Shown here: positions 1-64,000 of the stretch, one piece after another | Numbering within the stretch: the stretch's first letter is position 1 | Layout: each line of letters begins with the position of its first letter | Origin: Octopus vulgaris | Lineage: Eukaryota | Direction: 5' to 3' | Assembly (NCBI GenBank): GCA_951406725.2 | Contig: OX597824.1 | Coordinates: forward strand, 91,016,001-91,080,000 | Length of the DNA stretch: 64,000 bases | The notes under the pieces: model-generated | Seen by the model: only the letters and a program-made list of their open reading frames with translations | Databases searched by the model: none | Told to the model about the DNA's origin: nothing | Position numbers and translations under genes: made by a program

Positions 1-437
1 CAAGGCCCAAAATTTGGGGGAAGAGGCCAGTTGATTAGATCGACCCCAGTACACAACTGGTACTTTATTTATTGACCCCCGAAAGGATGAAAGATAAAGT
101 TGACATCAGTGGAATTTGAACTCCGAATGTAAAGACAGATGAAATACCGCTAAGCATTTCGCCCGCTGCATTAACGTTTCTGCCAGCTCGCTGCCTTATA
201 TGGCTGACATATTATGAGACAAGTATGGCTGTTGCAATAACTCTTTTATTTCTCTCCTTTATGATATGAGGGGAGGACATAGGGGGCTGCTTTATAGGGA
301 TACAAGGGAACAATATCGAAATTGCTGAAGGGCCAGTGCCTTTGGGGTGATATTGACAATGAATGTCAGAACGTAAATCATTTAACTTTTCCATCTTCTT
401 CATAAAATACAACAATGGTAGAAGTATTAGCTTCATA

Positions 438-865
438 GGATCCTTTCGGTTTGAATGGCAGTTTTTTTTAATAATTTCCACGTAACTAAACACTTTTAAA
501 CTTCGTATACTGGTAGAATGTGTTTATAAAACATCATTTTCTCTTGGCTTTATTGAGAAAGTACTATAGTTTGTAAGATATTTGTTGTTTTTTTCTTCAA
601 TTTCTGCAATTTCAACCAATCAATGACGTCTATTGAGGTGAAAACATTCTGTGCTGCATGAATATGTCCCTCGTTTAAGAAACAGATTGGGTTTATTTAC
701 ATTTCTGAAGAAAAAAGATACCCTTCCCCTCACCCCTAAACCTAAAACCTAACCCTAACCCTAAAACAAATTGAAATGCAATAGATCGATACTAGGGTCA
801 TAATTATGGGGTATAATTTCATATGACACCGCCAGAAAAAACTGCCGTTCAAACCGAAAAGATCC
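438..865. mobile_element. non-autonomous TIR DNA transposon (MITE) with 8-bp TSD and internal CCCTAA-like repeats
   Basis: TIRs GGATCCTTTCGGTTTGAATGGCAGTTTTT / AAAAACTGCCGTTCAAACCGAAAAGATCC; flanks GCTTCATA/GCTTCGTA. Confidence 0.8.
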
Positions 866-936
866 GCTTCGTATGAGGAATTTCAGGCACAGTTACCATT
901 TACCAAATTTCACTCAAATTTCAATGCTTCAGTTGA

Positions 937-22906
<21,970 letters not shown>

Positions 22907-23279
22907 ACTGAGCCGGCAACACCCATTGAGTCTTCTGAGCCCTGAATTCTTAAATTCTTCAATTAGCTACAGTTTTCACTCACACACACAGATACACACA
23001 CACACACACACATACAAAGACATGCACACATACGCACATATTCATATACATACACATATGAACTCACGCACACAAACATACACACATATACACAAACAAA
23101 CACACATACACACATTCATACACACACACATATGCACTCACGCACACAGACATACACACACACACAAACATGCACACATACGCATTCATACACACACTCG
23201 TATGCACTCACACACACAGACATACACACACACAAACATATACTCGCTTAAACTCTCCCTTTCTCTCTTTCATACCCTG

Positions 23280-23313
<34 letters not shown>

Positions 23314-23671
23314 GCACATATACATACATACACATAAACTTACAGACACACATGCATATACTCAAACTTCCCCTCTCTCTCATACACTAACACACACACA
23401 CACACACACACACACCTACACATGTGCATACACACACACACACCTACACACACACACACAACATACACACACACACAAACACACTGACACATATACCTAC
23501 ATCCGCTTTCCTACATTTGTTTTGCTACATGGCAACATAAAACCGTTTTCACCGATACAATAACCTTTGCCAAATTCTGTTTTGATTGGTGGTGGGTATG
23601 GGTGGAGAGGTGTGGTTGGCTGAGGAGCTGAGATTGTCTATGTATAAGTGTGTCTATCTATTTATCTAACC

Positions 23672-23702
<31 letters not shown>

Positions 23703-24446
23703 TGTGTATGTGTGTGTGCATGAATGTATGTATGCATGTGTATATGAATGTGTGTATGTATGAATGAATGTATGTATGTGTGTATCTGTATGGATGTGTG
23801 TATGTGTGTGTATAAATGTATATATGTGTATGTTTGTATTTATGTATGCATGTATGTGTATATGTGTGTATGTGTATGTAGTATGTATATGTATGTGTGT
23901 ATTCATGTATATGTACGTGTGTATATGAATGTATGTGTGTATGTGTATGTATATATGCATGTGTATATATATGTATGTGTATGTGTGTGTATGAATCTGT
24001 GTATGTATATGTATGTGTGTGTATGTATGTATATATGTATGTATATGTATGTGTGTGTATGAATGTATGTATATATGTGTTTGCTTGTGTATATTGATCT
24101 GTTTCAGGTGGGCCAACTTGGTATGTATGCGTATTCGTCAGCACACATTGTTTATTGTATGTGTATAAAAGTGTGTGTGTGTGTATGTGTATAAATATGG
24201 GTGTGTGTATGTGTACATATATATGTGTAAATGCATGTATGCGAATATGTTTGTGTGTATGTGTGTGTGTCATTTACTGCTTTAATAAGAGCATGCGTAT
24301 ACATATATATATATATATATCTTCATGTATATTTGTGTGATTGTGTGTATATAATTTTTAGTAGATTTGTTTGTGGTTATGTATGTGTGTGTGTGTGTGT
24401 GTTTAAGCCCTTGTAAATTTGTTTGTGTGCATGTAAGACAATGACA

Positions 24447-24480
<34 letters not shown>

Positions 24481-24575
24481 ATGTGGTGAGGGTCAGTTTT
24501 AATTGAAATTCTTTCATGTTTCAAAACAAAGTAATAAGACAGAGAGAGAGACAGACAGACAGACAGAGGGAGAAG

Positions 24576-24617
<42 letters not shown>

Positions 24618-24894
24618 AAATAGAACACAGTCAACAACAATAACAACAACAATAATAACAACACCATAAACAATGCCAACTGCCCTAACAATAATACCAA
24701 CAACAACAGTAACAACAGCATTGCTCAGCCTTTGCCAACAGCAATATTGTTATAATACCACAACAACAACAACAACAAAAATATTAACAACAACAACAAC
24801 AAAAAGACATTCATTAAAATTAACTTCAACAACAATAACAACATCGTTAATGATGGAATCAACCAAAAAGAACAAAAAATTGTGCCAAACAAAA

Positions 24895-25520
24895 GGTCTT
24901 TTCTTTTCTTCTTTATCTTTCCTTCCTCCACTCATCTCTTTCTTCCCTTCTCTTCTCTTCTTTCTTTCTTCCCAAAATTTCTTTTTCTTCTTTCTGTCTT
25001 CCTTTCTCCCCTCATTTCTTTCTTTCTTTCTTACTTTCTTGCTTTCTTTCTTTCCTTCCTTCTTTCTTACTTTCTGTCTTTCTATGTTTCTTTGTTTCGT
25101 TCTTCCTCCCCTCATCTTTTTCTTCCTTCCTTCCTTCCTTCCTCCTTCATTTCTTTCTTTCTTTCTTTCTTCCCCAAATTTCTTTTTCTTCTTTCTTTCT
25201 TTCTTTCTTTCTTTCTCCCCTCATCTTTTTTTTTCTTCCTTCCTTCCTCCTTCCCCTCATTTCTTTCTTCTTTACTTCCTTCATTTCTTCTTTCCTTCAG
25301 TTCTTTCTTTAGTTTTTTTCATTCCCGTTCTTATGTCTTTCCTCACTTCTTTCTTCCTATCTTCTTTTCTCCCCTCATTTCTTCATCTCTTTCTTCTTTT
25401 CTTTCTTTCTTTTTCCCTGTTTCTCTCTTTCTTCCTTTCTTTCATTTCCTTTCATTTCTTTCCTTTTGCCTTTCCTTCCTGTTTTGCTGCTTTCTCTTAT
25501 TCTTCAAGATTCTTCTTTCA
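24895..25520. repeat. long polypyrimidine (CT-rich) low-complexity tract
   Basis: (CTTT)n/(CCTT)n mosaic. Confidence 0.85.
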
Positions 25521-25917
25521 TTGTTTCACACACACACATATATATATATTATATTATATTATTTACCTCCACCTCCCCACCTCCCACCATCCCCCCATCC
25601 TCTTCAGTTTCTTTCCAATGCTATGCAAAGTATAAACCTCTTCTCCATGTCCCTGTAGCACATGGAGGGTCCTAGATTCGTCGTCTTTCAGCAGAATTTT
25701 GTTTTTGTTTCTTTTTTAGAACAGAAAACAACGAAAATAAAATCAAGATTTACAAAATAAATGAATAATTAAATTAATTAATAAATTAATTAAAATTTAG
25801 AAATAAATTTTAAAAAATAAAATGAAATTGTCTGTTTCTTTATTTTTCTTTAAAAAATATGGAATGGGCACAGCTGGTGGCAGGGGTAAGAAATTTGCTT
25901 CACAAATTAAAAGAAGC

Positions 25918-25979
<62 letters not shown>

Positions 25980-26449
25980 GGGAGAGTTCACGAAAAAACA
26001 AAAGACGAAGACAGGTGGTGTACAAAACAAACAGATGTATTAGTATAATGCTCAGGAACTGAAAAATTCTTTTACATTTTGAGCCTATGCTCTTCTACAG
26101 AAAGGAACACAGAAAGAAACAAGGGGAGAAAAAATGTGTGTAGTGGTTACCGATCTGAAGTAAATAGACACCTTTAATCTTCAACATCTTTTATTTGATA
26201 TTAATTGGTTGAAGGAGAGATTTTCTTCTAGCTGCTCATCCATAATACCCAAGCTTATGCAGATATGTAACACACGTTCTTGGACTAACTTGTTGTTTTG
26301 CAATGTCAGAAGCCTTCAAACAGGGTTCGTTTTCCACAATTCTCTTCAAACAGGAAGGCTTTCTTTCCGAGGGCCCAGGTCAGCCAGGATGAGAATCTGT
26401 TGATTCTTTTCCTTGGCTATTGAATTGCAACATAATTCTATTAACAGTA

Positions 26450-26820
26450 GCAAGAGGAATGCTGGGGCACTGCCTTGAAGAATTTTCTTTTTAGTTGAAT
26501 GAATTGACCCCAGGACTTATTTTTTTAAAGAGTGCTACTTATTCTATCGATCCTTTTAGCTGAACTGCTAAGTCATGGGACCATAAATACACCAGCACCA
26601 GTTGTCAAGCAGTGGTGGAGGAACAAACACAGGCACACAGACACACACACATAGATAGATATAGGATGGGCTTCTTTCAGTTTCCATCTATCACACCCTC
26701 TCTCAAGGTTTTTGGTCAGCCCAAGGCCATAGTAGAAAGCATATGCTCAAGGTGTCATGCAGTGGGACTGAACCCAGAACCATGTGGTTGGGAAGCAGAA
26801 TTCATACCACACAGCTAGGT
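26450..26820 (-). mobile_element. SINE family 1, diverged
   Basis: Homology to 22238-22646. Confidence 0.7.
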
Positions 26821-26974
26821 CTGTGCCAATAAATTGATATATATTGAATTCTAATAAAGGCCCAAAGTCACAGATTATGTAAAATGGTATGCTTGATTGT
26901 AATTACCCAACTACATAACTGGTATTTTTTATTTTAATGACCCCCAGAAAGATCGGTGATGTAATTAGAGTGGG

Positions 26975-27402
26975 TGCTGCCTATGGCAGCCTTTGAATTT
27001 ACCAGCCTCACCACTGGGCCAATACAGTCTTTACAAGTTAATATAACATATCTAAAAGAGACAATTCTGTAAATGCATAGCTCGGGGTGAACCGTTCCCA
27101 TTGCCACCCCACTTTCAATATGCTACTGAGAAAGATGAATGGCAAAGTGACCCAGGAGGAATTTGAACTCGGAATGTAAACAACCATGATGTTGCCCATG
27201 GCAAACTTTGAATTTACCAGCCTCACCACTGGGCCAATACAGTCTTTGCAAGTTAATATACCATATCTAAAAGAGTCACTTCTGTAAAAGCATAGCTCGG
27301 GGTGAACCGTTCCCATTGCCACCCCACTTTCAATATGCTGCTGAGAAAAATGAATGGCAAAGTGACCCTGGAGGAATTTGAACTCGGAATGTAAACAACC
27401 AT
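26975..27402. repeat. tandem duplication, period 215 bp
   Basis: CTTTGAATTTACCAGCC at 26991 and 27206. Confidence 0.88.
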
Positions 27403-27727
27403 AAATTAAATACTCCCATGGCATTCTGCTTAACACCAAGAATATTGCCAGACAGTTAGTGGGGTGGGGGTGGGGGCGGCAGAGAGCTTGTGATGGTGGA
27501 CTTCAAAGGAAGTGACAAATTAAGAAAATTAATTATTTAATTGGTGTGATTAGAGCAAAGAGAGAACGTTTTCTCATGTTGATGATCAGAACAGGAATGT
27601 TGGAGTGTGAGGAGGACAGCTGTATTACTGGAATGTATTACAGGCATGTTGAGTGGGGGGAGGGGAACGAGTCTGCTACTGTGGTGTTGCATGTGTTTGT
27701 AGCAATGTCTGTCTGTCTGTCTATCTG

Positions 27728-27774
<47 letters not shown>

Positions 27775-27890
27775 GTCTGTCTTTTCATCTATCTATCTGT
27801 CTGTCTGTCAATCTGTCCATCCGTCCATCCGTCTATCCATTCGTCTGTCTGACTGCCTATCTGTCGGTCTGTTCATCCATCTGTCAATCA

Positions 27891-27934
<44 letters not shown>

Positions 27935-28038
27935 GTCTGTCTGTCTGTCTGTCTGTCTGTATGTCTGTCTGTCTGTCTGTTTATGTGTGATATGCATGTC
28001 TGTACGTATATACGTGTGTGTGTATGTATGTGTATATA

Positions 28039-28102
<64 letters not shown>

Positions 28103-29711
28103 TATATACGTATATGTGTGCGTGTGTGTTTGGTGTACGTACATGTGTGCTTGTGTGGTGGTGCGGGATTTTAGTGGTCAGAGTGTTGAACTCGTGAACG
28201 TAAGATTGTGATTTCGATTCCTGGACCGGGTGATGCATTTTGTTCTTGAGCAAAACACTTCATTTCCCACTGCCCCAGTCCACTCAGCTGCTAAAATCAG
28301 TAATACACCTACGGACCGGCGTGCGTGCGCACATGTACGTGTATGTGTGTATTTATACACACACACGTACGCATATGTATGTATGCATGTACTATTTTCT
28401 TATGGTTGTGCCTGTATTGTAATCTAATCTCCTGAATGAAGATGCAACTTAGTGGTTAAAAAGTAAGCGTCATAATCATGGGGTCCCGTGTTCGATACTC
28501 CTGTGTTGCTAAGTGAACCAGTAAAATAATATTTTTTTTTTTTTAATCATTGTCTTGGATCAGACTAATCCTCTTAAGGGAAACTGGGTAGACATAGACA
28601 TTTCAGAAGTGCAAATGCTGGGCTGATCCAATGGCTGAAACAAGTAAAAGAAAGATAATCATAAACGTAGATAAATAAATAAATAAATTACTTTATCTCT
28701 CGTTTCTTGAAAATGTCAAAATAGCATTTGTATCTGTACCAGCAAGTTTACCAAAACTAGTGCACCCATTATTGTATTTCTCACCGGATTTTGTGAAACA
28801 GAACCGATGGTTATATCTGAAGACGTTTATCTCTAAATTATTGGAAGAACAAATCAATAAATATAACAAACATTAACTTGTCTCGCAAAGATAAGAGGAT
28901 TAACTACTTATTATTTAAGACTCGGAACACAAGCCAATGTCTAACTAATTGAAACTTTTTCGTCTTATTCAATAAGCGTTTATATAATATCTTATCTTGA
29001 ATTCTGCTTGTTGTAATTTATCTGTATTGGCATCAAAATTAAGTTAATTACGTGCTGCATTTCCAGACGAGATTTAACAACTAATCTACTTCACAGCGCT
29101 GTCTACCCGTCTTAAAAACGGAAGGACATATAGGATATTTTAATCATAAATATACCATGCTTGAATAAAGTCTGTATGGTCATAACTGGAACATTGTGAA
29201 GCACAGGTGTGCTCGACACTGCTGATCACAGAAAGCGTTGCTAAATAGTAACATCTTCACACGAGGCCGATATCTGTAATAATTCCCTTCGCATCGAGAA
29301 TGCGCTATAGGAATATTGACTTGAACCAAGTACTTCAATGGTACTTTATTTTATCGAAACAGAGGAAGAAAAGCAAAGTTGACATAGGCAGTCCGATTTT
29401 TATGCCCTGAATTCAGGACATAAAAAAAGACCGCCGCTAAATGTTTCAGTAATTTTGTTTACAACTCTACCGATTCCGGCAGTAATATATATTATTAATG
29501 GTTTTCTGATATCGTACCAAGGTCCTACACTATTGGCAGTCCTTTATGTGGTCACCCACAGCTTTTACAATGAACTAGAAATCAGTTTTAATGCAAATCA
29601 TTAACAGATGTAATTATATCCCGGATACATAAATACATTGTGCGTGTATGTTAGATATGTCTTCAACCGCAAAGTCCTAGAATAAAATACATTAACACCC
29701 AACTATCATCC

Positions 29712-30099
29712 ACCAGAGACAAGAAAAGACCGAAGACTCACTACATAAACATAGGACAGCCCATCTTCAGCTGCCTGATCGGATGTCTTTACGGCTTCGA
29801 TACTTGATGGCTTGAACTCAAAACGCTGAGAATCGTAATAAATACCACAAGGATTTCTATCCAACGTTCTGACGAATCTGCCACATTGGCACCTTACTCA
29901 TTTATCGACCAGAGACAAGAAAAGACCGAATATACACTACATAAACATGGGATAGCCCATCCGCAGCTGCTTGAACGGATCTCTTTACGGTTTCGATACT
30001 TGATGGCTTGAACTCAAAACGCTGAGAATCGTAATAAATACCACAAGGATTTCTATCCAACGTTCTGACGAATCTGCCATATTGGCACCTTACTCATTT
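29712..30099. repeat. tandem duplication, period 196 bp
   Basis: ACCAGAGACAAGAAAAGACCGAA at 29712 and 29908. Confidence 0.88.
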
Positions 30100-30632
30100 C
30101 CTAAATAATACACAACCTAAACTTGTAAGCAATCTCTCTGGTTGCCAAACTTATGTTGCGTGTAACAGACACATGTCTTGAATGTGTAGCTCTCCTTGAA
30201 GTCAATACCTCAAGGATCTCGTCGTCTTATACATTATTTTCAGCTTACAATTTTACACTACGACCCCCACACGCTCACCAAATATATTTATATTATCATT
30301 CTCAGATTACATCACAGACACAGCTGTTGCACAATAACAGCCCCTGCATCAACCACTGAGAAACCTGGCTCCAGATAAATAGACGAGAAGGTAGCACAGC
30401 CAAGCATATCACCCAACGGCATAAACAAACATTCCGCACACATACACAATGAAAGACAAAAACATATATATACAGGAATTAAGTACTTCACCTCTGCAAC
30501 ATTATCACAGCTCTTAGAAGATAATAAAATTAGCAAGACGAGGGCGTAAGCGGTACTTACAGCTTTTACCAGGCACCACATTTAGCCAACCCAAATAAAC
30601 ATCAATATTATTGTACAAACAATACCTGATAT

Positions 30633-30844
30633 TACTCTTTTACTCTTTTACTTGTTTCAGTCATTTGAAACTGCGGCCATGCTGGAGCACCGCCTTTTTA
30701 GTCGAGCAAATCGACCCCGGAACTTATTCTTTGTAAGCCCAGTACTTATTCTATCGGTCTCTTTTGCCGAACCGCTAAGTGACGGGGACGTAAACACACC
30801 AGCATCGGTTGTCAGGCAATGCTAGGGGGACAAACACAGACACA

Positions 30845-30924
<80 letters not shown>

Positions 30925-31083
30925 TACGACAGGCTTCTTTCAGTTTCTGTCTACCAAATCCACTCACAAGGCATTGGTCGGCCCGGGGCTATAGCAGAAG
31001 ACACTTGCCCAAGATGCCACGCAGTGGGACTGAACCCGGAACCATGTGGTTGGTTAGCAAGCTACTTACCACACAGCCACTCC
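30633..31083 (-). mobile_element. SINE family 1, full length
   Basis: Homology to 22238-22646. Confidence 0.85.
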
Positions 31084-31109
31084 ATTATCTTCCATAATAT
31101 ATACAAAGT

Positions 31110-31492
31110 GGGAGGCGCAATGGCCCAGTGGTTAGGGCAGCGGACTCGCAGTCATAGGATCGCGGTTTCGATTCCCAGACCGGGCGTTGTGAGTGTTTAT
31201 TGAGCGAAAACACCTAAAGCTCCACGAGGCTCCGGCAGGGGATGGTGGTGATCCCTGCTGTACTCTTTCACCACAACTTGCTCTCACTCTTACTTCCTGT
31301 TTCTGTTGTACCTATATTTCAAAGGGCCGGCCTTGTCACTCTCTGTGTCGCGCTGAATATCCCCGAGAACTACGTTAAGGGTACACGTGTCTGTGGAGTG
31401 CTCAGCCACTTACACGTTAATTTCACGAGCAGGCTGTTCCGTTGATTCGGATCAACCGGAACCCTCATCGTCGTAACCGACGGAGTGCTTCC
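31110..31492 (+). mobile_element. SINE family 3 (tRNA-like head TGGCCCAGTGG...GTTTCGATTCC), full length
   Basis: A and B boxes; body and tail shared with the split copy at 39637-39860 + 40428-40518. Confidence 0.75.
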
Positions 31493-32086
31493 ATATACAA
31501 AGTGAAAAGCCCTGTTGTTGTCGTCTACGCTACTTGAGTTCTAGTACACCGGGGGGGCAGTTGGCATGATCTTGACCATTTATTCTTTTATTTGTTTCAG
31601 TCGGCGGCCATGCTGGAGCACCACCTTTAGTCGATCAGATCGACCCCCAGGACTTATTCTTTGTAAGCCTAGTACTTATCGGTCTCTCTTGCAGTTTCCG
31701 CCTACCAAATCCACTCACAAGGCTTTGGTCGAACCGAGGCTATACTAGAAGACACTTGCCGAAAGTGCCACGCAGTGGGACTGAACCCGGAACCATAATG
31801 TAATTTGTACCTATCCCTGTGCAGTAACACCTCACTTTACGAAGACTCGCTTTACGACAAGCCGGGTTTACGAGTTTTACTTGATAAGCACAAAATCTAA
31901 ATTTTGAACGAAGTGCAAATGTTTCTGCTACCATAAAGGAGTGGCTGTGTGGTAAGAAGCTTGCTTCTAAACCACATGGTTCCGGGTTCAGTCCCACTAC
32001 GTGACACCTTGGGCAAGTGTCTTCTGCTATAGCCTCGGGCCGACTAAAGCCTCGTGAGTGAATTTGGTAGACAGAAACTGCCCGCC

Positions 32087-32164
<78 letters not shown>

Positions 32165-32176
32165 GCAGCACGAAGT

Positions 32177-32227
32177 TTTGTCAGTGAACAGGTCGCGGTC
32201 TCAAAACGACGAAAATATTTTGACAAA
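32177..32227 (+). ncRNA. minimal hammerhead-like motif, G3:C8 core variant (family C)
   Basis: TTTGTCA-GTGAACA-G-GTCG(..)CGAC-GAA-AATATT-T-TGACAAA. Confidence 0.6.
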
Positions 32228-32365
32228 CTAAATTTAAATGTTGAAGTGAATCTAACGGTTTTTGTGTGTTTCTTAAATGGCTTAGAAACACCTTCCACGC
32301 TGCAGTTGTATTCATTCCAGCACACGATCTCAGATCAAGTCACTTGCTATGCAAGTACATCTCCG

Positions 32366-32423
<58 letters not shown>

Positions 32424-32514
32424 TATGCAAGCAATTATAAATCTCTGAACGAGGTATAAACAGTAACTGCACGACAATGTGAGGTATATTTGCCATCTCA
32501 ATATGGCTAACCAC

Positions 32515-32640
32515 TAAGGGTGGGTGTTACTGTAGCTTGTAGCCCCAGGAGAACATCTCCTCCAGCTGGGCACAGAAAGTGTGCCTAAAGCCAGCTGGAG
32601 GAGATGTTCTCCTGGGGCTACAAGCTACAGTAACACCCTC

Positions 32641-32645
<5 letters not shown>
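32515..32645. repeat. near-perfect inverted repeat, 55-bp arms, 21-bp spacer
   Basis: 32515-32569 vs 32591-32645, 1 mismatch. Confidence 0.92.
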
Positions 32646-32726
<81 letters not shown>

Positions 32727-33174
32727 TTTGGTTGGCATATTTGTAGGTAACTCGTGATGTATAAATATAGAAATTGGAATTCGTTCTTTGGCAGAGCGTA
32801 GGTTCGATCTGCAGCCCTCTGATTCGTGTTTCCAGCACGTTTTCACTACTTTACTTTGTTCAACAAGCGATTAAGCAAATATACAATGTACCATTTCTTA
32901 TACTGTCTGTTCTGGCTTACATAATTTCTATTACATCGCCCAGCAATGTTTTTTTTTAATTAATTAATTAATTAATTATTAATAAGGCACTGAAAGAGAA
33001 TGACTCTCCCCAGACACAACAGTATCATCATTAATTTCTATGCATTAAACTGTCAAATGAGCAAAAATGCAGTAATTACACGACGCATCCTGCAGAATAG
33101 GGGCATTAATTTATTTGCTGAAAGGCGACATCACGCTCAGCTGATGCTTCGAGAGTCCCATTTTGACAAACAAC

Positions 33175-33893
33175 GGATCTTTTCTGTTTGAACGGCAGTT
33201 TTTAAAAATAATTTCCAGGCGCAGGAGTGGCTGTGTGTTAAGTAACTTCTTTACCAACCACATGGTTCTGGGTTCAGTCCCACTGCGTGGCACCTTGGGC
33301 AAGTGTCTTCCACTATAGCCTCGGGCCGACCAAAGCCTTGTGAGTAGATTTGGTAGACGGAAACTGAAAGAAGCCCGTCGTATATATGTATATATATGCA
33401 TATGTGTGTGTGCGTGTATGTTTGTGTTTGTCCCCCTAGCATTGCTTGACAACCGATGCTGGTGTGTTTATGTCCCCGTTACTTAGCGGTTCGGCAAAAA
33501 GAGACCGATAAAATAAGTACTGGGCTTACAAAAGAATAAGTCCCGGGGTCGAGTTGCTCGATTAAAGGCGGTGCTCCAGCATGGCCGCAGTCAAATGACT
33601 GAAACAAATAAAAGAGTAAAGAGTAAAGAGTATACTGGTAGAATGTGTTTATAAAACATCTTTTTCTCTTGGCTTTATTGAGAAAATTCTATAGTTTGTA
33701 AGATATTTGTTGTTGTTTTTTCTTCAATTTCTGCAATTTCAACCAATCAATGGGCGTCTATTGAGGTGAAAACATTCTGTGCCGTATGAATATGTCCCTC
33801 GTTTAAGAAACAGATTGGGTTTATTTACATTTCTGAAGAAAAAAGATATCCTTCCCCCCACCCCTAACCCTAAAACAGATTGAAATGCAATAG
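33175..33893. mobile_element. second, 3'-truncated copy of the 438-865 MITE, interrupted by a SINE
   Basis: 33175-33217 and 33631-33893 align to the first copy. Confidence 0.8.
33218..33630 (+). mobile_element. SINE family 1, full length, inserted in a MITE
   Basis: Homology to 22238-22646; interrupts 33175-33893. Confidence 0.85.
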
Positions 33894-34216
33894 AAGAACC
33901 CAGGAATATACCGACAAATGGCACATCATTTGACCTGGACTGACAGACTGCTACCAGACCATTTACATTACGAAATCATTCTAATAATAAAATAATAATA
34001 ATAATAATGAAATTATTGTATACATTGCTCAGGTGCACCACAACCGAACAAAATAATTGATGGTTCAATTATCAATACATGAGGATCGAACCGTATTATA
34101 CATGTATACATATACGTGGTTGCATTGGAAAGCGAGTTACTTAACAACACAGCCATGCCTCGTAGGTCTTAATATACAGAAGACATTGCTGCTATTCTAG
34201 CAGCTTTAATGACCAC

Positions 34217-34591
34217 AGAGTAGCTTGTGTGTGCGTAGATAGTGTGTGCTGCTCGGGGCAGCCCTTCCATTTGCTGCCTCCGGACCCCACAAAAAACACA
34301 TATTGCCTACAGCAAACTCCAAAGTGCCACCCGGGGTGGACCGCCCCTAGTCTCTCCCCCCACCCTTAGCTACGCTAGTGCATGTATACACGCATACATA
34401 TACATACATATATACATTACATGCATACACACCACTAGTGTAGCTAGGGTGTGTGCCGCCCGGGGTGGCCCTTCCGTTTGTCGCCCCACCCCCCTCCAGA
34501 CCCTACAAAAAAGCACATATTACCTACAGCAGAGCTAAAAGTACCGCCGGGGTGGACCGCCCCTACCGAACTCCCACCCAGCTACGCTAGT
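34217..34591. mobile_element. two tandem copies of a short GC-rich MITE
   Basis: TIR CACTAGTGTAGCT / AGCTACGCTAGTG (34432-34591); diverged copy at 34217-34381. Confidence 0.55.
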
Positions 34592-35516
34592 GATATGCAT
34601 ACACACACACACACACACACACACACATACCCCCCCCACACACACACACACACAAACACAAACACACGCGCTCGTGCGATCACGCACATACGCACAATTC
34701 TCGTTTACCAAATTCCTTCACAAGGCATTGGTCGGCCTGGGGTTATAAAAGAAAAAAAAAAACTTTTCCCCAAAAGTGCCGCACGGTGGAATTGAAACCG
34801 AAACCACTCGATCGCAAAGCGTGCTTCTTAATCGCATGTAATCTAATCTTGATGACTCGTTTCATTTGTATCCAGCCTCTGCTAATACTGTTACAGATCG
34901 TAGGTGGTCGCTCGATTTGCTAAAAATAACAACCAAATCTTCCCTTTGAAAAGCACACTACCATCTTGGATAAAAAAGCGCACTGGACAATGTACACCTA
35001 GATACACGATGCCTGAAAATATAACAACGCACGTCTAACACAGCTGGGGACGCTTTTCATTTATAGATTTACTCGATCAGGGTTGACCTAGGGTTAAATT
35101 GCAATAATATGAACAACAGCAACGCGAAGACAACAACGAGCCTCGACAGAGCTGCTCTGTGGTCATTAAAGCTGCTAGAAATAGCAGCATGTCTTCTGCA
35201 TATCAAGCCTCATGAGGAATGGTTGTGTGGTTAAGAAGGTCGCTTTCCAATGCAACCACGAGGTTTGGGGTTCACTCCCATTGCGCTGCACCTTAGGCAG
35301 GCAAGTGTCTTCTGCTATAGCCCTGGGCTAACCAATAGCGCGTGAGTGAGTTTGATAGGCAGAAACTGTGGGGAAGCCCATCGTGTGTGTATGTGTGTGT
35401 GGGGGTGCCTCTGTGTGTTTGTGTATAAGTGTATCTGTCTGTTTGTCCTCACTGCGGCTTGGCAACCGGTGTTGGTTTGTTTACGATAGAATAAGTACTA
35501 GACATTTTTTTTTTTT

Positions 35517-35823
35517 AATGTTACTGAGGTTGATTTGTTCGACTAAACCCGTCAAGGCGGTGCCCCAGCTTGGCCGCATTCCAATGAATGGAACAAGTAA
35601 ATGATAAAGGACATGTCAGATAACGCTGTCTTAGAATCGCCTTTAAATAAGACGGAATGGTCACGTTTGGAATGTACTGAGGTCGATTAGTTCGACTAAG
35701 CCCGTCAAGGCGGTGCCCCAGCTTGGCCGCATTCCAATGAGTGAAACAAGTAAACGATAAAGGACATATTAGATAATGCTGTCCTAGAATCGCCTTTGAA
35801 TAAGGCGGAATGGTCACGTTTGG
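35517..35823. repeat. tandem duplication, period 153 bp (SINE tail plus flank)
   Basis: ACTGAGG at 35523 and 35676. Confidence 0.85.
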
Positions 35824-35930
35824 ATTGATTTCGATCAGAGGTTTGTTTATCAGTCCGATACGCAACTAAACAAGTCTTTGTCTAATGACATAATGTTGTA
35901 CATCTTCACAAGCAGTGTCTATTACTACTG

Positions 35931-35969
<39 letters not shown>

Positions 35970-36135
35970 TTACTGCTACTACAGGTACTATTACTATTAG
36001 TATTAACAATCGTCTCGCTTAGTGCTTGTCAATGCAACAAAGAAAACAGCTTTCATTTAAAATTTCCAGCAACTGTCAACGCCCACATATCTTTCATCAG
36101 CATATAAAGATATTTTACAGCTGTTACCGTCAGCT

Positions 36136-36207
36136 TCCCAAGTGGTCTAGTGGTTAGGATTCCGCGCTCTCACCGCGGCGGCCGGGGTTCGATTCCCCGC
36201 TTGGGAA
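36136..36207 (+). tRNA. tRNA-Glu(CTC) copy 1
   Basis: 72-nt cloverleaf: acceptor TCCCAAG/CTTGGGA, anticodon stem CCGCG/CGCGG around CT-CTC-AC, T-arm CGGGG-TTCGATT-CCCCG; T-run downstream. Confidence 0.96.
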
Positions 36208-37040
36208 ATAGCTATTTTATCAAATTTTTTCTTACGTTAACTCTTTTAATTTTTTTTTTTTTTTACTTTGACATTATGATAAACGAATTTTCTTATCATC
36301 CTCCCATCAGTTACGGAGTAATTATATGGCTAAAATACTCTGAATAAATACTGTCATCAAAATGGTGGTAGAGATTTCGTTAGCAAGATTTTTCATGTGA
36401 GTCCGTGTTAAAACATTCTGTTGTATATTGTGGGGCGGTGGCCATTATGCTAACAATAAGCACACTTTCCTGATTCTCTTTCATTTCTTGATTCAGTTGG
36501 TTAACCATTTATCCTATAAACCAATCGATTCTTTTGATTAATGATTTGGTCAATCAATCAACGAATCAACGAGATTTATCAAAGTCCTTTTTGTCACACT
36601 TCGCAACTTACATCGATATAATGACCCTCCCGACATACAATGTTTCAACACAGGAGTTCAAATCAAGAATCTTTCAAACAAAATCAAGAACAAAAATTAA
36701 CAATTCATACCTCGAAATTCCAAGCACGACCATCCCCTACCATTTCTCCACCCTTCGTTACATTATCACTTGATGGTATCTTTATCTTTTACTTGTTAAA
36801 GTCATTGGATAGTGGCCATGCTGGAGCACCGCTTTGAAGGGGTTTCTGTCAGATAATATAACAGTTTTTATGTGTTTGAAGGCTGCTACTTATTCTATCA
36901 ATCGCATTTGCCGCAGCGCTATGTTAGGGGGACGTAGGTAAACTAACACACCTTGTCAAAACGTGGGGTGGGAATGGGGAGAGGGGGAAAACACGATCAC
37001 AAAGACACATACATATACTACGGGCTGCCTCACAGTTTCC

Positions 37041-37632
37041 TTATTTCTTTATTGCCCACAAGGAGCTAAACACAGTGAGGACAAACGGATTAGGTCGATT
37101 ACATCGACCCCAGTGCGTAATTGGTACTTAATTTATCGACCCCGAAAGGATGACAGGCAAAGTCGACCTCGGCGGAATTTGAACTCAGAACATAACGGCA
37201 GACTAAATACCTATTTCTATTTCTTTACTACCCACAAGGGGCAAAACACAGAGAGGACAAACAAGGACAGACAAACGGATTAAGTCGATTACATCAACCC
37301 CAATGCGTAACTGGTACTTATTTAATCGACCCCGAAAGGATGAAAGGCAAAGTCGACCTCAGCGGAATTTGAACTCAGAACGTAGCGGCAAACGAAATAC
37401 CTATTTCTTTACTACCCACAAGGGGCTAAACACAGAGGGGACAAACAAGGACAGACAAACGGATTAAGTCGATTATATCGACCCCAATGCGTAACTGGTA
37501 CTTATTTAATCGACCCCGAAAGGATGAAAGGCAAAGTCGACCTCAGCGGAATTTGAACTCATAACGTAGAGGCAGACGAAATACCGCTAAGCATTTCGCC
37601 CGGCGTGCTAACGTTTCTGCCAGCTCGCTGCC
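37041..37632 (-). mobile_element. SINE family 2 (head GGCAGCGAGCTGGCAGAA...GAGTTCAAATTCC), trimer, nested in a family 1 copy
   Basis: One A-box head + three tandem bodies of ~170-190 bp. Confidence 0.8.
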
Positions 37633-38557
37633 ATACAGTTTCCGTCAACGAAATTCACTCACAACGCATTGGTTAGCATGAGGCTATAGTCGTAGACACT
37701 TGCCCAAGCTACCGCTTAGAGAGACTCTACCCGAAACCACGTGCTCTCGAAGCGAACTTCTTAATCTTTAATCTAAGCCTTGCACGCAATTATTCGGATA
37801 ACTGTCCATAGAATCGATTTCCGTTCTGGGAGCTTATTAAGCGGATTGGGCTGCTGATTGGGTGGTTCGAAGTGCTTGTCACTTGCGATGGTGTTACCAA
37901 CATTAGTCATGCAACTGTAGCTAGCTTTGACGTTTTGTCGTTTAAATAATTTTTCTTTTTTTTTTTTTTGTATGATTAAATATATAACAACCTCGCTTGT
38001 TCTGCTGCGCTGGGGAAACAGAATTGATTTGCTTCTTACAAGATACTGCATAAAGACGATTAATGATTACTAAATCCACGAACTTCGTTAATCTTCTGAA
38101 ATATACAATATAAGACTTTAACGCCGATCTTTAGTTATTTCGAAAATATTCAAACTTAAATAATCATAATATACACAATCATGCGACTAGAATTACCGAC
38201 CTTGACTACGAAATTTGAACTCATTATCATTACTATTGTTTTAATACAATTTATTGCGATATCATTATCGTGACCTGACAGAATGGTTAAGACAACGGAC
38301 TAAATGCTTATCGGCATTTCGTCCGCCCTTATGTTTTGAGATCAAATTCCGCCAAAACTTTGCCTTTCATTCTTTCGAGATAAATAAAATAAGTACCAGT
38401 CATGCACTGCGGTCGATGTAATCGATTTAGATCTCCCCTGAAACTGCCGGCTCTTCGTCAAAATTTGAAGCCATTATTATCAGTCTCTGACGTTGGCACA
38501 AATGGTAATCCGCGGAGTAATAATTATTTTGTTCATTATCGATCGAGTTCGAAAGAC

Positions 38558-38982
38558 GGGGTGAGCTGGCAGAAACGTTAGCACGCCGGGCAAAATGCGT
38601 AGCCGTATTTCGTCTGCCACTACGTTCTGAGTTCAAATTCCGAGGTCGACTTTGCTCCGCCGAGGTCGACTTTGCCTTTCATCCTTTCGGGGTCGATAAA
38701 TAAATTAAGTACCAGTTACGCGCTGGGGTCGATGTAATCGACTTAATCCCTTTGTCTGTCCTTGTTTGTCCCCTCAGTGTTTAGCTCCTCGTGGGTAGTA
38801 AAGAAATAGGTATTTCGTCTGTCTTTACGTTCAGGGTTCAAATTCCGCCGAGGTCGACTTTGCCTTTCATCCTTTCGGGGTCGATAAATCAAGTACCAGT
38901 TGCATACTGAGGTCGATCTAATCGAGTGGCCACCCCCGTCCCCCAAAATTTCGGGCCTTTTGTCTAGAGTAGAAAAGATTAT
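38558..38982 (+). mobile_element. SINE family 2 dimer
   Basis: Head + body/tail A + body/tail B. Confidence 0.8.
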
Positions 38983-39860
38983 TGACCGAGTTTAAATCGT
39001 ACCAGCTGTCTTCGGGATTGCGTTTTTATCCCACTGTTGACGTCCTGGAAACATTTATTACGTTGAGGATCAAGGAGCCACCAATTGACCGTGATACATC
39101 GAAACCCAAGTAGTGTAGTGGGCAGAAACAATGACAGCAACAACAGCAGGGCTTTCCCCTTTGTATATTATATCAGAATAATGTTTGCATCCCTTTAGTG
39201 CCATGTCACCTAAGAGCCTTCCAGTTTGTAGAATTATTTTCTCTTTACAAGTCATTATATATTGTTCAATGCAAAGCAGAGGTTCAAAGTTCAATATTCT
39301 GTTGTAATTATAAAAATAATTAACGACAATTAATGCTAGAAACGCCATACTTTATTCCGAATGAGAAATTTGAAATACGTTCGTAACAATTTCGACAAGC
39401 GTTTGGTTGTTGGTCGAAAACTAGATCTGGCTGCGTGTTGAAACGAGATCTTAGTGTCATGTTTACCAAGCAAAGCGTCAGCAGTTTGTACGAACGTTCA
39501 CGAGCAAAAACACTTTCACTGTAGCTGAACATGTCCCACTTAGTCTACAAAACGTCAAAGCTAGCTACAATTGCATGACTATTGTTGCTTATCGTTTCTA
39601 TTTCATTTCCGTGCACGTTTATTTTTGTACATGTGAAGGCTCGTGGCTTAGTGGTAAGGAAATTCGGCTCACACTCGTAAGGCCGTGAGTTCGATTCCCG
39701 GCGGTGTGTTGTGTCCGTGTGCAAGTCACTTTATTTCACGTTGTGCCAGTTCACTTGGTTGGCAAAAATGAGGAGTACCAGCATTTCAAAGGACCACCCT
39801 TGTCACATTGTGTGTCATGTTCCTTCTTCCTCTACGACTATATTAAAAGTACGCGTGTCT

Positions 39861-39974
39861 GGCCGTATCACGTTGAAAGCACCGGTTCTCGTCCGATCAC
39901 CGAAGTTAAGCAACGTCGAGCCTAGTTAGTACTTAGATGGGTGTCCGCTTGGGAAACCAAGGAGCTGTAAGCGT
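39861..39974 (+). rRNA. 5S rRNA copy, 5'-clipped by ~6 nt, probably a pseudogene/retrocopy
   Basis: GGCCGTATCACGTTGAAAGCACCGGTTCTCGTCCGATCACCGAAGTTAAGCAACGTCGAGCCTAGTTAGTACTT...GCTGTAAGC matches invertebrate 5S. It lacks the 5' strand of helix I and an oligo-T terminator, and has substitutions in the internal promoter region. Confidence 0.88.
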
Positions 39975-39983
39975 CTCACACTT

Positions 39984-40155
39984 GGGCGCAGGAGTGGCTG
40001 TGTGGTAAGTAGCTTGCTTACCAACTACATGGTTCCGGGTTCAGTCCCACTGCGTGGCACCTTGGGTAAGTGTCTTCTACTATAGCCTCGGGCCAACCAA
40101 AGCCTTGTGAGTGGATTTGGTAGACGGAAACCGAAAGAAGCCCGTCATGTATATG

Positions 40156-40237
<82 letters not shown>

Positions 40238-40427
40238 TCCCCCTAATATCGCTTGACAACCGATGCTGGTGTGTTTACGTCCCCGTAACTTAGCGGTTCG
40301 GCAAAATAGACCAATAGAATAAGTACTAGGCTTACAAAGAATTTGTGATTGGTCGATTTGCTCGACTAAAGGCGGTGCTCCAGCATAGCCGCAGTCAAAT
40401 GACTGAAACAAGTAAAAGAGTAAAAGA
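39984..40427 (+). mobile_element. SINE family 1, full length, directly 3' of the 5S copy
   Basis: Homology to 22238-22646. Confidence 0.85.
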
Positions 40428-40829
40428 GGAGTGCTCAGCCACTTAGAGGTTAACTTCACAAGCAGGCTGTTGCGTTAACTGGATTATCTTGAACACTCAT
40501 CGTCGTAACCGACGGAGTAGCGGTTGAATTATATTTATACGTAGGGTTCCTGCAAATACTGTGTTTCAACGTAACTCTTGTTTTTTCTTAATCGCGTTTA
40601 ACCATGGCTACCACTGTCGGTCTCTACTTGGGAGTTGCGTAGAAAGCCAGATAACTGAAACTGGAGTTTGACTTTTCTTGCTTCCATGTGGGCGCAACAA
40701 AATATAGAATATGGCAATCTTTCGGAATACGTCTTAGAATTATCATTATCTTCGTCATTTAACGGCAACTGGATTAGAAACTTTACTTTATCCCTTCCAA
40801 ATATCCTTTTCATAAATCTATTATAGAAT

Positions 40830-41229
40830 ATTCTTTTCTGTTCTAGGTACAAGGATCGAAATTTGGCGGGAGGGGGGGCCAGTCGATTATATCGACCCCA
40901 GAGCATAACTGGTACTTAATTTATCGAAAGGTACGAAAGGATGAAAGGCAGAGTCGACCTCGGTGGAATTTGAACTCAGAACGTAATGACAGACGAAATA
41001 CCCATTTCTTTACTACCCACAAGAGGCTAAACATAGAGTGGACAAACAAGGACAGACAAACAGATTAAGTCGATTATATCGACTTATTTAATCGTACTTA
41101 TTTAATCGACCCTGAAAGGATGAAAGGCAAAGTCGACCTCGGCGGAATTTGAACTCAGAACGTAAAGACTGACGAAATACCGCTAAGCATTTCGCCCGGC
41201 GTACTAACCTTTCTGCCAGCTCGTCGCCT
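40830..41229 (-). mobile_element. SINE family 2 dimer
   Basis: Same architecture as 38558-38982; monomers at 1-195 (-), 6760-6980 (+), 47800-48013 (-). Confidence 0.8.
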
Positions 41230-41518
41230 TTCTTTTACAGAATATTGAACTTCAACTGGATTCAAAGTTTCACTGTTCTCTTTCCATTTAACTGTGAACA
41301 ATTTCTACCCAGACTACAAAAAAGTGGATTCTTCGTCTATATTGGAGGTATAGAAGAATGAAAAATGTCATGTACTCTATTTTCTTGTACTTTATCAAGT
41401 CTACCTTGGCTGAAGATGAAGTAACTTACCTTGCTTAACGTCAGCTTACAAACACAACGATTTACAAGCAGTTACAAATACTTCGGTATATAGTTATTTT
41501 TCGGTCTCGGTGTCAGCT

Positions 41519-41590
41519 TCCCAAGTGGTCTAGTGGTTAGGATTCCGCGCTCTCACCGCGGCGGCCGGGGTTCGATTCCCCGCTTGGGAA
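41519..41590 (+). tRNA. tRNA-Glu(CTC) copy 2
   Basis: Identical to copy 1; TTTT downstream. Confidence 0.96.
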
Positions 41591-41786
41591 CAATCTATTT
41601 TAACTTTTTCCCTTACATCCAGTATTCCGTTGATTTTCTTAAAAGTTTAAACCACGGGTTCTCAACCATTTTTTTCTTCTTCTATGGACCCATTTCATTA
41701 ATATTTTTATTCCGGTGGACTCCCCCCCCCCCCCCAAGCCATTCGATTTATAAAAATACTAATTTTATAGAGATGCAGCACGAATC

Positions 41787-41837
41787 TTTTTCAGTGAACA
41801 GGTCGCGGTCTCAAAGCGACGAAAATATTTTGGCAAA
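41787..41837 (+). ncRNA. minimal hammerhead-like motif, G3:C8 variant, second copy (family C)
   Basis: Same core; stem II GTCGC/GCGAC; helix I partly decayed. Confidence 0.5.
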
Positions 41838-42355
41838 TTATATTTAAAAGTTGAAGTGAATCTAACGGTTTTTTTGTGTGTTTCTTAAATGGCTTATAAA
41901 CACCTTCCACGCTGCAATTGTTTTCGTTCCAGCACAACGATCTCAGATCAGGTCACTTGCTATGCAAGTACATCTCCGAAATTTAACAGAAACTTCTTTT
42001 GAAGTCTGTAAAACGTCAGAGAATGAAATCCCAATGTTTATTGCAATACAGAGCAATACATACGTTCAAAGCAAAACTTATTCAGGCGCCCTCAAAATAC
42101 TAGTGTGGGTTCCCAATTTACTATTCTGTTGCGTGGACCCACAAAAATCATAAAGACCCCAGTTGAGAACCATTGGTTTAAACTGTTTCTCTCATTTAGC
42201 CATTAGCGAAGCAGCAACAGTTTAAATAACAGACTCGATTAATGCGCAGCTGTTACCATCAGGAGTATTATTACATATAAGAATATAATTAGTATATCTT
42301 AATTAATTTCGCTTACATTACCAGGTGATGGTATATGTATATATATATATATATG

Positions 42356-42673
42356 TAGAAAATAGTAAAAAGTGAAAAAACTACAGAAGGCTTGTTTTAA
42401 AAGGTTAAAAAATATATATTTAAGTCAATATGTCTGAAGAATATTATAAATTTATTTAGAACTCTTTTCAACATAAACATAACGATAACTCTTCTCAACA
42501 TAAACATAACGACGTAAGAAATTTGAAAAGCTAAACGCGAAACCGGTCTTTCTTCTAAACTATGTCATTGTAAGAAAAAAAATTATATTCTTCAGACATA
42601 TTGACTCAAATATATATTTTTTAACCTTTTAAAACAAGCCTTCTGTAGTTTTTTCACTTTTTACTATTTTCTA
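42356..42673. repeat. AT-rich foldback element, ~89-bp arms, between (TA)n tracts
   Basis: 42356-42444 vs 42585-42673. Confidence 0.85.
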
Positions 42674-42707
42674 TATATTCAACCACGTACTTTCACAAAC
42701 CAACTTT

Positions 42708-42807
<100 letters not shown>

Positions 42808-43519
42808 CATATATATATATGCATAATAATATATAAATATATGCATATATATATATACATATATGTACATACCTACATATATATGTATATATACATGCAT
42901 ATATGGGTACAGGACAACAAAAAAGACGTTGAACAGAATGAAAAACGAAAAAATAAAAACAAAAACATAGAAAACGAACTTTTTTCGAACAACGAAAAGC
43001 ACAAAGGGAGAAATGAAACATGCGACATAAAGAATATTCCCCTTCTTCAGTTGTCCCTGTTTCATCTACTCCGAGGTTACGAAGGCAAGGACAATATGCG
43101 ACTTCGTTGAAACAATCCTTTCCGCAAAGCAAATTAAATAAAATTTGGGATTTTTTGCGGAGTGTGAAAGTGGTAACAAGAACAGGACAGTGAGAACAAA
43201 CGGTGAGTGCTGTTAATTACCAAATGGCAAGATCAGCTTCGCTTGAGCAGGGGGAGATAATCACAAGATTCAAGAATTCTGGAAGTTAACAAGCTGTTAC
43301 GAAAAAGAACAGGTTCGTTATCTGGAAATAAGACAATCGGGGAGACGTATTTCTGGCTCAATAAGCGTCATTAGCACGACATTTATTCAACCCTATTTCC
43401 TGTTGCCAAACTTCTACAAAAAAAAGAACACATTTAAGTAAAAATAACTAAGAGTGTCCAGTGGAATGTATTTGAGCAACATAGACGAATATTTTGAACA
43501 ATAACTATATTAGAATCTT

Positions 43520-43895
43520 TACTCTACTCTTTTACTCTTTTACTCTTTTACTTGTTTCAGTCATTTGACTGCGGCCATGCTGGAGCACCACCTTTTAGTA
43601 CTTATTCTATCGGTCTCTTTTTGCCGAACCGCTAAGTGACGGGGACGTAAACACACCAGCATCGGTTGTCAAGCAATGCTAGGGGGACAAACACAGGCAC
43701 ACAAACACACACACATATACATATATATACATATATACGACAGGCTTCTTTCAGTTTCCGTCTACCAAATCCACTCACAAGGCATTGGTCGGCCCGGGGC
43801 TATAGCAGAAGACACTTGCCCAAGATGCCACGCAGTGGGACTGAACCCGCAACCGTGTGGTTGGTTAGCAAGCTACTTACCACACAGCCACTCCT
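43520..43895 (-). mobile_element. SINE family 1 with internal deletion
   Basis: Homology to 22238-22646. Confidence 0.8.
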
Positions 43896-44232
43896 ACGTT
43901 GAAGTTTATTAAAGATGATGGGGGGAAAAATACCCTTTCATAAATCTATCGCGGAATACTAAACTTCAACTGGATTCAAAGTGTCTCTGTCCACTTTCCA
44001 TTCAACTGTAAATAATTATATCTACTCTACCCACAAAGAAGCGGACCCTTCTTCCGGATTAGAAAGAAAAAAAATGATGTCATGTACTTTATTTTGCATG
44101 TACTTTATCACGTCAATCTCGACTGAACATGAAGTTACCTACTTTACTTAACGCCAACAGACAACCACAACTCTTTACAAGCACTTACAAATGTTTCTGT
44201 ATATATGAAATTTTCAGCGTTAGTCGACAGCT

Positions 44233-44304
44233 TCCCAAGTGGTCTAGTGGTTAGGATTCCGCGCTCTCACCGCGGCGGCCGGGGTTCGATTCCCCGCTTG
44301 GGAA
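44233..44304 (+). tRNA. tRNA-Glu(CTC) copy 3
   Basis: Identical to copy 1. Confidence 0.96.
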
Positions 44305-45521
44305 AAGCATCTTCTTTTGTGAGTGTGTGTGTTCTTTTCTTTTTCCTTTTGGGTGTATGATAATAACTGGTTTCTATATTTCGTTTTTGTATTCGATTTG
44401 CAAGATTCTTTATGTGAATTCGTATGTTGAAGCATATTTTATTGTGTTTGGGGAGAGCCATTCCCTATTAGTGCCTTACTAATTTAACACACTCACCACT
44501 CTGAGTTCCACTTATTTACTTATTTATTTATTTTTACTAAAACTAATGAATAAGTAAATGAATGGTTTCTTTATTTTCGCCTGAATTATGCGATAATCGT
44601 TCACTTTAAGCAAACTAAATTGATAGTGAAATGTACAAGGATTGCTCTCAAAATAGGGGAAAAAGATTTCGGATGTAAAAACGTAGTTGGGATTTCTAAA
44701 TATCATAATTGTTTTCTTGAAATTATATATTACCGTCGTATTACGAGTTGATGGTATAAACGTTATTATTCGAATAGATATTCATGAAATTCTGATGTGT
44801 CTGGGGAGAGTCATTCTCCGGTGAGTGTGTTAAATAATAAGGCACTAAATGAGAATGGCTCTCCCCAGACACAACAGAATATGCTTCAACACACGAACTC
44901 ATATAAAGAATCTTGCAAACCAAATCCAAAAACGAAATTTTAATGAAATTGGTTTCCAGTATTGGCTTTATGAAGTTATCAACGTGTCAGCTGCTACCTG
45001 TGACGATGGTCCTCGCATCAGTCATACAAGTGAAGCTATCTTTTACGTTTTGTCGGTTAAATAGCGTATATATGATTGAATATAATATTTTTGTATCATT
45101 CACGTATTCTGTCGTGCTTCCCCTCGCCTTTCAACATTACATGAAAGAAAACGATTCACTAAATTCTTTCTTTCAGTAAAAATAATTATTTATGGTTTAT
45201 TATAAATCATAGGATCAAAATTTAATATTATGTGTTATAGTTATAGAAAAGATTAACAATATTCACTGTCCGCTTTCCATTCAACTGTAAATAATTATTT
45301 CTACTCTCCCTACAAAGAAATGGACTCTTCTTCCAGACAGGAGCGAGGCAGTAAAAGATTGAAAAATGACGTCATGTACTTCCCTTTGTTTGTACTTTAT
45401 CATGGCTATGTCGACTGCAGATGAAATAATGCACCATACTTATCAACAAAACAAACACAATGATTGGCAAGAACTTACAAATACTTCAGTATATAGATAT
45501 TTTTCAGTGTCTTTACCATCT

Positions 45522-45593
45522 TCCCAAGTGGTCTAGTGGTTAGGATTCCGCGCTCTCACCGCGGCGGCCGGGGTTCGATTCCCCGCTTGGGAA
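45522..45593 (+). tRNA. tRNA-Glu(CTC) copy 4
   Basis: Identical to copy 1. Confidence 0.96.
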
Positions 45594-46816
45594 AAGCTTC
45601 TTCTTTTGTATGTGTGTGTATTTTTTTTTTTCCTTTTGGGTGTATGATAATAACTGGTTCCTTTATTTCGTTTTTGTATTCGATTTGCAAGATTCCTTAT
45701 GTAAATTTGTGTGTTGAAGCATATTTTATTGTGTCTGGGAAGGGTCATTCACTTTTAGTGCCTTACTAATTTAACACACTCACCAGTCTGAGTTCCACTC
45801 ATTCATTTATTTATTTATTTATTTATTTTTACTAAAACTAATAATTAAGTAAATGAATGGTTTCTTTATTTTCGCCTGAATTATGCGATAATCGTTCACT
45901 TTAAGCAAACTAAATTGATAGTGAAATGTACAAGGATTGCTCTCAAAATAGGGAAAAAGATTTCTGATGTAAAAACGTAGTTGGGATTTCTAAATATCAT
46001 AATTGTTTTCTTGAAATTATATATTATCGTCGTATTACGAGTTGATGGTATAAACGTTATTATTCGAATAGATATTCATGAAATTCTGATGTGTCTGGGG
46101 AGAGTCATTCTCCGGTGAGTGTGTGTTAAATAATAAGGCACTAAATGAGAATGGCTCTCCCCAGACACAACAGAATATGCTTCAACACACGAACTCATAT
46201 AAAGAATCTTGCAAACCAAATCCAAAAACGAAAAATTAATGAAATTGGTTTCCAGTATTGGCTTTATGAAGTTATCGACGTGTCAGCTGCTACCTGTGAC
46301 GATGGTCCTCGCATCAGTCATACAAGTGAAACTATCTTTTACGTTTTGTCGGTTAAATAGCGTATATATGATTGAATATAATATTTTGTATCATTCACGT
46401 ATTCTGTCGTGTTTCCCTTCGCCTTTCAACATTACATGAAAGAAAACGATTCACTAAATTCTTTCTTTAAGTAAAAATAATTATTTATGGTTTATTATAA
46501 ATCATAGGATCAAAATTTAATATTATATATTATAGTTATAGAAAAGATTAACAATATTCACTGTCCGCTTTCCATTCAACTGTAAATAATTATTTCTACT
46601 CTCCCTACATAGAAATGGACTCTTCTTCCAGACAGGAGGGAGGCAGTAAAAGATTGAAAAATGACGTCATGTACTTCCCTTTGCTTGTACTTTATCATGG
46701 CTATGTCGACTGCAGATGAAATAATGCACCAAACTTATCAACAAAACAAACACAATGAGTGGTAAGAACTTACAAATACTTCAATATATAGATATTTTTC
46801 AGTGTCTTTACCATCT

Positions 46817-46888
46817 TCCCAAGTGGTCTAGTGGTTAGGATTCCGCGCTCTCACCGCGGCGGCCGGGGATCGATTCCCCGCTTGGGAA
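46817..46888 (+). tRNA. tRNA-Glu(CTC) copy 5, T54A variant (possible pseudogene)
   Basis: As copy 1 except GGATCGA instead of GGTTCGA (A at 46869). Confidence 0.85.
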
Positions 46889-47214
46889 ACACTTTCTTTT
46901 TATTACACTTGTGAGATAATAACTGATTTTTTTTTCTTTTGTTCTCGCGACGGTAGTTTATGGTTATCTCACACCCCATTAAAAAATTGGGTTTATGAAA
47001 AATATCGGTGCCTTTGGTAATCTCCCTCAACTAAAAAATATTGTTTAACTCTCAATAAAACAAAGAAAAAAAATGAAAGAATTGAGGACGCCAAACATCA
47101 ACAATGTGTTGAAGTATTGAATCAAAAGGACCCAACCCTTTTAATCCCATCTCTTGTCGTCACATAAACTCAGGACATAACCCAATTTTTAATGGCAACT
47201 TTTTAATGGGGTGA

Positions 47215-47416
47215 GGTGGTAAGTAGCTTGTTCACCAACCACATGGTTCCGGGTTCAGTCCCACTGCGTGGCACTTTGGGCAAGTGTCTTCTACTATAGC
47301 CTCGGGCCGACCAAAGCCTTGTGAGTGGATTTGGTAGACAGAAACTGAAAGAAGTCCGTCGTATATATATGTGTGTATATATATATATATATACATGTGT
47401 GTGTGTGTGTGTGTGT

Positions 47417-47452
<36 letters not shown>

Positions 47453-47780
47453 CTGTGTGTCTGTGTGTATGTGTGTGTGTGTATGTGTTTGTGTATCAGT
47501 GTTTGTCCCCCCCAACATCGCTTAACAACCGATGCTGGTATGTTTACGTCCATGTAACTCAGCGGTTCGGCAAAAGAGACCGATAGAAACACAGACACAC
47601 AAACACATACACACACATATACGACGGGCTTCTTTCAGTTTCCATCTACCAAATCCACTGACAAGGCTTTGGTCGGCCCAAGGCTATAGTAGAAGACACT
47701 TGCCCAAGGTGCCACGCAGTGGGACTGAACCCGCAACCATGTGGTTCGTAAGCAACCTACTTACCACACAGCCACTCCTG
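47215..47780. mobile_element. two SINE family 1 copies fused tail-to-tail (+ 47215-47587, - 47590-47780)
   Basis: Homology to 22238-22646 in both orientations. Confidence 0.75.
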
Positions 47781-48305
47781 CTGTCAGAGGACCTCACGAT
47801 TCTTTTCTACTCTAGGCACAAGGCTCGAAATTTTGGGGGAGGTGGCCAGTCGATTAGATCGACCCAGTACGCAACTGGTACTTAATTTATCAACCCAGAA
47901 AGGGATGAAAGGTAAAGTAGACCTGGGCGGAATTTGAACTCAGAACGTAAAGACAGACGAAATACCGCTAAGTATTTCGCCCCGGCGAGATAACGATTCT
48001 GCCAGCTCGTAGCCATTGTTTCAAATTTTGGTGCAAATCTAATATTTTTTAGAGGAATTGGTAAGTCGATTATATCGACCTAGTAACGAATTTGTACATT
48101 CAGTACTCAGTTGGTACTTGTTTTATCGCCCCCGAAAGGTGAAAGTAATGTAAGCTTCGGTGGAATTTGAACTCACAACGTAAAGAGCCAGATAAGTTTG
48201 CTAATTCCCTACCTTTGTAACTTATTCAATAGATTAACCTAATTAGTCACGGGAAGAAAAAGTACTTCCTCATTTATATTTATTTTACAGTTGTTACCGT
48301 CAGCT

Positions 48306-48377
48306 TCCCAAGTAGTCTAGTGGTTAGGATTCCGCGCTCTCACCGCGGCGGCCGGGGTTCGATTCCCCGCTTGGGAA
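48306..48377 (+). tRNA. tRNA-Glu(CTC) copy 6, G9A variant
   Basis: As copy 1 except A at 48314; the A-box still fits TRG. Confidence 0.92.
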
Positions 48378-48384
48378 ATTGCTC

Positions 48385-48583
48385 TTTTATTCTTTTATTT
48401 GTTTCAGTCATTTAACTGCAGCCATGCTGGAATACCGCCTGTAGTTGAGCAAATCAACCCCAGTACTTATTCTATCGGTTTCTTTTGCCGAACCACTAAG
48501 TTACAGGACGTAGACTCTCCATGATCGGTTGTCAAGAGATGTCGTGGGACACAAACATACATACACACACACACACACACATA

Positions 48584-48644
<61 letters not shown>

Positions 48645-48647
48645 ATA

Positions 48648-48724
<77 letters not shown>

Positions 48725-48864
48725 GCTTCTTTCAGTTTCCGTCTACCAAGTCTTTGGTTGGCCCGAGGCTATAGTAGAAGACACTTGTCCAAGGTGCCAC
48801 GCAGTGGGACTGAACACGGAACCATGTGGTTCATAAGCAAGCTACATACTACACAGCCACTCCT
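48385..48864 (-). mobile_element. SINE family 1 immediately 3' of tRNA copy 6
   Basis: Homology to 22238-22646. Confidence 0.8.
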
Positions 48865-49119
48865 TGTTAATTCTTTATTTAGTTTGACGATAACCGATTT
48901 TTATAATTCTCGGATCGGTTATCTGTTAGTTGTTCACTCTAAGTGCTCAGTTTAATCAGATATTGTTATCGAAATGTTGTAAAAGGTTATTGCCTGTAAT
49001 TAGATAATCAACATACTTGATGGTAAACGCGATGCTCCAGCATGGCCGCAGTCAAATGACTGAAAGAAATAAAAGAATAGTTGTTCGTCTCTCAAGTGGT
49101 TCTTTCCTACCCGGGAAAT

Positions 49120-49340
49120 ACTCTTTTACTCTTTTACTTGTTTCAGTTATTTTGACTGCGGCCATGCTGGAACACCGCCTTTAATCGAGCAACTCGACCC
49201 CGGGACTTATTCTTTTGTAAGCCCAGTACTTATTCTATCGGTCTCTTTTGCCGAACCGCTAAGTAACGGGGACATAAACACACCAGCATCGGTTGTCAAG
49301 CAATGCTAGGGGGACAAACACGGACATACAAACACACACA

Positions 49341-49381
<41 letters not shown>

Positions 49382-49535
49382 GACGGGCTTCTTTTCAGTT
49401 TCCGTCTACCAAATCCACTCACAAGGCTTTGGTCGGCCCGAGGCTATAGTAGAAGACACTTGCCCAAGGTTCCACGCAGTGGGACTGAACCCGGAACCAT
49501 GTGGTTGGTAAACAAGCTACTTACCACAGAGCCAC
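49120..49535 (-). mobile_element. SINE family 1
   Basis: Homology to 22238-22646. Confidence 0.85.
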
Positions 49536-49858
49536 TAACGTATCTATTCTGTCTTGTTACGCTCTGGCAGATTCGAACTCGAACATGCTGATTGCTGCTG
49601 TATTTAGTCTTCGGAGAACATCTCCTTTTTTTGTCGATGTGTGTTCACAACACATCCGATTCGTTGATGTAAAGAGACTTTGAGGTACTGCCGTGTTTCA
49701 ACCTCATTGAGTGTCTCGTCAGGTAATGTTGTTCCGGATCACCGTATCTGTACGAGATTAACGGCTCTTGTTTATAGAACATCAGTCAACAGTATATTTG
49801 CTGAAGCGATAACAATTCATTAGAAGCGCGTAAAACATCGGGAATCCAAACAATAACG

Positions 49859-49952
<94 letters not shown>

Positions 49953-50364
49953 CAACAACAACAACAACAGCAACATCGAAAAATACCTTAGGAATGAGAA
50001 CCCAGGTTCGAAATTTCCCCGAGGCACTTGCTGAAGGCTGGAGGGTATATCAGCCGAAATGTTGTGTTAACAACAAACAAGATGAGGACATTACGGAGAT
50101 GTACTTGCTTAGCAAGTGATTTGATCTGAGATCGTGTGCTGAAACGAAAACAGTTGCAGCGTGGAAGGTGTTTGTAAGCCCTTTAAGAAACACACAAAAG
50201 CCGTTCTTAAATGGCTTACAAACACCTTCCAAGATGAGGACAAATATCCACCAAATGTAAATAAAGTACATAATTCCTCATCTCTTAAATATAGAACAGA
50301 ATAACGTATCTATTTGTTGGTTTCATTGATCAGGTTGCAACTTCCAAAGAAGAGATGTACTTTG

Positions 50365-50525
50365 GGCAAGTAGCTTGCTTACCAATCACATAGTGCGGGT
50401 TCAATCCCACTGCGTGGCACCTTGGGCAAGTGTCTTCTACTATAGCCTCGGGCCGACCAAAGCCTTGTCAGTGGATTTGGTAGATGGAAACGGAAAGAAG
50501 CCCGTCGTATATATATATATATATA

Positions 50526-50581
<56 letters not shown>

Positions 50582-50775
50582 CGTTTGTTCCCCTCCATCG
50601 CTTGACAACCGATGCTGGTGTGTTTATGTCCTCGAAATCTAGCGGTTCGGCAAAAAGACCCCGATAGAATAAGTACTTGGCTTACAAAGAATAAGTCCTG
50701 GGGTCGATTCGTTCGACTAAAAGGCGGTGCTCCAGCATGGCTGCAGCCAAATGACTGAAACAAGTAAAAGAATAA
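50365..50775 (+). mobile_element. SINE family 1
   Basis: Homology to 22238-22646. Confidence 0.8.
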
Positions 50776-51230
50776 AACAAATCTCAAACTGTCACTACTT
50801 CACCTTTAACCGAAAATGAATAATTCTTCCATATTTTGGAAAAAAAACCCCCTAAACTTAGAAACCTACGAAATATTTCTATTCGAAGACAGAAGACAGC
50901 AGAAGCCAAAATAAGGAATATATACGCAGTTAAATATAGAAGTGTAAAATATAATTTGTTACATAATCTCTATAATAAAACATGATACTGAATGCAATAA
51001 TTCTCCGTTTGAACTTTACTAATTACATATATGTGTATGTGTGTGTGTGTGTGTGTGTGGTAGAAATCTACGGATGCACAAACGAACAAAACGGAAAAAA
51101 TGAAACAAATTTGGACGACTTATTCAGAAACACCCTCGAGTGGGGAACGGTTCTCAAAAATAACCCCCAATTGTTTTCTCCCGAAATTCCTGTGTCTTCG
51201 GAATCTACATAGTCCGAGGTATATTTGTAG

Positions 51231-51482
51231 GGTACAACTGTTTAAGAAGAGTGGTCCCGGTGCGCGCACTCGCGTACTCTCGCATCCGCGCTAGCTAGTC
51301 GTGACTAGTCGATCCTACAATGACTACCTAGCAAAGTAAATAAAATACAAAATAAATAATTTTTTACACAAAGTAAATAAAACACAAAAACACAAAGTAA
51401 GGATCGACTAGTCACGGCTAGCTAGTGCGGATGCGCGAGTTCGCGAGTGCGCACACCGGGACCACTCTTCTTAAATAGTACC
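51231..51482. mobile_element. Mutator-like MITE with ~85-bp TIRs and 9-bp TSD
   Basis: GGTAC...GTACC ends, long GC-rich inverted arms, TATTTGTAG on both sides (51222-51230, 51483-51491). Confidence 0.85.
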
Positions 51483-51897
51483 TATTTGTAGAGAATTTTA
51501 TTTAAAAATATCTATTTTCTTGAAAGTTGAGAGGAATAGAAGTGAACTCCGGTGAATTTTCCGAAATACTTTTCCCCAAAAATTTTATGTATTCGGAATC
51601 TACATGGTATAACAGAAATTCGTAGAAAATTTCATTAAAAGACATCTATTTTTCTGAAAGTTATGATCATCCAAAGTCGGGAGGGAGGTGCAGAAATCTC
51701 TAGTTACACCCGAAATGTTTCTACTCGAAGGCAGGCAACAGGCAAGAGGGAAAGTAGCGTTATGTAGGTTGTTTTGCTTCTGAGAGGCTGACTCAAAATA
51801 AAATTGCTTTGCTTGACATCAATACACAGGCACGGCTGTTCACAAGACTATTAACACGTTCGACTATATTCTTATTTTGCTGTATCTGTATTCAGCA

Positions 51898-51969
51898 TCC
51901 CAAGTGGTCTAGTGGTTAGGATTCCGCGCTCTCACCGCGGCGGCCGGGGTTCGATTCCCCGCTTGGGAA
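51898..51969 (+). tRNA. tRNA-Glu(CTC) copy 7
   Basis: Identical to copy 1; TTTT downstream. Confidence 0.96.
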
Positions 51970-52211
51970 ATAGCTATTTTGCTTCATGTTAATAAAAATA
52001 ATGTCTCTTCACTGGTGAAGTCATCTTTAAAATTATGTTTGCTCCAAGTAATTTCTCTTCCTTGTCGAACTGTTTATGCAAACATGACATTTTTCTTCTT
52101 CTTCTTTCCATTACAAATTGGATGCGAAACAGCAGAATTTCGAGGCTACGTCGCTTAAAATTTTACGAAGGGCCCCTCAATAGTAAAAAGGTCTGACTAA
52201 CCGCTTTTGCA

Positions 52212-52769
52212 ATATTTTGGTCAGTTTAATCGCCACATTTGAGATATTTTATTATCTCAAATATCGAACCCCGCAGTACTTAACTTTCATTTGTTTGGCT
52301 AAGCCTGGTATTTTATCGGTCTCTTTTGCCGAACTGCTAATTAACGGGACCGTAAACACACCAACTCGAATACTCCGGAAGATGTTCGAAAAATAAGAGG
52401 TATTACCTTAGTTCACTGGTAGTGAACAGCTGACACCGTAGTACATCTCCAGTGTTAGAAGCTGTGCAAAGGCAACAATAATAATAATAACAATAATTAT
52501 TATTTCTTTATTGCCCACAGGGGACTAAACACAGAGGTCGACTTTGCCTTTCATCCTTTCGGGGTCGATAAATTAAGTACCAGCTACGCACTGGGGTCGA
52601 TGTAATCGACTTAATCCGTTTGTCTGTCTGTCCTTGTTTGTCCCCTCTGTGTTTAGCCCCTTGTGGGTAGTAAAGAAAGATATATATATAGTTAATCCAA
52701 ACATGAACTGAATCTAAATTTTGCTGAACTTATACATACATATATATATATATATATATATTTGTGCGC

Positions 52770-52812
<43 letters not shown>

Positions 52813-53266
52813 TGTGTTTGTCCCCCCAGCATCGCTTGACAACTGATGCTGGTGTGTTTATGTCCCCGTCTCGTAGCGGTTCGGCAAGAAAGACCGATAG
52901 AATAAGTACTAGTCTTACAAAGAATAAGTCCTGAGGTCGATTTGGTCGACTAAAGGCGGTGCTCCAACATAGCCACAGTCAAATGACTGAAACAAAAAAA
53001 AAAAGAGAATAAAAGAATAAAAATGAAAAGTGAAAACATTGGACATCTTATTTAATCTGATAACATTTTTATAACAAATCATACCAATGACTATTGAGGA
53101 GGCCAAAAGTCAACAATCTGTTGAAGTATTGAATCACTCTTGTCGCCTCGTAAACTCAACTGTCTAGTGAGGAGATAACCCAATTTTTTAATGGCGATGT
53201 TTTAATGGGGTTGAGATAACAAGAAAGAACCATATGCGTGGGAGGCAAGCTTCTTACCACACAGCC

Positions 53267-53304
<38 letters not shown>

Positions 53305-53482
53305 TAAATTATATTCTTTTATGCTTTTATTCGTTTCAGTCATTTGACTGCGGCCATGCTGGAGCACCGCCTTTAGTCGCGCAAATCGATCCCAGGACTT
53401 ATTCTTAGTAAACCTAGTACTTATTCTATCGATCTCTTATGCGGAACCGCCAAACACACCAGCACCGATGTCAAGCGATGTT

Positions 53483-53544
<62 letters not shown>

Positions 53545-54635
53545 GTGTCTTGCCTTCGAAACACGCTAAGTCTACTAGTGACAGCTGATGAAGGGGATTT
53601 TTTCCTTGTGTAGCATGTCCTGTACCTTGCTTTTCTGTTGTAAATAATGTTTTTCCCGTTTTCGTTCTCGTCCTGTTCCACGTCTCTGTCTTTCTGTTGT
53701 AACAAAATGGCTTTTCCGTTTTCGTTTCTGTTGAGTTTTACGTCTTTTTGTGGTGTCCTGTACGTATATATATTTATATATGCATGTATATATACATGTA
53801 GATGTCGGTACGTACATATATGTTTGTATGTATGTATATATATTATTTATTACACTATATATATATATATATATACGACGGGCTTCTTTCAGTTTCCGTC
53901 TACCAAATCCACTCACAAGGCTTTGGTCAGCCTGAGGCTATAAAAGAAGACACTTACCCAAGATGCCACGCAGTGGGACTGAACCTGGAACCATGTGGCT
54001 GGTTAGCAAGCTACTTACCACACAGCCACTCCTATATTATATCTATTCATATATACGCGACTGCGTGTATACTTGAGCTTGTATCCCTGTGTTCGTGTCT
54101 GTCCCCACACCGCTTGACAACCGGTGTTGGTTTCTTTACGTCCCCATAACATAGCGGTTTGGCAAAAGACACAGATAAAATAATTAACAAACTTCAAAAT
54201 AAAGAAACAATTAAATATGTAAGTACTGTGGTTGTGATTTGCCGTCAAGGCAAGTGCCCCAGCTTGGTCGCAGTCCGATGAGCGATACATGTAAAAGAGG
54301 GTGAATTTAAATAATGCGTAGCCCCTGCCTGCATAAGAAAAAGAAAACGGGATCGTCACGGCTGGAGTGCCTTTAATTACAGGAGGGCTACAACGACGAT
54401 GTTTTTTCTCATAGGCTGACCTAGAAGTAAGCAACAACAACAACAGGAACAACAACAACGTCAACACTGACTTTAAATATCTGTCACTGCCACCACCACC
54501 ACCACCACAACCAACACCAACACCACCATACCACCACCACTGCCACCACCACCGCCACACCAGTCACCGAATACCAGATGAGTCAATGCGTTTGCTTACC
54601 TTTTTACATTTACCTGTCTATTATAAAAAGTTGAA

Positions 54636-54705
<70 letters not shown>

Positions 54706-54813
54706 GGTGGTGGTAGTGGTGGTGGTAACATCACATCCAACAGCCAGGCTGTGAGCCAGCTGTTAGTCGTAGCACACCCTGCCTTAAATCTGACTCACAT
54801 CTCACACACACAC

Positions 54814-54881
<68 letters not shown>

Positions 54882-56515
54882 CTGTATATCTATGTATTTG
54901 TGTGTAATTTATGTATATATATATGTATAAATATATGTATACAACAGGTAAGTTCGCGCATTAACATAATCAGTCCAGTGAGCCGAGGAGCGTAAATTAA
55001 TTAAAAATAACCCCGTGGTGAGAGAAAATAATTGTGAACTTAATGATTAATTTTAGCAAAAGTAGATAAGGGAGGCAACTGTAGAATTTTAATTAATAAA
55101 AATGATAAAAATAGAATGTGGGTAACATAATCGGGAATGGGACTCATCTTGATAAAAGAGAGGTAACTTCGGACATATTTCACTCTTATTAGAACTCCTC
55201 AGTAAAGTAGATTCCTTATCTATACTGACGGAGGTCATGGATACTAGTACACACATACAAGCAGTCACACGGGTGTACACACACACGTACACACACACAC
55301 AACTCTTTCATAATATTCTCACCTTCACCTACTCTTTGAAGCAAACATACATCTACACACACACACACACATGCATACACACACACACACACAGAGAAAG
55401 CATGTATACACGCAGACATAAAGCCAATTCTCAGACAGATGAAAAGAAGACTTTGAAGCGATCGTTAGGGAACACACCGAGTCCCTGGAAAGTGGCGGAC
55501 AGTGAAGAAAGGGCTTTGTCTAATAAACAACCGATCGATTGTTTAACCAACACATTAAACAAACGATCGATTAGCTAATTGGTTTAGATATTTAACTATT
55601 TGATCAACAATAAAGAAGTGGAACTGAACCTGTGCGTGTGTTACTATTATTGGCGTAATGATTCCCCTATACCACAATAAATCGCTAAATCCACAAGTTT
55701 CTTTTCTTTTTAGTCTCTCTCTCTATTTATTTCCTCATGTTCCTTCCAGCTGAAGAGCGTTGGCTCGAAATGTAAAAGACTTCCCCACTTTCCTGAACGT
55801 CAAACTAATACACCTGCTTGTTGTTGATTCACATGTCTTCGTCATAATATGTGACCGCGTGTGTATCGTTGGCGATTTTTTTCCCTCCGTCTTCCCTTCT
55901 TTGGATCTTTCCTTTCCCTATGTTTCTGACGAAGAGCTCCGCTCGAAACGTTAAATCCTCCTTCTTTCTTTCCTTTCCTGAGCGTCCAATAACACTATAC
56001 TTGCTCCACGTCCTCGCGTTGTGTTTTCTCTTTGTTCATGTTTGGATTAACTATATATATATCTTTCTTTACTACCCACAAGGGGCTAAACAAGGACAGA
56101 CAGACAAACGGATTAAGTCGATTACATCGACCCCAGTGCGTAGCTGGTACTTAATTTATCGACTCCGAAAGAATGAAAGGCAAAGTCGACCTCTGTGTTT
56201 AGTCCCCTGTGGGCAATAAAGAAATAATAATTATTGTTATTATCATTATTGTTGCCTTTGCACAGCTTCTAACACTGGAGATGTACTACAGTGTCAGCTG
56301 TTCACTACCAGTGAACTAAGGTAACACTTCTTATTTTTCGAACCTCTTCCGGAGTATTCGAGCTGGTATGTTTACGTTCCCGTTAATTAGCTGTTCGGCA
56401 AAAGAGACCGATAAAATACCAGGCTTAGCCAAACAAATGAAAGTTAAGTACTGCGGGGTTCGACATTTGAGATAATAAAATATCTCAAATGTGGCGATTA
56501 AACTGACCAAAATAT
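52212..56515. repeat. inverted duplication, ~490-bp arms (52212-52708 and 56034-56515)
   Basis: Reverse-complement match that includes non-SINE sequence. Confidence 0.88.
55922..55956 (+). ncRNA. minimal hammerhead ribozyme-like motif, intact core
   Basis: GTTT-CTGACGA-A-GAGC(TCC)GCTC-GAA-ACGT-T-AAAT. Confidence 0.65.
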
Positions 56516-56587
56516 ATGGTACTTAAGTTAAAGGCACCAGCATTTAGTATGGTATTATCCATATAATTCAAAATGGGGTGATTATTT

Positions 56588-56627
<40 letters not shown>

Positions 56628-56631
<4 letters not shown>

Positions 56632-56849
56632 AGGAAAAATTTTTTTAAAAATGCAGAATGCTCAAATGAAAGAAAATTTTAATAAAATGAGAAATTGATA
56701 AAATATATAAATATATATTTATTCAACCGGTTTTCGTCATTGTATGACTTGTCAAGAATATTTATGTTTATATATTTTATCAATTTCTCATTTTATTAAA
56801 ATTTTCTTTCATTTGAGCATTCTGCATTTTAAAAAAAAATTTTCCTTAC
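56628..56849. repeat. AT-rich foldback element, ~83-bp arms, between (TA)n tracts
   Basis: 56628-56711 vs 56768-56849. Confidence 0.85.
56720..56760 (-). ncRNA. hammerhead-like motif, U3:A8 core variant, at the centre of a foldback element
   Basis: Minus strand TATTC-TTGACAA-GTCAT(ACA)ATGAC-GAAA-ACCGGT-T-GAATA (one extra A). Confidence 0.45.
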
Positions 56850-56895
56850 TTATCATTTCTCCACGTGCGGTCAACACAACCCCACCATTTATTGA

Positions 56896-56975
<80 letters not shown>

Positions 56976-57148
56976 ATAGCTCATTAATTAATTTTATTCA
57001 TTTATTTAATTATTTATTCTTATTTCGTTGCTGGATACTTATATTCCGGTTGGGTCTGGTCTTTACTGCACTGCTTCAAGTTGTGTTCTGGTTTTGATTT
57101 TTATTTATTTTTTTTTGCATAGTTATTCGTGTGTTTATGAGTGTACGT

Positions 57149-57195
<47 letters not shown>

Positions 57196-57448
57196 TATGT
57201 GTATGTGTGTGTGCGTGCGTGTGTTTGGGTGTGGTCTTTACTACCCTGCTTGAAGTTAGGTTCCGTTTGGGTTTTTTTTTTTGCATAATTATTTGGGTTT
57301 TTTTGTGTGTGTGTGTGTTCGTGTTTGTCCCTTTCTTTCAACATCTGTCAAACCATTTATTTTTTTCCTAACCAGTCACCTTGCTTGACCGCTAAATCCA
57401 CAAGTTTTTTGTTTTTTAAATTCTCTCTCTGTTCATTTCCTCAAATTC

Positions 57449-57484
57449 CTTTCTGATGAAGAGCAAAGGCTCGAAACGTAAAAG
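57449..57484 (+). ncRNA. minimal type-I hammerhead ribozyme-like motif, intact core (family A)
   Basis: CTTT-CTGATGA-A-GAGC(AAAG)GCTC-GAA-ACGT-A-AAAG. Confidence 0.7.
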
Positions 57485-59486
57485 ACTTTCTCACCATCCC
57501 AAGCGTTAAACTAATATACCTGTTTGTTGTTTATACACCTACCTTCGTATTTTGTTTTTCTATAAATTTAAACTATATATATATATATGTGTGTATGCAT
57601 GTATACATACATACATACATACATACATACATACATACATACATACATACATACATACATACATACATACATACATACATACAGTGAACGATGCGTGTAT
57701 GTTGGTGGTTTTTGGCTGTGCTGTTGTTTTATTCTGAAGCACCTTGGTTCTCCTTCTTTCAAGAAACTCCTTCGTTTTCGTTCCTTTGAAGTTTCTAAAA
57801 GTGTATCTGCTTTCTTCATTGAAGCCTGACGTGTGTTGCGGTGTTAATTGGTAGGTGGTCCCAGGAATGTTGGCGAATTGTTTGCCAGGTGGTTGCGGTG
57901 GTGGTTAGGGGTCTGTAGCAGGATGGGATGTCGGCAGAAGAGTTCTGCTCAGATTGGGGATGGAGATACAGAAGTCGGTGCGTACGTGCGTGCTCAAGTC
58001 TGTGCTTGTGTGTGAAACTGTATGTGTGCATGTATGTGAAGGTGTGAGTGTGTGCATGTGAAGTCTGTGTGTATGTGTGTGTAAAAGTGCGCAGGTATGC
58101 GTGTGTGTGTGTGTGTGTGTGTGTGTATGCATGAAGGTATATGTGTATGTATGTGAAGATTTGTGTATGTGAAGAGTGTGTGTGTGGTTGTTTGTAAAGA
58201 AGTGTATGGATGGATGTGTGTGTACGTATGCATGCATGCATGTATGTATGTATGTATGTATTATGTATGTATGTATATATGGATGTGTGTGTATGTATGT
58301 GTGTGTATGTATATATGACTGGCTGGCTAGAAGGATGTGTGTGTGTGTACATATATGTATAAGTGAAGGTGTGTGTGTGAAAGTGTGCATGTATGCGTGT
58401 GTGTGTGTGTGTGTATGAAGACGTGTATGTATGGTGTATATGTGCGCGCGCGCGCGTGTGTGTGTGTGAAGGTGTAAGTACGTGTGTGTTTGTGGTTGTA
58501 TGTAAAGGTGTGTATGTGTACGTTTATGTATGCGTGTGTCTGCGTGTGCGAAGGTGTGTGTACGTAGTTGTTTGTGGACGCGTGACGCTACGAACGTGTG
58601 TCTGAGGAGTGCGTATGTGTATGCTTGCGTGTATATGTGTGTGTGAGCGCGCACCTGTACGAAGGTGTGTATGTGAAGGTGTGGACTGATTAAGGAGTTT
58701 AGCTGTTAAGCAATTATGTTTACCTTGTCTATTACCTGTATCTTTGGGAAATCAGGAAGTATCGAGTGCCAAGCCCAAACATCGGTGGTGTTCTAAAGAG
58801 TCTTAAAATGTGGAGGTCGGTGTCTGTAGTCTTGTTTGATGGTGGCGGTTTGTGTGTGTGCATGTATGTATGTATGTATGTGTATGTATGTATGTATGTA
58901 TGTATGTATGTATGTGTGTGTGTATGTATGTATGGATGGATGGATGTGTGTATGTATATATGTTTGTATGTATGTATGTATGTATGTATGTATGTATGTA
59001 TGTATATGTGTGTATGTATGTATATATGGATGGATGTGTGTGTATACATATATGTATAAGTGAAGGTGTCTGTGTGTGTATTCATATATGTATATGTGTG
59101 TGTATGTATGTATGGATGGATGGATGGGTGGGTGGGTGGATGGATGGGTGTGTGTATGCGTGTGTATACATATTTATATGAGTGTGTGTGAGTTCTCTTC
59201 TATTCTTAATTATTTGGAGTTTTCATCTAAGGAAGGAGTTGGTTTTCGACCAAGATACAAAGTTCCATCATTGAAATGCAGAAAACAAGGACAAATTCAT
59301 ATTCTAAACTTGAGAAAAATCTTGCAGAATTTCACTGTTCCACTTACGGATTGTATTTATAATGTATGTACCTGTTGGAAGATTTCTTTTCCTGAAAACT
59401 CAAGCTTATCCAAGCTTAGGCATTTACTTACAAAGCTAAGAGCACCAATTATTATCGTTATAAATGAATTTGTAATGAGGTACCAT

Positions 59487-59875
59487 AGGCGTAGGAGTGG
59501 CTGAGTGGTAAGAAGCTTGCTTCCCAGCTACAAGGTTCCGGGTTCAGTCGTGGAACCTTGGACAGGTATCTTCTGCTATAGTCTCAGGCCGATTAAAGCC
59601 TTGTGAGTGGATTTGATTGACGGAAACTGTAAGAAACCCATCGTATGTGTGTGTGTGAGTAAGTGTGTTTGTGTTTGTCCCCCTCCACCATCGCTTGATA
59701 ACCGATGTTAGTGTGTTTACCTCCCCGTAATCTGGCGGTTCGGCAAAAGAGACCAATAGAATAAGTACCAGGCTTACAAAAATATAAGTCCTGGGGTCGA
59801 TTTGTTCGACTAAAGGCTGTGCCCCAGCATGGCCGCAGTCAAGTGACTAAAACAAATGAAAGACTAAAAGAATAG
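59487..59875 (+). mobile_element. SINE family 1
   Basis: Homology to 22238-22646. Confidence 0.8.
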
Positions 59876-60119
59876 AAGTCGAAGATCTCGAAGTAGTTGT
59901 TTGTCTGACGGTCTGTCTGCATACCTGTCCGCCTGTCCGTCAATCTGTCTGTCTGCATACCTGTCCGCCTGTCCGTCAGTCCGTCTGTAGAAAGAATATC
60001 ATCGTCAGCGATCCGTCTCGCGAGTGACCGCACTCACACACACATACATACACATATAGACTCATACGCATACACAAATCCTCTCTCTCTCTCACTCTCT
60101 CCACACACATACACACACA

Positions 60120-60158
<39 letters not shown>

Positions 60159-60940
60159 ACACACACACATACACACACACACACATACACATACACACAC
60201 ACACACATACACACACATACACTGTCTATTATATTCGTGTACTACGTGCTACTGTTCTAACATTTTTTCTTCTTTTGGTTTTGAAAATGGAAGTGATGGG
60301 TGGTGATGGAGGAAAAGGGTGGTGGTGGTGGTGGTGATGGTGGCAGTGGTTAGGTTACGGTTACAAAACTGGTGCTGTTGTTGTTGTTGTTGTTGTTGCT
60401 GTCGCTGCTCGTGGGCCCCACTTCTTAGGACAATTCCACCGGAGCAGAAGTAGTTCCAACCGTCGATGACACGATATTGTCCGTGTCATTTCATGGACTT
60501 GTAAAAATCTGTGAATTCAGAGAGACATGACTGCTGTTTCTAGCTGGCCGTGCGACCGCATAGAGGCTCGCGATACGATGGTGATGGTGATGATGATGAT
60601 GATGATGATGGCAATGGTTATGAGAGTGATGTTAGGGGGTGGGGCGTGGGAGTGAGGGCGATTGTGATGATAAATGCAAATGCTGGGATAATTAATACCC
60701 CGGGTATCGGTTAAGGAAGGGTAGACGATACCGGAAGTAATGCGGGGTGGATCAGGTCAAACGTGATTGTGAATGAGGTTCATTGAAGACAGCGTTAGTA
60801 ATAAGGGGTGTGGGGTGGCGGTGGCGGCAGCGGTGGGGGGGGTAGTGGTGGTGGTGAAAAATGAAAAATGTGGAATGATCAGTGGTGGCAGTTGTAATTG
60901 TGGTGCAGCACGATGGTAATGGTGGTGGTGGTGGAAGTGA

Positions 60941-60972
<32 letters not shown>

Positions 60973-60983
60973 TGTAGTAGTAT

Positions 60984-61034
<51 letters not shown>

Positions 61035-61047
61035 ACAGCAACAGCAA

Positions 61048-61094
<47 letters not shown>

Positions 61095-62068
61095 ACAGCA
61101 ACAGCAGCAATAGTAGTAGTAGTAGTAGTAACAGCCGTAGCAGCATTTGTAGTATTAGTAGTAGCAGTGGTGGTGGTGGTGGTGGTGGTGGTGATGGTAG
61201 TGTCGGAATGGTTGTTGCATAGCTTCATGACCAGCTCTGATGAACCAGACCCGTCATCAAGAGCGTTCCAGCCATGACCATCTCGACGTTTCCCTACGTG
61301 CAGTGAAACCAGAACGAATTTTTTTTTGCTTGCCGTTTTCTTTTTTTTCAAAGGATCTGAATATGATTTGAAGGAGAATTTGGCTGCTATGTCTAGCAAG
61401 TAAAAGCAACCGCATAAAGGCTCTCAACTGGCTCATACTGAAATGGAAGTAATTGCTCTGTTAATAGTGTTGAGGGTCACATGTTATGTTGGTGGTGGTG
61501 GTTGTGTTGGTGCCGGCGGTGGTGGTGTTGGTGGTGGGTGGTAGTGTTGTTATTGGTGGTGGTGGTGGTGGTGGTGGTGGTGGTGGTAGTGGGTGCGGTG
61601 GTGGTGGTAGTGGTGGTAGTGATGGTGGTGGTGGTGGCGGTGGTAGGTGATGGTGGTGGTGGTAACATATTCACCTTCATTCTTTGTCCTTTCTTTCTGA
61701 TTCTATTCCTGATTGCCCAGGGCACCACATCATGTCCGATGGAATGGCAATACCTGCAGGATATTCTTCCACAATCGGCAATGATGCCGTTTAATGTCTT
61801 CGGTTTTCGTTTTCCATTGCCTCTACGTTTGTCGTCAATTCATGAAACCGGCATTTCGTGTAGTATAGGTACTTGCTAGTACCTACCCTGACTACTTGAT
61901 CCTGAATTACATAGAGATAATCTTGAAGAATGAAATTATACAAAATCGCCTGTATTCCGTGCCGCGCCTTTAGTGGGATCGATTTGTCCGGCTATAACCC
62001 TCGAAGGCGATGCCCCAGCATGGCCGCAGTCCAGTGACTGAAGTAGAAAAATAAATAAAAGATAAACA

Positions 62069-62105
<37 letters not shown>

Positions 62106-62519
62106 TTGTGTGTTGAAAGAAAACCGGATGCGAAACGTTAATCTCCACCACAAAGACGTGCCAAGCTGTTTTAGACATGACAGAGTCTATTCAACATGGA
62201 AATTAAACACCTCCCTCATCTGAACAAAAGTTACTCCCTACCGTTTCAGTTCTGTCCACTTATGTCCTGCCGCTGACCGATTGACCTGTCAGTAGCAAAA
62301 ACACATCACTAGCGTTATTTTGTTGGTTTTTTTTTACCGTAGTACCCAACACGTATTGACATGAATTCGGTTTAACCGGCATTATCCGGCAATTAATAGA
62401 CAAAAATTCACACTAAATATAAATTTTATTTTGCCCGTGGACACCCCGCAACTTTCCCTATCCGAAAGGGTTTTTCGGACGCTATTATTGTGTTTCGAGA
62501 CGAAAATTTATTCTTTTGT

Positions 62520-62875
62520 TCTTTTATTTGTTTCAGTCATTTGATTGCGGCCATGCTGGAGCACCGCCTTTAGTCGAGCAAATCGACCCCAGGACTTATT
62601 CTTTGTAAGCCTAGTACTTATTCTATCGGATTCCCTTTTGCCAAACCGCTAAGTTACGGGGACGTAAACACACCAGCGTCGGTTGTCAAGCGATGTTGGG
62701 GGACAAACAGAGACACACATATACGACGAGCTTCTTTCAGTTTCCGTCTACCAAATCCACTCACAAGGCTTTGGTCGGCCCGAGGCTATAGTAAAAGACA
62801 TTTGCCCAAGATGCCGCGCAGTGGGACTGAACCCGGAACCATGTGGTTGGTAAGCAACCACTCGCACAGCCACTC
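62520..62875 (-). mobile_element. SINE family 1
   Basis: Homology to 22238-22646. Confidence 0.8.
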
Positions 62876-63545
62876 ATTCAATAGTTTTGAATAGTCAAAA
62901 ATAGTTTTCAATAGTCAAAACTATTGAAAAGGTTGCAAGACGCAACGAAAATTTTAGGACAATAAAAATAAGAAAAAAAGTGGAAATTTTACCGGTGAGT
63001 GTGTTAAATAATAAGGCACAAAAAGAAAATGACTCTCCCCAGACACAACAGAATATGCTTCAACACACGAACTCATATAAAGAATCTTGCAAACCAAATC
63101 CAAAAACGAAATAAGTTTTTAGATAATTGTATTGGAATTTCGGAATTTGAACTTCGAGCGTAACTAAACACTAAGTAACTAAATACTACTAGACATATTG
63201 TGTTGGGTGCTCTACCGATTCTGCCACTCTAGTGCCTTAAACAATGATAATCTTGTAAAAATCAACGAGAGAGCTTCTCCGTAGACCTTTGCTATGCTAG
63301 AGATAGCAGCCAAATCTTACTCAAGTAGATCTGTCTAAAGAAAAAGGGATTTGTACATCACAGCCGGAGCGTTGTTAAGTACAAGTTCTCCTTAATTAAG
63401 GCTTACTTTAGGGGAACAACAGCAAAAGCTTGCATATTACTCCTAATTACATAATGACTGTTTTGTAGTACCAACGAGAAAGCCTCTAGTTAGTCACCTG
63501 ACTCACTAGAAATACCAGCCCAATTTCCCTAAAAGCACTCTGATA

Positions 63546-63692
63546 GGCGCAGGAGTGGCTGTGTGGTAAGTAGCTTGATAACCAGCCACATGGTTCCGGG
63601 TTCAGTCCCACTGCGTGGCACCTTGGGCAAGTGTCTTCTGTAAGTGGATTTGGTAGACAGAAACTGAAAGAAGCCTGTCGTATACATGTGTG

Positions 63693-63741
<49 letters not shown>

Positions 63742-63953
63742 GTTTGCGTGTCTGTGTTTGTCCCCCTAGCATTGCTTGACAACCGATGCAGGTGTGTTTA
63801 CGTCCCCGTTACTTAGCGGTTCGGCAAAAGAGACCGATAGAATAAGTACTGGGCTTACAAAGAATAAGTCCCGGGGTCGATTTGTTCGACTAAAGGCGGT
63901 GCTCCAGCATGGCCGCAGTCAAATGTCTGAAACAAGTAAAAGAGTAAAAGAGT
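63546..63953 (+). mobile_element. SINE family 1 with internal deletion
   Basis: Homology to 22238-22646. Confidence 0.8.
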
Positions 63954-64000
63954 ATATACTCTATAGGAGAGGACGTGTTTTCTATCTGAAGTTCCTGAAA

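Follow-up and report, generated by a model that had tools for sequence, protein, structure and literature searches.

A hammerhead-shaped motif with a reversed 3:8 core pair in a high-copy 206-nt repeat of probable Penelope-like origin in Octopus vulgaris

Results

Copies of the 206-nt repeat and their setting

The window (the whole 64-kb stretch of DNA analyzed here) is rich in microsatellites and short repeats. An interspersed repeat of 206 nt, here called family C, is present in three copies, all of them solo, and two of these carry a hammerhead-shaped motif near their 5' end. The features of the repeat are as follows, with residue numbers given in the standard hammerhead scheme.

32163-32368, plus strand: copy 1 of the repeat, between two (TA)n tracts
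32177-32227, plus strand: hammerhead-shaped motif of copy 1, minimal type I, recognized from the sequence and by a descriptor match
32177-32183, plus strand: 5' strand of stem I in copy 1, pairing with 32221-32227 (pair probabilities 0.30-0.95)
32184-32191, plus strand: core G3 U4 G5 A6 A7 C8 A9, followed by an extra G (32191) after A9
32192-32210, plus strand: stem-loop II with closing pair G10.1-C11.1 (G32192-C32210), 4 bp in copy 1
32211-32220, plus strand: G12 A13 A14 (32211-32213), palindrome AAUAUU (32214-32219) and U17 (32220)
32221-32368, plus strand: the 148 nt behind the predicted cut, i.e., the 3' strand of stem I and the 3' body of the repeat
41773-41981, plus strand: copy 2, 92% identical to copy 1, with its motif at 41787-41837
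50091-50231, minus strand: copy 3, 5'-truncated (repeat positions 92-206 at 50091-50205), including a 28-nt inverted piece on the 5' side
50078-50090 (left) and 50230-50242 (right), no strand: perfect 13-bp target-site duplication of copy 3

The 5' and 3' limits of copy 1 agree with those of copy 2 and with the loose ends of contigs from public sequencing runs, and the motif begins 14 nt inside the 5' end so defined. Copy 3 lacks the first 91 nt of the repeat and has no hammerhead motif, while its 3' end is the one common to copies 1-3; an optional 3' extension, starting from about 32310, is a weakly indicated possibility. Copy 2 sits inside a MITE-like element (41641-42187) with 26-bp inverted ends (41641-41666 and 42162-42187), and its flanks show a possible decayed 10-bp target duplication, in which 8 of the 10 letters agree.

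Several neighboring features were recorded in the same window. Spliced exons of a gene of the EML/EMAP family (HELP motif, beta-propeller domains) occupy 937-17577 on the plus strand, and seven tRNA-Glu(CTC) genes, all on the plus strand with a spacing of 1.3-5.4 kb and mostly different flanks, extend over 36136-51969, with one 5S rRNA copy among them (39855-39973). Directly behind the flank of copy 1 lies a long inverted repeat (32520-32642) with arms of about 55 bp, which is followed by (TA)n. Two further repeat families with minimal hammerheads were found at 55922-55956 and 57449-57484, both on the plus strand, each with a canonical C3:G8 pair, the palindrome ACGU and an additional A behind A9; decayed relatives of these canonical families lie at 12250 and 55744 on the plus strand and at 13932 and 26074 on the minus strand. 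A decayed minimal-hammerhead-like motif also occurs in a fourth repeat family, represented at 11545-11655 and 13327-13393 (both minus strand) and at 49961-50090 (plus strand). One copy of this family is immediately followed by copy 3 of family C, which is inserted in the opposite orientation.

Anatomy of the motif and the reversed core pair

The first-pass annotation had proposed a hammerhead variant at 32177-32227 with the core GUGAACA and the palindrome AAUAUU, and the sequence bears out this layout. In copy 1, stem I (32177-83/32221-27) consists of seven Watson-Crick pairs, the strands of stem II are 32192-95/32207-10, and G3, C8 and A9 correspond to positions 32184, 32189 and 32190, respectively. 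From the hammerhead numbering, the cut is predicted after 32220. The second copy reported at 41787-41837 (plus strand) was likewise found as described, with the same core (G3 at 41794, C8 at 41799) and a 5-bp stem II, which is also the length in the family majority. The proposal that all helices are placed as a minimal hammerhead needs them applies to copy 1, where complementarity allows stems I and II to form a three-way junction around the core. In copy 2, stem I is broken by a U-C mismatch (41790/41834) and includes one U.G wobble.

Both copies with the motif retain U4, G5, A6, A9, G12, A13, A14, A15.1, U16.1 and H17. Nine of the 11 core bases are canonical in either copy, and only positions 3 and 8 differ and are still complementary: the literal consensus C3 and G8 (CUGANGA) is absent, and G3 and C8 form a Watson-Crick G:C combination in its place. 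The alternative core register, in which a canonical core would contain an insertion, was rejected because the letters do not fit it. The motif also has features of the minimal hammerheads of Penelope-like elements (PLEs), namely the extra nucleotide after A9, the G10.1-C11.1 pair and a palindromic helix III.

Comparison with simulated sequence and database searches

We searched for the motif with a descriptor, written after the motif had been seen, that comprises N-UGA-N-N-A, an optional extra base, stem II of at least 4 bp with G10.1-C11.1, GAA, a palindromic helix III, H17 and stem I of at least 4 bp. In 87,000,174 simulated bases (second-order Markov model, single strand) it matched twice, with a Watson-Crick 3:8 pair in neither match. 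The real window, searched on both strands, gave three matches, each of which has a Watson-Crick 3:8 pair (G:C in one and C:G in two), and thus the motif is more than chance. The folding energy of the 51-nt motif is unexceptional (z -1.25), and the RNA of the 206-nt repeat is not strongly self-paired (z -0.28).

Rfam returned no hammerhead match for the motif, either at the gathering level or at E<=10. This test is weak for minimal forms, since the canonical minimal hammerheads of the window are likewise without a match at the gathering level. The expectation that a CUGANGA search would overlook the motif was correct, and Rfam overlooks it as well.

Searches for related sequences covered several collections. 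Four viral matches to a two-part core pattern in the virus and prokaryote collections have neither stem I nor the palindrome and were discarded. A 17-mer search of metagenomes gave about 130 matches, 120 of which were examined; none of these continues into the motif and the longest alignment is 33 nt, as chance alone would give. The genome_contigs and viral_contigs collections contain no match to a 21-mer taken from the repeat's 3' half, and blastn of the repeat against phages and plasmids found nothing. Translations of the repeat in two frames, used as queries, retrieved no relative, the word-index searches were empty, and an Atlas search with a repeat translation gave no usable match; two repetitive proteins matched by the translations in the representative search are unrelated. 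A homologous family with C3:G8, against which the motif could be aligned, was not found in these searches.

Predicted folding and dimers

In the predicted ensemble of full-length copy 1, the probability of stem II is only 0.12, against 0.82 for a shifted pairing in which G12 is engaged, a misfold that the private A at 32206 favors. The ensemble of copy 2 gives 0.89 for stem II and 0.0 for stem I. With family-majority letters, which were substituted at the visible sites while the first 31 nt are still those of copy 1, both stems are supported (0.97-0.98 for stem II and 0.4-0.63 for stem I). A competing G3.U17 pair is predicted with a probability of 0.42-0.77 (0.42-0.67 with majority letters). 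A trap between residues 3 and 17 is described for C3-G17 in the relevant part of PMC3884650, which also notes lower activity of a G3-C8 variant when residue 17 is C; compared with that trap, the U17 of the present motif would escape its strongest form, but not the G3.U17 wobble.

The predicted double hammerhead (-25.4 kcal/mol) is about as stable as two monomers (2 x -12.4 kcal/mol), and another predicted duplex surpasses it in stability (-30.6 kcal/mol). Based on these folds and dimer energies, the window copies are probably decayed, and the source form too would, on prediction, cut poorly if unaided. Since neither copy is predicted to fold cleanly, cleavage assays of the exact window copies could mislead.

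Copies in public sequencing runs

Public runs under seven organism labels hold at least about half of the sampled words of the repeat (X1-X16; runs X20-X24, with small word shares, were left out). Contigs matching the repeat number 19,913 in X1, 1,304 in X13, 5,857 in X10 and 2,142 in X15 (organism labels A, A, E and G, respectively; contig depth is no copy number, and X13 is only guessed to be RNA). This shows a high-copy family in organism labels A, E and G.

According to the loose ends of the contigs, the 5' limit is near 32163-32176, ahead of AT-rich DNA; in each of the four runs, support among 5' loose ends is best at 32176 and not at a site behind the core. There is also a hint of a second 3' end near 32304-32311, which could reflect either an optional tail or clipping; three differences private to copy 1, at 32305-32314, can clip contig alignments. 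Among the 15 best joints, to which 45 weaker ones come in addition, 10 involve a switch of strand, which in seven cases lies at the 5' end (32163-32176), and none is an abundant head-to-tail joint. One joint in X1, from 32232 to 32176, has a depth of 431 (about 50 for a single contig) and, over three intervening letters, connects the motif's end with its start; if the two sides are on the same strand, this would be a tandem motif pair, the arrangement that a dimer needs.

Variation among copies

The table of differences among copies spans 32194-32338 only, as it is blind for about 31 nt from the ends of the stretch, and positions 3 and 8 fall outside it (the empty variant rows at 32163-32193 were therefore rejected as a sign of G3/C8 conservation). 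Indirect support suggests that G3/C8 may be family-wide. Both window copies with the motif have G3/C8 yet differ at the subfamily sites 32223 and 32338, 11 of the 32 contig pieces listed begin at or before 32181, and the 5' loose ends at 32176 point the same way. Evidence to the contrary comes from two listed pieces that begin at 32193-32195 and from one single-copy contig from X1 that combines G3 with G8, which is either a random change or the trace of an unpaired intermediate.

At position 32206, G accounts for 98-99% of the contig depth and the A is private to copy 1; the majority G yields the 5-bp stem II. Within the paired parts one non-CpG polymorphism was seen, 32223 A>G at 11-28% of depth, and it leaves a U.G pair in place. 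Decay at the motif's CpG sites amounts to 2-14% of depth in the visible range, with 2-3% at G12, hence ordinary copies are not protected. Disrupting non-CpG polymorphism at 5% or more of depth affects 0 of the 25 visible constrained positions and 12 of the 120 free ones (one-sided Fisher p = 0.09); when the wobble at 32223 is counted, the figures are 1 of 25 and 12 of 120 (p = 0.30). Selection on the fold thus gives no significant signal at these visible positions.

Discussion

Meaning of the double change

What speaks most for compensation is that the sole two changed bases are the ones that pair with each other and that they are complementary, as the outcome of a single event. Given two changes, random decay would hit exactly positions 3 and 8 in a complementary manner with a probability of about 1/55 x 1/3 = 1/165, a post hoc figure calculated for 11 core bases. 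The double change had been put forward as covariation evidence for a real ribozyme. It does constitute compensation relative to the class consensus, but it is not covariation within the family, since the two motif copies share one family founder and represent one event and not covariation across lineages. The accompanying statement that compensatory swaps retain activity needs a qualifier: engineered C3G/G8C does rescue cleavage, but only partly (PMC11167929). As described in the sections of PMC11167929 on the PAc element of Anolis and of the review PMC8495972, single mutants are dead and the C3G/G8C double mutant is partly active. The double change is identical to the one reported here, but it was made in the laboratory there, whereas here it is natural and cutting is a prediction.

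Natural compensatory changes at 3:8 are represented in the literature by U3:A8 hammerheads (Perreault et al. 2011, PMC3088659), including those of the Schistosoma Cercyon elements (PMC4209133). Like the motif described here, they are invisible to CUGANGA descriptors. Unlike U3:A8, which arises by two transitions that keep the pyrimidine-purine order, G3:C8 requires two transversions and reverses this order. None of the 56 motifs in Fig. S3 of PMC4209133 has G at position 3 (53 have C3, two have U3:A8 and one has U3.G8). Among the papers listed from the mostly open-access literature compared here, G3:C8 occurs in engineered cases only; other surveys of hammerheads could list such a family. In the cephalopod hammerhead literature we found no description of this repeat family, and the giant-squid paper merely counts Rfam hammerhead matches. 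Short-stem-III hammerhead variants, the subject of Lunse, Weinberg and Breaker 2017, are reportedly small, PLE-associated and active as dimers. The present motif resembles them as a small, presumably PLE-associated hammerhead for which dimer cutting is predicted.

Link to Penelope-like elements and proposed mechanism

The hallmarks of PLE minimal hammerheads given in the text of Cervera and de la Pena 2014 (PMC4209133) are an extra base after A9, G10.1-C11.1, a palindromic helix III and an AU-rich flank, and Fig. S3 of that paper includes 6-nt palindromes in Drosophila Penelope and G after A9 in Nasonia. With the families treated there, the motif shares the type I topology, H17 and every non-core feature, as well as the dispersed solo copies and a presumed dimer activity; it differs from them in the G3:C8 core and in a stem I of 7 bp versus the typical 4-5 bp. 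For PLE insertions, the relevant passages of PMC8557442 and PMC11167929 report that the 3' end is fixed, that tails are optional, that 5' copies can be truncated and inverted and that the targets are AT-rich or microsatellite DNA. The 206-nt repeat displays a fixed 3' end, 5' truncation with inversion and AT-rich or microsatellite targets; the strand-switching joints in the public contigs likewise resemble PLE insertions as described in PMC8557442, and the 13-bp duplication around copy 3 is a further mark of retroposition. Insertion marks of this type are partly common to LINE-type elements. No reverse transcriptase or GIY-YIG domain was detected in the 120 longest of the 192 open frames of the 64-kb window; with neither such a frame nor a parent element found, the Penelope link rests on anatomy.

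We favor, at a probability of roughly 0.6, the reading that the 206-nt repeat is a non-autonomous derivative of a Penelope-like terminal repeat with a weak G3:C8 hammerhead that would depend on dimer formation or on a protein. According to this model, the element would be transcribed, stems I and II would form, and two molecules would pair via AAUAUU to build helix III. In the established hammerhead structure, the 3:8 pair brings G12 and the residue 8 2'-OH into place at the scissile bond; judging from published work, G:C could substitute for C:G in this role at a lower rate, and the competing G3.U17 wobble is predicted to dampen cutting further. Uncut RNA would mostly be copied in trans by a Penelope-type reverse transcriptase/endonuclease, with copying presumably starting at a fixed internal site that appears as the shared 3' end, and insertion into AT-rich target sites would produce whole, truncated and partly inverted copies. 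Once inserted, the copies would decay, G12 included, as observed for the CpG sites, so that selection could act on source copies only. The Anolis PLE offers a precedent in the portions of PMC11167929 that concern it, where the hammerhead needs a protein to cut, uncut RNA is the main template, and hammerhead cleavage is dispensable for insertion in vitro.

A stronger version of this model, which we regard as tentative and rather doubtful, is that the motif is an active natural G3:C8 hammerhead, the first in an animal, selected in the source copies of a Penelope-derived element common to several species. The reversed pair and the G3.U17 trap would then tune cutting down, and uncut RNA would serve as the template.

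Alternative explanations

The alternative that survives best, although we still hold it to be unlikely, is a descendant of a Penelope-type hammerhead that has lost cutting: the founder core would be dead or nearly so, and the fold would be retained only through descent or because the mobilizing protein binds it. The dispensability of cleavage for in vitro insertion of the Anolis PLE (PMC11167929) agrees with this explanation, as do the very high copy numbers attained by PLE clades without canonical hammerheads, according to the part of PMC8557442 that deals with them. It is also in keeping with the predicted G3.U17 trap and weak dimer energy and with a selection signal that is not significant. 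Full-length copies start 57 nt upstream of the predicted cut, which implies that their templates were uncut; however, the Anolis PLE hammerhead, which is active, also uses uncut templates as a rule, as stated in PMC11167929. Moreover, changes confined to the two paired bases, complementary to each other and with the other nine kept, would not be expected of a dead core (about 1/165).

We consider it improbable that the repeat is the monomer of a non-LTR retrozyme, in which tandem 200-nt units would be cut to monomers and circularized. Its length of 206 nt and its GC content are within the range of the animal retrozyme report (170-400 nt; PMC7229834), and solo monomers are known from the corresponding text of bioRxiv 10.64898/2026.07.22.740005. 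The repeat shares with the non-LTR retrozymes of these two sources a short non-coding sequence, a type I hammerhead and probable movement by PLE proteins; it is unlike them in that no tandem arrays were seen, the hammerhead is minimal and self-pairing is weak. All three window copies are solo, the 15 best joints listed include no abundant head-to-tail junction, the start of the unit does not coincide with the cut site, and the z-score of -0.28 is not that of a strongly self-paired RNA, whereas retrozymes carry canonical hammerheads with loop-loop contacts and not the minimal form.

A chance look-alike within an unrelated short repeat is very improbable, because the empty Rfam result, the folding z-scores near zero, the numerous repeat families and a descriptor that postdates the sight of the motif are set against the lack of any match with a Watson-Crick 3:8 pair in the simulated 87 Mb, the 5'-terminal position of the motif within a retroposed unit bearing PLE-like insertion marks, and the canonical minimal hammerheads of the same build in other repeats of the window.

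Implications

The importance of the finding is limited by the fact that the chemistry and the class of host element are already known. If cutting proves true, G3:C8 would, as far as the literature was compared, complete the set of natural 3:8 pairs in animal hammerheads with a purine-pyrimidine reversal previously present in engineered mutants only, and standard descriptors would be undercounting genomic ribozymes. Insertion in vitro does not need cleavage according to the pertinent part of PMC11167929; a compensated double transversion in the source element would argue that cleavage matters in vivo to Penelope-type elements. If the motif is both active and selected, a whole class of high-copy animal ribozymes would have been missed by the CUGANGA and UUGANAA descriptors.

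What the first reader, a model, noticed from the sequence alone, without database searches (positions are those of the whole stretch)
57385..57580. Repeat family A carries a minimal hammerhead ribozyme with an intact core
Seen: CTTT-CTGATGA-A-GAGC(AAAG)GCTC-GAA-ACGT-A-AAAG at 57449-57484, i.e. helix I, the CUGANGA core, stem II, GAAA, a palindromic ACGU in place of helix III, and a GUA cleavage triplet. The same ~190-bp repeat, mostly ending at (TA)n, recurs at 12170-12385 (+), 13835-14015 (-), 25980-26155 (-) and 55680-55845 (+). Those cores are decayed, partly by CpG loss (TCGAAACGTA to TCAAAACATA), and stem II loops vary (ATAG, AAAG, GTTG) while GAGC/GCTC is kept. Established: Penelope-like elements carry minimal type-I hammerheads with palindromic helix III that cleave as dimers, and an extra A after A9 is tolerated in a natural viroid hammerhead. 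Inference: a non-autonomous, ribozyme-bearing Penelope/retrozyme-type family, probably unannotated here.
Basis: partly seen in the sequence, partly recalled or inferred. Interest (0 to 1): 0.8.

Follow-up and report, generated by a model that had tools for sequence, protein, structure and literature searches.

The report
Octopus Penelope-type hammerhead repeat, variant core
An abundant ~200-base octopus repeat carries the small hammerhead RNA motif already known from Penelope-like jumping genes; this copy has the textbook core, but most of its family appears to have U instead of A at a normally fixed core position, and self-cutting is untested.

Summary
The motif at 57449-57484 is real and matches the published minimal hammerhead (min-HHR) of metazoan Penelope-like elements (PLEs) point for point. 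It sits in a ~200-bp octopus repeat with five copies in the window, four of them ending at (TA)n. Two further min-HHR families (B, C) also occur here.

In contigs of four public runs laid on this copy, 86-97% of depth reads T at core position 6, as window copies 13k and 26k do. The family's dominant core is therefore CUGUNGA, and this canonical copy is a minority form. Position 7 and loop II vary while the rest of the motif stays almost fixed, so the fold looks conserved with U6. I found no natural A6U hammerhead in print, but Lünse 2017 was not readable.

No PLE coding remnant was found in the window and no genome was held. The same motif lies downstream of PLE-type RT/endonuclease sequence in 5 of 119 metagenome loci. 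Most likely this is a non-autonomous pLTR-derived element, and this lone copy is probably inert. Known kind, possibly a new core variant.

The parts
57449..57484 (+). Minimal type I hammerhead motif, canonical core in this copy; predicted cut 57480/57481
   Evidence: consensus in PMC4209133
57456..57456 (+). Core position 6: A in this copy, T in 86-97% of family contig depth
   Evidence: T also in window copies 13k and 26k
57356..57575 (+). Family A unit. Multi-copy depth starts at about 57356-57374, a pyrimidine-rich tract precedes the motif, and (TA)n starts 95 nt after the predicted cut
55677..55845 (+). Family A copy, core decayed (C at position 6), 3'-truncated, directly followed by family B
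12166..12378 (+). Family A copy with A6 but both CpGs lost; sense strand in an EML6 intron
13834..14033 (-). Family A copy with U6/U7 core, closest to the majority form (93% over 100 nt); antisense in the same EML6 intron
25975..26156 (-). Family A copy with U6/A7 core, CpG-decayed
55846..56056 (+).
11513..11655 (-). Family C min-HHR-like copy with a different 5-bp stem II and helix I, partly decayed; further pieces at 13272-13393 (-) and 49981-50090 (+)
   Evidence: read by eye; did not pass the strict descriptor

Best explanation
The repeat is likely a non-autonomous, ~200-bp derivative of a Penelope-like element's terminal repeat (pLTR) that carries a minimal hammerhead motif and would be copied in trans by a PLE reverse transcriptase/GIY-YIG protein into (TA)n. 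Shown: the motif, five dispersed copies with similar 5' starts, (TA)n 3' ends, thousands of distinct related contigs, one head-to-tail junction, and U6 as the dominant core letter. Inferred: the PLE protein nicks AT-rich DNA and starts reverse transcription about 95 nt downstream of the ribozyme cut site, which fixes the 3' end. Inferred: the hammerhead can cut only as a dimer paired through ACGU in tandem transcripts, probably with protein help. Inferred: cleavage matters little for spread, which would explain why a lineage with a weakened U6 core amplified most while keeping the fold. This lone copy, about 9% from the majority form, is probably inert.
For: All sequence features of the published min-HHR consensus are met; an X. 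tropicalis family in that alignment has the same ACGU palindrome and GUA triplet. The same core and stem II pattern gave 120 matches in 119 metagenome loci, 41 flank clusters. Of these, 36 of 41 continue with U-H and 20 of 41 form helix I of 3 bp or more, neither being part of the query. In 5 of 119 loci (L006, L014, L027, L049, L094; three clusters) PLE-type coding sequence lies upstream on the same strand. L027 has RVT_1 at E 5e-8 and a weak GIY-YIG match. 3' ends lie 95 nt (A), 100 nt (B) and about 82 nt (C) past the predicted cut; the anole PLE starts reverse transcription 85-92 nt past its cut and prefers AT-rich targets (PMC11167929). That PLE's hammerhead needs the protein to cut, and dead mutants still insert in vitro. 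6309 and 6181 contigs were laid in two DNA runs; both show a joint from 57569 back to 57413 with 34 letters resembling the unit's start. PLEs fill 6.83% of O. vulgaris; the window is Octopus.
Against: No PLE RT or endonuclease remnant was found in the window (best tblastn E 0.075, in an EML6 exon; blank for 57683-57904). No genome was held, so no octopus autonomous partner was seen. The metagenome loci share only the 26-46 nt motif with family A, not its flanks. No stem covariation exists within family A. The intended double hammerhead scores -8.9 kcal/mol against -14.5 for the best dimer fold, which keeps stem II and the ACGU pairing but not helix I. The U6 share is depth-weighted over assembly contigs, which overcount young high-copy lineages, so the share by copy number is unknown.
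Confidence: 0.8

Rival explanations
1. The copies are solo pLTR stubs left by 5'-truncated insertions of an autonomous PLE, not an independently replicating short element.
For: Cervera 2014 found most min-HHRs as single motifs, probably from truncated PLEs. Fixed 3' ends with (TA)n fit this.
Against: All five copies start within about 30 nt of one another, multi-copy depth falls to single-copy level at 57343-57355, and a direct head-to-tail junction exists. Random truncation would give ragged 5' ends.
Confidence: 0.3
2. Family A is an active non-LTR retrozyme: tandem arrays are transcribed, cut by dimeric hammerheads into ~200-nt monomers and circularised, and U6 is a working natural core variant.
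For: Unit size fits; one tandem junction in two DNA runs of two studies. Position 7 has three alleles and loop II varies, while only 2 of 29 constrained motif positions show a second letter against 3 of 7 free positions (Fisher p 0.04, post hoc). Mussel retrozymes make circRNAs (PMC7229834).
Against: All window copies are solo. Changes at position 6 cut activity in Mg2+ (A6C: PMC3088659, PMC7151607). Only 1 of 9 Xenopus retrozyme dimers cleaved in vitro (bioRxiv 2026.07.22.740005).
Confidence: 0.2
3. The family's ribozyme is dead. U6 was a neutral hitch-hiker in a successful master copy, and A6 here is an older minority lineage or a private back-change.
For: Majority U6. Cleavage is dispensable for insertion in vitro in the anole PLE. 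Few master lineages could produce the variation pattern by chance; the positions are not independent.
Against: Variation inside the motif falls on the positions a hammerhead leaves free. Two of five window copies share the same A6 core, which is unlikely as private change (p 0.008-0.15 for shares of 3-14%), so an A6 lineage probably exists.
Confidence: 0.4
4. The motif is a chance match inside an ordinary SINE-like repeat.
For: The monomer fold is no more stable than shuffles (z -0.01). Rfam gives no hammerhead match at 57340-57572 (4 unrelated weak hits).
Against: 1 of 200 shuffles gave such a hit. Three families in one window keep the same architecture with different stems. No tRNA head is called in the element.
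Confidence: 0.03

Closest known systems
Minimal hammerheads (min-HHR) in pLTRs of metazoan Penelope-like elements (Cervera & De la Pena 2014, PMC4209133; Lünse et al. 2017, seen only as a reference cited in PMC6765202)
   Same: Type I layout, short helix I, extra nucleotide between 9 and 10.1, G10.1-C11.1, palindromic 15.2-16.2 with no loop III, U-rich upstream tract, mostly solo dispersed copies, several families per genome.
   Different: The family majority has U at position 6. The representative motifs I read in Fig. S3 (supplement parts 1-2) all have A6, although their descriptor required it; their core variant is U3-A8. No cephalopod is in that set. No linked ORF is shown here.
Non-LTR retrozymes (Cervera & De la Pena 2020, PMC7229834; Li et al. 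bioRxiv 10.64898/2026.07.22.740005)
   Same: Short non-coding unit with a type I hammerhead, likely pLTR-derived and non-autonomous; monomers dispersed.
   Different: No tandem array in the window and only one junction seen elsewhere; minimal rather than canonical hammerhead; no circRNA evidence.
Poseidon PLE of Anolis carolinensis (PAc; Frangieh et al. 2024, PMC11167929)
   Same: 3' end about 85-100 nt past the hammerhead cut; AT-rich insertion target.
   Different: PAc is autonomous with an RT and GIY-YIG ORF; nothing coding was found for family A.
Natural A6C hammerhead of phage Bcep176 (PMC3088659, PMC7151607)
   Same: Natural change at core position 6.
   Different: C rather than U, a single phage sequence rather than a high-copy family; A6C favours Mn2+ over Mg2+, and U6 is untested.

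Membership tests
Metazoan PLE min-HHR | CUGANGA core (this copy) | tested here: met
   57453-57459
Metazoan PLE min-HHR | CUGANGA core (family majority) | tested here: not met
   T at position 6 in 86-97% of depth in 4 of 4 runs and in 2 of 5 window copies
Metazoan PLE min-HHR | Unpaired nucleotide between 9 and 10.1, and G10.1-C11.1 closing stem II | tested here: met
   57460, 57461/57472; no second letter at 10% or more
Metazoan PLE min-HHR | GAAA, palindromic 15.2-16.2 without loop III, NUH triplet | tested here: met
   57473-57480; only the CpG change at 57478 is listed, 1-12%
Metazoan PLE min-HHR | Short helix I and U-rich upstream tract | tested here: met
Metazoan PLE min-HHR | Lies in the pLTR of a PLE with RT and GIY-YIG ORF | tested here: inconclusive
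   None in the window; no genome held; same motif follows PLE-type coding sequence in 5 of 119 metagenome loci
Metazoan PLE min-HHR | Self-cleavage as a dimer | not testable with these tools
   Needs an in vitro assay; only contigs, no raw RNA reads, were offered
Non-LTR retrozyme | Two or more consecutive tandem units with complete hammerheads | tested here: inconclusive
   Not met in the window; one head-to-tail joint in runs X1 and X4, cores of that locus not seen
Non-LTR retrozyme | Expressed as linear and circular monomer RNA | not testable with these tools
   No listed holder on record as RNA
Autonomous EN+ PLE | RT plus GIY-YIG ORF between pLTRs | tested here: not met
tRNA- or 5S-derived SINE | Small-RNA-derived head | tested here: not met
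   No ARAGORN or Rfam call in the element

The most novel reading that the evidence does not exclude
Octopus carries a very high-copy PLE-derived element whose dominant lineage fixed A6U in the hammerhead core yet keeps the fold under selection. It is either the first natural, working U6 hammerhead (protein-assisted or metal-tuned) or a hammerhead turned into a non-catalytic docking structure for the PLE protein. Canonical A6 and U6 sister lineages in one genome form a natural experiment on what the PLE hammerhead is for.
Probability: 0.3. Interest if true: 0.6.

Novelty: new variant of a known kind. Interest (0 to 1): 0.33.

Why it matters
A min-HHR in a PLE-type repeat is ordinary and was described in 2014. 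What adds value is the family-level core. The role of PLE hammerheads is open: cleavage is slow, protein-assisted and dispensable for insertion in vitro in the one PLE tested. A lineage that amplified to thousands of variants with U at a position thought essential, beside A6 relatives, allows a direct test of whether catalysis or only the fold is selected. Descriptor searches that require CUGANGA would miss most of this family, so counts of such motifs in cephalopods would be too low.

Tried and rejected
Whole-genome consensus and search for an autonomous partner: no genome held.

Rfam: no hammerhead family among the 150 listed of 254 window hits (104 not shown), and none among the 4 hits at 57340-57572. 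Rfam evidently does not model this minimal form, so this is no evidence against.

Viral contigs: 0 matches for A6 and U6 patterns. Prokaryote genomes: 5 U6-pattern matches, all in GC-rich bacterial DNA and none followed by U-H, so treated as chance.

Expression: no RNA holder listed. Two runs guessed to be RNA hold family contigs, and one X19 contig matches this locus exactly over 57333-57484, but contigs show no ends or strand and it passes the cut site by only 4 letters. No pile-up of ends was reported. None of this counts for or against cleavage.

57200-57332 was skipped as repeat, so whether the upstream flank belongs to the element is open. The 57683-57904 (-) frame as a PLE remnant: no Pfam match and no homolog.

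Folding energies do not single out the motif. In one search the two family C rows were misaligned, so their cells mean nothing.

Literature for A6U: searches 'hammerhead'+'A6U', 'core variant'/'A6C' (34), U6 heptamers (56), core variants (57), octopus or cephalopod plus ribozyme (12, 55) listed no natural A6U hammerhead and no cephalopod min-HHR study. I judged these from listings, and the library lacks most subscription papers. Lünse 2017 was not held.

Full report
Setting. The window is Octopus DNA: an exon translation is 100% identical to the EML6 cluster named for Octopus sinensis, and EML6 exons map from about 997 to 19566 on the + strand. No whole genome was held.

Observation. The motif is at 57449-57484 as described. 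A structural descriptor gave 2 hits in the window, 57453 and 55926; 1 of 200 local dinucleotide shuffles gave a hit of equal quality. Family A has five copies, 77-81% identical to this one, and a profile found no sixth. Four end at (TA)n, 95 nt after the predicted cut in this copy. All start within about 30 nt of one another, before a pyrimidine-rich tract. Copies 12k and 13k lie in one EML6 intron; 26k, 55.7k and 57k lie beyond the last matched exon. The monomer folds into helix I and stem II without helix III and is no more stable than shuffles. In two-strand folding of the 36-nt motif the best structure pairs the two ACGU palindromes and keeps stem II but not helix I (-14.5 kcal/mol); the full double hammerhead scores -8.9.

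More families. Family B (55846-56056, +) is a distant relative with an intact canonical motif and (TA)n 100 nt after its cut. Family C (11513-11655 -, 13272-13393 -, 49981-50090 +) shows the same layout with a different 5-bp stem II and helix I, read by eye from partly decayed copies.

The family-level test. Contigs of four public runs were laid on 57200-57574 at 80% likeness: 6309, 6181, 1425 and 35 contigs (two runs guessed DNA, two guessed RNA). At 57456, core position 6, T makes up 86.3, 89.1, 97.4 and 95.9% of depth. Position 7 has three alleles (A 22-46%, C 13-19%, rest T) and loop II varies. Only 2 of 29 constrained motif positions show a second letter at 10% or more (position 6 and the CpG at 57478), against 3 of 7 free positions and 16 of 62 tail positions (Fisher p 0.04 and 0.047; post hoc and not independent). 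Caveats: depth over assembly contigs overcounts young high-copy lineages and is not copy number, and letters cannot be phased. The non-T remainder (11-14% in the DNA runs) and the two A6 window copies suggest a minor or older A6 lineage. Within family A no stem pair covaries. Multi-copy depth begins at about 57356-57374 and is single-copy at 57343-57355. Both DNA runs show a joint from 57569 back to 57413 with 34 letters like the unit's start, i.e. one head-to-tail tandem locus.

Link to PLEs. No RT or endonuclease remnant was found in the window. They form 41 flank clusters; 36 continue with U-H and 20 form helix I of 3 bp or more, features not in the query. Using four ORFs from these loci as queries, PLE-type coding sequence lies upstream on the same strand in 5 of 119 loci from three clusters; L014 and L049 look like one locus sampled twice. 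L027 has RVT_1 at E 5e-8 and GIY-YIG at E 5e-4, below the curated cut-off. These loci share only the motif with family A, so they support the motif type, not membership of the octopus family.

Literature. Cervera & De la Pena 2014 (PMC4209133; main text parts 1-2 of 4 and supplement file 2 parts 1-2 of 3 read; file 1 not searchable) define the min-HHR, report mostly solo copies, no monomer cleavage and low dimer cleavage, and list gastropod and bivalve but no cephalopod examples. Frangieh 2024 (PMC11167929; parts 1-2 of 4 and passages) shows for an anole PLE an AT-rich target, reverse transcription starting 111-118 nt into the ORF with the cut at +26, protein-assisted cleavage, and insertion by catalytically dead RNA. 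Perreault 2011 (passages) and Naghdi 2020 (parts 1-2 of 4) show natural A6C with low Mg2+ activity and Mn2+ preference. Craig 2021 (passages) notes microsatellite bias for Neptune and Naiad PLEs, Naiads lacking hammerheads. Cervera 2020 (passages) and Li 2026 (parts 1-3 of 5) define non-LTR retrozymes as tandem and likely pLTR-derived; 1 of 9 dimers cleaved. Bonar 2026 (part 1 of 3, passages, supplement search) gives 190 PLE families and 6.83% of O. vulgaris and does not mention ribozymes. Lünse 2017 was not held; I saw only its citation in a review, and it or its supplement may already hold U6 variants. Searches that found no natural A6U.

Mechanism. Shown: anatomy, copy structure, majority U6, one tandem junction. 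Inferred from PLE biology: a ~200-nt non-coding RNA is bound by a PLE protein, which nicks (TA)n and reverse-transcribes from about 95 nt past the hammerhead. The hammerhead could cut only when two copies pair through ACGU, as in tandem transcripts. Since cleavage is dispensable in vitro for one PLE, a U6 lineage could amplify with weak or no catalysis while the fold is kept. This copy is solo and about 9% from the majority form (92 of 101), so it is probably inert. The nearest intact partner on the same strand is family B, 1.5 kb upstream; a mixed dimer would keep the palindrome and 3 bp of each helix I, but no transcript spanning both is known.

Verdict. The catch is correct and the class is known. 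Earlier scan notes report the same kind in many other genomes (unchecked leads). The family-level U6 core is the one point that may be new, and it needs an assembly count and a cleavage assay. Interest 0.33.

Noticed in passing
window 55846-56056 (+): Family B, a second repeat with an intact canonical minimal hammerhead, directly behind a truncated family A copy and 1.5 kb upstream of the finding on the same strand; a mixed A/B dimer is sequence-compatible.
   Followed up: partly
window 11513-11655 (-), 13272-13393 (-), 49981-50090 (+), 50230-50297 (+): Family C, a third minimal-hammerhead repeat with a different stem II and helix I; the 50k copy is split by another repeat.
   Followed up: partly
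window 52677-52708 (-) and 56034-56065 (+): The last 32 bases of family B, with its short (TA)n, are identical at two places and run into the same SINE-like end, suggesting a composite that moves together or targeting of that SINE end.
   Followed up: no
window 12166-12378 (+) and 13834-14033 (-): Two family A copies form an inverted pair in one EML6 intron and could make double-stranded pre-mRNA, a possible ADAR substrate.
   Followed up: no
window 36135-51969 (+): Seven tRNA-Glu(CTC) genes on one strand, several about 1.3 kb apart, with a 5S rRNA gene at 39855-39973 among them.
   Followed up: no
window 997-19566 (+): 3' half of the EML6 gene, 15 exon matches to the O. sinensis protein.
   Followed up: yes
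window 57050-57168 and 57225-57328: A 72% identical local duplication just upstream of the finding, separated by (TG)n; whether it belongs to the element is open.
   Followed up: partly
window 57683-58010: Segment unique in the window between microsatellite tracts just 3' of the finding; its minus-strand frame had no Pfam match or homolog.
   Followed up: partly
window 51258-51456: Long GC-rich inverted repeat with an AT-rich middle, MITE-like; seen only as a spurious Rfam miRNA match.
   Followed up: no
window 57385-57452: A branch-point-like pentamer followed by a polypyrimidine tract precedes the motif in several copies, recalling the pLTR intron of Drosophila virilis Penelope that ends at helix I.
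   Followed up: no
L027 1376-3627 (-): A PLE-type RT, zinc-finger and GIY-YIG region with a frameshift, about 680 nt upstream of the same hammerhead type, in a metagenome contig.
   Followed up: partly
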